Part shown: positions 1-49,904 of the stretch, piece by piece | How the letters are laid out: each line of letters opens with the position of its first letter | Position numbering within the stretch: the first letter of the stretch is position 1 | Assembly (NCBI GenBank): GCA_947627915.1 | Contig: CANQXT010000003.1 | Location: forward strand, 1 to 49,904 | Direction of reading: 5' to 3' | Length of the DNA: 49,904 nt | Source of the DNA: an uncultured Bacilli bacterium | Lineage (GTDB): Bacteria; Bacillota_I; Bacilli_A; RF39; UBA660 | Notes under the pieces: generated by a model | Told to the model about the DNA's origin: nothing | The model's database searches: none | The model's input: the letters and a program-made list of their open reading frames with translations, nothing else | Made by a program: the position numbers and the translations under genes

Positions 1-962
1 AACAAACTAGAAATATAATATCTTTTTTCAATAGTCTTTTTACCATTGTGTTCAATAGTTTTTCTTACTAAGCCAAAAGAGTGTAATGAAGGCCAAGAAG
101 AATAATCGAAATACCAATTAATATCTTCTGTTTGGAAATATTCGTAAGTTATGACATTAGAATTTGCTTTTTCAGTTGAAATAGTGTACGCAGATTTTAA
201 GCACCCTGCTTTAATCGCGTCTAATTTATCGTCATCAAAATATAGTTCTAAATCACTTAAAAATGATGGATGATTAGCTTTTAATGCAACAACATAATCT
301 GCTTTAGCATCAATAACAGCTTTGATATTTTCTTTTTGTGTATTCAATGCATCCCATGTAACAATAGCCCCTTTAGCATTCACTCTATTTAAAATAGTAG
401 GAATGGTTGTTATTTCATTAGTTTTATCATCAATCATTTCACTGGCAAGACACATTTGATAATTATTAGAATAAATGTTTAAAATATTTAAAGATTTAAT
501 GGCTTCCCGAAGTTCATTTTCATTCCTTTTACTGCCATTATCTGTTTTACCATCAATAGATAATATATCTCTTTCTGATTTAAATAATTTAGTAACATTT
601 TGAAAAAATAGAACACAAATATCTTCAAATTCTTGAGGGCGAATAATAGCAAATACTCTTTCATAAGTTTTAGCAGATGCAACTCCACCCGTCATTTTTA
701 AAAATTGTTTAAAAAAATCATATTTAATTTCAACGAAATCGTGAATTTCTTCCCAAGTATTTTGATCAGCTAAAATAGCAATAAAAGCAGTAATCACAAT
801 ATCCCAAATCTTATATACACGTTTTCCTTTTTGTCTAGAATCATACAAGGATTTTAAACTCTCTTTAAATTCAATAATAGCCTTTTTATCAAAATCATCA
901 ATATTGATTTCGAATTTTTTAAGTCGTTCTCTAACCATTTTTCTAGTAATTCCTGTAGACAT
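1..962 (-). CDS. ISAs1-family DDE transposase (runs off the left edge of the window)
   Basis: Absent from the ORF track because its stop lies outside the window. Manual translation from ATG at 962 (RBS AGGTG at 975-971) gives MSTGITRKM...DSRQKGKRVYKIWDIV...ILSIDGKT...KTNEITTIP...IVTWDALNTQKE...DYVVALKANHP...RYYISSL, containing the ISAs1 motifs IDGKT, KxNEI, DAxxxQ, LKxN and RYYISS. Confidence 0.93.
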   Translation of the reverse strand, partial: MSTGITRKMVRERLKKFEINIDDFDKKAIIEFKESLKSLYDSRQKGKRVYKIWDIVITAFIAILADQNTWEEIHDFVEIKYDFFKQFLKMTGGVASAKTYERVFAIIRPQEFEDICVLFFQNVTKLFKSERDILSIDGKTDNGSKRNENELREAIKSLNILNIYSNNYQMCLASEMIDDKTNEITTIPTILNRVNAKGAIVTWDALNTQKENIKAVIDAKADYVVALKANHPSFLSDLELYFDDDKLDAIKAGCLKSAYTISTEKANSNVITYEYFQTEDINWYFDYSSWPSLHSFGLVRKTIEHNGKKTIEKRYYISSL

Positions 963-1116
963 TATTTCATCACCTAGAATTAGAATACATTATTTACATC
1001 TTTTTTACTAGATTATTATCATTTTTTTATAACTTTTATTTAATTTTTATTTTCTATTTCTCGGTTTTATTTGCCTGTCAATGTTTTTTTTATATTTTTT
1101 TCATGTCTTTATCCTG
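1..1116 (-). mobile_element. ISAs1-family insertion sequence, 5' part; terminal inverted repeat at 1101-1116
   Basis: 1101-1116 read on the minus strand is CAGGATAAAGACATGA, resembling ISAs1 CAGG-type termini. It lies about 140 bp upstream of the transposase start. The other end is outside the window. Confidence 0.7.
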
Positions 1117-1192
1117 AATAAATTAGTATCTTTCTTGATTTTATATAATAAGCTATATTATAATTAGTTTATAAAATAGGATGTGAAGTATT

Positions 1193-3763
1193 ATGAAGAA
1201 GAGATTTTTAATAATAACCTTAATTATAATTGGAATAATATCTTTAACATTATCATTAACCTATAAGACTTATTATAACAAAATTGTTGGAGAAAAAAGT
1301 CCTTCTATAATTGGAGATAAGTTTGCAATTTATATAGAAGAAGATAATGGAGAATTTACGCCAACAAATAGAGATATGTTTCCAACACTAGGAGAAGGTT
1401 ATATATTAGATCATAGTGATTGTATAGATAGACATAGAAAAACTTTAGAAAGTCCAGTAATAGATATTGATCCCTATAATATAGCACACGTTTATACAAC
1501 AAATGCTTTATATTGTAATTTATATTTTAAAAAATATAGTTGGGAAGGAACAGAAGTAAAATTTAAATTTGAGAATAGTGGTCAAACAGTTCATGAAAGA
1601 AATCAAAAGTATCGAATAGAATGGACAATAGAAGGAGCAACAGAATACTGTATAACAGATGGAAGTAGTTGTGACTGGAAGACGATTCCCTATGAGATGG
1701 GAAAGAAGTTTTTAGAAGATAATATAGAAATACCAGGAGATAGTGGTCAAAAGACATATTATGTTAAATTAAAAACATTATTTACTGAACAAGAATCAAA
1801 TAGAGATGGATTATATTTACAATTAGATATAACACCACCAACATGTTCATTAAAAGTAGAGAATAATAAAATAGTATTTGCTAGAATACATGATGATCGA
1901 AGTGCAGAAGCGAATATAGTAAGAGGAATAAGTAGAACAAATACAACAACATATGGAAATATAAATTCCATAAATGTAAGTGGAACCGGTGAATATTATG
2001 GATATGTAAAAGATGAAGCCGGAAATGAAGGAAGATGTACTATAGATGTCCAAAATGATTATGGAGTTGCTTGTAGTGTAACTCAAACAAATTCATATCC
2101 AATATATTGTAATGTAACAAAAGAAAATCCACACCCAGTATATTGTAGTGTAACCAAAGAAAATTCTGAGCCAGTATACTGTAATGTAACAAGTGCAAAT
2201 CCTCATCCAGTATTTTGTGCTGTTACTGGAAATAAACCAATTTCAAAATATTGTGAGGTAAAAAGTACAAATCCTCATACAGTATATTGTAATGTAACTC
2301 AAACCAATTCTGAGTCAGTAAATTGTAAAGTAAATAAAACACTTATGACACCAATAAAATGTAGTGTCACAGATACAAAATCAGAGACAAAAAATTGTAC
2401 AGTTACACAAAAACTTGCCGATAAAAATACTTATTGTTATGTTACCAATACATATGATAGAACCCAATATTGTACTCAAACAAAATCTACACCTATCTCC
2501 GGATATACTTATATTGGTATACGTTGTAATTGTGGTTATTATCCATATCAAGATTCAATGCAAGTAGCCTTTAATGGAGTATCAACTTGTTCTCCAAATA
2601 ATTGGCAAAGTCCTTTTAATCCGTTTAATTATTATCATTCAGAGTATGAAATTAATTGTAGTACAGTATGTAGTTTAGCAAGAGATCCATCTCGTTATAG
2701 ATTTCCTTATACTAGTGGCTATATGGATGGTAATTATGAATTCTTTCTAAATAGCGTTTCATATCCACCAGCTGTAGTAGCATTTTGCTATTCAGTGCCA
2801 CAAGGAGTCGTATATACTTGTTCAAATGGTAATATATGTAATTACGCTGGATGTTGTAGTAATCAAGTATGTGGTAATGTATCATATGATTATGTTTGCT
2901 CAAATGGAATAACATATTCAAATGATAGTAGTGCTTGTACAAATTCTATTTGTAGTTCTAAAGAACAATATAAATGTTCTGATGGTAATATATATGAAAC
3001 GAGAAATGAGTGTACAAGTAAGAGTTGTGGAACTAAAGATAGTTATGTTTGCTCAGATGGAAGTACCTATGATACGAAGAGTACTTGTGAAAATAAACAA
3101 TGTGGTACAAATTATAGTTATTTATGTTCTGATGGTGAAACATATAGTACATCAAGTGATTGTACCAATAAACAATGTGATACAAAGAATACATATTCTT
3201 GTTCAAATGGAAAACAATATAGTACATCAGATGAGTGTACAAGTAGGCAATGTGGTACAGATTATACATATTCATGTTCCGATGGAAAAGAGTATAATAC
3301 ATCAGATGAGTGTACAAGTAAGACATGTAATGTGGAATATCAATATTCATGCTCAAATGGAAAAGAATATCCTTCATTAACTACATGTACAAATCAACAA
3401 TGTGATACCAGATATACATATTCTTGCTCAGATGGAGAAGAGTATAATTCTCAAAGTAGTTGTACAAATTCGGTATGTGATACTAAGTACACATATTCAT
3501 GTTCAAATGGTGAAGAATATAACTCATCAAGTACTTGTACAAGTACCCAATGCGATACCAGATACACATATTCATGCTCAAATGGAAGTGAATATGATTC
3601 ACAAAGTACATGTACCAATACCCAATGTTCTACAGGATATACCTATACATGTTCTGATGGTTCAACATATGATAACCAAAATAGTTGTATATCTAAAGAA
3701 TGTGGTAGAGCTTGTCCAACTGGTTATACTAAAGATGGTGGTTATTGTTATAAAGAAGTATAG
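1193..3763 (+). CDS. Membrane-anchored or secreted cysteine-rich repeat surface protein
   Basis: 856 aa. N-terminal basic plus hydrophobic segment, a small FAIY...C...YCxLYF domain, Ig-like DxTPPTC modules, two Cys repeat arrays, and a terminal CPTGYTKDGGYCYK motif. Confidence 0.85.
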   Translation: MKKRFLIITLIIIGIISLTLSLTYKTYYNKIVGEKSPSIIGDKFAIYIEEDNGEFTPTNRDMFPTLGEGYILDHSDCIDRHRKTLESPVIDIDPYNIAHVYTTNALYCNLYFKKYSWEGTEVKFKFENSGQTVHERNQKYRIEWTIEGATEYCITDGSSCDWKTIPYEMGKKFLEDNIEIPGDSGQKTYYVKLKTLFTEQESNRDGLYLQLDITPPTCSLKVENNKIVFARIHDDRSAEANIVRGISRTNTTTYGNINSINVSGTGEYYGYVKDEAGNEGRCTIDVQNDYGVACSVTQTNSYPIYCNVTKENPHPVYCSVTKENSEPVYCNVTSANPHPVFCAVTGNKPISKYCEVKSTNPHTVYCNVTQTNSESVNCKVNKTLMTPIKCSVTDTKSETKNCTVTQKLADKNTYCYVTNTYDRTQYCTQTKSTPISGYTYIGIRCNCGYYPYQDSMQVAFNGVSTCSPNNWQSPFNPFNYYHSEYEINCSTVCSLARDPSRYRFPYTSGYMDGNYEFFLNSVSYPPAVVAFCYSVPQGVVYTCSNGNICNYAGCCSNQVCGNVSYDYVCSNGITYSNDSSACTNSICSSKEQYKCSDGNIYETRNECTSKSCGTKDSYVCSDGSTYDTKSTCENKQCGTNYSYLCSDGETYSTSSDCTNKQCDTKNTYSCSNGKQYSTSDECTSRQCGTDYTYSCSDGKEYNTSDECTSKTCNVEYQYSCSNGKEYPSLTTCTNQQCDTRYTYSCSDGEEYNSQSSCTNSVCDTKYTYSCSNGEEYNSSSTCTSTQCDTRYTYSCSNGSEYDSQSTCTNTQCSTGYTYTCSDGSTYDNQNSCISKECGRACPTGYTKDGGYCYKEV
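2066..2503 (+). repeat. 12 tandem ~12-aa (36-bp) coding repeats, one Cys each (VYCNVTKENPHP-like)
   Basis: Units counted in the translation: VACS, IYCN, VYCS, VYCN, VFCA, KYCE, VYCN, VNCK, IKCS, KNCT, TYCY, QYCT. Confidence 0.9.
2807..3712 (+). repeat. 12 tandem ~25-aa (75-bp) coding repeats with three conserved Cys each (YTYSCSNGEEYNSSSTCTSTQCDTR-like)
   Basis: Twelve YxCS[ND]G units counted from VVYTCSNG to YTYTCSDG...CGRA. Confidence 0.92.
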
Positions 3764-3805
3764 TAAATATGGACAATTAAGATAATTTTTGATAAAATTT
3801 AACTG

Positions 3806-4366
3806 GTGGTAAAAATGTTAGATAAAATAATTGGTGAAGCAAAAGGAATATTTAATATAATAACTTTATTTGAAATAATAATATCTATTATCTTTATCTT
3901 AATTGGATTATTATTCTTTACTAGTTCAACTGCAAGTAATGTACTAGTTTCTATAGTAACTGGTTTTGCACTTATTGTAGTTGGTGCAAGTTCTATATTT
4001 TCTTATTTTAGAAGAGGAAGTATTGTCTTATTTAATAATAATTTAATTATGGGTATTTTATATATTATTATTGGGGTTATATCAATGTTCTTAAAACAAT
4101 CATTATCTATTGCTTTAGGTATATATTTATTAGTTGTTGGTTGTCAAAAAATTAGTTATGGTTTATTCTTAAAGAAATTTAATGAAAAAACATGGATTTT
4201 TGATTTAGTTGTAGGTATATTATTTATAGCTTTAGGAGTAACAGCATTCTTTACTAATGGTGAATATGTTATTGAAGTTGTAGGTATTTGTTTATTAGGC
4301 TATGGTTTAATTAATTTAATAAATATTATTTTATTAAGAAAAAGAAGTAAATATTTTATAGCTTAA
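3806..4366 (+). CDS. HdeD/DUF308-like multi-pass membrane protein
   Basis: About 6 hydrophobic helices with GxxxIxxG repeats. The start may be the ATG at 3815. Confidence 0.7.
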   Translation: MVKMLDKIIGEAKGIFNIITLFEIIISIIFILIGLLFFTSSTASNVLVSIVTGFALIVVGASSIFSYFRRGSIVLFNNNLIMGILYIIIGVISMFLKQSLSIALGIYLLVVGCQKISYGLFLKKFNEKTWIFDLVVGILFIALGVTAFFTNGEYVIEVVGICLLGYGLINLINIILLRKRSKYFIA

Positions 4367-4384
4367 AGATAAGATAAATTAAGT

Positions 4385-4412
4385 AAAATAGTTGTGTAAA
4401 ACAACTATTTTT
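4385..4412 (+). terminator. Intrinsic terminator
   Basis: AAAATAGTTG-tgtaaaa-CAACTATTTT stem running into T residues. Confidence 0.7.
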
Positions 4413-4464
4413 ATATTGTTAAATAAGTAATACTTGGTTATACTAAAATTATAGGTGGTAGTAA

Positions 4465-5694
4465 ATGAATATTAAAGAAGTACATGCAAGAGAAATATTA
4501 GATAGTAGAGGTAATCCCACTGTGGAAGTGGAAATGACTTTAGATAATGGCATAAAATCAGTTGCATCTGTACCTAGTGGAGCTTCAACTGGTACTAAAG
4601 AAGCACTTGAATTAAGAGATAATGATTTAGCTAGATATCATGGTAAAGGTGTTTTAAAAGCAGTTAATAACGTTAATACAATTATTGCTAAAGAATTAGT
4701 TGGTCAAAAATTAGAACAAGTTGCTGTTGATAAAATTTTATTAAGATTAGATGGAACTCCTAATAAAAGTGTTTTAGGAGCTAATGCAACTTTAGCAGTA
4801 TCTTTAGCATCATTAAAATGTTTAGCTAAACTTCAAAATAAAGAATTATATGAATATATTACGGGTGGTAAAGTAAGTTTACCTATTCCAATGGTAAATA
4901 TAGTTAATGGTGGTGCTCATGCCAATAATAATTTAGATATTCAAGAATTTATGATTGTTCCTATTGTTAAAGGTATGGCTAAAAGAGTTGAAGCTGCTAG
5001 TGAAATATTCCATACTTTAAAAGATATCTTAAATAAAAGAGGTTTACCTACTACTGTCGGTGATGAGGGTGGTTTTGCTCCTAATTTAAATTCAACTAGT
5101 GAAGCCCTAGATTTAATAATGGACGCTATAAATGAAGCTAATTATCATCCAGGTAAAGATGTTTTAATTGCCCTAGATATAGCAGCATCTGAATTATATG
5201 ATAAAACAACAAATACTTATAAAATAGATAATAGAATATTATCTGCTAAAGATTTAATTAAATATTATATTAATTTAGTTACTAATTATCCAATTATCAG
5301 TATTGAAGATCCTTTTGAAGAAAATGATTTAAATAGTTTAGCAGAATTAACAAATTTAATTGGTGATAAAATTATGATTGTTGGAGATGATCATTTCTGT
5401 ACAAATGCTAATTTATTACAAAAAGGAATTGATTTAAAAGCTGGAAATGCTATTATTATAAAAGCTAATCAAATAGGTACAGTTTCGGAAATGACAAGAA
5501 CAATTATGTTAGCTAAAAAGAATAATTATAAAACAATTATAAGTCATCGTAGTGGAGAAACAGAAGATACATTTATTGCTGATTTAGCAGTAGGTTTTGG
5601 TAGTCCATTTATTAAAACTGGTTCTGTTAGTCGTGGTGAAAGAATAAGTAAATATAATAGATTAATGAAAATAGAAGAATTATTGAATAAATAA
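4465..5694 (+). CDS. eno: Enolase
   Basis: Motifs REILDSRGNPTVEV, VPSGASTG, GDEGGFAP, KANQIGT, SHRSGETED and KYNRL. Confidence 0.98.
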   Translation: MNIKEVHAREILDSRGNPTVEVEMTLDNGIKSVASVPSGASTGTKEALELRDNDLARYHGKGVLKAVNNVNTIIAKELVGQKLEQVAVDKILLRLDGTPNKSVLGANATLAVSLASLKCLAKLQNKELYEYITGGKVSLPIPMVNIVNGGAHANNNLDIQEFMIVPIVKGMAKRVEAASEIFHTLKDILNKRGLPTTVGDEGGFAPNLNSTSEALDLIMDAINEANYHPGKDVLIALDIAASELYDKTTNTYKIDNRILSAKDLIKYYINLVTNYPIISIEDPFEENDLNSLAELTNLIGDKIMIVGDDHFCTNANLLQKGIDLKAGNAIIIKANQIGTVSEMTRTIMLAKKNNYKTIISHRSGETEDTFIADLAVGFGSPFIKTGSVSRGERISKYNRLMKIEELLNK

Positions 5695-5709
5695 TTTATT
5701 ATTAACATT

Positions 5710-5735
5710 TAGTTCACAATTTGTGAACTATTTTT
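5710..5735 (+). terminator. Intrinsic terminator after eno
   Basis: TAGTTCACA-att-TGTGAACTA followed by TTTTT. Confidence 0.8.
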
Positions 5736-5789
5736 ATTTATATTTTTATTTTTAAATGATATAGTTAAATAAAGTGGAGATGGTGATAT

Positions 5790-7076
5790 ATGCTTTTCGT
5801 TTCAATTTCTGTATTAATTATTTTAACATTAATATTATTTAGTTATTTTGTTTTTGGCAAATTTAAATTTTTATATGATTCAAATATTAAATTAATATTA
5901 CATATTATAATATCTATTATTTTATGTATTGTAACCCACTATTATGTATATGAAATAGATCGGATTTTGATATATACTGTATTAGGATTGTATAGTTGTG
6001 TTTTATTAGTTTATTTATTAAATAAAAATTATCATAATTATAAAAATAGTATTACTGTACTAAATAATAATATTAAAGAAAATAAATTACAAAATAAAAT
6101 AATATTATTAGGGTTATTTATAATTAATGATATATTTTGTTTTTCTATTATCCATGTAGATATTAAGTCATTAAGTATAATAGTAATGCTTCTTTATTTA
6201 ATATCTTATTTTCTTTTCTATATTTCAATAATAGTTATACCTATACTTTTAGGTAATATAATAGCTAGATTAAGATTATTTAAAAAAGATAAAAAGATAT
6301 ATCATAGTCTTCAACATCCCTATTTTAGAGAGTTACCAAATAATTATGGTATTGGTATAAATACTATTTTAATGGATTCAGTTATGGAAAATGAAAAAGA
6401 TTTACTAGCAGTTATTTTAGATTTAGCTGCTAAAAGATATATAAATTTAAAAAAAGATCATAATGGTTATAAAATAGTTCTTTTAAAAGATATAGATGAT
6501 AAATTATACCAAAATGAACAATATATCTTATCTTTAATAAAAGAAAAAGAATTAAAGAATATAAATTATAATGATTGGTATAATTTATGTATTGAAGATG
6601 GTGTTAAAGAAGATTTATATATTCCTAAAAATATTAAAAGAATTTTTAATTTATCGATGAGTCCTCTAGAAATATTTATATGTATTTTAATATGGGGTAT
6701 ACCATCATTTATTATGTTTATGTCTATAGATTCCATTTTATTTATGTTTATAGATTTATTAATTCCTATAATAATTATTATTATATTTATATTAAGTTAT
6801 AAAAGAAATATGAGAAGAAATAATTTAACGAGAACTAAAAAGGGTGTTAAAGAATATAAAAAATTATTAGCATTTAAAAGTTTTATAAAAGATTTTGGTA
6901 ATTTTGATGAAAGAAGTATTGATGAGATAGTTTTATGGGACTACTATTTATCATATGCCCAAGTATTTGGTTTAACAAAGGAAATAATGCAAACAGGGTA
7001 TAATGAATTAGTAAATAATGCATCATTCCAAATTGATAATATTGATAATATTACTTTAGATAATATTAAATATTAA
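5790..7076 (+). CDS. DUF2207-like membrane protein (paralogue 1)
   Basis: YFRELP...AVILDLAAKRYI...RTKKG...LLAFKSFIKDF...LWDYYLSYAQVFG resembles the DUF2207 C-terminal region. Several TM segments. Confidence 0.75.
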   Translation: MLFVSISVLIILTLILFSYFVFGKFKFLYDSNIKLILHIIISIILCIVTHYYVYEIDRILIYTVLGLYSCVLLVYLLNKNYHNYKNSITVLNNNIKENKLQNKIILLGLFIINDIFCFSIIHVDIKSLSIIVMLLYLISYFLFYISIIVIPILLGNIIARLRLFKKDKKIYHSLQHPYFRELPNNYGIGINTILMDSVMENEKDLLAVILDLAAKRYINLKKDHNGYKIVLLKDIDDKLYQNEQYILSLIKEKELKNINYNDWYNLCIEDGVKEDLYIPKNIKRIFNLSMSPLEIFICILIWGIPSFIMFMSIDSILFMFIDLLIPIIIIIIFILSYKRNMRRNNLTRTKKGVKEYKKLLAFKSFIKDFGNFDERSIDEIVLWDYYLSYAQVFGLTKEIMQTGYNELVNNASFQIDNIDNITLDNIKY

Positions 7077-7142
7077 AGCAATAATTCTTTTTTCTCTTAA
7101 AAAAATATGTTATTATAGAAATATAATAGGTAAGGAGTTTTA

Positions 7143-8651
7143 GTGGTAATGAATAATGGAGTAAATAATACTGTTTGTCCAAATTGTGGAGCAAGCATAT
7201 TAAATGGGGCTACTTTTTGTGGCAATTGTGGTTATAATTTGAATAATAATATTGGTGTAGTTAATAATGTTATTAATTCTATGCCTAGTGAACCTCCTAA
7301 AAATAATAAATTTCAAGATAAAAAGAAATTATTAATAATAATAGGAGTAGTACTTGTCGTTTTAGTAGGAGGTTTTATAGCATTTAAAGTATTAAATCAT
7401 TCATCTAATAAAACTAAAATGTTTTCAGATGATCAATTAATACCGATAAAAAAAGATTCTAAATATGGTTATATAAATACCGATGGTAAAATAGTAATAG
7501 AACCTATATATTTAGATGTTAGTGAATTTTATGGTGATTATGCTGTTGTGGAAAAAGAAGAAGATAAATCACAAATAATTGATAAGAATGGTAAAGTTGT
7601 AATTGATTCATCATATAATCCCGAATATTTTGAAGATTTAGAAGTATGGTTAATTAAGTCTAGTTTATATGATAAGAATTTAAAACAAATATCTGGTGAT
7701 GGTTATAAAATTTATCATATCGAAGACAATTATTTTCAATGGAATGATAGAGAAAGTAAAACGGTAGGTATAATGAATGAAAAAGGTAAAATATTATATA
7801 AATATACTTTCCAATCTGATGAAAATTTTATGTCAATTGATTCTTCAGATAAGGATGAAGATTTAAAAGATTTATATTGTGTAGTGAATATTGAAAACAA
7901 AAAATATGGTATTGTTAATTGTAAAAATGGTAAATTAGTTTATGATTTTGGCGATAAAAAAATATTTAGTAATGGTGATAATACTTTTAAAATATATAAT
8001 TCTTCAATGAGTGAAGTTTTAGATAATATTTTTATAAATAATGATAAAGTTTTATATCATAGTAATGGTAAAAATGTTGGCTTAACTTATCGTAATGGTT
8101 ATTTACATATAAATGATTATAGTAATTATCAAACTTCTTATCTTGATATTAAAACTGGTAAAATAGTAGATAAAGTAGATAATACAACTACTGTTGAATT
8201 AAGTGATTAGGAAAAAAAGAATGATATGACTGTATATGAGTGTGAAACTGGTGTAGGACTTAAAAGTAAAGATAAAGTAGTAGTAGATTGTGTTTGGGAT
8301 ACTATTCGAATATTTGATTATCCAGTATATGACTATTTAGTTTCTAAAAATAAAAAATATATTATAACTAAAAAAGATGATAGTTATTATTTAGTAGATT
8401 TAAAAAATAGTAAAACAATAAAAGAGTTTAAAACTAAACGTTTTAGAAATTCTAATAACAGTCCATTTATATTTTATGATGATGAAAATGATAATTATGT
8501 AATATATAATGTAGTTACTGATAAAGAAGTTACAGTTAAAAATGATGTTGATATATGGTTAAGATCAAATTATGTTATTGTGGAAGAAGATAATAAATAC
8601 AATTACTATAATAGTGATTTGAAATTAATTTATACTGCAAGTGAAAAATAA
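7143..8651 (+). pseudogene. Zinc-ribbon + TM + WG-repeat protein split by an in-frame TAG at 8208-8210
   Basis: ORFs 7143-8210 and 8226-8651 are in the same frame, joined by TAG GAA AAA AAG AAT GAT ATG. N-terminal CPNCG..FCGNCG ribbon and a KYGYINTDGKIVIEPIY WG repeat. Confidence 0.75.
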
Positions 8652-8698
8652 AATTATTAAATTTTTATAGTGTTAAAGAATGAAGGAGAGTGTTTTAA

Positions 8699-9592
8699 AT
8701 GAATGAAAATTTAAATAATAATAATTTAACTAATAAGGTTTGTCCAATATGTGGAACAAGTAATTTACCTAATACTAATTTTTGTATTAAGTGTGGAAAT
8801 AATTTGAGTGTTGCCAGTCAACCAATTCCAGATACAAATAATAATATTCCTAATCAACAACCAGTTATGAATAATAATATGAATAATCAAAATGTTAATG
8901 TTGCTCCTACTAATGTGAATGTATCAATGAATAATGGTTTAAAAATGAACTTAGTCCAATATTTTATTCAAAGTATAATTAAACCATTTGATAATTATAT
9001 AAATAATGAAAGTAATTTAAGTGATATTAAAGAAGTAGGTATTTTATCTGGTATAGTAGTATTATTCTTAACAATTATGAATTTATTATCTAAGATGATA
9101 TCTGCAGTAAGAGTTAAATCATTATTTTCAACAGAAGTATCTTGGGTATGGGAAAATTTAAAAAATATATCTTATGTAAAAGTTATTGGTACTAATTTAT
9201 TAGTATATGCTGGTATATTAGTAGCTATCGCAGGTGTTTATTTCTTAGCTAGTTTAGTTATTAAAAAGAGTCCTAATTTTGTTAAATTATTAGGTATTGC
9301 TACTACTAGTATTATTCCATTTGCTATTTGTTATGGTTTATTATCACCAGTACTATCTATGATAAATACTACAATAGGTATGGTAGTAACAGTTATTGGG
9401 TTTGTATATTCTTTAATGATTTTAATAGAACTTATAAATGATAGTATTGTTATTGAAAATAAAAATACAAGAATATTAATTCATGTTATATGTTTATCTA
9501 TTTTAATAATAGGTGGTGGATATATAATTTATAAATCTATTATGTCAACTATAACAAGTGGTTTAGGTTCACTTGCTGGATTATTAAGATAA
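8699..9592 (+). CDS. Zinc-ribbon + Yip1-like membrane protein
   Basis: CPICG..FCIKCG, an N/Q/P-rich linker, IIKPF, then about 5 TM helices. Confidence 0.75.
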   Translation: MNENLNNNNLTNKVCPICGTSNLPNTNFCIKCGNNLSVASQPIPDTNNNIPNQQPVMNNNMNNQNVNVAPTNVNVSMNNGLKMNLVQYFIQSIIKPFDNYINNESNLSDIKEVGILSGIVVLFLTIMNLLSKMISAVRVKSLFSTEVSWVWENLKNISYVKVIGTNLLVYAGILVAIAGVYFLASLVIKKSPNFVKLLGIATTSIIPFAICYGLLSPVLSMINTTIGMVVTVIGFVYSLMILIELINDSIVIENKNTRILIHVICLSILIIGGGYIIYKSIMSTITSGLGSLAGLLR

Positions 9593-9636
9593 TTTTAATT
9601 ATATATATATTTTTAGTAATAAATTAGGAGGAAATA

Positions 9637-11943
9637 ATGAAATGTAAAAAATGTGGTGTGATAAATCAAGAAGGTTCCGATTATTGTAGTAATTGCGGTA
9701 ATAAATTAGATATTCCTAATTCTAAAAATAATTCTAAAATAATTATAATAATAGTAATTATAGTTTTAATAGGTGGTTGTGGTGGTTACTTTTTAATTAA
9801 AAGTTTAACTGGTTTTAAAGATCCATTTCCTAGTATTGATGATTTAGCTATTAAAGATAATAATATTATAATACCAACAAAAATTGGTAATTCAGATAAT
9901 ATATTTATGGATAAATTATATAAAGATTATGAAAAAGGAACTTTAAATGCTGATGAATATATTATGCAATTTGCATATGCTATATATGAAAATGATAAAT
10001 TAGATAATAAATATAAAAATAGTAAAATGGATTTTTCTAATATAGCTGAGTTATATAAAAAAGCAGAGAAGTTACAAGATGAACTATCAGATGATACTAT
10101 AATTTATTTATATCAAAAATATACCCTTGGTAATATAACTTTAGGTGATAGTGAAGATAATCAAGGTATTAGTATTAAAAACAATTTAGAATCATATAAA
10201 GTAGATAAATTAGTAAATGCAGATAATAATGTTAGTAAATTAGATAAAGTTAAATTATCTAGCGATGGTCATTTTTTAATTTATTATTCAATAGAAGGTG
10301 CTAATGCAACAACAGATGCTAATGTAAATAAAATAGCCGAACATTTAGAATATTCTGTAAGTGAATATAAAAATAAATATGGTTATGAATTTAAATATAA
10401 TGTTCAACGTACAGGTAATAGTGGGGCTCTTTTTCAATCAGCATATACTAGAGCTAGTAATCTTTTGAAAGAAAATAATATAGATGATAAGTATTTAGAA
10501 ATAGCAATGCCTGTATTTATTGTAAATTTGGAAGGTACTAATGCTTTAGGTTTTTATTGTCCTCCACTTGCTTGGTTAGAACAAAGAATGGTCAATATCT
10601 ATAATTTATTTGCTGATTATGGAAAAGTAGTAGATATAATGACTACAACTTATGGTGATCCATTCTTTGTTGTAAATTCTAAATCTACTGATTTTGATAA
10701 TATGAAATTAATAGCATCACATGAGTTATTTCATCATTACCAAAATTATATTTGTGGTAATGGAGAATATACTGCTTGTCCAAGTGGTGATTTTACTATT
10801 GAAACGACAGCTAATTTAATGACTATAAATGTAGCTAACGTTAATAAAGTTGATACTGCTCTTGTTGATCATGCTTATAGTTATATAATGGATGTAGAGT
10901 CAAGCCTCGATAAAGTTGGTTCTAAATTTGGAGCAATTGGATATGGTGCTTATATATTTGGTTATAATTATAGTGAAATTGTCCCTAATGGTATAAAAAC
11001 AATGTTTAATTCTGTTTCTTATGAGAATCCTTTAAAATATATATATGATAATTCAGAAGGAAAGTATAAAGAAGTATTTAATACACTTGCTATCAAAAAT
11101 TTAACACTAGATTATGATAATAAAGTTTTAATTGCTGCTACTGAAGATGAAGTATATTATCCTAATAATCATGCTGATATTACTCCAAACAATCATAAAA
11201 TGAGTGAAAATATTAATTATTCTAGTATTCATTATTATTATATTAATCCAAATAATTATAGTAAAGATGCTCAATTAACATTTAACAGTACGAATGAAGA
11301 TTTGACTTTGCAATTATTTGTTTATGATGAAAATAAATATCAACATTTATATACATATACTTTAGATAAAGATTTTACTATTAATATTGATGATTTCAAT
11401 TATTATTATGAAGTAGTAATTGCTATTGTTAATAGCGAAATTGAAGGAAGTTTAAATTATACATATGAAATTGATAATAGTGGTGATAAAGAACCTACGA
11501 TTACAGCAGAAGATTTAAATTTAAAAAATAATCGTTCTAAAATAGAAAATTCTACAATCTTTAATTGTCATACTATAGAGGATGATGAAGAATTTAAAAT
11601 AATTACACAAGTAAGAATAGAATTTGATAAAAAAGATAAAATAAATGATTTATTTATTAAAAGTACTGCCCAAATTAAAAATTATGATCCTAAAAATCCA
11701 GCATTTAAATTTGCTAAAAATTTAGTAACTACAGTTATTAATGGTATTCAATTAGTATATGAAGAAAAATTTAAAGATTATAAAATAATTACTAATGATG
11801 AAGATGATAGATATAGTATTACTTTAAAAATTAATAAAGATTTTTATGATGTTTTAAACGATGGATTTTCAGTACAATATGAAGATAAATATGATGTTAT
11901 TAAAGAATTTGAAAGTGACGGATATTATTGTACTTATGAATAA
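9637..11943 (+). CDS. Zinc-ribbon, membrane-anchored HEXXH metallopeptidase-like protein
   Basis: CKKCG..YCSNCG, one TM segment, and SHELFHHYQ followed by a candidate third ligand in FTIETTA. Confidence 0.7.
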   Translation: MKCKKCGVINQEGSDYCSNCGNKLDIPNSKNNSKIIIIIVIIVLIGGCGGYFLIKSLTGFKDPFPSIDDLAIKDNNIIIPTKIGNSDNIFMDKLYKDYEKGTLNADEYIMQFAYAIYENDKLDNKYKNSKMDFSNIAELYKKAEKLQDELSDDTIIYLYQKYTLGNITLGDSEDNQGISIKNNLESYKVDKLVNADNNVSKLDKVKLSSDGHFLIYYSIEGANATTDANVNKIAEHLEYSVSEYKNKYGYEFKYNVQRTGNSGALFQSAYTRASNLLKENNIDDKYLEIAMPVFIVNLEGTNALGFYCPPLAWLEQRMVNIYNLFADYGKVVDIMTTTYGDPFFVVNSKSTDFDNMKLIASHELFHHYQNYICGNGEYTACPSGDFTIETTANLMTINVANVNKVDTALVDHAYSYIMDVESSLDKVGSKFGAIGYGAYIFGYNYSEIVPNGIKTMFNSVSYENPLKYIYDNSEGKYKEVFNTLAIKNLTLDYDNKVLIAATEDEVYYPNNHADITPNNHKMSENINYSSIHYYYINPNNYSKDAQLTFNSTNEDLTLQLFVYDENKYQHLYTYTLDKDFTINIDDFNYYYEVVIAIVNSEIEGSLNYTYEIDNSGDKEPTITAEDLNLKNNRSKIENSTIFNCHTIEDDEEFKIITQVRIEFDKKDKINDLFIKSTAQIKNYDPKNPAFKFAKNLVTTVINGIQLVYEEKFKDYKIITNDEDDRYSITLKINKDFYDVLNDGFSVQYEDKYDVIKEFESDGYYCTYE

Positions 11944-11961
11944 TTATATTATGAGGTAAAT

Positions 11962-13173
11962 ATGAAAAAAACGAGTGCAAATTATGATAAAAGTAAATAT
12001 ATTTTATTAGCAATAATTTTATATATAGTTATTATAATTATTGATATATTATGTATTAAAGGTATATTTAAAATATTAAATACTTCTAATGGTGAATTAT
12101 TAATAAATATGCGAATAATTCCTCTATGTATGGTAAGTATTATTCTTACCATTTCTATAATCGCTGGATTTATGGGAACAATTAAAGGTTTACTTCATAA
12201 ACTATTTACTAAAGAAAAAAGTATTAAAAATGATCTTTATTTAAGAGAACTACCTAATAATTTTGGAATAGGAGTAACGACTCTTTTATTTGATTCTAAA
12301 ATAGAGAATGAAAAGGATATTGTGGCTATTATTTTAGATTTATGTGCTCGTAAATATTTATCTTTAACAAAAACGAATGATAAATATATTATAAAAATAT
12401 TAAAGCAAATAGATACAAATTTATTAGATAATGAAAAATATATTATGGAATTATTAATTAATAATAATATTAAAAATATTGATTATTATAAGTGGTATAA
12501 TCTTTGTGAAAATGATGGAAAAAGTTTAAATTTATATTATCGATATACTTCTAAAATAGAAAATAATCGTAAAACTGATAGTATGGATGATATATTACAT
12601 CGAATTAAGAAAAGAAGTATTATTTTAAGTATTATTGTATTTATTATCTTTTCTTTATATACATTTTTCACAAATAATATTTGGAGTGTTGTTCCTAAAT
12701 TAAGTGGAACATATAGTAATACGGCAATTGGTACTGGTATGTTAGCTGTTCTTGTGGCTATTTCTATATCTGGTATTATTGTGGCAGTAATAAGTTATTT
12801 TATTATATACATAATTTTATATTTATGGGAAACGATAAAAACATTTGTAACGTTTAGTTTTCAATCTGGAAGTAATATTAAAAAAAGCAGTTACAATAAT
12901 GTTATGAGTAATAATTTAACGAGGACTAAATATGGTGAAAATGAATATCAAAAATTAGTTTCTTTTAGGAATTTTATTAAAGACTTTGGCGCATTTGCCG
13001 ATAGAGAAGCTAAAGAAGTAGTAATATGGGATCGATATTTATCATATGCTCAAGTATTTGGTTTAACAAAGGAAATAATGCAAACAGGATATAAAGAATT
13101 AATTGATAATGCATCATTTCAAATAGATAATATTGATAATATAAATTTAGATAATATTAAAGTCGAATATTAA
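11962..13173 (+). CDS. DUF2207-like membrane protein (paralogue 2)
   Basis: YLRELPNNFG, AIILDLCARKYL and WDRYLSYAQVFGLTKEIM. Confidence 0.75.
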   Translation: MKKTSANYDKSKYILLAIILYIVIIIIDILCIKGIFKILNTSNGELLINMRIIPLCMVSIILTISIIAGFMGTIKGLLHKLFTKEKSIKNDLYLRELPNNFGIGVTTLLFDSKIENEKDIVAIILDLCARKYLSLTKTNDKYIIKILKQIDTNLLDNEKYIMELLINNNIKNIDYYKWYNLCENDGKSLNLYYRYTSKIENNRKTDSMDDILHRIKKRSIILSIIVFIIFSLYTFFTNNIWSVVPKLSGTYSNTAIGTGMLAVLVAISISGIIVAVISYFIIYIILYLWETIKTFVTFSFQSGSNIKKSSYNNVMSNNLTRTKYGENEYQKLVSFRNFIKDFGAFADREAKEVVIWDRYLSYAQVFGLTKEIMQTGYKELIDNASFQIDNIDNINLDNIKVEY

Positions 13174-13198
13174 TAATAATAGAGTAGTAGGTGATATA

Positions 13199-14542
13199 AT
13201 GTATTTTTTGATTACAAGTGTTTTTACTTTAGCATTGATATTATTTTTAAAAAACATTGGGGATGTTATAAGTATTTTTGCAAGTAAAAATAAATTAGAA
13301 AGAGATAGTTATTGTCGGGAATTTTTAGCTAAAGATCAATATTTTGATTTAAAAATTATGCTATCTTTTATATTACTAATTCTTTTAATTTATGTACGTT
13401 ATTTTACTTCATTAAAAAATAATGATTTTATCTTTTTAGTATTAAATATTATTTTATTTTATATGGCTATTTCTCTAAAAAAAATTATATGTTTAATAAT
13501 TATTAAATATAATGATTTAAAAAGAAAAGCACAAGTAACTAATCATTCTGGGAGTAAAACTCCGTCTTTTATAATACATATTCTATTAGCTTTTGGAGCT
13601 TTATTATTGTGTTCCACTTGGTCTACAATGGGTAATATGCTAGGCTTTTGGCTATTAGTTATTGTAATTCCGTCTTTAATTGGTGAATTAATTGCTATTA
13701 TTAAAAAAAGTATAGATAATAAAAAAATATTGCAAATAGATAATAGTATATATTTAAGAGAACTTCCTAATAATTATGGTATTGGAGTAAATTCGTTACT
13801 TATAGATTCTAATATAGAAAATGATAAAGATATAACTGCAGTTATTTTAGATTTATGTGCGAAAGGATATTTATCAATTAGAAAAGAAAATGATAAATAT
13901 ATCGTAAAAGTATTAAAAAATATTGATAATTATTTATTGAATAATGAAAAATATATATTAGAAAATATTATAAATAATAATATTAAAAATATCGATTATC
14001 AAATTTGGTATGATTTGTGTGTTGAAGATGGTAAAAATTTAAATTTTTATGTACCAGTTAAGAAAAAGAAAACATTAAAAGATATAATTATTGATTTTCT
14101 TAAAAAAATTAATAGTATTCAATGGAATCCGTTAATTGTGGCATTTTTGGGAATATTTGTTTTAATAATTATGTGTATTTGTTTATTAGTATTATTGGTT
14201 CTAGCATTTGTTTATTTGTTATATCGTTTATTTTGTTTTCCTTTTGTAATTATCAATAGTTATAATACAGAAATAAATAATAACTTAAAAAGAACTGATA
14301 ATGGAATAGTAGAATATCGTAAATTAATGGCATTTAGAAATTTTATTAAAGATTTTGGAGCATTTGCAGATAGAGAAGCTAAAGAAGTAGTCATATGGGA
14401 TCGATATTTATCGTATGCTCAAGTATTTGGTTTAACAAAAGAAATAATGCAAACAGGATATAAAGAATTAATTGATAATGCATCATTTCAAATAGATAAT
14501 ATTGATAATATTAGTTTAGATAATATTGAAATATTAAAGTGA
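13199..14542 (+). CDS. DUF2207-like membrane protein (paralogue 3)
   Basis: YLRELPNNYG and AVILDLCAKGYL. The C-terminal region is nearly identical to paralogue 2. Confidence 0.75.
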   Translation: MYFLITSVFTLALILFLKNIGDVISIFASKNKLERDSYCREFLAKDQYFDLKIMLSFILLILLIYVRYFTSLKNNDFIFLVLNIILFYMAISLKKIICLIIIKYNDLKRKAQVTNHSGSKTPSFIIHILLAFGALLLCSTWSTMGNMLGFWLLVIVIPSLIGELIAIIKKSIDNKKILQIDNSIYLRELPNNYGIGVNSLLIDSNIENDKDITAVILDLCAKGYLSIRKENDKYIVKVLKNIDNYLLNNEKYILENIINNNIKNIDYQIWYDLCVEDGKNLNFYVPVKKKKTLKDIIIDFLKKINSIQWNPLIVAFLGIFVLIIMCICLLVLLVLAFVYLLYRLFCFPFVIINSYNTEINNNLKRTDNGIVEYRKLMAFRNFIKDFGAFADREAKEVVIWDRYLSYAQVFGLTKEIMQTGYKELIDNASFQIDNIDNISLDNIEILK

Positions 14543-14549
14543 GAAAAAA

Positions 14550-14861
14550 ATGAAGAAAACTAAAGGAATTATAGATAATGTTAATATAGAATATGAAACA
14601 GAATATAATGATAAAGAAAAAAAATATGAGAAAAAAGAAGTGTATAAATATACATATTCATTTATAGTAGATGATAAGAAATATTTTGGTTATAGTACAT
14701 CATATTATAAGAAAAAGATTGGAAAAAAGATTAGTATATTATATAATCCTACTAATCCTTCAGATAATAAAACTTTAGAAAAAGTGATTTTTCAAATCTT
14801 GGCAATAATATGGGTTATATTTTTATTGATTTTAGTTTTATTTGCATTATTAAATAGATAA
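14550..14861 (+). CDS. Small DUF3592-like protein with a C-terminal TM helix
   Basis: TKGII...YTYSFIVDDKKY...GKKISILYNPTNPS resembles DUF3592. There is no N-terminal TM segment. Confidence 0.55.
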   Translation: MKKTKGIIDNVNIEYETEYNDKEKKYEKKEVYKYTYSFIVDDKKYFGYSTSYYKKKIGKKISILYNPTNPSDNKTLEKVIFQILAIIWVIFLLILVLFALLNR

Positions 14862-14935
14862 AAATTTGTTATTAATATTAAAATAATTGACTAGTAAATC
14901 TAGTCTTTTTATTTTATAATTATGGTGGTGATGAT

Positions 14936-17900
14936 ATGAAAAAACAAGTAGATGGCAATACAGCGTGTAGTAGAATAGCTTACTTATTTAGTGAAATATG
15001 TAGTATATATCCAATTACACCTTCTAGTCCAATGGCCTCAAATATCGATAGTTTAACGCATAGTGATTTAAAAAATTTATATGGAAGTGTACCAAATGTA
15101 ATTGAAATGCAAAGTGAAGCTGGAGCGATTGCCACAATGCATGGTGCTTTATTATCAGGTTCCCTAGCTTCTACATTTACTGCTAGTCAAGGATTATTGT
15201 TAATGATTCCTAATATGTATAAAATAGCTGGTGAATGTTTACCTGGTGTTATCCACGTTGCTAGTAGAACAGTGGCCACTCATGCTTTATCTATTTTTGG
15301 TGATCACTCTGATGTATATGCGACAAGAGAAACTGGTTTTTGTATGTTATCTTCATCTAATGTTGCAGATGCGCAAAACTTAGCTGTTGTTGCTCATTTA
15401 TCTGCTATTAAAGGTAGTCTACCATTTGTTCATTTCTTTGATGGTTTTAGAACTAGTCATGAACTTAATACGATTGATTTAATTGATGAAAAAGAAGTCT
15501 TAAAATTAATTCCTTGGGATAGTATTAATTCATATAAAGAAAAATGTTTAAATGTTAATTGTGGTGTTCAATATGGTTTAGCTGAAAATGAAGATATTTA
15601 TTTTCAATCTGTTGAAGCAAGAAATGAACTTTATTTAAAAATGCCTGATATTGTTAATGAATATATGGAAAAAGTAAATGAAATAATGCATACTTCTTAT
15701 AAACCATTTAATTATTATGGCGATAGTAACGCTACTAATATAATTATTGCGATGGGTAGTGTAACGGATACTATTAAATTAGTTGTAGATGATCTAAATA
15801 AAAAAGGAGAAAAAGTAGGACTTATTAATGTTCATTTATATAGACCTTTTAGTGTTAAATATTTACTTGATGTATTACCTAAATCAGTTAAAAATATAGC
15901 TGTTTTAGATAGAACTAAAGAAGCTGGTAGTATAGGTGAACCTTTATATTTAGATATTGTTAGTGCTCTACATAATAAAGATGTTAATATAGTTGGGGGA
16001 AGATATGGTTTATCTAGTAAGAATACGACACCAAAACAAATCTATAGTGTTTTTAAAATGTTAAATAATGAACTTAAGAATAACTTTACTATTGGTATTT
16101 TAGATGATGTAACTAATTTATCTTTAGAAGAAGAAGATTATAACATTGAACTTAATGCTAAAGAAATAAAAATATTTGGTTTTGGTTCTGATGGTATGGT
16201 TAGTGCTAGTAAAGAAATGTTAAAAATAATAGCTGAAGAAGATTATTATGTGGAAGGTTACTTTGAATATGATTCTAAAAAAAGTGGAGGAGTTACTGTT
16301 TCTAATTTAAGATGGAGTAAAGAAGCCATTAATGCTCCATTCTATGTTGAAAATCCAGAAATAGTAGTAGTTACTAAAGATGAATATTTACAAAGATTTA
16401 AAGTATTAGATAGTATTAAAGAAAATGGTATTTTACTTTTAAATACTAATAAGAATGAAAAAGAATTAAATGAATTTTTACCAAATAATTTAAAAAATAT
16501 TATTCAAAGTAAAAATATTAAAGTATTTTATATTGATGCTTCAATAATTGCTTTAAATAATAATATTAATGGTAAGATAAATAAGATTATAGAAGTAATA
16601 TTATTAAAATTATTAAATATATCTAATGGTTATGAAAAAGTAATTGAGTTAATTAAAAAAGCTTTTCTAACTAAAGGCGAAGATGTTATAAATAATAATA
16701 TTAAAGCTTTACAAAGTTCTTTAGATAATTTAAAAGTATTAGAAAATATTTATGAAATAGATGAGGATGTTAAATTAAAACAAACTATTTTTGAAAAAAT
16801 TAATAGTAGAGAAGGAAATAGTTTAAAAGTAAGTGAATTAGTACCATATCGTAATGGAGCATTTCCTTGTAATTTAGCAGCATTAGAAAAAAGAGGAGTA
16901 TCTTATTTAATTCCTAATTGGGATATAGAAAAATGTATTCAATGTGGAATGTGTAATATTATTTGTCCTCATGGAGTAATAAGACCAATTGTAACGAAAG
17001 ATAATATTGGTAAGAAATATATGGGTAATAATGAATATAATTATTATTTAGCTATATCAGAGAAAGATTGTACTGGATGTGGTTTATGTATTAAAAATTG
17101 TCCAACTAATGCTTTATCATTTGATAAATCTAATAAAGAAAATTTAAAAATTGTTGATAAGTATTTTGAAGATTATGAAAATCCAGAATTATTAGATAAA
17201 TTTAATATTAAAGGAGCTTCTTTACAAAAGAGTAAATTTAAATTTAGTGGCGCTTGTGCTGGATGTGGAGAAACACCATACATAAAGTTATTAACTCAAC
17301 TTTATGGTGATGAATTAGTTATTGCTAATGCAACTGGTTGTTCATCAATTTATGGTGGTAGTGCTCCGTCAACGCCTTATAGTATTCCTTGGGCAAACTC
17401 TTTATTTGAAGATAATGCTGAATTTGCTTTAGGTATTCATTCATCTTATCAAAGTAAAAGAAATAGAATCAAAGAGATTATGGAATTAAGTCTTGCTTCG
17501 GTTGAAGAGGATATTAAAGAACAATTTAATTTATGGTTAAATAATATGGAAGATGTTAAGATAACTACTAGTGTTAAAGAAAACTTAAAAGATAAAAAAA
17601 TTCCCAAAGATTTAAAAGATTTATTAGATTATATTCCATCAAGAGTGGTAGTAGCCATTGGTGGCGATGGTTGGGCTTATGATATTGGTTTTGGAGGCCT
17701 TGATCATGTTTTAAGTCAAAATCAAAATATTAAATGCTTAGTCTTAGATACAGAAGTATATTCTAATACTGGTGGACAAATGAGTAAATCTAGTAAAATT
17801 GGTGCCGTTGCTGAATTTGCTGACTTTGGTAAAAAGACTTATAAAAAAGATTTATTTAGAATTGCAATGAGTTATCCAAATTGTTATGTGGCAAGTATTT

Positions 17901-18271
17901 GTATGGGAGCAAATCCAATGCATACAATTAAAGTTTTGAAAGAAGTTTTTACTCACAAAGGACCAGCTTTAATTATTGCTTATTCACCTTGTGTTGAACA
18001 TGGTATAAAAAATGGTTTATCTTGCGCAACTAGTGAAAGTAAACTTGCAGTTGAAGTTGGTTATGAACTTTTAATGCATTATAATCCAGAAGAAGAAAAA
18101 TTATATTTAGATAGTAAAGAACCAGACTTTAATAGATATCAAGAATTTTTAGATAATGAAGTAAGATTTAAAGCATTAAAAATTAAAGATGAACAACTTG
18201 CTCACGATTTATTAGAATCACAAAAAGAGAACGCTATTAAAAGATATAATTATTATAAAAAATTAGTATAG
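14936..18271 (+). CDS. nifJ: Pyruvate:ferredoxin (flavodoxin) oxidoreductase
   Basis: YPITPSS, MQSEAGA, FFDGFRTSHE, two CxxCxxCxxxCP Fe-S motifs, GACAGCGETPY, and the GGDGWAYDIG TPP-binding motif. Confidence 0.97.
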   Translation: MKKQVDGNTACSRIAYLFSEICSIYPITPSSPMASNIDSLTHSDLKNLYGSVPNVIEMQSEAGAIATMHGALLSGSLASTFTASQGLLLMIPNMYKIAGECLPGVIHVASRTVATHALSIFGDHSDVYATRETGFCMLSSSNVADAQNLAVVAHLSAIKGSLPFVHFFDGFRTSHELNTIDLIDEKEVLKLIPWDSINSYKEKCLNVNCGVQYGLAENEDIYFQSVEARNELYLKMPDIVNEYMEKVNEIMHTSYKPFNYYGDSNATNIIIAMGSVTDTIKLVVDDLNKKGEKVGLINVHLYRPFSVKYLLDVLPKSVKNIAVLDRTKEAGSIGEPLYLDIVSALHNKDVNIVGGRYGLSSKNTTPKQIYSVFKMLNNELKNNFTIGILDDVTNLSLEEEDYNIELNAKEIKIFGFGSDGMVSASKEMLKIIAEEDYYVEGYFEYDSKKSGGVTVSNLRWSKEAINAPFYVENPEIVVVTKDEYLQRFKVLDSIKENGILLLNTNKNEKELNEFLPNNLKNIIQSKNIKVFYIDASIIALNNNINGKINKIIEVILLKLLNISNGYEKVIELIKKAFLTKGEDVINNNIKALQSSLDNLKVLENIYEIDEDVKLKQTIFEKINSREGNSLKVSELVPYRNGAFPCNLAALEKRGVSYLIPNWDIEKCIQCGMCNIICPHGVIRPIVTKDNIGKKYMGNNEYNYYLAISEKDCTGCGLCIKNCPTNALSFDKSNKENLKIVDKYFEDYENPELLDKFNIKGASLQKSKFKFSGACAGCGETPYIKLLTQLYGDELVIANATGCSSIYGGSAPSTPYSIPWANSLFEDNAEFALGIHSSYQSKRNRIKEIMELSLASVEEDIKEQFNLWLNNMEDVKITTSVKENLKDKKIPKDLKDLLDYIPSRVVVAIGGDGWAYDIGFGGLDHVLSQNQNIKCLVLDTEVYSNTGGQMSKSSKIGAVAEFADFGKKTYKKDLFRIAMSYPNCYVASICMGANPMHTIKVLKEVFTHKGPALIIAYSPCVEHGIKNGLSCATSESKLAVEVGYELLMHYNPEEEKLYLDSKEPDFNRYQEFLDNEVRFKALKIKDEQLAHDLLESQKENAIKRYNYYKKLV

Positions 18272-18273
18272 AA

Positions 18274-18309
18274 AAAAATGTTGAAAGCTTAATAGTTTTC
18301 AACATTTTT
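18274..18309 (+). terminator. Intrinsic terminator after nifJ
   Basis: AAAAATGTTGAAAGC ... GTTTTCAACATTTTT inverted repeat. Confidence 0.75.
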
Positions 18310-18317
18310 ATATAAAT

Positions 18318-18413
18318 AAAAAAACGAGAACACATTAACTTGTGTTCTCAAAGAATAAAAAGGGGTTGACTAGTGTGATACTAGCACCAATTCGATAATT
18401 TCCGAATTGGTGA
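18318..18413 (-). ncRNA. Candidate ~95-nt small RNA with its own promoter and terminator
   Basis: Minus strand: TTGACA (18447-18442), 17 bp, TAGGAT (18424-18419); hairpin CACCAATTCG/CGAATTGGTG; hairpin CTAGT/ACTAG; unpaired CAACCCCTTTTTATTC; terminator GAGAACACA/TGTGTTCTC plus a T run. Confidence 0.65.
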
Positions 18414-18480
18414 TTACTATCCTAATCGATTTCACTTAATTTGTCAACACTTTTTTAACACTTTTTATAAAATTTTTTAA

Positions 18481-19866
18481 TTATTTTTTGGGACTCTCTT
18501 TTTCTAGAATATCACGGGCTGCAACTAATCCTGTCGCGGCAGCAGCTACGATATTTCCAGCTTTACCAGCGCCATCGCCAATAAAGTAAATGTTATGATT
18601 TTCTAACTTCATATGATTGTCTGTAGTTATCTCATTACTAAAGAATTTTATCTCTGGTCCATATAGTAAAGTTTCACCATTATTAACCCCAGGGATTATT
18701 TTATCTAATGTTTCCAATCCCTCTAAAATATTTTTAATGATTCTATGAGGAAGAACTAAAGCTAAGTCACCTGCAACAACATCTTTTAAAGTTGGTTCAA
18801 TAAAACCTTTATTTATTCTTTCAAGAGTGCTTCTTCTGCCAGCTTTTAAATCTCTAAGTGATTGAACTATTGGTTTACCATTACCTAGAGTATTAGCAAT
18901 TCGAGCGATACATTCACCATATTCTCTTGTATTAGTGGCTGGATGAGTTAAATTAACTTTGGAAATAAAAGCAAAGTTAGAGTTATTGGATTTAACATCT
19001 TTTAAAGCATGACCATTAACACATATATAACCATAATAATTTTCTTTAGTTACAAAACCTTCTGGGTTAGTACAAAATGTTCTAATTTGATCATTATATG
19101 TAGCAGTTTTAATAAAAATAGTTGGATCATAAATAACACTACATAAATCTTTTAATATTTCTTTTCTCACTTCAACTCTAACACCAATTTCAATACTTTG
19201 AGATATATAAGGTATTTTATATTTATCAGCTAGTTCTTGAACCCATTTAGCACCAGTTCTACCTGGAGCAACTACAACATATTTGGCTTCTACTTCTTTA
19301 TCATTATAGATAACTTTATAAGTTCCATTATTCTCTTCAATATCTGAAACACAGGCATTTTCTAAAATATCTACACCAGCATTTTTTAAATATTCTGTAA
19401 AATTATGAATATATTCTGGTAATTTATCACTACCTAAATGTTTTTGTTTAATTATTAGAAGACTAGCACCTTCTTTAGCAATTTTCTCTTGAATTTTTTT
19501 AGCTTCTTCCATATTCGTTGGATAAACTTTACTATCCATACCAAATTCATTAAATATTTCTTCAGTATCATCAATTAATTTTTCTGCTTCACTAATACTC
19601 ATATATTTATATAAATCGGATTTACCAAGTTTGGGAATAAAATTTAATTTACCATCAGAAAATGTTCCAGCACCACCATAACCTGATAAGATACCACAAG
19701 GATTACAACCAGCACAAATATTAGTTTTTTTCATTGGGCATACCCGATGTTTAGCAAATTTTCCTTGATCTAGTAATAACACTTTTAACTTTTTATTCTT
19801 TTTAATTAATTCATAAGCTGTAAATAAACCCGCTGGACCAGCTCCTATTATAACTACATCATACAT
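18481..19866 (-). CDS. NAD(P)/FAD-dependent oxidoreductase (uncharacterised FAD dehydrogenase family)
   Basis: DVVIIGAGPAG, GGAGTFSDGKL, IGVRVE, RTFCTNP, LLYGPEIKF and FIGDGAG. Confidence 0.9.
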   Translation of the reverse strand: MYDVVIIGAGPAGLFTAYELIKKNKKLKVLLLDQGKFAKHRVCPMKKTNICAGCNPCGILSGYGGAGTFSDGKLNFIPKLGKSDLYKYMSISEAEKLIDDTEEIFNEFGMDSKVYPTNMEEAKKIQEKIAKEGASLLIIKQKHLGSDKLPEYIHNFTEYLKNAGVDILENACVSDIEENNGTYKVIYNDKEVEAKYVVVAPGRTGAKWVQELADKYKIPYISQSIEIGVRVEVRKEILKDLCSVIYDPTIFIKTATYNDQIRTFCTNPEGFVTKENYYGYICVNGHALKDVKSNNSNFAFISKVNLTHPATNTREYGECIARIANTLGNGKPIVQSLRDLKAGRRSTLERINKGFIEPTLKDVVAGDLALVLPHRIIKNILEGLETLDKIIPGVNNGETLLYGPEIKFFSNEITTDNHMKLENHNIYFIGDGAGKAGNIVAAAATGLVAARDILEKESPKK

Positions 19867-19963
19867 TTTATATTACCTCCCTTTAATTTTATCATAATAA
19901 ACTGGATAATAACACTATTTTGTTTTAAAAATATATTTGGTATAATTAATTAAAGGTGATTTT

Positions 19964-20293
19964 ATGAAACCAAAAAATATAATTTTAATAATTTTAATTG
20001 TAGTAATTGCGATTGTAGGAGTAGTATTTTTTTCAACTTCAGATAAACCATTAGATTATGAAGATAAAATTAATGAAGCTGTTTCTAAAGTTAAAGTTCC
20101 TGTCGCTAAAAAGGATATTGTTAAAGGAGAAAAAATAGATTTTGATTTTATTGGAACAATTGATATTGATTTAGATGATATATCTAAAGGTGAAATGATA
20201 AGTTTTAATGAGTTAGCAAATAAAATGGCTAATAAAGATATTAAAAAAGGTGATATCATTAAAAAAAGTGATGTTAGCGATTTTATAAATTAA
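19964..20293 (+). CDS. Membrane-anchored SAF-domain protein (CpaB/FlgA-like beta-clip)
   Basis: N-terminal TM segment, then VPVAKKDIVKGEKI...KMANKDIKKGDII, the duplicated SAF motif. Confidence 0.7.
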   Translation: MKPKNIILIILIVVIAIVGVVFFSTSDKPLDYEDKINEAVSKVKVPVAKKDIVKGEKIDFDFIGTIDIDLDDISKGEMISFNELANKMANKDIKKGDIIKKSDVSDFIN

Positions 20294-20297
20294 TTGG

Positions 20298-21095
20298 ATG
20301 AATGTAATGTATAAAAAAATATATTTAGAAATTACGAATAATTGTAATTTAAAATGTCCTTTTTGTATTCAAAATAAAAGAAAAAATGAATTTATAAGTC
20401 TTGATAATTTTAAAATAATATTATCTAAAATAAAAGATTATACTAAATATTTATATTTTCATGTTTTAGGAGAACCTTTATTACATCCTAATATTAATGA
20501 ACTTATTAATATAGCTAGTAAAGATTTTTATATTAATATAACTACTAATGGCTATTTAATTAATAAAATAAAAGATAATCAAAATATTAGACAAGTAAAT
20601 ATTTCACTTCATAGTTTTAATTCTAAATATAATTTAACTTTAGAAGAATATCTTAATAATATAATTAGTGTTATTAATAATTTACCTAATACTTATTTTA
20701 GTTTAAGATTTTGGGTGGATAATGAAAATAATTTAAAAATGAAAGAATATTTAGAAAATTATTTTCATAAAGAAATTAAGTTAGAAGAAAATTTTAAAAT
20801 AAATAATCATGTTTTTATAAGTATTGGTCATGAATTTATTTGGCCATCACTTACTAATAATTACTATAATGATAAAGGTAAATGTTATGCTTTAAAAGAT
20901 CATATTGGTATTTTGGTTGATGGTACCATTATACCTTGTTGTTTAGATACCGAAGGTATTATTAATTTAGGTAATATTTATAAAGATAATTTAGATGATA
21001 TTATAAATAGTAAGAGATATCAAACTATGTTAAAATGTTTTCAAGAAAATAAAAGATGTGAAGAATTATGTAAGAAGTGTAATTTTTTAGATTAA
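20298..21095 (+). CDS. Radical SAM / SPASM-domain protein
   Basis: EITNNCNLKCPFC, GEPLLHP, ITTNG, DGTIIPCC and CKKC. Confidence 0.92.
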   Translation: MNVMYKKIYLEITNNCNLKCPFCIQNKRKNEFISLDNFKIILSKIKDYTKYLYFHVLGEPLLHPNINELINIASKDFYINITTNGYLINKIKDNQNIRQVNISLHSFNSKYNLTLEEYLNNIISVINNLPNTYFSLRFWVDNENNLKMKEYLENYFHKEIKLEENFKINNHVFISIGHEFIWPSLTNNYYNDKGKCYALKDHIGILVDGTIIPCCLDTEGIINLGNIYKDNLDDIINSKRYQTMLKCFQENKRCEELCKKCNFLD

Positions 21096-21193
21096 AGATT
21101 AAAAAGATACTTTAGAATTATATAGATAAAATATGATAAAATGGATACTCATAGTTTAAGAAAATAAAAAAATTACTAATTTATAAAGCACTA

Positions 21194-21222
21194 TTGACAA
21201 GTGTTGATAATACGCATATAAT
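21194..21222 (+). promoter_or_regulatory. Sigma-A promoter with an embedded NrtR-type operator
   Basis: TTGACA-17-TATAAT. The spacer region carries AAGTGT-tgataat-ACGCAT (GT-N7-AC). Confidence 0.7.
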
Positions 21223-21246
21223 TATATTTGTAATGGAGGGTTATAT

Positions 21247-23388
21247 ATGAAAAAAAATAATATAAATGAATATTTACTTGATATACTAAAATATAATGAT
21301 TTAATTTCTGTTGATGATTTAAAAAGAGTATTAAATTATAGTAGTAAAGTAATAGATGAATTAAACAAATTACCTAATAGAGGAGAACTAGTATATGCTG
21401 TTATAAATTCATTAAAGTATTTTAGTGATGAACAAGACTTACTCGATGTTATTGATATTTGGAATAGAGTTGTTGTTACATTCAATTATGGTATCTTTTG
21501 TGAAAGAGACGGTTTAGATTGTTTAATAAAAATTTTTGATAATAAAATGTTAAGAGATAAAAATCTAACTATTAAATATGCAAATATATTTATTGATAAT
21601 GTTGCAAATTTTGATGCTAAACAATTATATAGTTATTTAACTAATGAGAAATTAATTAATAATAATTTAATAGATATGATTATTAATAATTTATCTAAAT
21701 TTCGTTTTTCCAATTTAGATATAGATTCAATAATCAATATAATAAAAGATAAATGTAATAATGATAGTATGAAAAATATTGAAGTTCTTAATGAAGATAC
21801 TTATGAATTTATAAAAGATAATACATTTGGCGATAATACTTTCTTAGTTTGTGAATTTATTGAAAAAATGCCTTTTAATAACATTGATAAAAAACATTTT
21901 CTTGATATTTTTAAAAACAATATAGAAAAAATAAATAATATTTTTAATACAAATAAAGAATTAATTAATAAATTGTGGATGAATGACGCTGATGAATTTG
22001 GCCAATTTTTAGTAGTAACATTTGATAATAAATTTAGTGATGAAGAATTAAAAGAAAGTTTAAATATCATTAATTTAGTTTATAATAACAATAAAAAAGC
22101 ATATACAGCTGTTTTAAATTTATTAGAATCTAAAAAGATAAAATATGCTAGAATACTTGCCAATATTCAAACTAGTATTTCGAGAGCTTATAATATTATT
22201 ACTAATGATTTAATTAATGAAAAAAATATTGTTGATGAAAGTTTAGATATATTTATTCAAGGTAAAGAATTATATGGTGTATATGAAGTATTAACTAATT
22301 CAAACCTTATTAACATGGGTCTTTCTTTAGAATATGCTAAAGAAATAATGAATTCTCCAGTAAGATTTGATTTTTATGAATTAGAAGTTTTTAAAAATCC
22401 ATTTTTAATTAATCTTAACCTAAATAGAAGATGCCTTAACTTAATAAGAAATATTAATGAAAAGATTAAGGAACTCTTAATTGATGATAAGCCATTAAAA
22501 AAATTAGATAAAAATGATTTATTATTTGATTTTATTGAATTACTTGAAAATTATTCACAATATTATAAGTTAATTAACGATGAATTAAATAAATATTATT
22601 ATAATAGAATTACTAACAATGATTTTAAAATATTTATGACTATAATTAAGTTATTTGGCAATAAAACTAATGAAGATGCATTAGCAAAGGGTATAGAGAT
22701 ACTTGAAAATGAAAATTTTAAAAAGCAAGGATTAAATAAAAAATATGCTTATTTATTTCTTTATGAAAAAGATAATAATAAGCAAGAAATGTATTGCAAG
22801 ATAATGACTGATAATAAATATCTACCACATCAAAAAGAACTATTAAATATTATGCAAGAATCTAAAGATAAATTTTTAAATAATTATTTAATAAAACAAG
22901 TTAATGATGAAAAAGCAATAAATACTAATTATGATTTTGTTTTAAATACTTGTAAAATATTTATCTATTGTGATAAGAAAATGAAACTCGAAATTAAAAA
23001 TTCTAAAGAAGATAATAAAGACATTGTTAGAGAAAAATCTCTTCTTAAGAGAAATGCCACTATTATTTTAATTGATCGTATAGCAAAATCTAATTATTTT
23101 AAAATACAAGATCAAGAATCTATAATGGTTAGAAATTACTTAATTAATAAATTAATTGATAAAGAAGATAATGATAATATTCTAAACGATTATAAAGAAT
23201 TAATTATTAAAGTTTTAAGTGAAGCAATAGAAGAATATTGTTATGAAAAAATGGAAGATATTCTTATAAGTTTGATAGATGAAAAATTTGGTATAAAAAT
23301 ACTTAATACAAATTATAATCAAGAATTAAAAGATAATTTAATATTAGAATATTTAAATACAAATAAAAAGACATTAAAGAAAAATTAA
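21247..23388 (+). CDS. Large hypothetical helical-repeat protein (paralogue of 24488-26344)
   Basis: 713 aa, RBS GGAGG, no TM segment, recurring L.N..L....L...YA motif. Confidence 0.8.
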   Translation: MKKNNINEYLLDILKYNDLISVDDLKRVLNYSSKVIDELNKLPNRGELVYAVINSLKYFSDEQDLLDVIDIWNRVVVTFNYGIFCERDGLDCLIKIFDNKMLRDKNLTIKYANIFIDNVANFDAKQLYSYLTNEKLINNNLIDMIINNLSKFRFSNLDIDSIINIIKDKCNNDSMKNIEVLNEDTYEFIKDNTFGDNTFLVCEFIEKMPFNNIDKKHFLDIFKNNIEKINNIFNTNKELINKLWMNDADEFGQFLVVTFDNKFSDEELKESLNIINLVYNNNKKAYTAVLNLLESKKIKYARILANIQTSISRAYNIITNDLINEKNIVDESLDIFIQGKELYGVYEVLTNSNLINMGLSLEYAKEIMNSPVRFDFYELEVFKNPFLINLNLNRRCLNLIRNINEKIKELLIDDKPLKKLDKNDLLFDFIELLENYSQYYKLINDELNKYYYNRITNNDFKIFMTIIKLFGNKTNEDALAKGIEILENENFKKQGLNKKYAYLFLYEKDNNKQEMYCKIMTDNKYLPHQKELLNIMQESKDKFLNNYLIKQVNDEKAINTNYDFVLNTCKIFIYCDKKMKLEIKNSKEDNKDIVREKSLLKRNATIILIDRIAKSNYFKIQDQESIMVRNYLINKLIDKEDNDNILNDYKELIIKVLSEAIEEYCYEKMEDILISLIDEKFGIKILNTNYNQELKDNLILEYLNTNKKTLKKN

Positions 23389-23390
23389 TA

Positions 23391-23427
23391 AAAAAGCGCT
23401 AGTTCTTAAAATTATTAGCGTTTTTTT
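23391..23427. terminator. Terminator between convergent genes
   Basis: AAAAAGCGCTA ... TAGCGTTTTTT inverted repeat with flanking A/T runs. Confidence 0.6.
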
Positions 23428-23472
23428 ATATATTCCCAAATAAAAAGTCCAAATAAGGACTTAAGTTTTAAA

Positions 23473-24297
23473 TTATTTTTTTAGTTTTCTTTGATAATCT
23501 TCAAATGATGGTAAAGATAAATCTTTTTCGCTATCTGGTATAACTATTCCATAATGATATAATAAATCATAATTTATCCAATCTTCTACTTCATCTAAAT
23601 GCTTCCCACAATATTCACATGTATAATATTTGAAACCATATTCACGATAAATAGGCAAAGCATTATAACTACTATAATATATTTTAGCATTCGTTAAATC
23701 AACATCATGACCAAATATTTTACATATTTTAGTTTTTAAATATTCAAGATAAGAAATATATTCTTCTAATGCATTGATTTGTTCTTGAATTTCTTGATGT
23801 TCAGGTTTAAGATCATAAGGTATCATAATCATATAATTATCAGTTTTAGGTTTATTACCATAATATGTATCATAATGACTTGCAACTTTTCCACAAATTA
23901 GGCATTTAGTTATAAATTCATAAAAACCTTCATCTCCATAAATTGAATGTTGACCTGTATAATGTTTAAATTTATAATCAATGAAAGCGACAAGATGTCC
24001 ATGTTCTTTACAATAGTTTTTAGCAAGAGTTTGATATTTATTATTTAATTTTTTTATCTTATTTTGACTAATAACAATTTGTCTATCTATTTCTTCCTTT
24101 TTCTTATCTCTTATTTCTTTCATTGTGTTAACTATTTCTTCGTATTTATTATTTTCTTGCTGTAATGATTCTTCTTTTTCTTCCTTTATCTTTTCTATAT
24201 ATTCTTTAGTTTTTTCTTTTAACTCTACGATATCTTGTATTTGTGTTTCAAATTCTTTTTTAAGTTCTTTATTAAATATATTTATATTTTTTTTCAT
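23473..24297 (-). CDS. Hypothetical coiled-coil protein with two CxxxGH...CxxCG zinc-finger-like units
   Basis: E/K-rich heptads; YCKEHGH...CLICGK and ICKIFGH...CEYCGK. Confidence 0.75.
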   Translation of the reverse strand: MKKNINIFNKELKKEFETQIQDIVELKEKTKEYIEKIKEEKEESLQQENNKYEEIVNTMKEIRDKKKEEIDRQIVISQNKIKKLNNKYQTLAKNYCKEHGHLVAFIDYKFKHYTGQHSIYGDEGFYEFITKCLICGKVASHYDTYYGNKPKTDNYMIMIPYDLKPEHQEIQEQINALEEYISYLEYLKTKICKIFGHDVDLTNAKIYYSSYNALPIYREYGFKYYTCEYCGKHLDEVEDWINYDLLYHYGIVIPDSEKDLSLPSFEDYQRKLKK

Positions 24298-24487
24298 AAA
24301 CCCTCTCCATAGGTTTATTCTAACATATAAATTTGCAAAAAACTATAATAACACTTAAGAAAAGAACTTGTTAAATTTCTAAATTAATGTATAATATTTA
24401 TTACAAAGAAATGGAATCAGAGATAATATTATAAAAATACTTAATATATTAATTTAATTTTAAAGTAAAAAAAGGAGAAAAGAAAAA

Positions 24488-26344
24488 ATGAAACAAGATG
24501 AAGCAAAAGAATTATTAAAAAAATTACAAGAAGATAAATATGTAGATAGTAAAACATTAAAAAAGATTTTAACATTTAGCGATAAAGTATTAGAAAAATT
24601 AAATAAAATAAATGATGCTTATTTAAGCGATGTATGCCATGTATTAACTCTTTATAATAATGAGAAAGAAAGATTAGAAATAATTAAGTTATTTAATGTT
24701 TCTCCTGAAGAAAAACTATTATCTGATATTTTTTCTGGAGAATTATTTGATATTTATCTTGATACAAAGGAAAGCGACTTTTTACTAGCTATTTTAAAAA
24801 ATCCAATGTTAAGGGACAATGAATTAGCTATTAAACATGCTAAAATATTTGCAGAAAATAATAATAAAAGTAATAGAAATATATTATATAAATTTTTAAC
24901 AGATGAATTTTTTATAAAAAATAATTTAGTTTCAAAGTTTATTGATAAAATTAATAAATTATATAATGAATACTATTTAGATATTGATTATATTTTAAAT
25001 ATTATAAAAGAAAAATATAATGATAAGTATATTGATACATATATTAAATTATTAAATGAACCAAATGTATTTGTAGCAAAATACGCTTATTATTTTATAA
25101 TGAACAATACTTTTGGTAATCCTAAAGATAATATTTTAATGGCAAAAATACTGCCAATTTTTGATGATGTTTTATATAGAAATGAGTTTGCTCAACTAAT
25201 TATTAATAATAAAGATTTATTTGTTGATGTCATAAGAAAAAATAAAAATATTCTTCAACATACATTTCCACCTCAAAGAGAATTTATTTATAGATTCTTT
25301 AAAATGGCTAGTAAAAATAAATTTACCAAAGAAGATATAAATAAAGGAATTGAGTTAATTATTAAATATTATATTGATGAACTTTATGAAGAACAAAAAT
25401 TAATGAATATACTTAAAAATAAAAAATTTAAAGAAATGGATGAACTTCTTAATTTAGAAGTTAGTCCAAATGATATTCTTACTATAGCTAACTTAAATAG
25501 TAAGATATATGACAAAATAATAATTATTATTAAAAATTATCCTGATTATATTAATGTAACATTAAAGTGTGTTCAAGAATTATTTAAAAATTATGATTTA
25601 AAAGAAGATGCTAATTTAGAATATGTAATTAATATTATATTAAAGTATGTTAAAGAAAGAGATGTTCAAGATTTTTATAATGTCATAGATATAATAGAAA
25701 ATAGTTATTTAAGAAGAGATAATTTAAATATTGAATATGCTGAACTTTATATAAATGAAAATAATAAATTAAAGAGAGATTTATATCAAAATATTATGAC
25801 AATACCAAAATATATTGAATATAGAGAAGAATTAATAAACATGTTAATACCAGTAAATAATGAAACTTTACTACAAATATTACAAAAATACATGGAAATA
25901 ATAGATGATGAAAAAGAATTATTTAATTTATTTAAAATATTAATTGGATATAATAAAGTTGAAGAATTAAGTTATGAAAAAGAGAATCAGAGTGTTGTCA
26001 CATTAGCTGACTCAATTATAGAAGAATACAATAAATATGAATTAGATAAAAATGCTCAAGATATAAATAATTATTTATTGAATGGTTTAATGGGATTAAA
26101 AAATAAACAATTTTTAAAAGATAATTATGATGTAATATATAAATGGTTGTATGAAGTTGTAGTAACAGGAGAATATGGTAATATTTATGAAGTTAAAAAA
26201 GTAATTCAAGATAAATTTAATATAACTATTGAAACGGAAAAAGAAGCTCATGAAAATAAGATAGAATTAGTTAATGAATTAATTAATTCTATGGAAAATA
26301 AAGAAGAAGTAAATATAAGAAAATTAGTTAAAAAGAGTAAATAA
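24488..26344 (+). CDS. Large hypothetical helical-repeat protein (paralogue of 21247-23388)
   Basis: Blocks shared with the 713-aa protein: NPMLRDNELAIKHAKIF vs NKMLRDKNLTIKYANIF, and FIMNNTFG vs FIKDNTFG. Confidence 0.8.
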   Translation: MKQDEAKELLKKLQEDKYVDSKTLKKILTFSDKVLEKLNKINDAYLSDVCHVLTLYNNEKERLEIIKLFNVSPEEKLLSDIFSGELFDIYLDTKESDFLLAILKNPMLRDNELAIKHAKIFAENNNKSNRNILYKFLTDEFFIKNNLVSKFIDKINKLYNEYYLDIDYILNIIKEKYNDKYIDTYIKLLNEPNVFVAKYAYYFIMNNTFGNPKDNILMAKILPIFDDVLYRNEFAQLIINNKDLFVDVIRKNKNILQHTFPPQREFIYRFFKMASKNKFTKEDINKGIELIIKYYIDELYEEQKLMNILKNKKFKEMDELLNLEVSPNDILTIANLNSKIYDKIIIIIKNYPDYINVTLKCVQELFKNYDLKEDANLEYVINIILKYVKERDVQDFYNVIDIIENSYLRRDNLNIEYAELYINENNKLKRDLYQNIMTIPKYIEYREELINMLIPVNNETLLQILQKYMEIIDDEKELFNLFKILIGYNKVEELSYEKENQSVVTLADSIIEEYNKYELDKNAQDINNYLLNGLMGLKNKQFLKDNYDVIYKWLYEVVVTGEYGNIYEVKKVIQDKFNITIETEKEAHENKIELVNELINSMENKEEVNIRKLVKKSK

Positions 26345-26392
26345 TCTAGATTTTATAAGAATAATTAATTATAATTATTTTAGAGGTGGATT

Positions 26393-26746
26393 ATGATATT
26401 AAAAAAATGTAATGATTGTGGAGCATTAGTAAAAGTAATTGAAGATAGTGAATGTATTAAATGTTGTGGTAGCAAAATGGAAGTGGTTAAAGCTAATTCA
26501 GTGGATGCAGCATTTGAAAAACATGTTCCAACATATGAAATAGTTGGTGATAAACTAGTGGTTACAGTAAATCATGTAATGGATAGTGATCATTATATTG
26601 AATGGATTTGTTTTGAAAGTGATAATAAAGAAGAAACTATTTATTTAAAACCAGGAATGGATACAAAAGTAGAATTTACTTACGCTAAAGGTAAATTATA
26701 TGCTTATTGTAATAAACATGGTTTATGGGAAAATGAAGTAAAATAA
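26393..26746 (+). CDS. dfx: Desulfoferrodoxin / superoxide reductase
   Basis: CxxCG..CCG N-terminal domain, EKHVP, HVMDSDHYIEWI and YCNKHGLW. Confidence 0.93.
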   Translation: MILKKCNDCGALVKVIEDSECIKCCGSKMEVVKANSVDAAFEKHVPTYEIVGDKLVVTVNHVMDSDHYIEWICFESDNKEETIYLKPGMDTKVEFTYAKGKLYAYCNKHGLWENEVK

Positions 26747-26793
26747 TTGCTAAATAAAAAAATAATGGTTATAATTTTATTAGGAGGATTTAT

Positions 26794-27204
26794 ATGTACG
26801 ATTTTGGTTATTTTGATCCTGAACCTGTGGTTAATTCAGGAATTAGTGGTACTACTATATGGGTTATTGTTTCTATTGTAGTAGCTATAATTGGGGGAAT
26901 GGTTTTATATTTTGTTTATATTAAACCAGATGTTAAATGTGAAAATAAATATTTAAAGTGGTTTAAAAATTTCTTTAATTTTAAAAATATGTTAATTGAA
27001 GATTTATTAAAAGTTCTTTATATAGTACTTGCAATATATATAACATTTACATCTTTTGCTTTAATACCTACTAATTTTGTTAGTTTCTTATTTACCTTAG
27101 TAATAGGTAATATAGCATTAAGATTAGTATTTGAAAGTATGTTAGTCTTAATTATGATTTGGAAGAATACTGATGAATTAACGAAAAAAAATTCTAAAAA
27201 GTAA
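26794..27204 (+). CDS. Hypothetical membrane protein
   Basis: Three hydrophobic helices, FFNFKNMLIE and RLVFE, RBS GGAGG. Confidence 0.75.
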   Translation: MYDFGYFDPEPVVNSGISGTTIWVIVSIVVAIIGGMVLYFVYIKPDVKCENKYLKWFKNFFNFKNMLIEDLLKVLYIVLAIYITFTSFALIPTNFVSFLFTLVIGNIALRLVFESMLVLIMIWKNTDELTKKNSKK

Positions 27205-27271
27205 CCGAAAGGTTATTTTTTAAATTGAATAATAAAATAATAAATTGTATAATTTATATGGAGGATGTGTT

Positions 27272-27928
27272 ATGAAAAAAGATAGTATGTCATTTATTAT
27301 TAGTATTTTATTTATTATATTTGGGATTATAATATTTTTTAAACCAGGGGCTGTAATAGATTTTGCTTCATATTTATTGGGAGGAATATTTGTTTTAGTA
27401 GGATTATATAAATGTTTAAATTACTATATAAAAGATAAAAACTTAAAAGTAGTTAATCATTATGAACTTGCTTTTGGAATTACAGCAATTATATTAGGGG
27501 TATTATTTGTTTTACTAGCTGATACATTATTAATTCTTTTCAAAATATTTGTAGGAGCATGGTTAATTATTCGGGGACTTGGTTATGTTATGCAAACATT
27601 TTTTACAACTAATAGAGATAAGAAATTTATAATTTTAATTGTTACTGGTTTAATAATAATTGGCTTAGGTTTATTTGTAATATTAAGAATGGACTTTAAA
27701 GAAGATTTTAAATTTATTGGTTTATTTATGGTATTATATGGATTAATAGATTTTATAAGTTATTTTGTTTATAAAGATAATGATGTTATAGATGATACAC
27801 CAGAATTAATAAATAAAGTGGATGCTATAGACATGCAAGAAAAAACAGAAAATTCTGATGTGTATGAAGTCGAATTAGAAGAACCAACTAAAAAGAAGAA
27901 AAAAGCAAAGAAAGGAAGTAAAAAGTAA
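27272..27928 (+). CDS. HdeD/DUF308-like membrane protein
   Basis: Start moved to the ATG at 27272, downstream of GGAGG. About 6 TM segments, then an acidic and a Lys-rich tail. Confidence 0.7.
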   Translation: MKKDSMSFIISILFIIFGIIIFFKPGAVIDFASYLLGGIFVLVGLYKCLNYYIKDKNLKVVNHYELAFGITAIILGVLFVLLADTLLILFKIFVGAWLIIRGLGYVMQTFFTTNRDKKFIILIVTGLIIIGLGLFVILRMDFKEDFKFIGLFMVLYGLIDFISYFVYKDNDVIDDTPELINKVDAIDMQEKTENSDVYEVELEEPTKKKKKAKKGSKK

Positions 27929-27953
27929 TATTTTACTTTTTTAATACTTTATT

Positions 27954-28757
27954 ATGTTAAAAAAAATATTAATTAAAGAAATATATTTACCAATTTTATA
28001 TATTATTTTAGCTTTTATTATTTATTTTATATTAAGTAAAATTGTTGATAAAGCTTTAGTTATTAACAAATTAAATAAAAATAAAAGTGATATAAAATTA
28101 AAAAGAGAGAAAACAATTGTTAATTTAATTAAAAATATAATTAAATATGTTATTGCGGTTATTACGATACTTGCTATTCTAAATGTTTATGGAATTGAGA
28201 CAAAAAGTATTATTGCTTCCTTAGGTATAGCAGGAGCAATTATAGGTCTTGCTTTTCAAGATATTATTAAAAACTTATTATCAGGTATTACTATTATTTT
28301 TGATGATCATTATGTTCAAGGTGATATAGTTACTATTAATGGTTTTAAAGGAGAAGTTATTGAACTTGGATTACAAACAACAAAGTTAAAATCTTATGAA
28401 GGAGAAGTATTAATAATAAGTAATCATTTAATAACAAGTGTTATTAATCATAGTATGTGTAATACAAATATTTATTTAGATTTAAAAATTAATAAAGAAA
28501 TAAGTATTAATGAAATTGAGAATATATTAAATAAGGTTAGTGAGAAATTAGTTAAGAGAAAAGATGTTAAGAAAGATATATCTTTACTGGGAGTAGAATT
28601 AATTAATACTAATAATTATATTTATAAAATATTAATTGAATGTGATGCAGAACATCAATATGAAGTTAAAAGAGAATTTATGACACTTTTAAAAGCAGAA
28701 TATGATAAAATAGGTATAGATGTACCTAGTGATATAATAGAGATAAAGGAGAAATGA
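27954..28757 (+). CDS. Small-conductance mechanosensitive channel (MscS family)
   Basis: ASLGIAGAIIGLAFQDIIKNLLSG, GDIVTING..GEVIELGLQTTKL. Confidence 0.92.
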   Translation: MLKKILIKEIYLPILYIILAFIIYFILSKIVDKALVINKLNKNKSDIKLKREKTIVNLIKNIIKYVIAVITILAILNVYGIETKSIIASLGIAGAIIGLAFQDIIKNLLSGITIIFDDHYVQGDIVTINGFKGEVIELGLQTTKLKSYEGEVLIISNHLITSVINHSMCNTNIYLDLKINKEISINEIENILNKVSEKLVKRKDVKKDISLLGVELINTNNYIYKILIECDAEHQYEVKREFMTLLKAEYDKIGIDVPSDIIEIKEK

Positions 28758-29638
28758 AAATGGAAAAAGCAAAAGTATATTTTACAAAAAGAATTACAAA
28801 GGAAGCTTTAGTAGATATTTATAAAGCTTTAAATTATGAATTAAAAGGTAATGTGGCAGTGAAAGTACATTCTGGAGAAAAAGGAAACCAAAATTATTTA
28901 CGTCCAGAATTTATGGAAGATATTATATCTTATGTTAATGGCACAGTAGTAGAGTGTAATACAGCATATGATGGTGCTAGAGATAAAACAGATAAACATT
29001 TAGAATTATTAAGAGAACATGAATGGAGTAAATATTATAAAGTAGATATTATGGATAGTGAAGAAGATATTACTTTAGATATTCCTAATGGTAAAGTTAT
29101 TAAGAAAAACTATGTTGGTAAAAATTTACTTAACTATGATTCAATGTTAGTCTTATCACATTTTAAAGGACATCCAATGGGAGGCTTTGGTGGAGCATTA
29201 AAACAACTTTCTATTGGTATTGCCTCTAGTCACGGTAAAAGATATATTCATTGTGCTGGTAAGGAAGATGGTTCTTATGAAGATATGTTTAAAACAAAAC
29301 AAGATTTATTCTTAGAAAGCATGGCAGATGCTGCTAGTTCAGTAACTAATCATTTTAAGGGTAATATTGTTTATATCAATGTTATGTGTAATATGTCTGT
29401 AGATTGTGATTGTTGTGCTGTAGCAGAAGATCCTTGTATGCAAGATATTGGTATTCTTGCTAGTTTAGATCCGGTTGCTATTGATAAAGCTTGTATTGAT
29501 TTAGTTAAAAATTCTAATGATCCAGGCAAAGAACATTTATTAGAAAGAATTAATTCTAAAAATGGTGAACATACAATATATGCAGCAGAAGAACTAGGTG
29601 TAGGTACAACTAATTATGAATTAATAAATATAGATTAA
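28754..29638 (+). CDS. DUF362-family Fe-S protein
   Basis: VAVKVHSGE, LSHFKGHPMGGFGGALKQ, DCDCC and ASLDPVAIDKAC. Confidence 0.9.
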   Translation: MKMEKAKVYFTKRITKEALVDIYKALNYELKGNVAVKVHSGEKGNQNYLRPEFMEDIISYVNGTVVECNTAYDGARDKTDKHLELLREHEWSKYYKVDIMDSEEDITLDIPNGKVIKKNYVGKNLLNYDSMLVLSHFKGHPMGGFGGALKQLSIGIASSHGKRYIHCAGKEDGSYEDMFKTKQDLFLESMADAASSVTNHFKGNIVYINVMCNMSVDCDCCAVAEDPCMQDIGILASLDPVAIDKACIDLVKNSNDPGKEHLLERINSKNGEHTIYAAEELGVGTTNYELINID

Positions 29639-29645
29639 GGTTCTT

Positions 29646-30290
29646 ATGAAGAAGTTAAAATATATTATATTATTAATTTTACCCATACTATTATTAACTG
29701 GTTGTAGTAAAGATTTAACAACGGGAGATATTGAAGGTTATCATTTTGAAGAAGTTGATGAAGTAACTAATTATGTTAAAATAGTTACTAATAAAGATAA
29801 AGTTATACTCTTAGAATTATATCCGGATATTGCCCCTATTACTGTAGCTAATTTTCAAAAATTAGTAAGTGAAAAATTTTATGATGGTTTAATCTTCCAT
29901 CGTGTTATTGAAGATTTTATGATTCAAGGTGGCGATCCTTTAGGTACAGGTTATGGTGGTAGCGATGATACTATTAAAGGAGAATTTAGTAGTAATGGGG
30001 TAGAAAATAATTTAAAACATGAAGAAGGCATAATTTCCATGGCGAGAAGTGATGACAATAATCCTGATACTACTGATGATTTAAATAGTGCGAGTAGTCA
30101 ATTCTTTATCTGTGTAAATTCTAATGATAATATTGGTTATCTTGATGGCAATTATGCTGCCTTTGGTAAAGTTATTGCTGGTTATGATAATGTCTTAGAA
30201 ATATCTAAAGTAAATACTGATCAATATGATAAACCAGTTGTTAAACAAATTATGGAAACTGTTAGATTTGTTAAAATAGAAGAAAAATAA
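29646..30290 (+). CDS. Cyclophilin-type peptidyl-prolyl isomerase lipoprotein
   Basis: Lipobox LLTGC; APITVANF, FHRVIEDFMIQGGDP, SMAR, SQFFI and YAAFGKV. Confidence 0.95.
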   Translation: MKKLKYIILLILPILLLTGCSKDLTTGDIEGYHFEEVDEVTNYVKIVTNKDKVILLELYPDIAPITVANFQKLVSEKFYDGLIFHRVIEDFMIQGGDPLGTGYGGSDDTIKGEFSSNGVENNLKHEEGIISMARSDDNNPDTTDDLNSASSQFFICVNSNDNIGYLDGNYAAFGKVIAGYDNVLEISKVNTDQYDKPVVKQIMETVRFVKIEEK

Positions 30291-30320
30291 AATACTTAGA
30301 AAAATCTAGGTATTTTTTTT
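30289..30320 (+). terminator. Intrinsic terminator
   Basis: AAAATACTTAGA-aaaa-TCTAGGTATTTT followed by a T run. Confidence 0.7.
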
Positions 30321-30430
30321 CTTTAGTATAAAATGTTAACTATTTAGCATAATATATAATGTGTAAAAAAATTACATTTATATTGCAATAAAAATACAAA
30401 AGAGGTATAATTTAAATGGAAGTGAATCTT

Positions 30431-31534
30431 ATGATAAAAAAATTTAGTGTTAAAAATTTTAAAAATTTTAGAGAAGAAATAGTTTTAGATTTTTCTAAAA
30501 TTAGAGATTATGAATTTAATCAATCTTTAATCAAAAATAATCTAGTTAATAAAATGCTTATTTATGGACCAAATAATTCTGGAAAAAGTAATTTAGGTGC
30601 AGCAATAATGGATATTACTACTCATCTTACAGATAACAATGGGATGAATAATATTTTATATGCTTATTATATAAATGGTGATTATATTGATGATGATGTT
30701 GAATTTAAATATGAATTTCTATTTGATAATAAAGATATAACATATGCATATAAAAAAGATTCACAATCAAAACTTTTATTAGAAGAATTATATGAAAATG
30801 ATAAATTGTTATTTAAGTATAATTATAAGAATGATAAATTTGATAATAATATAGAAGAAGCTAAAACAATTGATATATCTAAAAGAACAAATAAAGATAT
30901 GTCAGTATTAAAGTTTATATATAATAATACCTTATATTGGAATGATGATAGTTCAGTTAAAATATTAATGGAATTTGTTAATAATATGTTATGGTTTAGA
31001 AGTTTAAAAACAAATGAATTTATGGGAGTTATGGCAAATACTGAAAATATGAATGATTTTATAATTAATAATAGATTATTAACTGAATTTGAAAAATTTT
31101 TAAAAGAATGTGGTCAAAATTATGATCTATGTGAAATAGACGAAATGGGTAAAAAGTTAATAGGAGTTAAATATAAAAATTGTAAAGCTAGATTTGATGT
31201 AGTAGAATCTACAGGAACAAAATCTTTATTATTATTCTTTTATTGGATGAATAGAACTAAAAATATTTCTTTTATATATTTAGATGAATTTGATGCATTT
31301 TATCACTATGAATTATCAGCTTATATATTAAAATATATGAATAAAAGAACGGAATTTCAATCTGTTTTAACATCTCATAATACTTATTTAATAACAAACG
31401 AATTAATGCGACCAGATTGTTATTGCCTATTAAATAAAGGAAAAATTACTAGTTTTGCAGATAGTACTTCTAAAACTATTAGACAAGCTCATAATTTAGA
31501 AAAAATGATGCTAGGAGGAGAATTTGAAAAGTAA
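30431..31534 (+). CDS. AAA_21 / RloA / AbiLi-like ABC-type ATPase
   Basis: FSVKNFKNF, Walker A YGPNNSGKSN, signature ESTGT, Walker B YLDEFDAFYH, H-loop TSHNT. Confidence 0.88.
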   Translation: MIKKFSVKNFKNFREEIVLDFSKIRDYEFNQSLIKNNLVNKMLIYGPNNSGKSNLGAAIMDITTHLTDNNGMNNILYAYYINGDYIDDDVEFKYEFLFDNKDITYAYKKDSQSKLLLEELYENDKLLFKYNYKNDKFDNNIEEAKTIDISKRTNKDMSVLKFIYNNTLYWNDDSSVKILMEFVNNMLWFRSLKTNEFMGVMANTENMNDFIINNRLLTEFEKFLKECGQNYDLCEIDEMGKKLIGVKYKNCKARFDVVESTGTKSLLLFFYWMNRTKNISFIYLDEFDAFYHYELSAYILKYMNKRTEFQSVLTSHNTYLITNELMRPDCYCLLNKGKITSFADSTSKTIRQAHNLEKMMLGGEFEK

Positions 31535-31583
31535 AATTCTTTTAATAGTTGAAGGAGCGAAAGATGAATTTAGAGAAAATTAA
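31524..31583 (+). pseudogene. Remnant of a TOPRIM/RloB-like partner gene
   Basis: RBS AGGAGG and a TTG start overlapping the ATPase end give MKSKILLIVEGAKDEFREN*. ILLIVEGxxDE is the TOPRIM N-terminal motif. Confidence 0.65.
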
Positions 31584-31585
31584 TA

Positions 31586-31614
31586 TTGACAAGTGTTTGT
31601 GTTACGCATATAAT
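31586..31614 (+). promoter_or_regulatory. Sigma-A promoter with an NrtR-type auto-operator
   Basis: TTGACA-17-TATAAT with AAGTGT-ttgtgtt-ACGCAT, directly upstream of the NrtR-like gene. Confidence 0.75.
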
Positions 31615-31634
31615 TAAATTGAAGGGTAGATAGT

Positions 31635-32312
31635 ATGGAAGTAAATAATAAATTATATAAGAATCAAGGTATTCATGTTATAACATCTATATTTACTGTT
31701 GAACAAGGAACGACAAAGGTATTGTTAATTAAAAGAAAGAATGAACCTTTTTTAGGTAAATGGGTATTAACTGGTGGAGCTTTATATAATAATGAAGATT
31801 TAGAAAATGGGGCTTTAAGGGAAATAAAAGAAAAAACGGGAATTGAGAATATTGAATTAATTCAATCTAAAGCTTATGGTAAATTAGATCGTTCTCCCGT
31901 GATGCGAATGGTTGCTATCAGTTATATTGCTTTAATTGATAGTCAAAGAGTTAATATTTTAAAGAATACGCGAAATACTAGTGATGCTTATTGGTGTCCC
32001 ATAGATAAAGTACCTGCTTTAGGTTTTGATCATAATGAAATATTAAATGATGCCATTAAAGAATTACAAAAACAAATAATAAAAAGTAATATTTTAAAAA
32101 GCTTATTCCCAAATGGAGTAACAATGCCTGAACTTCAAAAAACATATGAAATTATTTTGAATAAAAAGTTTGATCGTCGTAATTTTCGTAAAAAAATATT
32201 AAGTTTAAATTTAATTGATGATACAAACACTACTAATAAATTTGAAGGTAATAAACCAGCCAAAGTATATAAATTTAAAAAGAAAATAGAAGATAAAGAT
32301 ATATTTTTATAA
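31635..32312 (+). CDS. nrtR: NrtR-family regulator (Nudix + winged HTH)
   Basis: VLLIKRKNEPFLGKWVLTGG...ALREIKEKTG, DRSP..R, LGFDHNEI, TMPELQKTYE, DRRNFRKK and KPAKVYKF. Confidence 0.85.
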   Translation: MEVNNKLYKNQGIHVITSIFTVEQGTTKVLLIKRKNEPFLGKWVLTGGALYNNEDLENGALREIKEKTGIENIELIQSKAYGKLDRSPVMRMVAISYIALIDSQRVNILKNTRNTSDAYWCPIDKVPALGFDHNEILNDAIKELQKQIIKSNILKSLFPNGVTMPELQKTYEIILNKKFDRRNFRKKILSLNLIDDTNTTNKFEGNKPAKVYKFKKKIEDKDIFL

Positions 32313-32335
32313 TATATTTTTATTATAAAATAGAT

Positions 32336-32354
32336 AAGTGTAAATAAGACACAA
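32336..32354 (+). promoter_or_regulatory. NrtR-type operator upstream of the histidine phosphatase gene
   Basis: AAGTGT-aaataag-ACACAA (GT-N7-AC dyad) immediately before the RBS. Confidence 0.6.
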
Positions 32355-32368
32355 GAGAGGGGAATAAA

Positions 32369-32926
32369 ATGATATATGCAATAAGACATGGTCAAGATGA
32401 TGAAAGATTTATTGGTGGATGGAGTAATGGTAAACTGACTAGAAATGGCATAAATGATGTTAAGTTTGCTAGTTTATGGATTAGAGATAATTTAAATATT
32501 AGTAATATCATATCTAGTGATATAAGAAGAGCTAAAGAAACATCCCAAATTATTAATGGATATTTAAAAGTACCACTACAATATAATGAGATATTAAGAG
32601 AGCAAAATAAAGGTTTATTAAATGGTTTAGATATTAATATAGCTAAAAAAACATATCAAAATTTTTTAAATAATATAGGTATTGATACTGTATATCCCAA
32701 TGGTGAATCTTTAAGAGATTTATATAGGAGAATAATTAATAATTTAAATTATTTCGAAATGATAAGTGATAATACATTACTTGTTACACATCGAGGTGTT
32801 ATTAATATGTTATATTATATTTTAAATAATAAAGAATTAGATATGGATAAAAGTCAATTTGGGGTATCAACATCATCAATTCATGAAATAGATTTTAAAA
32901 ATAAATTAATAAGAAAGGTAAGATAA
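32369..32926 (+). CDS. Histidine phosphatase family protein
   Basis: IRHG, SSDIRRAKET, LREQNKG, PNGES and LLVTHRG. Confidence 0.92.
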   Translation: MIYAIRHGQDDERFIGGWSNGKLTRNGINDVKFASLWIRDNLNISNIISSDIRRAKETSQIINGYLKVPLQYNEILREQNKGLLNGLDINIAKKTYQNFLNNIGIDTVYPNGESLRDLYRRIINNLNYFEMISDNTLLVTHRGVINMLYYILNNKELDMDKSQFGVSTSSIHEIDFKNKLIRKVR

Positions 32927-32927
32927 A

Positions 32928-34001
32928 ATGATTAAAAAAATAGTATTGACTGGTGGACCTGGATCAGGTAAAACAGAAACAATTAAGTATTTAGATAGAT
33001 ATTATAAAGATTTAGGATATAATGTTATTTTAATTGAAGAAAGTGCTACTTATTTAATTAATAAAGGAATTAAACCTTTTGGGGATAACGCTTTAAAAAT
33101 GAATGATTTTGAAGAATTAATATTAAAAATGCAATTTAATAATGAAGATATTATTAATAGATGGCTTAAAATGTTAAAAATAGATAATACTTTAATTATA
33201 TGTGATCGAAGTGTTATTGATCCTTTATCTTTTATGGATTTAAAAGATTATCAAGAGATTTTAAATAAACATTTAAATATTCAAAATAATTATTTAGAAT
33301 TGTTAAATAGATATGATTTAGTCATTAATTTAGTTGGTAGTAAAGAATACTATACTAAAGAAAATAATAAAGCGAGAACAGAAAGTGCTTCAGAAGCTTT
33401 AGAAAAAGGAATTAAAAATTTACAATTTTATTTAGGACATAATAATTTACATATCGTCTTACCACAAAAAACAATTGAAGAAAAAGCAAATTTAGTTATT
33501 AATATAATTAATAATAATTTACAAGATTATCGCGAAAAAAGACAAGAAAAATATTTAATTAATATAGAAAATTCTGATTTAAATAAATTACAAAGTATTA
33601 GTAAAAAAATGCATATTACTCAAGATTATCTAGTAAATGAATATAATTATGAAGAAAGAATAAGAAAAGTAGAATATCAAGATAATATTATTTATTATCA
33701 TAGTGTATATAAACTAGAAGATAACAATATTATTAAGATATTAGAAGAAGAAATAAAATTAGATAAATATTTAGAATTATTAAAAAGAAAAGATAATAAT
33801 TATAATACTATTGAAAAAGATCGTTATTATTTTACTTATGAAGATGAATATTTATATTTAGATGTACTTGATAATTTAAGTATTTTAGAAATAAATGGTT
33901 TAGAAGATTACTATGTTAAAATACCACCATATTTAGAAGTCTTAAAAAAAGTAACTGATGATAAAAATTATTATAATAAATGTTTAGCAAGAAGAAAATA
34001 A
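32928..34001 (+). CDS. AAA_28 (NadR-like P-loop kinase) + CYTH-like fusion protein
   Basis: IVLTGGPGSGKT, ICDRS and NNKARTE; C-terminal EKYLI, ITQDYL, RIRK, IEKDRYYF and ILEI. Confidence 0.8.
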   Translation: MIKKIVLTGGPGSGKTETIKYLDRYYKDLGYNVILIEESATYLINKGIKPFGDNALKMNDFEELILKMQFNNEDIINRWLKMLKIDNTLIICDRSVIDPLSFMDLKDYQEILNKHLNIQNNYLELLNRYDLVINLVGSKEYYTKENNKARTESASEALEKGIKNLQFYLGHNNLHIVLPQKTIEEKANLVINIINNNLQDYREKRQEKYLINIENSDLNKLQSISKKMHITQDYLVNEYNYEERIRKVEYQDNIIYYHSVYKLEDNNIIKILEEEIKLDKYLELLKRKDNNYNTIEKDRYYFTYEDEYLYLDVLDNLSILEINGLEDYYVKIPPYLEVLKKVTDDKNYYNKCLARRK

Positions 34002-34008
34002 AAAAGTA

Positions 34009-34039
34009 TTGACTTTACCCTTAGGTAATAGTTTATACT
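34009..34039 (+). promoter_or_regulatory. MerR-type promoter (19-bp spacer containing a dyad)
   Basis: TTGACT-19-TATACT with the inverted repeat TTACC-ctta-GGTAA in the spacer. Confidence 0.8.
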
Positions 34040-34059
34040 TTTTTTGCGTGGGTGATAAT

Positions 34060-34683
34060 ATGTTTATAAATGAAGTAGAAAATATAGTAGGTCTTTCTAA
34101 AAAGAGTATTCGTTATTATGAAGAAAATGGTTTGTTAAATCCTAAAAGGAAGGAAAATAGTAAATATAGAATTTATAGTGAAGATGATATTAGAAAATTA
34201 AAAACAATTAAATTTTTAAGAGAGTTAGATGTATCTATAAGAGAATTAAAATTATTAAATGATCAAGAAATTACTTTAAAAGAATGTTTAGAAGATAAAA
34301 TAATAAAAATAGAAAAAGAAGAAGAAAATTATCATAGTATTAAAGATATGTGTAAAGAAATAATATTAAATGAAGATGATTTTGATAATATTGATATAAA
34401 TAAATATTTTCAAAAGATAAAAGTGTTAAATAAGGAGGGATTTACGATGAATAAAAAATCAACAGATAAAGGTCGACAAATAATGGGAGCTATACTGGCT
34501 ACTTTACCTTTTTATTTAGTATTTATTTTAATATTAATAGGATTTATATATAGTTTTAAAAATATAGGAGTATTATTATTAAGCATTATCATTTTATTAT
34601 TTATTATTGCAATTACAGTTAATTTAATAAATAGAATTAAAGAAATTTTAGGAGGTGAAGAAGATGAAGCTAGTAAATATTGA
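34060..34683 (+). CDS. MerR-family transcriptional regulator with C-terminal TM helices
   Basis: Start moved to the ATG at 34060. MFINEVENIVGLSKKSIRYYEENGLLNP..YRIYSEDD HTH, then two TM helices and RIKEILGGEEDEASKY. Confidence 0.9.
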   Translation: MFINEVENIVGLSKKSIRYYEENGLLNPKRKENSKYRIYSEDDIRKLKTIKFLRELDVSIRELKLLNDQEITLKECLEDKIIKIEKEEENYHSIKDMCKEIILNEDDFDNIDINKYFQKIKVLNKEGFTMNKKSTDKGRQIMGAILATLPFYLVFILILIGFIYSFKNIGVLLLSIIILLFIIAITVNLINRIKEILGGEEDEASKY

Positions 34684-34993
34684 TTATATTCCTAATTATG
34701 AAATAGTGGAAGTTTTAGGACTTGTTAAAGGGCAAATTGTTCAATCTAAAAATTTAGGAAGAGATTTTATGGCTGGACTTAAGACAATAGTTGGTGGTGA
34801 AATAGTAGGATACACTGATATGATTAAAAAAGCTAGACAAATAGCTACTAAAAGAATGGTTGACGAAGCTGAAAGTTTAGGAGCAGATGCAATTATTAAT
34901 ATTAGATATGGTTCATCATCAGTTATGAGTGGTGCAGCTGAAATAATTGCTTATGGAACAGCAGTTAAATTAAAGAAAGTAGAAAATAAATAA
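34664..34993 (+). CDS. YbjQ / UPF0145 family protein
   Basis: LGLVKG, RDFMAGLKTIVGGEI, LGADAIINIR and AYGTAVK. ATG at 34664 follows GGAGGTG. Confidence 0.93.
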   Translation: MKLVNIDYIPNYEIVEVLGLVKGQIVQSKNLGRDFMAGLKTIVGGEIVGYTDMIKKARQIATKRMVDEAESLGADAIINIRYGSSSVMSGAAEIIAYGTAVKLKKVENK

Positions 34994-35170
34994 AATCTAC
35001 TTTTTTTAATACTTACAATAATTTAAATTTAATTTTGTCAAAAGTCTCAAAAAGTCGCAAAAAGAGTGTCAATTTTTGTTATTTTATGTTATACTTAACT
35101 AAAATAGACGAGATAATAAATAATCTATTTACTATTTTGAAAATGATGATAAAAGAGGAGGTATTTTATT

Positions 35171-36403
35171 ATGGGTTTTATTAAAGCATTTTCAGGTGCA
35201 ATTAGTGGCACTTTCGCTAACGAATGGCAAGATTTTTATAAGCCAAGAGCAAATGTTCCAGCAACGGCTGGTTTATTCCAAGCTATTCCAAGCAGTCAAA
35301 ATAATGGTGTAGGTGAAAACTACAAAGGTAATGAAAACATTATTAGTAATGGTAGTAAGATTATAGTTCCTGAAGGAACTGCATTAATTACTATTCAAGA
35401 TGGAGCAATTACAGGTTTTATTGCTGAACCAGGTGGATTTGAATTTAGATCAGATGATCCAAATAGTCAATCTTTCTTTGCTGGTGATGGTATATTTTCA
35501 TCAACTCTTAAAGCTACTTGGGAAAAAGTAAAATTTGGTGGTCAACCAGGTAGTCAACAATTAGCATTCTATGTTAATTTAAAAGAAATACCAAATAATA
35601 GATTTGGTACTCAATCTGAAATATATTGGGATGATGCCTTTTTTGGAACTCAAGTTGGAGCAGTTACAAGAGGAACTTATACATTAAAAATAGTTGATCC
35701 TTTATTATTTGTTAAAAATTTTGTACCAACAAAATATTTACAACCAAATGCGCCAATATTTGATTTTGCTGATATGGATAATGATGCTGGTGCCCAATTA
35801 TTTAATGAAGTAGTAGGATGTTTATCTGCAGCATTCTCTAATTATACTAATGATCCTAGTAAAGGTAATAGAATTTCTAAGATTCAAGGTGATCAATTAG
35901 GATTTGCTCAAAGTTTATCTACTGCAGTAGAAGATGCTTATCAATGGAAAAGTAATCGTGGTTTAGAAATAGTTAAAACAGCTATTCTTGCAATTGAATA
36001 CGATGAAGATACTAAAGAATTAATGAAAAATGTTAAAGCTGCTGATGCTTTATCTGGTGCAAGAGGAAATGCTTTTATGCAACAATCTATTGCCAGAGGT
36101 ATGGAAGCTGCTGGTAATAATGGTGGTGGAGCTGGTATGGCCTTTATGGGTATGGGAATGAATGCTTCAAATAATGTCATGGGAGCAATGCAACAACCTC
36201 AAACTCAATCTTCATACCAACCTGCATTTAATCAACAACCAGTTCAACAAACAACTCAACCAATGGATCAATCAGTTCAACCTCAACAAGTTAATACTCA
36301 AGATCCAATGGTAGTTTTAACGGAAAAGAAAAAATTATTAGATGCAGGATTAATAACTCAAGAAGACTATGATAAAATAAAAGCTCAATTATTAGGAATA
36401 TAA
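35171..36403 (+). CDS. SPFH-domain protein with a Q-rich linker and C-terminal SHOCT-like domain
   Basis: NIISNGSKIIVPEG, VNLKEIPNNRFGT and KKKLLDAGLITQEDYDKIKAQLLGI. Confidence 0.85.
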   Translation: MGFIKAFSGAISGTFANEWQDFYKPRANVPATAGLFQAIPSSQNNGVGENYKGNENIISNGSKIIVPEGTALITIQDGAITGFIAEPGGFEFRSDDPNSQSFFAGDGIFSSTLKATWEKVKFGGQPGSQQLAFYVNLKEIPNNRFGTQSEIYWDDAFFGTQVGAVTRGTYTLKIVDPLLFVKNFVPTKYLQPNAPIFDFADMDNDAGAQLFNEVVGCLSAAFSNYTNDPSKGNRISKIQGDQLGFAQSLSTAVEDAYQWKSNRGLEIVKTAILAIEYDEDTKELMKNVKAADALSGARGNAFMQQSIARGMEAAGNNGGGAGMAFMGMGMNASNNVMGAMQQPQTQSSYQPAFNQQPVQQTTQPMDQSVQPQQVNTQDPMVVLTEKKKLLDAGLITQEDYDKIKAQLLGI

Positions 36404-36404
36404 C

Positions 36405-37826
36405 ATGCAAAACGATAATAATGCAAATGTTATGCCAAATACCAATAATGATAATGTAACAGTTGTTAAAACGGATATTGGAGCTAAAGATGGACAACAA
36501 AAATGTCCCAAATGTGGTAGTACGGATATTTCTACCAATACTAATAGTGGTAAATTAAGATGTAATTACTGTCGTTATGAATTTGAGGCTGAAAAAATTT
36601 CCGGAATGGTAGAAGATTTAACTCGATTACAAGGGCAAGTAGTTGGATCTGGAGCTACAGATATAGTTGCGGATACTAATGATTTTGTTACTTTTAAATG
36701 TTCTAGTTGTGGAGCAGAAGTAGTAGTAGATACTGCTTCTTCCGCTCAAGCTAGATGTCACTGGTGTCGAAATACTTTATCAGTTAATCAACAAATACCT
36801 AATGGTAGTATTCCCGATGTTGTTTTACCATTTCATATAGGTAAAGATGAAGCAAAAACTATAATCGAAAAATTTGTTGGTAAACGTAAGTTTTTTGCAA
36901 ATCCCAAATTTAAGATGGAATTTACGACTGAAAATATAATGGGTGTTTACTTTCCCTATATGTTAGTAGATTTAAATGCACATGCTAATTTATCTGGTGA
37001 AGGAGAATGCCAAACTAGAATGTATACTAGAAGTAATGGTAATAGTCAAACTACTTATTATGATGCTGATTTATATCATGTGGAAAGAGATTTTGATATA
37101 ACTATTAATGGTCTTTCCATTGAATCTAGTTTAGATAAATTAGATAATAATTCTTTAAATAATACAAATAATGTTATAAATGCTATTATGCCTTTTGATG
37201 TAGAAAATAGTGTTAAATTTAATGCTAATTATTTAAAAGGTTATACTTCCGAAAAAAGAGATACAAATATTGAACAACTAAGACCATTAATGCTTGCTGA
37301 AGCTAAAGATATTTCTAGATATGCTGCTAATGATACTCTTCAAGCTTATGATAGAGGTGTTTGCTGGTCTCATGAACAATTAGATGTTAAAGGTGAACAA
37401 TGGAAGTCAGCTTATTTACCTGTCTGGCTTTATAGTTATCAACAAGTAAATGGGGATAAAAAATTACTACATTATGTTGCAGTCAATGCTCGAACAAATG
37501 AAGTTATGGGAAGTGTTCCAATTCATATGCCTAAATTATTGGGAATGTCTTTTTTAGTCGAAGTTTTAGGCTTTTTAGCAATGCTTTTTTTGGACTTTGA
37601 TTATGATTTCCTTTTCTTATTATCAGGTATAATCTTCTTTATGTTTATATTTTTTAAGTATCGTAATAGTAATGCAAGACATACTTATGAACTAGAAACA
37701 AAAAGAAATATGACTAATTTACAAAATGTAGATCGATATGTTGAATCAAGAAGAGGACTTACTAATGCAACAATGAGTGGTGCTAATAATAAAAATGTTG
37801 CTGGATATAAAAAACAAGTAAAATAA
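36405..37826 (+). CDS. Zinc-ribbon-containing membrane protein (usual partner of this SPFH family)
   Basis: CPKCG, CNYC, CSSCGA, CHWC, PDVVLPF, YLPVWL, VNARTNEVMGSVP and C-terminal TM segments. Confidence 0.85.
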   Translation: MQNDNNANVMPNTNNDNVTVVKTDIGAKDGQQKCPKCGSTDISTNTNSGKLRCNYCRYEFEAEKISGMVEDLTRLQGQVVGSGATDIVADTNDFVTFKCSSCGAEVVVDTASSAQARCHWCRNTLSVNQQIPNGSIPDVVLPFHIGKDEAKTIIEKFVGKRKFFANPKFKMEFTTENIMGVYFPYMLVDLNAHANLSGEGECQTRMYTRSNGNSQTTYYDADLYHVERDFDITINGLSIESSLDKLDNNSLNNTNNVINAIMPFDVENSVKFNANYLKGYTSEKRDTNIEQLRPLMLAEAKDISRYAANDTLQAYDRGVCWSHEQLDVKGEQWKSAYLPVWLYSYQQVNGDKKLLHYVAVNARTNEVMGSVPIHMPKLLGMSFLVEVLGFLAMLFLDFDYDFLFLLSGIIFFMFIFFKYRNSNARHTYELETKRNMTNLQNVDRYVESRRGLTNATMSGANNKNVAGYKKQVK

Positions 37827-37858
37827 TTAATATAAATAATTGAATAAGGAGAAAAAAT

Positions 37859-38638
37859 ATGAAAAATGTAAATACAAATAAACAAACAAATAAACAAACA
37901 AATAAAAATAAGAATGTTATAATTATAACAATTTGTGCAGTTTTAGTAATTCTTTTAATTGTTGTATTCTTTATTATAAATAATAATAATAAAGATAAAA
38001 ATATAGATAATAATAATGATAATAATGCTCAAGTTAATGATGATAACCAAAACAATCAAGATAATCAAAATAATGATAAAACAGAAAATACTAAAAAAGA
38101 ATTTGATGATGACATTATCATAAATAAAATGACTATTAATGGTGTTAAATTATCAGATATTACTACTATAGATGATGTATTAACAAAATTAAATGCTAGA
38201 GGTAGTTTTGTTACTTTATGTTATACTGATGAAGCTGAAAATGGATGTAGAGGAACAGCTGATTATGCCTCAGAATTTACAACAGGAAACTTTGATGATA
38301 AAGATTTAGTTAATGTTATTATATACTTTAAATTAGCTGATAATAAATCTTTAGAATTTGCTACAAAATATAGTATTTATAAAAAACAAAAAAATGATAC
38401 TCCATACTTTGAACTTGCTTCTTTAGAAAAAGAATTATTAAAATTAGATAATACTTATATTGAAAATTGGACAAATAAAAATATCCAAAATAAATATAGT
38501 TTAGATTATGCAAGATTTACTGATTATGGATATAAATATACATTTAATAGTAAAGATGGCGATAAATTTATATTTGATGGAACATATAGTTCATCACATT
38601 GGTCTTTAAGAAATGATAGTTTAGCTACAAGAAACTAA
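37859..38638 (+). CDS. Membrane-anchored hypothetical protein with an N/D/Q-rich linker
   Basis: RBS AGGAG, one TM segment and a low-complexity stalk. Confidence 0.75.
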   Translation: MKNVNTNKQTNKQTNKNKNVIIITICAVLVILLIVVFFIINNNNKDKNIDNNNDNNAQVNDDNQNNQDNQNNDKTENTKKEFDDDIIINKMTINGVKLSDITTIDDVLTKLNARGSFVTLCYTDEAENGCRGTADYASEFTTGNFDDKDLVNVIIYFKLADNKSLEFATKYSIYKKQKNDTPYFELASLEKELLKLDNTYIENWTNKNIQNKYSLDYARFTDYGYKYTFNSKDGDKFIFDGTYSSSHWSLRNDSLATRN

Positions 38639-38706
38639 GAAATATTTTATTAAAAAAGGAGTTATTTTAGTTTAAAAAATATAAACTAAAGAAGGAAGTA
38701 AATTTT

Positions 38707-39123
38707 ATGTTTTGTCCTAATTGTGGTACTAACTTACCTGATAATGCTGAATTTTGTTCTAATTGTGGTACTAATTTAAATAATTATAAAACGATACCTA
38801 ATTTAAATGAAAATAAAAAAATAAATAATCATAAAATAAAAGATTTTATAATTAAATATAAAAAAATTATATGTATATGTATCATAGTTTTTATAATATT
38901 ATTTATAGGGGTATTTTCTTTTAATAAGTTATATGATTATACAAAGATAGATTGGGATAAAAACTATGGGGATATAAATGTAACTCGAAATAAATTTAGT
39001 AAATTTACTATTGATTATACGGCTTGGGTTAATGAATATAATTATACATTTACTTATGGAGAAGATAAGAATGGTAATCCAAAAGAAGTATCATTAGAAA
39101 TAGAGCAACCAATAATTGAATAA
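38707..39123 (+). CDS. Zinc-ribbon + TM protein with a short extracellular part
   Basis: MFCPNCG..FCSNCG and one TM segment. Confidence 0.75.
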   Translation: MFCPNCGTNLPDNAEFCSNCGTNLNNYKTIPNLNENKKINNHKIKDFIIKYKKIICICIIVFIILFIGVFSFNKLYDYTKIDWDKNYGDINVTRNKFSKFTIDYTAWVNEYNYTFTYGEDKNGNPKEVSLEIEQPIIE

Positions 39124-39139
39124 TATATGGGAGGTATAT

Positions 39140-39706
39140 ATGAAAGAAAGAGAAATATTTAAAATACTAACAAGTATACCAGTAATATTAATTGTTTTAT
39201 ATTTTATTCCCTTTTTAGGTGTTTGTTTAATTATATTTCGTTATTTTATATATAAGAATAAATATTATAAATTACCACTTACTTTAGTAATATGTGGTAT
39301 ATTAATTATTATACCTAATATAGTAAATAGTATTTTAAAATCTTTTAAAATAAATAGTTTAGAAAATTTAATTACTTTAGATATTTATCAAAAATTAGTT
39401 CCTTATAGTAAAAGATTAATTACTGTTGGTATAATATTTTTAATAATATCTTATATAGTTAAAATTATTTATAATAAAGTTAGTAATAAGCTTACAAATG
39501 AATTTAAAAATTATATTCAAAAAGAAGAACAAAGAAGTGCTGAAATATCTGCTAAAAATGATTTAATAATGAAAGAAAAAAGAGAAAAAGCCCAAAATAC
39601 ACATGTTGTTTATTGTCCATATTGTGGTTCTGATAATATGATTACTGGTAGTGTAGGAACTTGTAAATATTGTCGTAGAAAAATTGAATATAAAGGAGAA
39701 AAATAA
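39140..39706 (+). CDS. Membrane protein with a C-terminal zinc ribbon
   Basis: ATG at 39140 follows GGAGGT. Three TM segments, then CPYCG...CKYC. Confidence 0.8.
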   Translation: MKEREIFKILTSIPVILIVLYFIPFLGVCLIIFRYFIYKNKYYKLPLTLVICGILIIIPNIVNSILKSFKINSLENLITLDIYQKLVPYSKRLITVGIIFLIISYIVKIIYNKVSNKLTNEFKNYIQKEEQRSAEISAKNDLIMKEKREKAQNTHVVYCPYCGSDNMITGSVGTCKYCRRKIEYKGEK

Positions 39707-39799
39707 AGATGGATAATAATATAAAATCACTAAATTAAAATAGTATAAATTATATATATTTATCCATAATAATAATGGTAGAGGTTTTACTCTACGAAG

Positions 39800-39826
39800 A
39801 AAGGACACGATTAATGTGTCCTTTTC
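39800..39826 (+). terminator. Intrinsic terminator
   Basis: AAAGGACAC-gattaat-GTGTCCTTT. Confidence 0.7.
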
Positions 39827-39837
39827 TATAATTGATA

Positions 39838-39867
39838 TTGACATAACATATGTTCGTTTGATATAGT
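39838..39867 (+). promoter_or_regulatory. uvrA promoter with a LexA (Cheo/SOS) box
   Basis: TTGACA at 39838 and extended -10 TGaTATAGT. ATAACATATGTTCG at 39843-39856 is close to the Firmicutes consensus CGAACRNRYGTTCG. Confidence 0.8.
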
Positions 39868-39925
39868 AATATTACTTGAAATTTTATAAAAAAGTATTAA
39901 AATAAAAAAGAAGTTGGTGATAATA

Positions 39926-42742
39926 ATGGATAAAATAGTAATTAGAGGAGCAAGAGAAAATAATTTAAAAAATATTGACTTAGAACTTCCTAAAAATAAA
40001 TTAATCGTTATGACAGGAGTATCAGGTTCTGGAAAAAGTAGTTTAGCTTTCGATACTATTTATGCTGAAGGAGAAAGAAGATATGTGGAAAGTTTATCAG
40101 CATATGCTAGACAATTTATTGGTTCAGGAGATAAACCTGATGTTGATTCTATTGAGGGACTTTCACCAAGTATTTCGATAGATCAAAAGACAACAAATAA
40201 AAATCCAAGATCTACTGTGGGTACAATTACGGAATTATATGATTATTTAAGATTATTATTTGCAAGAATTGGTGTACCATATTGTCCTACCCATAAAATA
40301 CCTATTAAAAGTCAAAGTATTGAAGAAATGACTAATAAAATTTTAGCTATGGAAGAAGGTACTAAAATTGAGATTTTTGCTCCAGTAGTAAGAGGAGAAA
40401 AAGGTACTCATAAAGATTTAATATTAGATTTACAAAGTAAAGGCTATACAAAAATAAAAGTTAATGGGGTTATGTATAACGCTTCAGATGAAATAACTTT
40501 AGAGAAAAATGTTAAAGATGATATTTATGTTTTAGTTGATAAACTTCCTATAAGTGTTGACGAAAGAAGCAGAATATTTGAAGCTTTAGAAGTTAGTTGT
40601 AACTTAGCTAATGGATTAGTTATTATAAGAGTTAATGATGAAGAAGATATTTTAATGAGTGAAAATTATGCTTGTCCTTATTGTAATTTTTCAATTAGTG
40701 ATTTAGAGCCAAGAATGTTTTCGTTTAATTCCCCATATGGAGCATGTGATGATTGTAAGGGACTTGGTACTAAACTTAAAATAAGTGAAGAATTATTAAT
40801 ACCTGATAAAAATAAAAGTATTAATAAAGGAGCAATTATTGCTATTAACTTAGATAATAATATGTATATGAGTAGTTTAAATACAGTTGCTGAACATTAT
40901 CATATTGATTTAGATATACCAGTTAAGGATATGCCAAGAAAAGATTTAGATATTATTTTATATGGTACTAATGATATTATGGATTTTCATTATGTAGCTA
41001 AAAATGGTAGTACTAGAGATACAAAATCTAAATATGAAGGAATAATTAATAATTTAGAAAGAAGGTATTTAGAAACTAATAGTTCTTGGATAAGAGAGTG
41101 GATTGAAGGATTTATGGTAGAATCAACTTGTAATACTTGTCATGGTACTAGATTAAAAGATGAAATTTTAGCTGTTAAAATAAATAAGAAAAATATATAT
41201 GAAATGACAGAAATGGCCATTGATGAATTAAGAGATTTTTTAAAAAATTTAAAATTAACTCATGAAGAAGAAGAAATAAGTAGTTTATTATTAAAAGAAA
41301 TAATCGTTAGATTAGATTTTCTAATTAATGTTGGTTTAAATTATTTAACTTTATCTCGAAGCGCCGCTACTTTATCTGGTGGAGAAGCTCAAAGAATAAG
41401 ACTTGCTACGCAAATAGGTAGTAAATTATCTGGTGTCTTATATGTTTTAGATGAACCATCCATTGGACTTCATCAAAGAGATAATGAAAAATTAATTAAT
41501 TCTTTAAAAGAAATGCGTGATTTAGGAAATACTTTAATAGTTGTGGAACATGATACAGATACAATGCTTGCTGCAGATTATTTAGTAGATATTGGTCCAG
41601 GTGCTGGAGATAAAGGTGGATATGTTGTTGCCTCAGGTACTCCAGAAGAAGTAATGCAAAATGATAATAGTATTACAGGCAGATATTTGTCCGGTAAAGA
41701 AAAAATTGAAATTCCTAAAAAACATCGTAAAGGAAATGGTTTATATTTAGAAGTAAAGGGAGCAAAAGAAAATAATTTAAAAAATATTAATGTTAAATTT
41801 CCATTAAATAAATTTATTTGTGTAACTGGTGTTTCTGGATCAGGTAAAAGTACTTTAATTAATGAAATATTATATAAAACTTTACATAAAGAAATATATA
41901 AATCAAAAGATATACCTGGTAAATGTAAAGAAATTAAAGGTATTGAAAATATAGATAAAGTAGTTAATATTAGTCAAGACGCTATCGGTAGAACACCAAG
42001 AAGTAACCCTGCTACTTATGTTGGGGTATTTGATGATATTAGAGATGTTTTTGCTAATATGAAAGAAGCCAAAGTTCGTGGGTATGATAAGAGTAGATTT
42101 TCATTTAATGTTAAAGGTGGAAGATGTGAAGCTTGCTGGGGTGATGGTGTTAAAAAAATTGAAATGCATTTCTTACCTGATGTATATGTACCTTGTGATG
42201 TATGTAATGGTAAACGTTATAATAAAGAAACATTAGATGTTAAATTTAAAGGTAAAAGCATTGCTGATGTTTTAGATATGCGAGTTAGTGAAGCATTACC
42301 ATTCTTTGAAAATATTCCTAAAGTAAGAGATAAATTACAAGTTATGCATGATGTTGGACTTGATTATATAACATTAGGTCAAGGTGCTCCAACACTATCT
42401 GGTGGAGAAGCTGGTAGAGTAAAACTTGCTAAAGAATTACAAAAGAAAGCAACAGGAAAATCAGTATTTATTCTTGATGAACCAACAACCGGTCTTCATT
42501 CAGCTGATATTAAAAAACTATTAGAAGTTTTAAATAGAATAGTAGATAATGGAGATACAGTTATAGTTATTGAACATAATTTAGATGTTATTAAACAAGC
42601 AGATTATATTATTGACTTAGGTCCTGAAGGTGGTAAATTTGGTGGTGAAGTAATTACAACAGGTACTCCAGAAGAAGTAAGTAAAGTTCCTGAATCTTAT
42701 ACGGGTATGTTTTTAAAGAAAATATTAGAAAAAGATAAATAA
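39926..42742 (+). CDS. uvrA: Excinuclease ABC subunit A
   Basis: MDKIVIRGARENNLKNI, two GVSGSGKS Walker A motifs, LSGGEAQRIRLATQIG and zinc fingers. Start set to the ATG at 39926. Confidence 0.99.
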   Translation: MDKIVIRGARENNLKNIDLELPKNKLIVMTGVSGSGKSSLAFDTIYAEGERRYVESLSAYARQFIGSGDKPDVDSIEGLSPSISIDQKTTNKNPRSTVGTITELYDYLRLLFARIGVPYCPTHKIPIKSQSIEEMTNKILAMEEGTKIEIFAPVVRGEKGTHKDLILDLQSKGYTKIKVNGVMYNASDEITLEKNVKDDIYVLVDKLPISVDERSRIFEALEVSCNLANGLVIIRVNDEEDILMSENYACPYCNFSISDLEPRMFSFNSPYGACDDCKGLGTKLKISEELLIPDKNKSINKGAIIAINLDNNMYMSSLNTVAEHYHIDLDIPVKDMPRKDLDIILYGTNDIMDFHYVAKNGSTRDTKSKYEGIINNLERRYLETNSSWIREWIEGFMVESTCNTCHGTRLKDEILAVKINKKNIYEMTEMAIDELRDFLKNLKLTHEEEEISSLLLKEIIVRLDFLINVGLNYLTLSRSAATLSGGEAQRIRLATQIGSKLSGVLYVLDEPSIGLHQRDNEKLINSLKEMRDLGNTLIVVEHDTDTMLAADYLVDIGPGAGDKGGYVVASGTPEEVMQNDNSITGRYLSGKEKIEIPKKHRKGNGLYLEVKGAKENNLKNINVKFPLNKFICVTGVSGSGKSTLINEILYKTLHKEIYKSKDIPGKCKEIKGIENIDKVVNISQDAIGRTPRSNPATYVGVFDDIRDVFANMKEAKVRGYDKSRFSFNVKGGRCEACWGDGVKKIEMHFLPDVYVPCDVCNGKRYNKETLDVKFKGKSIADVLDMRVSEALPFFENIPKVRDKLQVMHDVGLDYITLGQGAPTLSGGEAGRVKLAKELQKKATGKSVFILDEPTTGLHSADIKKLLEVLNRIVDNGDTVIVIEHNLDVIKQADYIIDLGPEGGKFGGEVITTGTPEEVSKVPESYTGMFLKKILEKDK

Positions 42743-42770
42743 AGTGTATTAAATTGCACTTTATTTTTTT
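42738..42770 (+). terminator. Terminator after uvrA
   Basis: AATAAAGTGT ... GCACTTTATT followed by a T run. Confidence 0.75.
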
Positions 42771-42822
42771 GCATTTTTCAAAAAGTGGGTGCAAAAAGGT
42801 GTAATTAATACTATAATCTAAT

Positions 42823-42977
42823 TAATAAGGAAGAGAAAATTCAAAGTTGGATTTGACTTGAAATTTTTTGAGTTTAGTATTATCATAATTATTGCCCTGA
42901 CTTGGGGCGTTTAGTATTATCGAAAGGAGAAGTTACCGCTTCTCCTTTCACATGCCCTCAAGTTCCTTTCTTTTTTT
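42823..42977 (+). ncRNA. Candidate structured non-coding RNA
   Basis: GC-enriched intergenic block with a perfect 11-bp stem GAAAGGAGAAG/CTTCTCCTTTC, an outer stem GACTTGGGGCGT/ATGCCCTCAAGTT, a duplicated GTTTAGTATTATC and a terminal T run. Promoter-like elements lie upstream. Confidence 0.45.
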
Positions 42978-43096
42978 GCAAATTATTTTATACTTTTTAA
43001 ATTTTGAAGTCAAATTATTTTTCAAATTTTTCTTTTTTTTAAGTTAATTTATTTTACAAGTTTATAAACTATTACCAACATTTTAATTATCAAAAC

Positions 43097-43123
43097 TTGA
43101 CACCGGGGGGGGTATTATATAAT
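43097..43123 (+). promoter_or_regulatory. Consensus sigma-A promoter with a poly-G (G8) tract in a 15-bp spacer; candidate phase-variable promoter
   Basis: TTGACA (43097-43102), CC, G8 (43105-43112), TATTA, TATAAT (43118-43123). Confidence 0.8.
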
Positions 43124-43187
43124 TATCTTATAAAATAGAGAGAAACAAAATAGATAAAAGATATCAACATAAAAGAAAGGGTTAAGA

Positions 43188-43631
43188 ATGAAAAAGATAA
43201 TTATAGGAGTGCTAGTAATAATAGAAATATTTTCTTTGTATATGATGTATCAAATAAATAATAGTAAAAGTTTAAATGAAGTAAGTATAAAAAATAATAA
43301 AATAAATAAAGATGTCTTTGCCGTATATTGGGATGAAAATGGAGATGGAACGTATACAGAATATACACAAACAACATGGCCTAGTTCTGGTTATACATTA
43401 AATTTAATAAAAACAGAATGTATGAATGAAAAAGGAGATAAACTAGAAAATCCAGAAATAACTTTCAATCATGGAACAATAACATTAAGTAATACTGAAA
43501 CAACATATTGTATATTGTATTTTGAAAAATTAAAAGCAAGTATATTACTATACGATAATCAAATAAAAAATAGAACAAGTTGTACAGATATTCAATGTGC
43601 AATAGATGAACTATATAAAGCAAGTTATTAA
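43188..43631 (+). CDS. Small membrane-anchored surface protein, first gene of the CLec operon
   Basis: N-terminal hydrophobic segment; FAVY...C...YCILYFEK domain similar to the N-terminal domain of 1193-3763; C-terminal IQCAIDELY motif. Confidence 0.8.
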   Translation: MKKIIIGVLVIIEIFSLYMMYQINNSKSLNEVSIKNNKINKDVFAVYWDENGDGTYTEYTQTTWPSSGYTLNLIKTECMNEKGDKLENPEITFNHGTITLSNTETTYCILYFEKLKASILLYDNQIKNRTSCTDIQCAIDELYKASY

Positions 43632-43644
43632 AAGGAAGATAGAT

Positions 43645-45114
43645 ATGAAGAAGATAATAAAAGATAACTATCCAATATTGATTGGAATATTAATAGGAAT
43701 AATATCAATAAGTGGAGTATATGCAGCAAGTACAATGATAGAAAGTGATGAAGTAACATATGATAATACAACAAGTCATGGAGATTATACAAATGTACAA
43801 GAATCAATAGATGAATTATATGAGATAAATAAAATACATAAAGATGAATGGCAAGATCCAACATTACAAGCAAGTGGTAATTACCCATTATTAACCGGAG
43901 ATTTAATCCCAGTTGAAATAAAACCAAATGGAGATGTATATTATGCCAATAAACATAGTGAATGGTATAACTATAGTGAAAAGAGATGGGCTAATGCCGT
44001 AATATTAAAAGCAGAGAAAAAAGAAACATATTCAGAAGGGCAAAAGATAAAAGAAGAAGATATAAATGGATATTTTGTCTGGATACCAAGATATAAATAT
44101 CAAGTATGGCATTATAATAGTGATAGTGATGCAATAGATGGAAATACATTAAAAAATGAAAATTATAGTAATTCAACAACGCAAGCATTAGGTAAAGCAA
44201 GATTAATAAATATCGAGTTTGAAAGTAAAAGTACTTCAAAAAGTGAAGCAACTGATAATACCAAAAATGGAGACTGGTTAACCCATCCAGCATTTACATT
44301 AGGAAGTAAAGAATTAAGTGGCATATGGGTAGGAAAGTTTGAAACAGGAAAAGAATCAGATAATGTAATAGTAAAGCCTAATGTAACATCATTTACGAAT
44401 AAAACAGTAAAAGAATTCTTTGAAGCTGGAAAAAAATATAATCAAACATTAGATAGTCATATGATGAAGAATACAGAATGGGGAGCAGTAGCATACTTAT
44501 CACATTCTGAATATGGAATAGGAACAGAAGTAAGAATAAATAATTATGAAGGATATAAAACTGGATATAGTGCAGCAGCAAATACTGATCAAAGTAGTTA
44601 TAATTATAATAGTAATAAAGGAGAATATGGAACTATAGATGATATAACCCAACAATATAATACTCCAACAGGATACTTAGCAAGTACAACTGGAAATATA
44701 ACAGGTGTATATGATATGTCCGGAGGAGCATGGGAATATATGGCAGCTTGTATGGAAAATACACCAAAAGATAGTGGTTTTTCTACAGAAGACTTAGAAA
44801 AAGAAATGAATGCTGGTTATATAGATAAATATCCAAGTGATACTAACTCATATAGTAACAGAATCTTAGGAGATGCAACAGGAGAGATGGGACCATTCTA
44901 TAATTATTATGATAAAGATAATGGTAAACGTTATCATAATGTTTGGTACGCTGACTATTCGGGCTTCGTTGCCTCTTCTTACCCGTGGTTCGGTCGAGGA
45001 GGCGGTTACGACAATGGCGTCTTGGCCGGCCAGTTCGACTTCGGTGGGTACAACGGTGGTGCGAATGGCCGCATTGGGTTTCGCCTCGTCCTTTCACCTG
45101 AAAATAATTCATAA
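43645..45114 (+). CDS. Surface CLec/FGE-sulfatase-fold protein, putative DGR target
   Basis: Start moved to the ATG at 43645, after AAGGAAG. Signal/TM ending GVYA, then VWIPRY, HPAF, WVGKFE, EWGAVAYL, GVYDMSGGAWEY and PWFGRGG...GFRLVL. Confidence 0.88.
   Translation: MKKIIKDNYPILIGILIGIISISGVYAASTMIESDEVTYDNTTSHGDYTNVQESIDELYEINKIHKDEWQDPTLQASGNYPLLTGDLIPVEIKPNGDVYYANKHSEWYNYSEKRWANAVILKAEKKETYSEGQKIKEEDINGYFVWIPRYKYQVWHYNSDSDAIDGNTLKNENYSNSTTQALGKARLINIEFESKSTSKSEATDNTKNGDWLTHPAFTLGSKELSGIWVGKFETGKESDNVIVKPNVTSFTNKTVKEFFEAGKKYNQTLDSHMMKNTEWGAVAYLSHSEYGIGTEVRINNYEGYKTGYSAAANTDQSSYNYNSNKGEYGTIDDITQQYNTPTGYLASTTGNITGVYDMSGGAWEYMAACMENTPKDSGFSTEDLEKEMNAGYIDKYPSDTNSYSNRILGDATGEMGPFYNYYDKDNGKRYHNVWYADYSGFVASSYPWFGRGGGYDNGVLAGQFDFGGYNGGANGRIGFRLVLSPENNS
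44941..45100 (+). other. Putative DGR variable region (VR), with the IMH expected at its 3' end
   Basis: Hand count: 94/160 G+C and 19/160 A, inside an otherwise strongly A-rich gene. Variable codons mostly end in C/T, as expected for codons derived from AAY. Confidence 0.8.
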
Positions 45115-45149
45115 GTTACTTAAATACTAATAGAAAGAAGAATATATAA

Positions 45150-46607
45150 ATGAAGGAAAAAACAAAGAATAAAATAAAACTATTAATAGGAATAATAATA
45201 GGATTAATATTATCAGTAAGTGGAGTATATGCCACAAGTTCAATGATAGAAAGTGAAGAAGTAACTTATGATAATAAAAACAGTGATGGAAAATATAATA
45301 ATGTCCAATCATCAATAGATGAATTATATGAAAGAAGTGGAATACATAAGGAAGAATGGACTGATAAAGAATTAAACGGAAATGATCCAGTAATAACAGG
45401 AGATTTAATCCCAGTTGAAATAAAACCAAATGGAGATGTGTATTATGCAAATAAACATAGTGAATGGTATAACTATAGTGAAAAAAGATGGGCTAATGCT
45501 GTAATATTAAATGAAGGAAAAAAAGAGACATATTCTGTAGGACAAAAAATAAATGAAAATGATATAAATGGATATTTTGTCTGGATACCAAGATATAAAT
45601 ATCAAATATGGCACGCAACAAGCGAAGATGGAACACCAGATGGAAATACATTAATAAATACAAATTATGGTAATTCAACAACACAAGCATTAGGTCAAGC
45701 CAGATTAATAAATATTGAGTTTGAAAGTAAGGATACACCAAAAAGTGAAGCAAAAGCTGAAACTAAAGATGGAGATTGGATAACCCATCCAGCATTTACG
45801 TTAGGAACAAAAGAATTAAGTGGAATATGGGTAGGAAAGTTTGAAACAGGTGGAGATGCAACTAATGTAATAGTAAAACCAAATGAAATATCATGGCGAG
45901 GTGCAAATGTAAAAGCATTCTTTGATGCTGGAAAAAAATATAATCAAACATTAGATAGTCATATGATGAAGAATACGGAATGGGGAGCAGTAGCATACTT
46001 ATCCCATTCTGAATATGGAATAGGAACAGAAGTAAGAATAAATAATAATGAAGAATTTAAAACCGGATATAGTGCCGCAGCTAATACAGATCAAAGTAGT
46101 TATAAAGGAGATACAGGTAAGAGTGATGAAAAAGATAAAACACAACCATATAATACGCCAACCGGATACTTAGCAAGTACAACTGGAAATATATCAGGGG
46201 TGTTTGATATGTCCGGTGGCGCGTATGAATATATGGCAGCTTGTATAGAAAATACTCCAGGAGATAGTAGTTTTTCTACAGAAGACTTAGCAAAAGAAAT
46301 GGATAAAGGCTATATAGATAAATATCCAAGTGATAGTGATACAACAACATATAGTAAAAGAATATTAGGAGATGCCACTGGAGAAATGGGCCCATTCTAT
46401 AGTTATTATGAAAAAGATGGTTCGTTGCATAATCATAGTGCATGGTACGCTGATGATGCATATTTTGCTAACTCTTCTTTTCCATGGTTTTATCGAGGAG
46501 GCTTTAATGGTAATGGAATCTTGGCAAGTCAATTTACTTTTCATAGATACAATGGTATTGCTTACAATTCGCTTACTTTTCGTCTTGTTCTTTCTCCAAC
46601 TAATTAA
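45150..46607 (+). CDS. Second CLec/FGE-fold surface protein (tandem paralogue) with a degenerate VR-like end
   Basis: Long near-identical blocks shared with 43645-45114; GVFDMSGGAYEY and PWFYRGG...TFRLVLSP. Confidence 0.88.
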   Translation: MKEKTKNKIKLLIGIIIGLILSVSGVYATSSMIESEEVTYDNKNSDGKYNNVQSSIDELYERSGIHKEEWTDKELNGNDPVITGDLIPVEIKPNGDVYYANKHSEWYNYSEKRWANAVILNEGKKETYSVGQKINENDINGYFVWIPRYKYQIWHATSEDGTPDGNTLINTNYGNSTTQALGQARLINIEFESKDTPKSEAKAETKDGDWITHPAFTLGTKELSGIWVGKFETGGDATNVIVKPNEISWRGANVKAFFDAGKKYNQTLDSHMMKNTEWGAVAYLSHSEYGIGTEVRINNNEEFKTGYSAAANTDQSSYKGDTGKSDEKDKTQPYNTPTGYLASTTGNISGVFDMSGGAYEYMAACIENTPGDSSFSTEDLAKEMDKGYIDKYPSDSDTTTYSKRILGDATGEMGPFYSYYEKDGSLHNHSAWYADDAYFANSSFPWFYRGGFNGNGILASQFTFHRYNGIAYNSLTFRLVLSPTN

Positions 46608-46646
46608 CTCGTCAACGAAGACGTTAAAATAGTAAAACTTAACCCT

Positions 46647-46674
46647 GAAAGAGAATGACTCTCTTTCTTTTTTT
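46647..46674 (+). terminator. Terminator of the CLec operon
   Basis: GAAAGAGA-atgac-TCTCTTTC followed by T7. Confidence 0.8.
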
Positions 46675-46744
46675 AAAATTAAAATTAGTATTTACGTTAA
46701 AACTATTTTGTTTTATAATTATTTATAGTATAGGAGAATTGATT

Positions 46745-47557
46745 ATGAGTAATATTGCATTTACAATAATGGGTTATGACATAAGATGGTATTCTTTATG
46801 CATATTAGGTGGTATAATAGTAGCGTTATTTTTCTTTATGAGAGAAGGAAGAAGATTTAATTATCCCAAAGAATTTTTATTTAATTTAGCATTCTGGGTT
46901 ATTATTTTTGGTATTATTGGTGCTAGATTATATTATTGTGCTTTTGAATTTGATACATATAAAGATAATTTACTAGATATATTTAAGATATGGGAAGGTG
47001 GTCTTGCGATTCATGGAGGTATAATAGCAGGTTTTATAACAATGGTTGTTTATACCAAAAGATATCAAGTTAGTACTGTTAAAATGATGGATATTACAGC
47101 AGTTCCTTTATTAATAGCTCAAGCAATAGGAAGATGGGGTAATTTCTTTAATAAAGAAGCTTTTGGATCTGCTACTACATATTTACATTTAAAAGAATTA
47201 CACATTCCTGAAAAGATAATTGATGGAATGAAAATAGGTAATGTTTATTATCATCCAACATTCTTTTATGAATCTTTGTATTGTTTAATTGGTTTTATAA
47301 TATTATTAATATTAAGAAGATTTAGATATATTAAGACTGGTCAAATAACATCATTGTATTTAATGTATTATTCTGTAGGTAGATTTTTTATAGAAAAATT
47401 AAGAACAGATTCTTTAATGCTAGGTGGTTTTAAAACAGCACAAATAATATCTATTGTATTATTTGTTATAGGACTCCTTGGATTTATGATAACTAGTAGA
47501 AAAGGTCGTTTTGAAGATTTATATAATGAAGAACAAAATGGTCCAATAAGATTTTAA
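46745..47557 (+). CDS. lgt: Prolipoprotein diacylglyceryl transferase
   Basis: IRWY, GARLYY, IWEGGLAIHGG, QAIGRWGNFFNKEAFG, HPTFFYES and RFFIEKLRTD. ATG at 46745 follows AGGAG. Confidence 0.97.
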   Translation: MSNIAFTIMGYDIRWYSLCILGGIIVALFFFMREGRRFNYPKEFLFNLAFWVIIFGIIGARLYYCAFEFDTYKDNLLDIFKIWEGGLAIHGGIIAGFITMVVYTKRYQVSTVKMMDITAVPLLIAQAIGRWGNFFNKEAFGSATTYLHLKELHIPEKIIDGMKIGNVYYHPTFFYESLYCLIGFIILLILRRFRYIKTGQITSLYLMYYSVGRFFIEKLRTDSLMLGGFKTAQIISIVLFVIGLLGFMITSRKGRFEDLYNEEQNGPIRF

Positions 47558-47571
47558 AGGGAGAATAAAAT

Positions 47572-48465
47572 ATGTATGATTTAATAGTTATAGGTATGGG
47601 TATTGGTGGAATAACAGCAGGTATATATGCAAAAAGAGGAAACTTAAATGTTTTACTTTTAGATAAAGGAACACCAGGGGGAATGTTAAATAATATTGAT
47701 AAAATAAGTAATTATCCAGGACTTATTAATATTAAAGGTAGTGATTTTGCTAGTAAATTATTTGACCAAGTAAAAGATTTAAATATTCCATATAAATTTG
47801 AAGAAGTTACAGAACTAAAAGTAGAAGAAGATGATGTTAAAGTTGTTGTTACTACTAGAGGTGAGTATAGAGCTAATAGTGTTATTATAGCTACAGGAAC
47901 TAAACCAAAATATTTAGGATTAGATAATGAGAAAGATTTATTAGGTCGTGGTCTTAGTACTTGTGCAACATGTGATGGAGCTTTTTATAAAGATAAAGTA
48001 GTGGCAGTAGTTGGAAGTGGTAATAGTGCTTTACAAGAGTCATTGTATTTAGCTAATATATGTCAAAAAATATATTTATTAAATCGAAAAGCTGGTTTTA
48101 AAGGTGATGAAATTTTAATTGATAAAGTAAATAATTGTCCTAATATTGAAATCATTTATAATGTAAATATTAAAGAATATAATGAAATAGATAATAAATT
48201 ACAAAGTATTCTATTAGATAATGGAACTACTTTAAATGTTGAAGGTGTATTTATATATATTGGATATAAACCAAATACAGATATATTTAAAAATTTAGAT
48301 ATAACTAATATGAATGGTCATATAATTGTTGATGAAAATTTTGAAACGAAAATAGAAGGAGTATATGCGATTGGAGATGCTATAAACAAAGATATATATC
48401 AATTAGCTACTGCTTCTAGTGATGCAATTCATGCTGTTAGTAATATTTCTAAAATAAATAATTAA
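47572..48465 (+). CDS. trxB: Thioredoxin reductase
   Basis: IGMGIGG, NYPG, IIATG, GLSTCATCDG, VVGSGNSA and YAIGD. Confidence 0.9.
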   Translation: MYDLIVIGMGIGGITAGIYAKRGNLNVLLLDKGTPGGMLNNIDKISNYPGLINIKGSDFASKLFDQVKDLNIPYKFEEVTELKVEEDDVKVVVTTRGEYRANSVIIATGTKPKYLGLDNEKDLLGRGLSTCATCDGAFYKDKVVAVVGSGNSALQESLYLANICQKIYLLNRKAGFKGDEILIDKVNNCPNIEIIYNVNIKEYNEIDNKLQSILLDNGTTLNVEGVFIYIGYKPNTDIFKNLDITNMNGHIIVDENFETKIEGVYAIGDAINKDIYQLATASSDAIHAVSNISKINN

Positions 48466-48466
48466 T

Positions 48467-48503
48467 AATAAAATCTCCTAGTAAAAAATTAGGAGATTTT
48501 ATT
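48467..48503. terminator. Bidirectional terminator
   Basis: AATAAAATCTCCTA / TAGGAGATTTTATT 14-bp inverted repeat between convergent genes. Confidence 0.8.
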
Positions 48504-48505
48504 TG

Positions 48506-49714
48506 CTATTTTTCATTGTTTAATAACCAATCTATTACATTAATTTTAGTTATTCCATTGTAATCTGCTTCTAAATCCATATCTAATGTTATTAAATATT
48601 TTGGATAATAATCGCCAGTTTTTTGTAATGATTTTAATTCTCTTTCTAATACTTTTTCATCTCTAACAGATAATGCTACTTGGTAATACTTTAAACCATC
48701 TCTATTTTCAGCAACAAAATCAATTACTAAGTCATCTACTTTGCCAACATATACTTTATAGCCTCTTCTTAATAATTCTAAATAAACTATATTTTCTAAT
48801 ATATGTCCCATATCACTATTAGCTTTTTTACCTAATAAATAACTTCTTAATCCTGAATCTACAACATAATATTTATAATCTCTAGATAATAAATTTTTTC
48901 CTTTAACATCAAATCGTTCTGCTTTATAAATTAAAAAACTATCAATAAAAGCATATATATAATTTTCAACAGTATGATTACTTGCAGGACTACCTTTACT
49001 TGTTAAAGTATCACATATTTTTTTTATGGATATTGGACTACCTATACTATCAAATATAAATTTTAAGACATTTTCTAATAACATTTTATCAGTTATATTA
49101 TTTCTCGTTATTATATCTTTATATACGACAGTTGTAAATATTCCCTCCAAGTATTTATCTAAGTCATTATAATTATTTTGAATTATTGGTAAATTACCGG
49201 GCATCCCACCATTTTTCATATAATCTAAAAAATAATCATAATTACTTTTTTCTTTAATTTTAAATGCACTTAAATATTCTTTAAATGACAAAGGTAACAT
49301 TTTAATTTCTATGTATCTTCCGGATAATAGTGTAGCAAGTTCTCCCGATAATAAATAGGCATTAGAACCAGTAATATAAACATCAACATTCTTTTTAATA
49401 TATAAACTATCAACGGCTTTTTGGAATTCAGGAACATTTTGAACTTCATCTAAAAAAACATAATATTGTTTTTTAGAAGTTATTTTTTTATTTACAAAAT
49501 CATATAGTTCTTTATAATCGTTAAAACTATAACTAATATCTTCAAGATTAATATTTATTATTTGATCGTTTTTTATCCCAATTTCTTTCAAATAATTTAT
49601 AAATAAGGCGAATAATGTGGATTTACCGCATCTTCTTAATCCTGTAACAACTTTAATTAAGTCTTTATCTTTAAATCTTTTTAATTCCTCAAGATACTCT
49701 GTTCTTTCTATCAT
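48506..49714 (-). CDS. AAA_14 + DUF4143 ATP-binding protein
   Basis: VVTGLRRCGKST, FLDEVQ, ITGSNA, LSGRY, KYYVVDSGL and LENIVYLEL. Start set to the ATG at 49714. Confidence 0.92.
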   Translation of the reverse strand: MIERTEYLEELKRFKDKDLIKVVTGLRRCGKSTLFALFINYLKEIGIKNDQIININLEDISYSFNDYKELYDFVNKKITSKKQYYVFLDEVQNVPEFQKAVDSLYIKKNVDVYITGSNAYLLSGELATLLSGRYIEIKMLPLSFKEYLSAFKIKEKSNYDYFLDYMKNGGMPGNLPIIQNNYNDLDKYLEGIFTTVVYKDIITRNNITDKMLLENVLKFIFDSIGSPISIKKICDTLTSKGSPASNHTVENYIYAFIDSFLIYKAERFDVKGKNLLSRDYKYYVVDSGLRSYLLGKKANSDMGHILENIVYLELLRRGYKVYVGKVDDLVIDFVAENRDGLKYYQVALSVRDEKVLERELKSLQKTGDYYPKYLITLDMDLEADYNGITKINVIDWLLNNEK

Positions 49715-49904
49715 AGTTATCAACCTCTATTTAATTATATATTAAAAGCGGAATAATGTCAACTTTTGGAAAAATTTTGCAAAAAGTAATACAAATTAAC
49801 AAGTTTTGGAAAAATTTTGCGAATTTTCAGAAAAAAAGAGCAAATTAATTTAAAAGAGTAAACTTTATGAAATTTAAGAATAAAAATTTTATAAAGTTTT
49901 TTTT

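What the first reader, a model, noticed from the sequence alone, without database searches (positions are those of the whole stretch)
2066..3712. Nested 12:12 cysteine repeats with mirror-order covariation: proposed hairpin stalk carrying a tip domain
Seen: exactly 12 short one-Cys repeats, a unique ~100-aa aromatic/Cys-rich core (about 2504-2806), then exactly 12 long repeats with three conserved Cys. Pairing them in reverse order (N1 with C12 and so on) makes the linkers co-vary. Both NPHP linkers face CDTR. All three xSEx linkers (NSEP, NSES, KSET) face CDTK, CDTK and CGTK. NPHT faces CGTD, and the odd NKPIS faces the odd CNVE. Inference: each module is built from one outgoing and one returning unit (1+3 = 4 Cys, two disulfides or a metal site, with E-K pairs). 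The chain would form an antiparallel rod that displays the central domain at its tip. Growth would need coordinated duplication at two separate sites in the gene, which is unusual for tandem-repeat proteins.
Basis: partly seen in the sequence, partly recalled or inferred. Interest (0 to 1): 0.82.

Follow-up and report, generated by a model that had tools for sequence, protein, structure and literature searches.

The report
Two matched cysteine-repeat arms, probable hairpin stalk
A gut bacterium's surface protein carries two different cysteine repeats in equal numbers on either side of a variable middle piece, and relatives keep the two numbers equal, which suggests the chain folds back on itself into a cross-linked stalk that shows the variable piece at its tip.

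Summary
The 856-aa gene (1193..3763 +) has 12 one-Cys 12-aa units, a 98-aa 6-Cys core with 21% aromatic residues, then 12 three-Cys 25-aa units plus a 2-Cys cap.

The family was found in only two genomes. Its nine members give short:long counts of 12:12, 13:13, 13:13, 3:3 and five 1:1, and all nine tails have even Cys totals. In one 13:13 paralog, one short unit has lost its Cys and one long unit its third Cys, each third from the core. The core is the most divergent part between paralogs. Unit similarity correlates only in mirror order, though much of that signal is a gradient.

Structure could not be tested. Two AlphaFold2 runs gave pLDDT 42 and the complex job gave no verdict.

My best reading, at about 0.55, is an antiparallel stalk cross-linked layer by layer. 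It resembles the streptococcal AgI/II stalk in design but is unrelated to it. No Pfam, PDB or wider homologues were found.

The parts
1193..3763 (+). Whole gene, 856 aa: N-terminal hydrophobic anchor, N-terminal ectodomain, Cys-rich tail
   Evidence: ORF list and translation. No Pfam or NCBIfam family at E<=1.
1193..1267 (+). N-terminal hydrophobic segment (about aa 1-25), a signal anchor or signal peptide. It has no lipobox and no prepilin motif.
   Evidence: Read directly from the translation. The localisation is inferred.
1268..2038 (+). Conserved ectodomain (aa 26-282, 6 Cys). It ends in a PTC...YGYVKDEAGNEGRC module shared with unrelated-tailed proteins P0003 and P0004. DNA from nt 1271 is 95-100% identical to the two paralogs.
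   Evidence: 31-39% identity over 10% of the query; identity profile.
2039..2524 (+). Short arm: an 11-aa lead-in plus 12 one-Cys units (Cys 294, 306, 318, 330, 342, 354, 366, 378, 390, 402, 415, 427), consensus C-x-V-T-x-x-N-P-H-P-V-Y
   Evidence: TRF finds periods 36 and 72 at 2071-2334. AlphaFold2 draws 7-residue strands with 5-residue turns at low confidence.
2525..2818 (+). Core (aa 445-542): unique, 6 Cys, 21% aromatic. It is the proposed tip and the most divergent part between paralogs.
   Evidence: The only relative at E<=0.001 in 1.84 billion representatives covering it is the 99% twin P0002.
2819..3712 (+). Long arm: 12 units. The first has 5 Cys (543, 549, 554, 555, 560). Then come 10 regular three-Cys units starting at Cys 569...795, and a terminal unit (820, 832, 837). 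Third Cys positions are 560, 587, 612, 637, 662, 687, 712, 737, 762, 787, 812, 837.
   Evidence: TRF finds periods 75 and 150 at 3091-3689.
3713..3760 (+). C-terminal 2-Cys cap (Cys 841, 852), motif C-P-T-G-Y-T-K-D-G-x-Y-C-Y-K. The motif is conserved in every family member and repeated as a 2-Cys unit in another protein of the genome (contig C10).

Best explanation
The tail (aa 283-856) of this membrane-anchored surface protein folds back on itself. The 12 short units run outward as single beta-strands, the variable 6-Cys core forms the far tip, and the 12 long units run back as beta-hairpins. Each layer therefore holds one short and one long unit.

In each layer the short unit's only Cys bonds to the third Cys of the long unit in mirror order. 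The predicted pairs are 294-837, 306-812, 318-787, 330-762, 342-737, 354-712, 366-687, 378-662, 390-637, 402-612, 415-587 and 427-560. The first two Cys of each long unit staple their own hairpin, as the two cap Cys do.

The result would be a rigid, disulfide-laddered stalk that holds a fast-evolving tip away from the cell. Its likely role is an adhesin or a variable surface antigen. The C-terminus returns to the base beside the conserved N-terminal ectodomain.

Shown: the equal unit counts, the even Cys totals, the matched Cys loss, the mirror-order similarity and the variable centre. Inferred: the physical contact, the disulfide chemistry, the rod shape and the function.
For: 1. Counts move in lock-step across all nine family members found: 12:12 (window), 13:13 (contig C12), 13:13 (contig C42), 3:3 (G007 C12), and 1:1 in five small G007 proteins.
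2. All nine tails have even Cys totals: 58, 62, 60, 22, 14, 16, 12, 12, 12. Each long unit has an odd number of Cys. The long arm and core alone are therefore odd whenever the unit count is odd, and the short arm makes up the balance.
3. Matched loss in paralog C42. Of 38 short and 38 long units in the three large paralogs, one short unit has GGT where the Cys codon TGT stands, and one long unit lacks its third Cys. Both are in the same protein and both are the third unit from the core. The first two Cys of that long unit are kept.
4. Mirror-order similarity peaks at the same register in all three paralogs, r=0.66, 0.73 and 0.69, each above the 99th percentile of its null. Apart from isolated offsets 4-5 units away built on only 8 pairs, parallel registers are about 0 or negative. 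Per-protein mutual information at mirror shift 0 gives z=2.4, 4.1 and 2.3, while parallel registers give z from -1.8 to 1.1.
5. Between paralogs, DNA identity is V-shaped around the core: 95-100%, falling to about 30%, rising to 91-94%. Per-layer identity of the two arms falls in step, Spearman 0.67 and 0.92, although one arm spans 432 nt and the other 900 nt.
6. Where the window has Glu at -4 and Lys at +3 in layer 4, the two paralogs have His with Arg, or His with Ser.
7. Exported-like proteins of this genome show the even-Cys bias taken as a sign of disulfide formation: 63 even against 27 odd, versus 342 against 372 for proteins without a hydrophobic segment (the method is from the abstract of PMC2823432).
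8. The window's tail is reproduced exactly in an independent protein record (P0002, 100% over 567 aa). It is also reproduced piecewise at about 99% in contigs from two studies.
Against: No structural evidence exists. Two AlphaFold2 models have pLDDT 42.6 and 41.5 and pTM 0.29 and 0.28, and no contact map is available.

The family was found in only two genomes of one genus. The three large paralogs share ancestry, so there are only about three independent count observations.

Counting needs judgement in places. The end units are atypical. The window's core has its C-x-C at the start, not the end. G007 C8 fits 1:1 only if its core is read as 8 Cys. The Cys-less short unit of C42 is a degenerate 13-aa piece.

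The mirror correlation is partly a gradient effect. Shift -1 scores almost as high as shift 0. Within the consensus-like block of paralog C12 there is no signal (r=0.07, 44% of 720 permutations reach it). I also chose those blocks after seeing the data.

The E/K and H/R rule has exceptions and gives p=0.048 after removing redundancy.

No VKOR, DsbB or Thioredoxin_4 (DsbA-like) gene was found in the 92%-complete genome, so the route to disulfides is unknown.

A 12-aa and a 25-aa unit must give the same rise per layer, and I cannot show that they do.
Confidence: 0.55

Rival explanations
1. The two arrays fold independently. The short units form their own beta-meander with Cys bonded between neighbouring strands. 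The long units form their own rod with third Cys bonded between neighbouring units. The only coupling is that the total Cys number must be even. The equal counts and the mirror pattern then come from shared ancestry, from gene conversion working inward from both gene ends, and from chance.
For: Both arms have a two-unit period (72 and 150 nt), which would fit neighbour pairing. The three large paralogs are not independent, and their N-terminal parts are 95-100% identical in DNA, which shows recent conversion or duplication. The mutual-information peak is broad and paralog C12 shows no within-block signal. AlphaFold2 draws the short arm as a regular strand-turn array (low confidence).
Against: Parity alone does not predict 3:3, 13:13 or five 1:1 members. 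With odd counts, neighbour pairing leaves one Cys over in each arm, and these must still bond across the arms. The C42 losses hit one Cys in each arm, at the same layer from the core. Under neighbour pairing a loss would be compensated within the same arm. Identity between paralogs decays per layer, not per nucleotide.
Confidence: 0.25
2. The arms pair in the same mirror order, but the four Cys of a layer (1+3) bind a metal ion such as zinc or iron instead of forming two disulfides. This would suit an anaerobe that has no known disulfide machinery.
For: No VKOR, DsbB or Thioredoxin_4 was found in the genome. The habitat is the animal gut, by the run records. Each layer holds four Cys.
Against: In C42 the layer that lost the short Cys and the third Cys keeps the other two Cys. 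That fits two separate pairs better than one four-ligand site. Two-Cys units of the same hairpin type stand alone in the cap and in the contig C10 protein. The first long unit carries one extra pair. Exported-like proteins are even-biased. The spacing C-x12-C-x4-C is not a usual zinc knuckle; this last point is recalled and was not tested.
Confidence: 0.08
3. The complementarity is real but acts between molecules. The short arm of one chain zips onto the long arm of another, giving disulfide-linked dimers or fibres on the cell surface.
For: Equal counts, matched Cys loss and mirror order are all satisfied equally well in trans.
Against: The arms are joined by cores of only 39-51 aa in four members, which strongly favours closure within one chain. 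Three paralogs with different inner layers in one cell would mis-pair in trans. There is no direct evidence either way.
Confidence: 0.07

Closest known systems
Streptococcal antigen I/II family adhesins (SpaP, SspB, AspA): the stalk formed by the alanine-rich A repeats and the proline-rich P repeats, with the V region as head
   Same: Two different repeat arrays flank a variable middle domain. The N-terminal and C-terminal arrays associate to form a stalk that projects the middle domain away from the cell. The V regions of different members are unrelated in sequence (<10% identity). Source: passages of PMC3178794, which cite Larson et al. 2010 and Brady et al. 2010. Here too the middle piece is the most divergent part.
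   Different: There is no sequence relation: no Pfam hit at all and no PDB hit. The AgI/II stalk is an alpha-helix wound with a polyproline II helix and has no Cys. Here both arms are predicted beta and would be held by about one inter-arm Cys pair per layer. This protein is anchored at its N-terminus rather than by a C-terminal wall anchor, since it ends ...YCYKEV. There are 12-13 layers of 37 aa instead of a few long repeats; the AgI/II repeat number is recalled, not checked.
Rods of stacked small disulfide-rich modules (EGF-like, laminin-type EGF, TNF-receptor Cys-rich domains); recalled, not tested beyond Pfam
   Same: Modules of about 35-40 aa with 2-3 disulfides stack into stiff extracellular rods. 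A layer here would be 37 aa with 2 disulfides.
   Different: In those families each module is one continuous stretch of chain. Here each module would be assembled from two stretches hundreds of residues apart. No Pfam family of this kind matches, even at E<=1.
12-residue Cys-containing beta-helix repeats of the beetle antifreeze protein (recalled only)
   Same: A 12-aa period with Thr-rich strands and regularly spaced Cys.
   Different: That repeat has two Cys per 12 aa forming a bond inside the coil (recalled). The short units here have one Cys each, so they cannot be self-sufficient.
Proteins P0003 and P0004 (metagenomic; P0004 carries the prepilin-type N-terminal domain PF07963)
   Same: They share the PTC...YGYVKD.AGNE..C module that precedes the tail (31-39% identity over 10% of the query). 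P0004 also ends in a Cys-rich tail with the same 2-Cys cap-like motif.
   Different: Neither has the short one-Cys units or the three-Cys long units. P0004's tail is built from 2-Cys hairpin units only.

Membership tests
Antigen I/II adhesins | Alanine-rich and proline-rich repeat regions plus a V-region domain recognisable by family models | tested here: not met
   Pfam scan of the whole protein found 0 families at E<=1. The arms are Cys/Thr/Asn/Tyr-rich.
Antigen I/II adhesins | [quoted passage not shown] | tested here: not met
   The protein ends in the 2-Cys cap ...YCYKEV with no hydrophobic tail. The only hydrophobic segment is N-terminal.
Antigen I/II adhesins (works-like, not membership) | Two repeat arrays flanking a variable domain that associate into a stalk | tested here: inconclusive
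   Sequence tests favour association. The structure tools gave no usable model.
Any curated Cys-rich repeat or domain family (Pfam-A, NCBIfam) | A match above, or even near, the family threshold | tested here: not met
   0 families at E<=1 in both libraries. The G007 members had none that was relevant.
Type IV pilin-like proteins (as in P0004) | N-terminal prepilin methylation motif (PF07963) | tested here: not met
   No Pfam hit. The N-terminus reads MKKRFLIITLIII... and lacks the G-F-T-L-x-E type motif (the motif is recalled).
New family defined here (nested-repeat Cys tail) | The number of one-Cys short units equals the number of long units, with a 6-Cys (once 8-Cys) core between them, a 2-Cys cap at the end, and an even Cys total | tested here: met
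   Met in 9 of 9 members found. Judgement was needed for G007 C8 (8-Cys core) and C42 (one matched Cys-less pair).
Solved structures | Sequence relative in the PDB | tested here: not met
   0 chains at E<=1.

The most novel reading that the evidence does not exclude
This would be a new class of repeat protein. Each structural module is built from two distant pieces of one chain, a 12-aa strand going out and a 25-aa hairpin coming back, joined by a Cys pair. The protein can then lengthen only by adding one unit to each of two separate arrays. Nature has done this from 1 to 3 to 12-13 layers, and in one case has deleted both partners of one cross-link. The protein occurs in an anaerobe that has a Cys-rich, even-biased surface proteome but none of the three disulfide-forming families searched for. 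That would imply an unrecognised oxidative folding route.
Probability: 0.45. Interest if true: 0.85.

Novelty: new variant of a known kind. Interest (0 to 1): 0.72.

Why it matters
Tandem-repeat proteins are thought to grow by local duplication of self-contained units. If this reading is right, there is a natural series (1, 3, 12, 13 layers) in which two different arrays at separate sites in a gene must expand together. It even includes a case of compensated loss of a cross-link. That makes the co-evolution of distant repeats and the rules of disulfide-laddered beta stalks directly testable with one small construct, the 184-aa 3:3 tail.

It would also define a new family of variable surface proteins. 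The family lives in a small-genome gut bacterium whose surface proteins are unusually rich in paired Cys, yet no known disulfide machinery was found in the genome.

Tried and rejected
Structure prediction:
- AlphaFold2 on aa 290-856 as a single sequence gave pLDDT 42.6 and pTM 0.29.
- AlphaFold2 on the 184-aa 3:3 tail with a 6-row alignment gave pLDDT 41.5 and pTM 0.28.
- Both are too poor to use. I ran no fold search on them for that reason, and the tool gives no contact map.
- Complex prediction with the long arm (A2) and short arm (A1) as two chains returned 'no answer', score 0.00. It counts neither for nor against binding.

Wider homologue searches (the yield was P0002, a 99% copy of the window protein, and the G007 members):
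- Word-indexed search with the whole protein gave 3 hits among 3370 candidates, of which only P0002 covers the tail.
- Full HMMER search over 1.84 billion representatives with the tail gave 4 hits at E<=0.001. One is P0002 and three are low-complexity look-alikes.
- A profile of the small tails against longer proteins gave 3 hits, all G007's own proteins.
- Pattern scans of genome contigs (A2, A1) and metagenome contigs (A2, A3) found 0 confirmed relatives.
- In the genus, 2 of 42 genomes match. Among relatives, 2 of 61 match. In the class-level draw with the A3 profile, 1 of 399 scored genomes matches, and that is the window's own genome.
- The ESM Atlas gave no usable hit. The PDB sequence search gave 0.

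Other attempts:
- A literature search for Cys-rich repeat surface proteins of Mollicutes returned nothing relevant among the 15 listed titles. I made no search that could show the family is unpublished beyond that.
- Sequencing runs: no RNA holder is listed. Logan contigs of four runs are too short (the longest piece on the gene is 1167 nt) to count units in other samples, and the joints seen look like the paralogs.
- A DNA-level palindrome as the cause of the mirror order is rejected: the only two inverted pairs found both lie inside the long arm.
- A parallel (N1 with C1) register is rejected and by the C42 loss positions.
- The short ORFs inside the repeats on other frames or the other strand (2922..3380 +, 3033..3377 -, 3402..3785 +) are shadows of the repeat, not genes.
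Full report
WHAT IS THERE. The finding lies in one gene, window 1193..3763 on the + strand, 856 aa. The protein starts with a hydrophobic N-terminal segment. A conserved ectodomain of about 255 aa with 6 Cys follows. A 574-aa tail with 58 Cys completes it.

The tail has four parts:
- 12 units of 12 aa with one Cys each (Cys 294 to 427; one unit has 13 aa and the last three are degenerate).
- A unique 98-aa core with 6 Cys and 21% aromatic residues.
- 12 long units: a first one with 5 Cys, 10 regular ones with spacing C-x12-C-x4-C-x7, and a last one.
- A 2-Cys cap fused to the last long unit.

Tandem Repeats Finder sees periods of 36/72 nt and 75/150 nt. Neither Pfam nor NCBIfam matches, even at E<=1, and no PDB chain matches. 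The one qualification is that 'exactly 12' long units includes the two atypical end units. Alignment A3 justifies this for the first one, because the 5-Cys unit aligns with a regular unit and has two additional Cys.

THE LINKER PAIRS. I laid the arms against each other so that the Cys of short unit i faces the third Cys of long unit n+1-i. This is one coherent register.

IS IT MORE THAN CHANCE? I compared the unit-by-unit similarity matrices of the two arms.
- At protein level the correlation peaks at the mirror register in the window (r=0.66; 99th percentile of random pairings 0.52). It peaks at the equivalent register in both paralogs (0.73 and 0.69). Parallel registers give values around zero or negative, apart from isolated offsets 4-5 units away built on only 8 pairs.
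- At DNA level the window gives r=0.42, right at the 99th percentile.
- Mutual information between residues around the short Cys and around the third Cys is highest at mirror shift 0 in each protein taken alone (z=2.4, 4.1, 2.3). It is absent in parallel registers (z -1.8 to 1.1).

Results that weaken this:
- Shift -1 scores nearly as high (z=2.0, 3.5, 2.3). Much of the signal is therefore a gradient, since both arms are consensus-like far from the core and degenerate near it.
- Inside the consensus-like blocks, which I chose after looking, the window (0.2% of 5040 permutations) and C42 (1.7% of 720) keep a signal, but C12 does not (44% of 720).
- The pooled mutual-information test (z=7.8) is inflated by layers that the paralogs share by descent. 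I do not lean on it.
- His/Glu at -4 against Arg/Lys at +3 gives 7/0/1/5 (p=0.005). After removing shared layers it gives 3/0/1/5 (p=0.048). Further Glu layers face Thr.

The family is very rare.
- The full search of 1.84 billion representatives with the tail found only a 99% twin (P0002, tail 100% identical) and three low-complexity look-alikes.
- Word-indexed and pattern searches added nothing.
- The window's own genome (1.29 Mb, 90 contigs, 92% complete) holds two paralogs, on contigs C12 (822 aa) and C42 (834 aa).
- One other genome of the same genus, G007, holds six members. These two are the only matching genomes of 42 in the genus. In the class-level draw only the window's own genome matched, of 399 scored.

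Four members share a recognisable core, with six Cys ending in C-x-C. This lets the arms be delimited objectively. The counts of short to long units are:
- window: 12:12
- contig C12: 13:13
- G007 C12 (P0008): 3:3
- G007 C16 and the three C81 proteins: 1:1
- G007 C8: 1:1, if its core is read as 8 Cys by homology with the C81 proteins
- contig C42: 12 Cys-bearing short units against 13 long units

All nine tails have even Cys totals: 58, 62, 60, 22, 14, 16, 12, 12, 12.

THE C42 CASE. This is the most telling observation. One long unit of C42, the third from the core, lacks its third Cys but keeps its first two. In the short arm, the third position from the core is a 13-aa piece that begins GGT AAA GTT ATT where the preceding unit begins TGT AAA GTA ACA. 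It looks like a short unit whose Cys codon has mutated. C42 is therefore 13:13 with both partners of one predicted cross-link gone.

Among 38 short and 38 long units in the three paralogs, these are the only losses. They sit in the same protein and in the same layer. Taken at face value, the chance of the same protein and the same layer is about 1/3 x 1/13. The reading of the 13-aa piece as a degenerate unit is likely but not certain.

THE VARIABLE CENTRE. DNA identity between the paralogs is 95-100% over nt 1271-2080. It falls through the short arm to about 30% at the core and rises again through the long arm to 91-94% at the 3' end. The cores are 98, 39 and 44 aa long. Per-layer identity of the two arms falls in step (Spearman 0.67 and 0.92), although one arm spans 432 nt and the other 900 nt. 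That fits a gradient set by distance from a tip better than one set by nucleotide distance from the conserved flanks. A monotonic gradient would give a high rank correlation in any case.

CHEMISTRY. The first two Cys of a long unit resemble the 2-Cys cap. They also resemble the free-standing 2-Cys units of another protein in this genome, on contig C10. I therefore read them as an internal hairpin staple, which leaves the third Cys as the odd one.

The genome has no detectable VKOR, DsbB or Thioredoxin_4 (92% complete, three families only). Yet its exported-like proteins, picked by my crude single-N-terminal-segment rule, are strongly even-biased in Cys. The split is 63 even to 27 odd, and 24 to 4 for those with at least 4 Cys. 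Proteins without such a segment split 342 to 372. The abstract of PMC2823432 uses the same pattern as an indicator of a working disulfide system, and reports that aerobic Firmicutes instead exclude Cys. I therefore favour disulfides over metal sites, but I have not shown it.

STRUCTURE. Not resolved. Both AlphaFold2 jobs were of low confidence. The complex job gave no verdict and is not evidence either way.

ASSEMBLY CHECK. P0002 reproduces the tail exactly. In the run that best holds the stretch, one contig covers 2126-3292 without a difference, from short unit 3 through the core to long unit 7. Contigs from a second study cover core and arms with 3-4 differences each. The paralogs are identical only upstream of the arms, so mis-joining there would not change the unit counts.

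SURROUNDINGS. The neighbours are a DDE transposase on the opposite strand upstream (3..962), a DUF308 membrane protein, enolase, a DUF2207-type membrane protein and a zinc-ribbon/WG-repeat protein downstream. The three paralogs sit in unrelated neighbourhoods. I see no partner gene.

INTERPRETATION. The most economical account of the evidence is that the two arms lie antiparallel and are cross-linked layer by layer, with the core at the far end. The evidence is the equal counts over a 1-to-13 range, the even totals, the matched loss, the mirror-only similarity, the symmetric decay of conservation and the hypervariable centre. I put this at 0.55 for the disulfide, within-chain version. A metal-site version gets 0.08 and a between-chain version 0.07. 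Independent arrays coupled only by Cys parity get 0.25.

The nearest known design is the antigen I/II stalk of streptococci. There an N-terminal and a C-terminal repeat region associate to project a variable head (passages of PMC3178794). This protein is not a member of that family and would use a different fold and chemistry. The mechanism by which two arrays expand together is not shown. The simplest idea, which is inference, is stepwise duplication in one arm followed by selection for a matching change in the other, with C42 showing the alternative repair by losing both Cys.

Noticed in passing
whole genome G000: Exported-like proteins show a strong even-Cys bias: 63 even to 27 odd, and 24 to 4 for those with at least 4 Cys. 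Proteins without a hydrophobic segment do not (342 to 372). No VKOR, DsbB or Thioredoxin_4 gene was found. An unrecognised disulfide-forming route may exist.
   Followed up: partly
G000 contigs C11, C26, C10, C21: Four more very Cys-rich large proteins. C11 is 1495 aa with 86 Cys in D-x-N-x-D-G-x-C-D-L-N-C-D-T-N type repeats. C10 is 841 aa built from 2-Cys Y-x-C-S-N-G-Y-T-K...C units that match the cap motif of the window protein. C26 is about 1500 aa and C21 about 630 aa, each with other Cys repeats.
   Followed up: no
window 1271-2080 against G000 C12 and C42: The N-terminal ectodomain coding region is 95-100% identical between the three paralogs (100% over about 600 nt for window against C12). 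The first 78 nt and the tails differ. This points to recent gene conversion or duplication confined to that part.
   Followed up: partly
L010 (G007 C12), L019 (G007 C8), L003 1-1250 (G000 C42 upstream gene): In G007 the Cys tail is fused behind a large extra module that ends ...RPVF(Y/F)L....IKSG.G...NPYIL. In G000 a similar module is a separate gene just upstream of the C42 paralog. The tails look like shuffled modules. Pfam finds nothing in them.
   Followed up: no
window 3..962 (-): A DDE transposase gene (PF13808 and PF01609) lies 230 nt upstream of the gene on the opposite strand and runs off the window end.
   Followed up: no
protein P0006: An unrelated 254-aa metagenomic protein carries about nine 11/12-aa repeats with the motif A-W-C-T-V-T after a globular N-terminal part. 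It is a weak look-alike of the short units (E=3e-4) and its meaning is unknown.
   Followed up: no
window 2922..3380 (+), 3033..3377 (-), 3402..3785 (+): Open frames of 114-152 aa lie inside the long-repeat region on other frames or the other strand. They are by-products of the repeat's periodic composition, not genes.
   Followed up: no
G000 C83, C4, C35, C23: Four further ORFs share only the first 110 or so residues (anchor plus first small domain, 32-33% identity) with the window protein. This looks like a common N-terminal module for several surface proteins.
   Followed up: no

Follow-up and report, generated by a model that had tools for sequence, protein, structure and literature searches.

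In Vlp proteins the N-terminal anchor is conserved and the external part is variable. Insertions and deletions in the promoter spacer are known to switch the Mycoplasma genes vlp, maa2, and vmm on and off (PMC2268961), and the locus described here resembles Mycoplasma hyorhinis Vlp, M. arthritidis maa2, and M. mycoides vmm: all involve a surface multigene family with conserved 5' regions and a repeat in the −35/−10 spacer. A pilus-mounted DGR system is also similar in that variable C-type-lectin-fold heads lie at the ends of anchor/stalk operons and are accompanied by the accessory genes Avd and Msl; the head is attached to the pilus through type V strand exchange between lipoprotein pilins. 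Among classical DGR variable proteins, Thermus aquaticus TaqVP (PDB 5vf4, identity of the entry taken from the database listing) shares a probable FGE-type/C-type-lectin fold, a C-terminal templated variable region, and adenine-specific changes. Treponema TvpA and Bordetella phage Mtd have the same features. For the number of genes served, Wu et al. give at most eight targets in one DGR cassette.

The window analyzed here (the whole 49,904-nt stretch) belongs to a 1.29-Mb Bacilli genome of 24.5% G+C, and contains a 3.9-kb insertion between uvrA and lgt in which phage genes are absent. The features of this insertion are listed below.

42893–42975, plus strand: terminator-like structured element 3' of uvrA, upstream boundary of the inserted unit
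43097–43123, plus strand: promoter cassette, with −35 TTGACA (43097–43102), CC, G8 (43105–43112), TATTA, and −10 TATAAT (43118–43123)
43188–43631, plus strand: gene A, 147 aa, with a predicted membrane helix at the N-terminus, a predicted Ig-like beta-sandwich, and the motif at the C-terminus
43539–43616, plus strand: A-type motif, residues 118–143, SILLYDNQIKNRTSCTDIQCAIDELY, with two conserved Cys
43645–45114, plus strand: gene B, 489 aa, with a predicted signal peptide (1–27, ..VYA), the motif near the N-terminus, a domain of probable FGE-type C-type-lectin fold, and a variable region towards the C-terminus
43747–43821, plus strand: B-type motif, residues 35–59, DEVTYDNTTSHGDYTNVQESIDELY, matching the tail-fibre repeat consensus
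44947–45094, plus strand: variable region of B, 59% G+C, compared with the template repeat
45150–46607, plus strand: gene C, 485 aa, a paralogue in tandem with B and 74% identical to it, signal peptide and motif as in B
45255–45329, plus strand: motif of C, residues 36–60, EEVTYDNKNSDGKYNNVQSSIDELY
46446–46593, plus strand: putatively decayed variable-region counterpart in C, 34.5% G+C, compared with the template repeat
46647–46674, plus strand: intrinsic terminator closing the unit, with an 8-pair stem (hairpin 46647–46667), 5-nt loop, and T run

As originally predicted, the unit is tightly spaced and bounded: sequence and scans place genes A, B, and C close together (gaps of 13 nt for A–B and 35 nt for B–C) between the poly-G promoter and a hairpin with T run, and all three may be co-transcribed. 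The element 3' of uvrA consists of a hairpin (42893–42909) and a nested stem-loop with T run (z = −3.75; 0 of 200 shuffles were as stable). It is not a singular system: there are about 10 copies of the unit genome-wide, inside a much larger family. Ten poly-G cassettes drive a 147-aa A gene, and in all seven loci uncut by contig ends A is followed directly by a lectin-fold gene B. Our reading is that the unit is one of several dispersed copies of a phase-variable operon for surface adhesins in an uncultured gut bacterium with a reduced genome, and we assign this explanation as a whole a probability of roughly 55%.

All three products carry the N-terminal hydrophobic segment ascribed to them. 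Protein A would be the stalk, a small membrane-anchored Ig-like protein ending in a segment of ~26 residues; its AlphaFold2 model (pLDDT 75) has a helix at 2–24, strands at 44–114, and a helix at 135–142. As a candidate type IV pilin A was rejected, since its N-terminus, MKKIIIGVLVIIEI, is without the G|FTLIE methylation motif and gave no N_methyl match. Separately, a prepilin peptidase and a PilB-like ATPase are encoded in the genome. B and C would be secreted heads, each with a V-x-A cleavage site followed by the segment and then an FGE-type C-type-lectin-fold head. The start of B was placed at 43645 rather than 43606 because of the ribosome-binding site and the alignment with 11 relatives; V25 and A27 of the signal peptide are invariant in 12 sequences, and it is this conserved V-x-A that suggests cleavage of the hydrophobic N-terminus. 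Residues 213–368 of B match 5vf4 (E = 2.9e-7), and the Pfam FGE-sulfatase matches (20.2 and 20.6 bits, E = 5e-4 for B) fall under the 23.3 cut-off. The AlphaFold2 model of B was unusable (pLDDT 37).

The motif YDN..VQ..IDELY, said to be shared by the three proteins, is present at residues 122–143 of the 147 in A, 39–59 in B, and 40–60 in C. A survey with a motif profile retrieved 22 of the 3022 ORFs in the genome at E ≤ 1e-4 (nine A-type, 13 B/C-type, and nothing else; next-best ORF E = 1.6), so that within this genome the segment is exclusive to the two protein types (22/22). The A-type segment is always C-terminal with its two Cys conserved, and the B-type segment always directly follows the signal peptide. 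At E ≤ 1e-3 the profile matches 2857 proteins, many with tandem copies (up to 52). The tail-fibre family phrog_2137 was matched by seven of eight repeat proteins tested, relatives of the repeat occur on 107 viral contigs, and of four viral contigs examined, three have a protein with the repeat that falls into a tail-fibre PHROG family. The earlier likening to fibre-protein segments is apt, in that the motif is the repeat unit of proteins matching tail-fibre PHROG families, and judged by its profile score the segment of A, B, and C is a single unit of a phage tail-fibre-type repeat. We found no Pfam family, solved structure, or publication for this repeat.

The segment on A may associate with that on B or C, which would hold otherwise unanchored heads on the stalk. 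We give stalk–head docking through the segment an even chance of being correct; the segment could equally be a homotrimerisation unit within each protein. For the predicted lectin heads on a membrane anchor, comparisons across genomes favor an anchor-plus-head arrangement, with joining through the motif the inferred part. In other genera, the segment closes a protein of ~196 aa whose N-terminal domain is unlike that of A, and one or two proteins that begin with the segment come next, a pairing found in nine of the 11 loci examined (the exceptions being a segment-ending protein alone at L090 and a pilin locus without the segment at L086). Signal peptide plus segment were present in 24 of 28 sampled B homologues, the other four being without the segment and having a ~165-aa N-terminal domain fused to the head. 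No A-like gene lies upstream of the fused loci L199 and L200, and L201 and L204 have the same head fused to the N-terminus of a type IV pilin (N_methyl, 30.9 and 33.5 bits; cut-off 21.2). Between the N-terminal domains of the fused relatives and A or its other-genus counterparts there was no demonstrable homology (hhalign probability 5–33%).

Complex prediction, likewise proposed at the outset, gave a score of 0.36 for A (residues 26–147) with B (residues 28–110), compared to 0.00 for the best control, and lends the pair weak support: runs share at least 81% of contacts, partner pLDDT is at least 57, and the alignments are shallow. Solved complexes attained this mark in 58 of 80 cases and mismatched pairs in two of 110; among those that did so with scores of 0.60 or under were seven of the 80 solved complexes and both passing mismatches. 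The strongest competing explanation, unlikely but carrying appreciable weight, is that the segment is a fibre-type self-assembly unit of each protein, with A separate, B and C secreted or self-anchored, and their adjacency a matter of co-regulation. In phage proteins the segment is repeated in tandem along a single chain, pointing to a structural role in a shaft, and the modest A–B score and a hydrophobic N-terminus of B that could be an uncleaved anchor are compatible with this as well. However, distinct A-type and B-type versions stay next to each other from genus to genus, including cases in which A is otherwise replaced, and relatives with covalently fused stalk and head are without both segments and without an A-type neighbor. 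Stalk–head docking is still the reading we prefer.

The promoter was originally described as switchable, which agrees with a tract of differing length in the promoter spacer, both between the ~40 paralogous copies of the cassette and between genomes of the genus (18 of 42). As in Vlp-type promoters, the repeat lies between the −35 and −10 hexamers (TTGACA-CC-G8-TATTA-TATAAT), and its length, G6 to G10, is polymorphic between paralogues of the cassette as well as from species to species. At 43097–43123 the spacer is 15 nt with G8 inside. The genome has 39–42 occurrences of the same cassette, their tracts ranging from G7 to G10 (G8, n = 35; G9, n = 3; G10, n = 1; G7, n = 3, two of them cut by contig ends), and accounts for 42 of the 43 G/C runs of at least 7; base composition predicts ~0.15 G8/C8 runs by chance. 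All 10 copies of A are 76–92 nt downstream of a cassette, which also heads ~30 other, non-phage-like surface-protein genes with ConA-like, GLUG, or glycine-rich heads. A generalized pattern detected the variants in those 18 genus genomes (up to 40 copies per genome), while the reversed-pattern control had 0 matches. G8 and G9 are mixed within one genome in both G004 and G047, and flanks are nearly invariant while the tract varies from 6 to 10.

In a sigma-70-type promoter of this kind, slipped-strand changes in the poly-G tract would reset the spacer length: 15 nt (G8, as here) would be weak or off, G9 would give 16 nt, and 17 nt (G10) would be on. Tract position and length differences among copies make it likely that the tract is a promoter on/off switch. 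With G8 in 35 cassettes most copies would be off at once, and this predominance fits antigenic variation but would equally fit a fixed regulatory element. It is improbable, though, that the tract is a fixed promoter or operator element whose length differences are old substitutions or assembly noise. Homopolymer assembly is error-prone, several contigs end at the tract, and G8 is common to 35 of 42 cassettes; against this, lengths vary between near-invariant flanks both within genomes and between species, they yield spacers of 15–17 nt, exactly where one base matters, and the spacer-indel mechanism is established in other systems.

It is also very improbable that A is a functionless remnant, left as a truncated stalk gene with a duplicated segment when an ancestral stalk–segment–head gene split. 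At locus L084 the segment does lie inside a protein, with a stalk-like domain before it and a C-terminal domain of 250 aa after it, and residues ~1–115 of A share 55–64% identity with the N-terminal parts of larger family members encoded in this genome. Yet A has nine paralogues here with 86–91% identity (seven full-length and intact, two cut by contig ends), orthologues in other species are of equal length and keep the segment invariant at only 33–35% identity, and other genera have functional equivalents. Of 24 invariant columns in the alignment of A, 11 fall within the last 28 residues. Weakest of all, and scarcely credible, is a prophage remnant encoding a tail fibre with an Mtd-like receptor-binding protein instead of a cellular surface system: the segment is a tail-fibre repeat and the Bordetella phage receptor-binding protein Mtd is a lectin-fold DGR target, but each of the three products has a segment for secretion or anchoring, the insertion is free of phage genes, and its promoter cassette is its own and is common to the non-phage-like surface-protein genes.

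For the surface-adhesin operon, diversification by a retroelement differs between the two heads. Both had been predicted to be hypervariable, and this holds for B only. Compared to a 148-nt template repeat (G000:C18:18483-18630, minus strand), B is changed at 17 of 34 adenine sites and at six of 114 other sites (Fisher p = 1.2e-8), making it very probably a DGR target, whereas C differs at 15 of 34 adenine and 35 of 114 other sites (p = 0.15), mostly by C>T and G>A. The variable region of C has very probably decayed, which leaves one subunit, B, as a probable current retroelement target; C would have lost its DGR coupling and now be a fixed paralogue. The reverse transcriptase and accessory proteins of a DGR system lie beside the template repeat on contig C18 of the same genome (RVT_1 62 bits, bAvd 58.6 bits, MutS_I-like Msl 41 bits). 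The predicted retroelement-driven diversification thus applies to B but is encoded outside the window, and would act on it in trans. The C-terminal ligand-binding region of B is, or recently was, probably rewritten in this way. There are 16 VR-like regions in the genome, ~8 fresh and ~8 decayed, with eight having at most six of 114 non-adenine mismatches; the C18 cassette TR-msl-avd-RT would serve ~8 dispersed targets. DGR target recognition requires a hairpin after the GC-rich 3' end of the variable region. The conserved 3' end is present in B, and no hairpin was found 3' of its variable region (z = +0.99), compared to a 12-bp stem (z = −3.75) at the C18 cassette-linked target. Because of this and the six non-adenine mismatches, retrohoming into B may be inefficient or past.

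The sole G10 cassette heads a locus that runs on the same strand into TR-msl-avd-RT, and no terminator was detected between them; hypermutation itself may therefore be phase-variable. If so, one poly-G slip would turn on one adhesin together with a retroelement rewriting ~8 dispersed adhesin genes. That the segment is a modular, non-covalent stalk–head joint and that hypermutation is also phase-variable through the G10 cassette is, as a joint proposal, doubtful. If true, one membrane stalk would present interchangeable heads (B or C here, lectin or other heads elsewhere), a cellular borrowing of the end-to-end assembly of phage fibres.

The original model is partly supported overall, with docking its inferred component. 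A 1.3-Mb genome appears to give ~40 loci to switchable surface proteins, and one adhesin type would be varied in three layers: by slippage in the promoter, by choice among paralogues, and by the retroelement mutating it in trans. It would be a compact natural model for surface variation by gut commensals with reduced genomes. Comparing the split stalk and head with fused pilin–head and stalk–head relatives leads to a directly testable proposal for the way in which Gram-positive-type cells mount DGR-variable lectins, and suggests a possible role for a very common but undescribed phage tail-fibre repeat.

Among known systems, TapA-SipW-TasA of Bacillus is relevant in other genera, where counterparts of A and B are preceded by a signal peptidase of SipW type (TIGR02228, 69 bits vs. 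a 51.85 cut-off), a DUF5305 protein, and a protein weakly like TasA/camelysin (E = 5e-4 at best). When the proteins of L078, L082, and L091 were used as blastp queries against this genome, no TasA-like or DUF5305 homologue came up; there is one SipW-type peptidase, at C14, and a sub-cut-off Pfam DUF5305 match with two internal stops at C6:13510-13776, not beside SipW (21 bits, E = 1.1e-4). A TasA/SipW fibre system was rejected here, as SipW has no TasA-like subunit or DUF5305 partner beside it; A also differs in having a plain transmembrane helix. In the phage tail-fibre repeat YDNT.SGL.A.NVQ.AIDE[LV] (PHROG families 2137, 8147, and 24210), of which the A/B/C segment scores as one unit, copies are in tandem in long proteins, whereas here a single copy stands at the C-terminus of A or the mature N-terminus of its neighbor.

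Compared to Vlp, the tract is poly-G in a genome of low G+C (24.5%), the anchor is a transmembrane helix with an Ig-like domain instead of a lipoprotein signal, and the heads are folded binding domains instead of repeats; one subfamily is also a DGR target. Unlike classical DGR variable proteins, B is remote from its retroelement (on another contig) and has an N-terminal fibre segment and a partner gene. Finally, in contrast to the pilus-mounted DGR system, two separate proteins would here be joined through a tail-fibre-type segment, the stalk being single-pass, and there are up to 16 dispersed target paralogues together with poly-G promoters.

The three-gene unit of the original prediction is present in full, with its poly-G promoter, genes A (the putative stalk), B (a lectin-fold head) and C (a tandem paralogue of B) and its terminator, and it proved richer than first described. 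The features of the unit and its upstream flank are as follows.

42742: end of uvrA (from the sequence)
42893-42975 (approximate): structured terminator-like element 3' of uvrA (from a hairpin scan and folding)
43097-43123: promoter, TTGACA-CC-G8-TATTA-TATAAT
43188-43631: gene A, 147 aa
43645-45114: gene B, 489 aa
45150-46607: gene C, 485 aa
46647-46674: terminator

The start of B was placed at 43645 because of its ribosome-binding site and the alignment with 11 relatives. The element at 42893-42975 is a nested stem-loop with a T run (z = -3.75); its inner stem spans 11-12 bp and is GC-containing. It is probably the terminator of uvrA; an Rfam scan of the whole window gave no match, and hence none for this element. 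On the 3' side of the unit's own terminator lie lgt and then a thioredoxin-reductase gene. In relatives uvrA and lgt are directly adjacent (the gap is 73 nt in genome G013), and in other relatives a different gene occupies this place. Because uvrA directly precedes lgt in relatives, we regard the 3.9-kb unit as an insertion into a conserved gene neighborhood; no convincing target-site duplications or flanking repeats were found around it.

The promoter belongs to a genome-wide family. The assembly (1.29 Mb in 90 contigs, 24.5% G+C, 92% completeness), of which the window is contig C3, contains 43 runs of at least 7 G or C bases, whereas base composition predicts about 0.15 runs of 8. All but one of these (42 of 43) sit in the cassette AAAACTTGACACC-G(n)-TATTATATAATTATCTTATA.. 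or close variants of it, with n = 8 in 35 cases, 9 in three, 10 in one and 7 in three (two G7 tracts are cut by contig ends). A regular expression applied to the whole genome returned 39 complete cassettes, every one ahead of a gene. With n + 7 nt between the hexamers, the spacer is 15 nt long at G8, 16 nt at G9 and, at G10, the optimal 17 nt. In a first sample of 24 other genus genomes, two had the exact cassette; a generalized pattern occurred in 18 of 42 genus genomes, with up to 40 copies and tracts of G6 to G10 (the reversed control gave 0 matches). JGI metagenome contigs did not contain the promoter pattern. Changes in the length of the -35/-10 spacer are a known on/off switch for vlp, maa2, and vmm of Mycoplasma (PMC2268961). 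Here the tract has a defined position in the cassette and its length differs among cassettes; the present locus may likewise be switched.

Gene A has nine paralogues in the genome (86-91% identity), and more than 20 larger proteins (320-830 aa) begin with a counterpart of its first ~115 residues. All 24 other genomes checked within the genus have this N-terminal domain; none of 16 genomes representing different genera of the same class does. Pfam scans of ten larger family members matched putative binding heads in five (ConA-like lectin in two, ALK/LTK glycine-rich in two, GLUG in one) and gave no match for the other five. The cassette precedes A in all 10 copies, and a B-type gene follows A directly in all 7 loci that a contig end does not interrupt, with tandem B-type pairs at two loci (on contigs C3 and C38). 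In the AlphaFold2 model of A (pLDDT 75), residues 2-24 form a membrane helix and 44-114 a beta-sandwich, followed by a short strand (119-122) and a second helix (135-142). Fold searches with this model returned generic Ig-like matches only and no family (Foldseek best E = 0.17; VIA best Z = 3.4), the protein atlas held no usable match for A, and PHROGs and NCBIfam scans of A, B, and C gave nothing meaningful. Assignment of A as a type IV pilin was rejected, as it lacks G|FTLIE, and assignment as a TasA-type subunit was rejected for this genome. Locus L086, in a metagenome-assembled genome from a different genus, encodes a type IV pilin-like protein of 168 aa (MNKKGFTLIE..) whose C-terminal part has 30% identity to the A alignment; immediately downstream are three genes that, judged from N-terminal sequences, resemble msl, avd, and reverse transcriptase genes.

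A, B, and C share a segment (YDN..VQ..IDELY) that lies near the C-terminus of A (residues 118-143) and near the N-termini of B (35-59) and C (36-60). Of the 24 invariant columns in the A-family alignment, 11 fall within the last 28 residues, two Cys among them; in B-family proteins the segment comes immediately after the signal peptide, with V at -3 and A at -1 invariant. A profile of the segment searched against the genome's 3022 ORFs gave 22 matches, nine A-type and 13 B/C-type; the next best had E = 1.6. Against 1.84 billion representative proteins (cut-off E <= 1e-3) it matched 2857, many with a tandem repeat of ~32-36 residues per unit. This repeat, YDNT.SGL.A.NVQ.AIDE[LV], reaches 52 copies in a 5298-aa protein. 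Seven of the eight repeat proteins tested match the tail-fibre family phrog_2137, and relatives occur on 107 viral contigs; of four viral contigs examined, three have the repeat in a protein that matches a tail-fibre family. The statement of the original prediction that similar segments occur in fibre proteins was thus borne out. The repeat is very widespread, seemingly without a Pfam family or solved structure: none was found in Pfam, and the best match of the motif profile to PDB sequences was at chance level (E = 0.28). A literature search on motif strings found no paper, a tblastn search of a repeat protein against phage records gave no match, and motif alignment in viral contigs confirmed 0 of 80 pattern stretches.

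The role of the segment could be purely homotypic, each protein pairing with its own kind. Its distribution across loci bears on a joint between stalk and head. In 9 of the 11 other-genus loci examined (L068, L069, L073, L074, L078, L081, L082, L084, and L091), a ~196-aa protein ends in the segment, and the one or two proteins after it start with a signal peptide and then the segment; the exceptions are L090, with a segment-ending protein without such a neighbor, and the pilin locus L086, without the segment. The ~196-aa proteins have only residues 112-144 of A in common with it (55% identity); their N-terminal domain is a different one and has a SipW-type signal. Upstream of them lie genes for a SipW-type peptidase, a DUF5305 protein, and a weakly TasA-like protein. 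The heads after them vary by locus, some being lectin-fold and others an unrelated ~260-aa domain. From the best 120 of at least 7999 homologues of B, 28 were sampled. A signal peptide and the segment are present in 24 of these; the remaining four (565-610 aa) lack the segment and have a fused ~165-aa N-terminal domain instead, with no A-like gene upstream of the fused genes in loci L199 and L200. At L201 (G105:C1) and L204 (G311:C3), both from other genera, the head is the same lectin-fold domain, fused to a type IV pilin N-terminus (N_methyl above cut-off). The original prediction had proposed modeling the complexes; A 26-147 with B 28-110 scored 0.36 against 0.00 for the best control, weak support in a range where passes at or below 0.60 are wrong more often than right unless the guess is already likely. 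Counting against a stalk-head joint, homology of the fused N-domains to A could not be demonstrated, and to the ~196-aa counterparts or TasA-like proteins it is weak at most. Taken together, the pairing across genera, the fused relatives, and the complex prediction make a stalk-head joint the most economical reading, in which heads would dock via the segment.

The 3' end of B has 59% G+C, compared to 24.5% for the genome, which contains 16 related regions resembling variable regions (VRs) of diversity-generating retroelements (DGRs) and one template repeat (TR).

C18:18483-18630, minus strand: TR, between a B-type gene on its upstream side and, downstream, a MutS-like gene, bAvd, and reverse transcriptase

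The MutS-like Msl is a known DGR accessory (PMC5758913). Of the 34 adenine sites in the TR, 17 are changed in B, against 6 of the 114 other sites (p = 1.2e-8); for C the counts are 15 and 35 (p = 0.15), with the changes in C mostly C>T and G>A and a regional G+C of 34.5%. Judged by this mismatch pattern, B is a genuine DGR target, present or recent and acted on in trans, and the C region a decayed one; the claim of two hypervariable lectin subunits therefore holds for B and was overstated for C. Genome-wide, non-adenine mismatches to the TR number at most 6 in eight regions and at least 13 in the other eight. The VR of B has no hairpin on its 3' side, unlike the cassette-linked VR, and this, with the six non-adenine mismatches, makes current DGR activity on B uncertain. 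B matches a solved DGR variable protein from Thermus aquaticus (5vf4, E = 2.9e-7) and falls just under the cut-off for Pfam FGE-sulfatase; its AlphaFold2 model (12 sequences) was unusable at pLDDT 37, and a homologue search with residues 22-75 alone found four proteins, all of this genome. B and a target on contig C47 have several non-adenine differences from the C18 template in common; no second TR was found among the 17 matches. Further reverse-transcriptase genes lie at G000:C82:270-2722 and C51:5695-6654 of this assembly. Contig C82 carries a shortened reverse transcriptase; judged from N-terminal sequences, it also has two small MutS-like genes and an Avd-like gene. These may be remnants of other DGRs.

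The genome's only G10 cassette (G000:C18:20813-20822, outside the window) has a 17-nt spacer and is predicted to be on. It heads an A-plus-lectin locus that runs on the same strand into the TR, msl, avd, and reverse transcriptase; because no terminator was detected in between, the retroelement itself might be under a poly-G switch. Tracts also occur at loci of other genomes. At L201 a G10 tract lies beside TTGACA ~45 nt upstream of the start codon. At L202 (G233:C11) G9 and G8 tracts stand in a different conserved context, ..ACT-Gn-TGCGATAC.., ahead of two genes, for a fused stalk-lectin protein and for a protein with a signal peptide, segment-like stretch, and glycine-rich domain; msl and avd genes are nearby.

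Elsewhere in the window, within an 856-aa ORF (1193-3763), a 75-nt unit occurs eight times in tandem (3011-3685), every copy encoding 25 residues with Cys among them, and a 36-nt repeat occurs seven times (2017-2405). Three paralogous genes (5790-7076, 11962-13173, and 13199-14542) have blocks of ~300 nt in common that are 65-87% identical (repeat families D3, D4, and D11-D13), and thus form another multigene family. Three genes start with a similar zinc-ribbon-like N-terminus (CPNCG...CGNCG; 7147-7242, 8712-8807, and 38684-38779).

We found no description of the three layers combined in one system, of a split architecture joined by a tail-fibre repeat, or of a poly-G regulon of ~40 genes in a 24.5% G+C genome, although supplements of DGR surveys could list similar loci. 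Literature searches pairing DGR with TasA, RF39 with DGR, DGR with homopolymeric phase variation, and RF39 with phase variation found nothing relevant. As a DGR, the retroelement layer is of the standard Avd/Msl type, with an unusually large number of remote targets, and the promoter layer would work like the Vlp-type switches of Mycoplasma. A variable lectin mounted on an anchor, as proposed here, would resemble the tip adhesins of Bacteroides type V pili.

Follow-up and report, generated by a model that had tools for sequence, protein, structure and literature searches.

A recurrent poly-G promoter cassette ahead of surface-protein genes in an uncultured gut Bacilli bacterium: a candidate slipped-strand expression switch

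Homopolymer switches in promoter spacers are textbook features of a few pathogens. The porA and tp0126 promoters are described as carrying a poly-G tract between the -35 and -10 hexamers, with an optimum of 17 nt, and shorter porA tracts as lowering or abolishing transcription (PMC7864442). The same source describes tp0126 and the tpr genes of Treponema pallidum as paralogous outer-surface protein genes, each with a poly-G in its promoter or close to it; measurements within isolates gave tract lengths of 7-11, and in the tpr genes, where the tract lies just upstream of the transcription start, eight or fewer G are permissive (PMC7864442). Insertions and deletions in the spacer are described as switching vlp, maa2 and vmm on and off in a further source, which also gives the promoter T tract of vpma as invariant, showing that a homopolymer beside a -10 need not be a switch (PMC2268961). 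Here, we describe a promoter with a G tract in its spacer from an uncultured Bacilli bacterium, the cassette family to which it belongs, and the readings that this family allows.

The stretch of DNA analyzed, hereafter the window, comprises 49,904 nucleotides and is the whole of contig C3 of a genome (G000) of 1,287,956 bases in 90 contigs, with a GC content of 24.4%. Direct reading of positions 43097-43123 on the forward strand gives TTGACA-CC-G8-TATTA-TATAAT, with two perfect hexamers 15 bp apart, precisely as the original prediction had it. That prediction also held that the window contains no other G run of this length, and this is borne out on both strands, which carry no further G or C run of at least seven; both G7 matches in the window fall within the G8 at 43105-43112. 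The elements of the promoter are as follows, in window coordinates.

43072-43096, forward strand: A/T-rich stretch ACCAACATTTTAATTATCAAAAC 5' of the -35 hexamer, part of the repeated cassette and conserved in 34 aligned copies
43097-43102, forward strand: -35 hexamer TTGACA; TTGACA, TTGACT or TTGATT in other species and genera, with the adjoining bases altered
43103-43104, forward strand: CC linker
43105-43112, forward strand: G8 homopolymer in the promoter spacer, candidate slippage site
43113-43117, forward strand: TATTA linker
43118-43123, forward strand: -10 hexamer TATAAT, 15 bp from the -35, near-invariant across species
43121-43126, forward strand: alternative -10-like hexamer AATTAT, a 10/12 match that the G8 state places 18 bp from the -35
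43130-43187, forward strand: putative transcription start (A at 43130), then a 5' untranslated leader that the copies conserve and that includes a purine-rich ribosome-binding stretch

The start at 43130 was placed by its distance from the -10. Upstream of the -35, the A/T-rich stretch may play a role like that of an UP element, and the ATCTTATA sequence directly 3' of the -10 is kept in other species too. The window site in its G8 state has neither an extended -10 (TG) nor an alternative -35 at 17 bp, and an Rfam scan of 42000-47000 returned just two matches, both far under their thresholds. Its hexamers are those expected of sigma-70/sigma-A promoters, close to TTGACA/TATAAT and conserved in relatives; its 15-bp spacer falls outside the 17 ± 1 bp of that class. 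With the spacer type of slipped-strand promoter it shares a homopolymer between the -35 and the -10. Within the window alone such a site is not rare: at least two G7 matches also occurred in 10 of 100 dinucleotide-preserving shuffles of the window, and a scan for consensus promoters found 43 sites where shuffles led us to expect 40.2, and so had no discriminating power. Hexamer matches alone mean little in DNA of 20-30% GC; the site is recognizable as non-random because the cassette recurs throughout the genome.

Across G000, 42 of the 43 G/C runs of at least seven fall in one promoter cassette, AAAACTTGACACC-Gn-TATTATATAATTATCTTATA or a close variant of it, where our own arithmetic from base composition predicts roughly one such run by chance. 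The search for further TTGACA-Gn-TATAAT promoters ahead of paralogous operons, which the original prediction had proposed, was thus strongly positive, with 39 complete copies, defined as those with both hexamers on the contig. Three further copies are broken by contig ends, the start of C83 being the same site as the end of C13. Among the complete copies the tract is G8 in 34, G9 in three, G10 in one and G7 in one, and the spacer measures 15 bp in 30 (the window copy and 29 others), 16 bp in seven, 17 bp in one and 14 bp in one. Alignment of the 34 copies with full flanks defines a cassette of approximately 110 nt that comprises the A/T-rich upstream stretch, the -35, the tract, the -10 and a leader in two main versions, and differences in the length of its core are confined to the G tract. 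When cassettes were sought by their flanks alone, 39 of 40 sites proved to have a pure run of at least seven G, the fortieth being an unrelated AT-rich match; no interrupted tract was found among the cassette copies recovered in this way. The single long run outside the cassette is a C9 at G000:C33:3057-3065, the center of a palindrome (AGATATA-C9-ATATCT), which could act as an internal control for homopolymer error in reads.

Many of the cassettes stand in tandem on one strand, 1.2-3.7 kb apart. At the upstream stretch of 15 of the 34 aligned copies, the window copy not being one of them, an inverted repeat of at least 5 bp is followed by a T run in the manner of a terminator, which suggests that these cassettes begin separate transcription units. 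Tract length was expected to vary, and does so: from 7 to 10 among the paralogs, and with 9 as the usual value in sister species whose flanks are identical. This variation on constant flanks, as seen in slipped-strand systems, is between paralogs and between species rather than at one locus among strains. The assembly itself bears on some of these lengths. Eleven of the 43 runs fall less than 100 nt from a contig end, and three of the five non-G8 copies of G000 less than 70 nt from one, where assemblies are least reliable. The sole G10 copy, with its 17-bp spacer, lies 68 nt from a contig end and heads a cassette on C18 that includes a DGR reverse transcriptase.

In copies that are not broken by a contig end, an ORF of at least 40 aa begins 29-76 nt after the tract. 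Thirty-three of 37 downstream ORFs form one BLAST-linked family with a common hydrophobic N-terminus, and the other four follow unrelated G6 runs. Members of the family share the N-terminal anchor MKKIIIGVLVIIEIFSLYMMYQ and variants of it, beyond which their sequences diverge into varied ectodomains. By these predictions the cassettes head genes or short operons for putative membrane-anchored surface proteins, some of them DGR targets. In a Pfam scan of 12 family members, three matched ALK_LTK_GRD, one Laminin_G_3 and one Glug above the cut-off, one matched DUF6273 below it, and six had no match. PF12810, the ALK/LTK glycine-rich domain that takes its name from animal receptor kinases, was found with E-values of 1e-45 to 5e-51 at G000:C4:35925-37196, C21:16585-17880 and C8:12568-13902, in each case behind a cassette. 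A type IV pilin leader was also considered for the shared N-terminus and dropped: pilins have a glutamate five residues after the glycine, here it falls six residues after, and other subfamilies lack the glycine.

The cassette in the window is followed by three genes, with a stretch related to a DGR template in the second, and a hairpin.

43188-43631, forward strand: gene 1, 147 aa, with the N-terminal hydrophobic anchor MKKIIIGVLVIIEIFSLYMMYQ
43606-45114, forward strand: gene 2, 502 aa, anchored at its N-terminus, with a candidate DGR-target domain at its C-terminus
44947-45094, forward strand: 3' stretch of gene 2 that resembles a VR, with 84.5% identity to the TR at G000:C18:18483-18630
45150-46607, forward strand: gene 3, 485 aa, paralogous to gene 2 and degenerate in its VR region
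46647-46674, forward strand: terminator-like hairpin (46647-46667; 8 pairs, 3 of them G-C) followed by the T run TTTTTTT

Gene 1 has no match in Pfam, NCBIfam or Atlas; its paralogs of 146-147 aa precede DGR-target genes elsewhere in G000, including the one in the reverse-transcriptase cassette. The FGE-sulfatase match (PF03781) of gene 2 scores 20.2 bits, below the cut-off of 23.3 bits, and that of gene 3 also falls just under the cut-off. A motif, I/V-Q-x-[AS]-I-D-E-L-Y, ends the 147-aa protein (43588-43625) and appears again just past the membrane anchor of both large paralogs (43793-43830 and 45301-45338); it may serve in docking or assembly, linking the small protein to the large ones. 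Since the hairpin ends the three-gene unit, the lgt and thioredoxin-reductase-like genes further downstream are probably separate from it. The listed lgt frame starts at 46655, inside this hairpin, and a promoter-like TTTACG-17-TATAAT lies at 46691-46719; the true lgt start is probably further downstream than 46655.

The DNA upstream of the cassette has features of its own. An inverted repeat of 72% complementarity (42836-42867 and 42999-43030) surrounds approximately 130 nt with two hairpins, and Rfam gives this stretch (42836-43030) a weak L20-leader match, below threshold. Positions 42850-43028 recur on C89 at 85% identity, and in two other species (G045:C115 and G021:C33) stretches that include them, with 86-87% identity, stand directly before cassettes. 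Further upstream, the motif CAAAAAGTGGGTGCAAAAAGGTGTAA occurs once after the uvrA terminator (42785-42812), and in three tandem copies at the same place in another genome (locus L077, G005:C12).

To judge what a 15-bp spacer means in this genome, exact TTGACA/TATAAT pairs that lack a G tract were counted across G000. Their spacers peak at 17 bp (17 pairs), with 10 pairs at 18 bp, five at 16 bp, and one each at 15 bp and 14 bp. The usual rule of 17 ± 1 bp thus holds in G000, and the window copy is two base pairs off the optimum. The original prediction had taken 17 bp as the optimal spacer, as these counts favor (17 pairs against one at 15 bp), and had cast G8 as a low or OFF state and G10 as an ON state at 17 bp. 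Of the latter pair of claims, the G10 state with its 17-bp spacer does exist, as the C18 copy. That G8 is OFF was an assumption, and it is weakened by G8 being the commonest length, usually with a 16-bp spacer in other species, and by the AATTAT hexamer 18 bp from the -35. Because 16 bp normally still works, and because of this second hexamer, OFF may be lower; the commonest state falls one or two steps short of the optimum, which describes it better than OFF does.

The prediction further called this a DGR-target operon. G000 has three reverse-transcriptase genes and one complete DGR, which lies outside the window at G000:C18:12000-20890 (locus L157). There the order is the G10 cassette promoter, a 146-aa gene, a 485-aa target with VR, the TR, a 125-aa protein with MutS domain I, bAvd and the reverse transcriptase, such that the RVT_1 gene, the accessory bAvd and the TR are all on C18. 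Further small frames with MutS domain I adjoin a reverse transcriptase on C82. Several other loci, including gene 2 of the window, match the TR of C18 with differences biased toward adenines. In the cognate VR on C18, 11 of 12 mismatches are at template adenines; in the VR-like stretch of gene 2, 17 of 23 are, six lie elsewhere, and the last 23 nt are identical to the TR. The six non-adenine differences make gene 2 a diverged, possibly former, DGR target. In gene 3 the corresponding region (46446-46566) has 68.6% identity to the TR, with 12 of 38 mismatches at template adenines. The description as a DGR-target operon thus holds in part: the 3' end of gene 2 is VR-like, gene 3 is degenerate, and the reverse transcriptase is on another contig. 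G10 was also considered as a marker of DGR cassettes and set aside, as the G10 copy of a sister species (G024) heads a homolog of a Glug-motif protein that is not a DGR target. A search of the open literature, judged from its listings, turned up no connection between DGR targets and homopolymer or slipped-strand promoters.

To place the cassette among relatives, both the exact motif and looser forms of it were sought. The exact motif is present in three of 41 relatives sampled, G000 included. In a public collection of species it matched 10 stretches, nine of them from four MAGs labeled "uncultured Bacilli bacterium"; the tenth, from a "Lachnospiraceae" MAG, was rejected as a G6 site of no relation to the cassette. 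When the pattern was relaxed to at least seven G, no more than five bases and then TATWWTAWAAT, it matched 20 of the 42 genomes of the genus, and three genomes (G050, G023 and G010) have cassettes outside this pattern, with other bases between tract and -10. A sample of the order gave matches in four of 201 genomes and three of 98 genera, both counts including G000. Related cassettes are thus known from at least 20 of the genus's 42 genomes, and from two further genera of the family. The linkers seen 5' and 3' of the tract are CC/TATTA, CTC/TATAT, none/TAATATTT, T/TGTATTA and none/TAGTATTA, and the forms of the promoter include the following.

TTGATT-CTC-G8-TATAT-TATAAT: spacer of 16 bp
TTGACT-G8-TAATATTT-TATAAT: spacer of 16 bp
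TTGACT-C-G9-AATATTT-TATAAT: spacer of 17 bp
TTGACA-ATC-G8-TATTT-TATAAT: spacer of 16 bp
TTGACT-TC-G8-TAATA-TATACT: spacer of 15 bp
T, then G8 or G9, then (T)GTATTA, in a genome of another genus (G088): spacer of 16 or 17 bp
G8-TAGTATTA, in a genome of another genus (G140): spacer of 16 bp; 18 bp in one G9 copy

Spacers across species are thus 15-16 bp at G8 and 16-17 bp at G9, with 18 bp in the single G9 copy of G140. These comparisons indicate that the parts held constant across species and genera are the hexamers and the pure G run, and that the place of the run inside the spacer varies. G8 is the commonest length in the related cassettes of the lineages examined, whatever the total spacer: among the matches listed, 54 forward-strand sites in eight other species, all from genomes with complete listings, comprise 43 G8, six G7 and five G9, reverse-strand matches being excluded from this sizing because they do not resolve length. 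Exceptions occur among sister species. With flanks identical to those of the window copy (TTGACACC on the left, TATTATATAAT on the right), one sister species (G008) has G9 in all three of its copies, another (G024) has G8, G9, G9 and G10, and two further sister MAGs each have a G9 copy. Length variants also occur well inside contigs, e.g. in G004:C17, G013:C36, G021:C7 and G000:C21. Two G9 tracts arose by a substitution beside the tract that leaves the spacer at 15 bp (locus L069 in G023 and L076 in G055), which hints that spacer length is held constant. Finally, the 3' flank of uvrA has no G run of at least six in 11 related species, and the operon is absent there; the family therefore turns over by locus.

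Promoters of similar architecture were also sought in metagenome contigs. The cassette-specific pattern matched none of them; a general pattern matched 76, judged unrelated by their flanks and G+C content with the possible exception of L143. In unrelated contigs of 37-45% GC the G tract stands immediately 5' of TATAATATAAT. Four of the matches (L120, L138, L144 and L152) are one locus in different assemblies, with G8, G9, G7 and G11, respectively; the 100-nt upstream flank is identical in the first three, and L152 is broken 6 nt upstream of the tract. Another two, L108 and L116, have common flanks and G9 and G10. The same architecture thus varies in length between assemblies in two unrelated lineages, and poly-G runs adjoining a -10 may be widespread in gut bacteria.

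We favor the reading, with a probability of roughly 0.6, that the window site is a slipped-strand expression switch of the porA, tp0126 or vlp kind, multiplied into a family. It would be a sigma-A (sigma-70 type) promoter with a G8 in its spacer, one of about forty such cassettes. Replication slippage in the G tract would alter the distance between -35 and -10, which ranges from 14 to 17 bp among the copies; spacer length would set the output of each cassette independently; and the population would carry a shifting subset of surface proteins, whose ectodomains would include DGR-diversified lectin-fold proteins. The window copy, at 15 bp, should be weak; a gain of one or two G would take its spacer to 16 or 17 bp. 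The downstream genes, as predicted, appear to be of the kind usually placed under such switches, which speaks for this reading. Also in its favor are the perfect hexamers on either side of the G8, the recurrence of the cassette, length differences confined to a tract that is kept pure, the differing lengths on identical flanks in sister species, the persistence of the tract amid changing linkers, the preference of G000 for 17 bp, the switches described in other organisms and the two metagenome lineages whose tracts vary between assemblies. We infer that the tract slips at a useful rate in populations, that the hexamers are a working promoter and that spacer length sets expression.

An alternative that we consider unlikely, and still a serious one, is that the G tract is an element of fixed length, whether as the site of a dedicated regulator or as a structural part of the spacer, through which the cassettes would be under coordinated control; the rare G7, G9 and G10 copies would then be mildly harmful, neutral or errors. 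G000 has both MutS and MutL, so that slippage, unlike that in mycoplasmas, does not escape repair, and G8, at 34 of 39 copies here and 43 of 54 elsewhere, is spread more narrowly than free drift would have it, which could reflect selection for a fixed G8. Together, these repair proteins and the prevalence of G8 keep this alternative alive, and it also draws on G8 being commonest in all lineages examined whatever the spacer, on the invariable purity of the tract, on the two G9 copies made by substitution with the spacer unchanged, on the nearness of three of the five length variants of G000 to contig ends, and on the conservation of ATCTTATA after the -10, as might be expected of an operator. 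Uniformity within a genome combined with difference between species would also fit gene conversion among cassettes, which would explain the G8 mode without selection on length. A fixed length is difficult to reconcile with the sister species in which 9 is usual on identical flanks, with the variants inside contigs of several genomes, and with the intact genes that copies of other lengths head. The offsets of the tract from both hexamers vary by lineage, which is hard to square with a protein that contacts polymerase from a fixed place, and we know of no regulator that reads a bare G8.

It is far less probable that the cassette is a passively copied repeat, either the 5' end of a duplicating gene family or the remnant of a mobile element, with hexamers that are not a working promoter and a tract without influence on expression. 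In DNA this rich in AT, matches to the promoter consensus do not exceed chance, the assemblies break at the cassette as they do at repeats, and the absence of the operon from the uvrA flank of 11 related species indicates a family that moves or turns over, all of which a passive repeat would explain. Yet a pure G8 would decay quickly at 24% GC if it were not under selection, and no decayed copy was found; the hexamers and the tract are precisely what stays constant across species and genera while linkers and flanks change; and the cassette always stands 29-76 nt before a start codon, on the coding strand. Sequencing or assembly artefact, as the source of the tract or of its differences in length, we regard as barely credible: homopolymers are error-prone and some variants do lie at contig ends, but the same architecture recurs across at least 20 species and three genera whose genomes were assembled independently, and variants are also found deep inside contigs. 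Even combined, a non-promoter repeat and an artefact seem very improbable.

Should the tracts be slippage switches, the presence of a complete DGR allows a further and more doubtful proposal, a two-tier variation in which about forty slipping poly-G promoters would choose among surface cassettes, the DGR would rewrite the binding tips of a subset, and hypermutation would itself be tuned by slippage at the reverse-transcriptase cassette. Of the copies in this assembly, that one alone has the optimal 17-bp spacer.

A single promoter cassette has come to occupy about forty loci of a commensal genome of 1.3 Mb, kept across the genus and in two other genera, and tied to DGR targets. If the switch is real, it would provide a natural experiment, in the form of forty promoters that differ almost only in tract length, for which one metatranscriptome would show how spacer and output are related. 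It would also show surface variation in uncultured gut bacteria with small genomes, presumably directed against phages, host immunity or partner cells, and would give a first handle on the regulation of DGR targets and possibly of the DGR itself. The mechanism is a known one; what is new is the scale and uniformity of the cassette, its host among uncultured gut Bacilli with small genomes, and its link with DGR targets.

Compared with the described systems, the window site resembles porA of Neisseria meningitidis in having a G homopolymer in the sigma-70-type spacer of a surface-protein gene. porA is a single locus of a Gram-negative pathogen, whereas here about forty copies are found in an uncultured gut bacterium of the Bacilli. 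In T. pallidum, the tpr tract adjoins the transcription start, far fewer loci are concerned and no DGR is involved, in contrast to the roughly forty spacer tracts here. Mycoplasma hyorhinis vlp, together with M. arthritidis maa2 and M. mycoides vmm, is alike in being a family of genes whose individual promoters each carry a repeat between -35 and -10. In the vlp genes, too, divergent surface domains follow a 5' region and leader that are conserved, which would be the same cassette logic; their tract is poly-A and their products are lipoproteins. The present family differs in its poly-G tract, its several-fold larger size and its MutS and MutL, and since the N-terminus MKKIIIGVLVIIEIFSLYMMYQ lacks the cysteine of a lipobox, it is vlp-like in its working and not a member of the vlp family. 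Lastly, G000 resembles DGRs with remote targets in combining a target, a TR, a small MutS-domain-I protein, bAvd and a reverse transcriptase with remote loci that match the TR.

Follow-up and report, generated by a model that had tools for sequence, protein, structure and literature searches.

This locus raises the question of how a gene in a very AT-rich genome came to end in a short stretch rich in GC and poor in adenine. The window, the whole 49,904-nucleotide stretch analysed here from an uncultured Bacilli bacterium, is 24.4% GC, and the body of the gene (43645-44940) is 29.6% GC and 45.2% A. Over 44941-45100 a composition count gives 58.8% GC and 11.9% A, in agreement with the hand counts of about 59% and 12% in an earlier interpretation made from the letters alone (the sequence-only reading). 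When a 148-nt frame is slid along the window, GC averages 0.244 (sd 0.061) and has its highest value, 0.60, in this stretch; no other segment reaches 0.50, and A content is lowest here too (0.12). It had been proposed that the tail, placed at 44941-45114, is the variable region (VR) of a diversity-generating retroelement (DGR), in which invariant and variable codons alternate. The block proper lies within that interval (Table 1), the alternation is present, and the codons listed as fixed recur in the template repeat (TR) with the exception of one GGC, which is GGT there. We conclude, with a probability of about 93%, that the block is a chromosomal DGR VR, written in trans from a TR that lies on a different contig (C18) of this genome.

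Table 1. Features of the DGR target locus in the window, with the TR on contig C18
Feature	Position	Strand	Description
Small upstream gene	43188-43631	+	147 aa, N-terminal hydrophobic segment
DGR target gene	43645-45114	+	489 aa from ATG 43645; upstream in-frame ATG 43606 would give 502 aa
VR	44947-45094	+	148 nt; 49 codons, in the reading frame of the target gene; gap-free alignment to the C18 TR
VR 3' end, candidate IMH-like homing boundary	45073-45094	+	GC-rich, identical to TR
Spacer	45095-45149	+	between VR and tandem paralog
Tandem paralog	45150-46607	+	485 aa; VR-homologous stretch 46446-46593 eroded
TR	C18:18630-18483	-	148 nt, non-coding, between paralogous target gene and MutS_I/bAvd/RT genes

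As the sequence-only reading had it, the window itself holds neither RT nor TR: a whole-genome RVT_1 search returned three matches, none on the window's contig, and apart from the VR nothing in the window resembles the TR but the eroded copy in the tandem paralog. A TR had been expected elsewhere beside a DGR-class RT, and this pair was found on C18 of the same 1.29-Mb, 90-contig draft assembly, so that the description of the VR as an orphan does not hold at the level of the genome. The two contigs are unlinked, the smallest possible separation being about 7 kb. The gene order on C18 is target gene with its VR, TR, MutS-like gene (MSL), avd and RT, and this cassette sits among housekeeping genes (UvrA, Lgt). 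Sequences of the VR family occur at 16 other places in the genome, one of them the non-coding C18 repeat, which is the only TR of its family in the assembly. Four tandem TR-like units are present in a congener. A second DGR in the genome, on contig C82, was considered as the source of the window VR and rejected, as its TR is copied only in its own truncated VR.

The C18 RT, an open frame of 351 residues some 1 kb away from the TR, carries the motifs IGNYTSQ and YMDD and matches RVT_1 in a Pfam scan (E 7.6e-17). Its best relative in the PDB is the 328-residue RT of 8ub7 (E 3.7e-45), which we take to be the Bordetella bRT. Phage relatives at 36-43% identity include those of Vibrio phage VP585, ANMV-1 and crAss-like phages, and Bordetella phage records make up five of the 162 phage relatives. 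IGNYTSQ fits the signature [I/V/L]GxxxSQ given for DGR RTs in the parts of PMC7826257 used here, which points to an RT of the DGR class. The adjoining Avd matches Pfam bAvd (E 1e-15; 58.6 bits, cut-off 40) and, below the equivalog cut-off of 80, NCBIfam DivGenRetAVD (E 1.2e-19, 70.5 bits); it has no significant match among PDB sequences. The 125-residue MutS-like frame between TR and avd matches MutS_I (E 1.9e-10), and no HRDC match was found in the three cassette proteins (Pfam, E <= 0.01).

Aligned without gaps, window VR and TR are mismatched at 23 positions, 17 at the 34 adenines of the TR and six at its 114 other bases (Fisher p = 1.2e-8). Of the TR's 49 codons 11 are AAY, and the A-site mismatches fall at codon position 1 (11) or position 2 (six) and nowhere else in the codon. 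The expectation that mismatches would lie at TR adenines is thus borne out for 17 of the 23 and fails for the other six, five of which are synonymous third-position changes. All eight GC-rich VRs of the genome are adenine-biased (p from 1e-6 to 3e-13), the columns that vary across them comprise 29 of 34 A columns and 14 of 114 non-A columns, and the direction is the same in 8/8 comparisons, with adenines in the C18 copy and substitutions in the VRs. Over 60 homologs, the columns that vary at the C-terminus line up with the A-containing codons of the TR. It might be thought that the 16 paralogs spread a GC-rich C-terminal cassette among themselves by ordinary gene conversion or recombination, with no reverse transcription involved, given a large repeated family with many copies at contig ends and given that the first variable codons of the window VR, TAT and GGC, are shared with C40 and C47, its closest paralogs by gene body. 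Such exchange cannot, however, account for differences that lie on the A positions of a non-coding repeat, for an asymmetry that this repeat keeps in every comparison or for its position next to Avd and a DGR-type RT, and we consider it very improbable.

A draft of 90 contigs with 16 near-repeats could also have misled us through assembly, the block having been stitched into this metagenome bin from the reads of another paralog or strain. The samples compared were the short assembled (Logan) contigs of four runs, and in run X1 the exact pieces leave 44951-44972 unbridged. Against an artefact, a 214-nt contig of X1 is identical to 44973-45186 and links the VR to the unique spacer and on into the first part of the gene that follows, a 137-nt contig of the same run equals 44814-44950 exactly, and a 122-nt contig of run X2 spans 44866-44987 with three differences. 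As X1 may be the source sample its contigs are not fully independent evidence; even so, we find a stitched block scarcely credible. In X5, a run of a second study, a 123-nt contig matches 45007-45129 exactly, so the 3' two thirds of the window VR are the same in an independent sample. Variant places over the four runs are no denser in the VR (5 in 148 nt) than in its flanks (33 in 1053 nt), and all five of those listed in the VR are at TR-adenine positions, a pattern that cross-mapping of paralogs could also give. The bins 44997-45078 have little or no cover in X2 and X6, with flanks at 99-100%; a hole of this kind proves nothing. Exact-pattern scans of JGI metagenome contigs gave 0 matches with either pattern, the junction of VR and spacer or a degenerate core of the VR.

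With the window VR read as a copy of the C18 TR, its gene is one of at least eight targets of a single TR family, among 16 paralogs. Eight of these carry an adenine-biased, GC-rich VR (the cognate C18 VR and seven non-adjacent ones) and eight an eroded one. The paralogous gene bodies are 76-86% identical, whereas the non-A sites of the eight GC-rich VRs are 94.7-100% identical to the TR: the VRs are homogenised toward the TR relative to the gene bodies. For the window gene, non-A identity of its VR to the TR is 94.7% against a body identity of 78.6% to the cognate target. The earlier view that the VR is recently rewritten therefore stands relative to the divergence of the paralogs, but it does not stand among the eight TR-matched VRs, where the window VR is the least TR-like at non-A sites. 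The eroded stretch in the tandem paralog has 50 mismatches to the TR, only 15 of them at A sites, with non-A identity of 69% and 34% GC; eroded VRs as a whole, which include this tandem neighbour and a paralogous pair on C38, are 34-51% GC. The eight eroded paralogs indicate that targets of the family do drop out. Together the one TR, eight VRs and eight eroded paralogs take up 1.8% of the genome (about 23 kb). No further VR was found among other GC-rich genome segments (10 of the 19 segments of at least 52% GC), these 10 being four tRNA clusters, three repeats of the collagen-like Gly-X-Y type and three further stretches rich in Gly or Gly-Pro.

TR and VR diverge directly after 45094. Up to that point the final stretch of the window VR is identical to that of the TR; six of the other seven GC-rich VRs share it too, and C30 departs from it by one change. 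By analogy with known homing sites this stretch is a candidate IMH-like boundary. A search for the 19-nt 3' boundary in species-representative genomes gave eight matches, all in unrelated high-GC taxa, which probably reflect the GFRLVL motif recurring in other FGE-type genes and have no bearing on this lineage. The cognate C18 VR is followed by a hairpin with a 12-bp stem and a 4-nt loop (-7.7 kcal/mol, z -2.2); no hairpin was found 3' of the window VR, where 45076-45150 has a folding energy of -1.8 kcal/mol (z +0.98). The VR of C47 has a hairpin and yet five non-A mismatches, so hairpins do not track likeness to the TR, and their presence was rejected as a correlate, no consistent relation being seen across the eight VRs.

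These features bear on whether the window gene is still a recipient. Its VR may be a fossil, once written by the DGR and since then passed on by inheritance alone, an explanation that departs from ours only on present activity and to which we give somewhat less than an even chance. It would fit a VR that has the most non-A mismatches of the eight (6/114), that lacks the hairpin of its cognate counterpart, that belongs to a family in which half the members have eroded, and whose 3' part is identical in the run of the second study. On the other hand the 5' and 3' blocks of TR homology are intact, the GC content is still 59%, at the top of the set together with C47, and C47 itself combines a hairpin with a nearly equal load of non-A mismatches. 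The position of all five VR variant places at TR adenines may also speak against loss of activity, subject to the same caveat of cross-mapping. Moreover, the six non-A differences include three AT-to-GC changes and one G-to-C change, which is not what decay in a 24% GC genome predicts and agrees better with a variant TR. Non-A states of the window VR are common with C47 at positions 72, 81 and 84, with the cognate C18 VR at 117 and with C30 at 120. The six differences, three of them common with C47, suggest that the last overwrite of the window VR was earlier than that of the other seven; alternatively they came from a variant TR copy. The single assembled TR leaves the three states shared by the window VR and C47 unexplained. 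A linear history of TR states drawn from shared non-A differences was rejected, the sharing pattern being incompatible with a single series of 3'-anchored overwrites.

The target protein begins with a basic and hydrophobic segment, from which we infer that it is secreted or surface-anchored, followed by a region like that of TaqVP. The C-type lectin fold predicted earlier is upheld by an AlphaFold (AF2) model whose best matches are DGR variable proteins (pLDDT 85.1; residues 1-38 below 50). The top Foldseek match is 5vf4, TaqVP (E 2.3e-11), and VIA-align superposes the two with Z 21.5 and rmsd 3.3 over 253 aligned residues that span model residues 88-485. The next score after TaqVP is 12.6, with TvpA (2y3c) at 12.3, Mtd at 10.9 and FGE at about 10.5, and Pfam FGE-sulfatase matches the target weakly (E 5e-4; 20.2 bits, below the 23.3 cut-off). 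On this model the target is predicted to have a C-type lectin or FGE-type fold with the VR in its C-terminal part. Homologues of the small upstream gene precede paralogs on C38, C63, C8, C18, C16 and C2, and this conserved adjacency is the basis on which the gene would belong to the DGR target system. It has no Pfam or NCBIfam match, and its C-terminus carries an IDELY motif that recurs in the target protein after the hydrophobic segment.

If this DGR works like those already characterised, its TR would be transcribed and then copied to cDNA by the RT acting together with bAvd and, it may be, the MutS-like protein, adenine being misread and other bases copied faithfully. This cDNA would replace the matching 148-nt stretch at a target gene's 3' end, anchored at the common GC-rich 3' boundary, and about 17 codons of the predicted ligand-binding face would be re-randomised while the scaffold codons stay fixed. 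The retrohoming steps, a part for the MutS-like protein and a surface location of the product are inferred. The GC-rich, A-poor island in a 24% GC genome would be the footprint of that copying; the TR avoids A at scaffold positions, and half of its adenines are replaced in the window VR.

A broader idea, which we put forward tentatively and think rather unlikely, is that one TR family maintains at least eight dispersed VRs in this reduced gut-bacterial genome and that the 16-member family records DGR targets at every stage of their life cycle. VRs that are still live may be held GC-rich and TR-like by repeated retrohoming, and copies that lose homing may erode toward 24% GC, with GC content and non-A identity serving as a clock. 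Subsets of VRs may also keep earlier or alternative TR states, as the three shared by the window VR and C47, and the lineage may possess multi-TR cassettes that have collapsed in this assembly, to be compared with the four units of the congener. If so, this genome would show which cis features keep a remote target in service: hairpin, tandem position or the TR copy that serves it. The eight biased and eight eroded VRs in any case form a natural series on what keeps a remote gene a DGR target, and the TR-like and eroded copies side by side in the window are an internal control. The findings also imply that the organism invests heavily in variable lectin-like proteins of its surface in the rabbit and animal gut. 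A remote DGR target can be picked out by a composition anomaly alone, here a GC-rich, A-poor tail on a gene rich in AT; a large metagenome survey of DGRs states, in the part cited here, that its own approach was unable to detect such targets (PMC8144416).

The closest parallels are with systems already described. The Bordetella phage BPP-1 DGR (Mtd, Avd, bRT) likewise has adenine-specific TR/VR differences, an AAY-rich TR, Avd, an RT of the [I/V/L]GxxxSQ type, a 3' boundary rich in GC and a hairpin that follows the cognate VR, and its Mtd resembles the target model (Z 10.9). The BPP-1 system is, however, phage-borne, with a single adjacent target and no MutS-like gene, whereas the C18 system is cellular and has many targets. 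TaqVP of Thermus aquaticus is the nearest solved structure and is itself a DGR variable protein whose C-type lectin fold carries the VR at its C-terminal end, but it is 19% identical, comes from another phylum with another cassette and lacks the additional N-terminal segment of about 85 residues seen in the window protein. In cassette content the resemblance is to the MSL DGRs ('Architecture D', the Legionella DGR included), which in the sections of PMC5758913 consulted pair a small MutS-domain-I protein of 112-283 residues with avd and RT and in no case have HRDC. The 125-residue MutS-like gene with avd, and the absence of an HRDC match, would place the C18 cassette in this class by sequence, a class represented by only 16 members in the corresponding account of the Wu et al. 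2018 survey (PMC5758913).

In the arrangement of its targets the system is most like that of Treponema denticola, in which one cellular DGR serves several scattered paralogous surface proteins of C-type lectin fold (TvpA, Z 12.3). The Treponema cassette has the HRDC architecture (PMC5758913, in the portion cited), the C18 cassette MutS-like and Avd, and targets in Treponema and Legionella are, according to the passages of PMC10907252 drawn on here, outer-membrane lipoproteins, unlike the targets with an N-terminal hydrophobic segment described above. In Thiohalocapsa PB-PSB1, from those same passages, VRs without an RT or TR of their own match a TR elsewhere at non-adenine sites, as here, and activity differs between DGR targets (PMC10907252). 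That large genome, however, has nine DGR loci, 15 targets and links to NTPase conflict systems (PMC10907252, same part), whereas here one TR family supplies eight VRs of one surface-protein family. The maxima given in the relevant part of the 2018 survey are seven non-adjacent targets or eight in tandem (Wu et al., PMC5758913); with seven non-adjacent VRs, the cognate VR and eight eroded paralogs in 1.29 Mb, the target count here equals or exceeds these maxima. The DGR is of a kind already known, with an unusually large target family.

At 44941-45100, near its 3' end, the target gene changes abruptly to 58.8% GC and 11.9% A, a recount that agrees with the hand counts of the sequence-only reading. 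A 148-nt segment slid along the 49.9-kb window (mean GC 0.244, sd 0.061) has its sole GC maximum, 0.60, at this block, and its lowest A content there too; no other stretch reaches 0.50. The GC-rich feature is real and lies far outside the window's own composition. Because the block is GC-rich and free of stop codons, two additional open frames, 85-89 codons long, overlap it (44843-45112, minus strand; 44873-45130, plus strand), neither of them a gene. Across the draft genome (24.5% GC) the main GC islands are variable regions (VRs), tRNA clusters and GC-rich tandem repeats whose opposite strand reads as collagen-like Gly-X-Y (C2:29489-29807, C78:1899-2248 and C48:7688-8119).

When 44900-45114 was searched against its own genome (1,287,956 bases in 90 contigs, 92% complete), 16 further places matched at E <= 2.5e-7. 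Fifteen are the 3' ends of paralogous genes, each of ~485 codons, and the remaining one is non-coding (C18:18630-18483, minus strand), the template repeat (TR). The minus strand of this contig carries, in order, a small gene, a paralogous target with its cognate VR, a 12-bp hairpin, the TR, ~270 nt of non-coding DNA and three ORFs (Table). The second ORF also matches the NCBIfam model DivGenRetAVD (E 1.2e-19; 70.5 bits, just below the cut-off of 80). Among solved structures, the reverse transcriptase (RT) is closest, over its full length, to entry 8ub7 (an RT of 328 aa, E 3.7e-45), which we take to be the Bordetella phage bRT; its relatives in phages, at 36-43% identity, are found in Vibrio phage VP585, ANMV-1 and crAss-like phages, among others, and Bordetella phage records account for 5 of the 162 that match. 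Its motifs are IGNYTSQ and YMDD, the signature of DGR RTs being given as [I/V/L]GxxxSQ in an excerpt of PMC7826257. Motif, best solved relative and phage relatives together place this RT, by its sequence, in the DGR class.

The genome's three RVT_1 matches lie on C18, C82 and C51; the window's contig has none. The sequence-only reading was thus right that these 50 kb hold neither RT nor TR, and the cassette it predicted elsewhere is that of C18, in which the TR lies beside MutS_I, bAvd and RVT_1 ORFs. The two contigs are unlinked; VR and TR would be at least ~7 kb apart if contig ends abut. The C82 RT belongs to a second DGR (C82:1-3291, L010), unrelated to that of C18, with no further copy of its TR in the genome. 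The C51 RT is unrelated to the DGRs; its best match is the retron St85 model (E 2e-62; 211 bits, just below the cut-off of 235), and it is probably a retron-type defence RT.

Table. Positions of targets, cassettes and reverse transcriptases, with mismatches of variable regions to the C18 TR at TR adenines (A-site) and elsewhere (non-A)
Feature	Location	Strand	Description
Window target gene	43645-45114	+	29.6% GC, 45% A up to 44940
Tandem neighbour of window gene	45150-46607		VR-homologous stretch 46446-46593 fully eroded
Cognate VR	C18:18978-18831	-	in paralogous target gene; 11 A-site, 1 non-A
125-aa ORF	C18, first of three after TR	-	Pfam MutS_I, E 1.9e-10
119-aa ORF	C18, second of three	-	Pfam bAvd, E 1e-15, above cut-off
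351-aa ORF (RT)	C18, third of three	-	Pfam RVT_1, E 7.6e-17
C63 VR	C63		13 A-site, 1 non-A
C2 VR	C2:49299		11 A-site, 1 non-A, 3-nt deletion
C40 VR	C40		17 A-site, 0 non-A
C8 VR	C8		11 A-site, 2 non-A
C30 VR	C30		20 A-site, 3 non-A
C47 VR	C47		17 A-site, 5 non-A
VR fragment, second DGR	C82:1-89		cut by contig end
MutS_I gene	C82:270-728		
bAvd	C82:700-1053		
TR, AAC-rich	C82:1072-1160		80% identical to C82 VR
RT	C82:1340-2056	opposite	IGAMTSQ
Second ORF resembling MutS-like genes	C82:2297-2722	as C82 RT	
RT, 319 aa	C51, L009:1345-2304	+	best match retron St85 family model
Tandem TR-like units, congener G011	L020 (G011:C3:12000-18600), 2412-4379		VR of target at 2163-2312

The TR, which has 11 AAY codons, aligns gap-free and in frame with 44947-45094 over 148 nt (49 codons). 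Seventeen of the 23 mismatches fall on its 34 adenines, 11 at first, 6 at second and none at third codon positions, against 6 on the 114 other bases (Fisher p = 1.2e-8). The earlier expectation that differences would lie almost only at TR adenines held for the most part; of the six exceptions, five are synonymous third-position changes and one is ACC-to-AAC. Seven further GC-rich VRs are biased alike (Table), and across all eight 29 of 34 A columns vary, compared with 14 of 114 non-A columns. Over the 600 nt 5' of the VRs the paralogs are just 76-86% identical, whereas non-A positions of the VRs are 94.7-100% identical to the TR (for the window gene, 78.6% to the cognate target in the body and 94.7% to the TR in the VR), so the block was homogenised toward the TR after the paralogs diverged, with the A sites differing. 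Such homogenisation with differences at adenines is, at the level of sequence, the DGR signature. Conversion between paralogs fails to explain this combination. The first variable codons (TAT ... GGC, 44956-44964) are identical in the VRs of the window gene and its two closest body paralogs, those on C40 and C47, while later A sites differ, which fits either overwriting limited to the 3' portion of a VR or selection for these residues. We put at roughly 0.93 the probability that the window block is a genuine variable region of a DGR that serves it in trans.

The AlphaFold2 model of the target protein, based on 60 aligned homologs, reaches a mean pLDDT of 85.1 and a pTM of 0.85, with residues 1-38 unstructured. 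At E <= 0.001 Foldseek returns seven entries, every one a DGR variable protein (three chains of TaqVP, best E 2.3e-11, and four variants of Mtd), and VIA-align ranks TaqVP first (Z 21.5, rmsd 3.3, 253 residues aligned, model residues 88-485), followed by PvdO (12.6), TvpA (12.3), Mtd (10.9) and FGE (~10.5). The predicted fold is thus the CLec fold anticipated earlier; the Pfam FGE-sulfatase match is sub-threshold. The family comprises at least 7,999 proteins at E <= 1e-5; paralogs within the genome are 72-76% identical, and the closest beyond them among the matches listed is 59%. The C-terminal columns that vary in the consensus of the 60 sequences correspond to the A-containing codons of the TR, as would fit DGR-driven variation across the family. 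The N-terminus, a basic stretch followed by a hydrophobic one and VYA/AS, reads as a putative signal peptide or anchor. Just upstream, the small gene 43188-43631 (plus strand, 147 aa) matches no known family and has homologs on many contigs, a still larger family (BLAST, 79-97% identity on at least 12 other contigs). Its C-terminus, ...C.DIQCAIDELY, resembles the NVQESIDELY helix after the target's hydrophobic segment, and the two may share an assembly or anchoring module.

The locus lies among housekeeping genes, with UvrA upstream and Lgt and a thioredoxin-reductase-like oxidoreductase downstream, and is therefore cellular rather than prophage-borne. TR-like DNA is present in 5 of 24 genus genomes searched and in none of 16 outside the genus. 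Six of 41 other genomes have relatives of the C18 RT (E <= 1e-30), two of them intact (69-71% identity) and two with in-frame stops (G047, 61%; G007, 43%). The cassette thus has a patchy distribution in the genus, and some copies are decaying. In the congener G011 four tandem TR-like units of ~465 nt each lie between a target gene and MSL-avd-RT (MSL, MutS-like gene); three contain 34-36 A's each and differ from the VR chiefly at A, and the fourth resembles the VR in part. The genus thus has multi-TR cassettes; several tandem TRs in one DGR would be unusual. Eight unrelated high-GC genomes (L012-L019; Acidobacteriota, Planctomycetota, Omnitrophota, Mycobacterium and others) also contain the VR's 19-nt 3' boundary in exact form; there it presumably codes for the same motif, GFRLVL, in FGE-type domains, and some of these genes may themselves be DGR targets.

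The target family has 16 paralogs in the genome, several truncated by contig ends. Six of the eight lacking a TR-like VR could be aligned gap-free to the TR (two copies on C38, those on C22 and C16, C2:17464 and 45150-46607). They have 13-35 non-A mismatches, a non-A identity of 69-89% that is no better than that of the gene bodies, and a GC content dropping from 51% to 34%; the remaining two, on C71 and C36, match even more weakly. Within the window, a TR-like VR thus sits 1.5 kb from a fully eroded one. This tandem pair has a paralogous pair on C38, whose first gene has a half-eroded VR (13 non-A mismatches), so the window copy was overwritten, or kept overwritten, after that duplication.

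Whether the window VR is still active we judge to be about an even bet. It might have fallen silent, as it has the highest non-A mismatch count of the eight VRs; however, of its six non-A differences three run from AT to GC and one from G to C, which is not the pattern that erosion in a genome of 24% GC predicts. Three of the six (TR positions 72, 81 and 84) are common to the C47 VR, in which adjacent A sites are unlike, and this points to a variant TR as their source; a repeat similar to that of G011 could have been collapsed when these short reads were assembled. Both homology blocks of the window VR, 5' and 3', are intact, but it is not followed by a hairpin (-1.8 kcal/mol, z +0.98) like that 3' of the cognate VR (12-bp stem, 4-nt loop, -7.7 kcal/mol, z -2.2). 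Inactivity would also agree with a 123-nt contig of X5, a public sequencing run of a second study, identical to 45007-45129, and with the listed variant places, of which the VR has 5 in 148 nt and the flanks, at a similar density, 33 in 1053 nt, these coming from short contigs of public runs in which paralogous VRs can cross-map at 90% likeness. Yet all five listed in the VR (44956, 44957, 44972, 45004 and 45005) are TR adenines at codon positions 1 or 2.

The C18 cassette is of the MutS-like plus Avd type, 'Architecture D' of Wu et al.; of the 372 DGRs in their survey, 16 have an MSL gene, in every case together with avd (PMC5758913). The same paper describes trans action on dispersed paralogous CLec-fold targets in Treponema denticola, whose seven non-adjacent targets are the survey maximum, and eight tandem targets in a Stenotrophomonas; dispersed targets served in trans are likewise described in the text seen for Thiohalocapsa PB-PSB1 (PMC10907252). 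Remote targets are, by its own statement in the part cited here, beyond detection of the largest metagenome DGR survey (PMC8144416). For comparison, the 1.29 Mb of the present genome contain the cognate VR, seven non-adjacent ones and a further eight eroded paralogs. It is therefore a rich example of an already known class of DGR, of value chiefly for its targets graded from live to fossil and for hinting at variant or multiple TRs.
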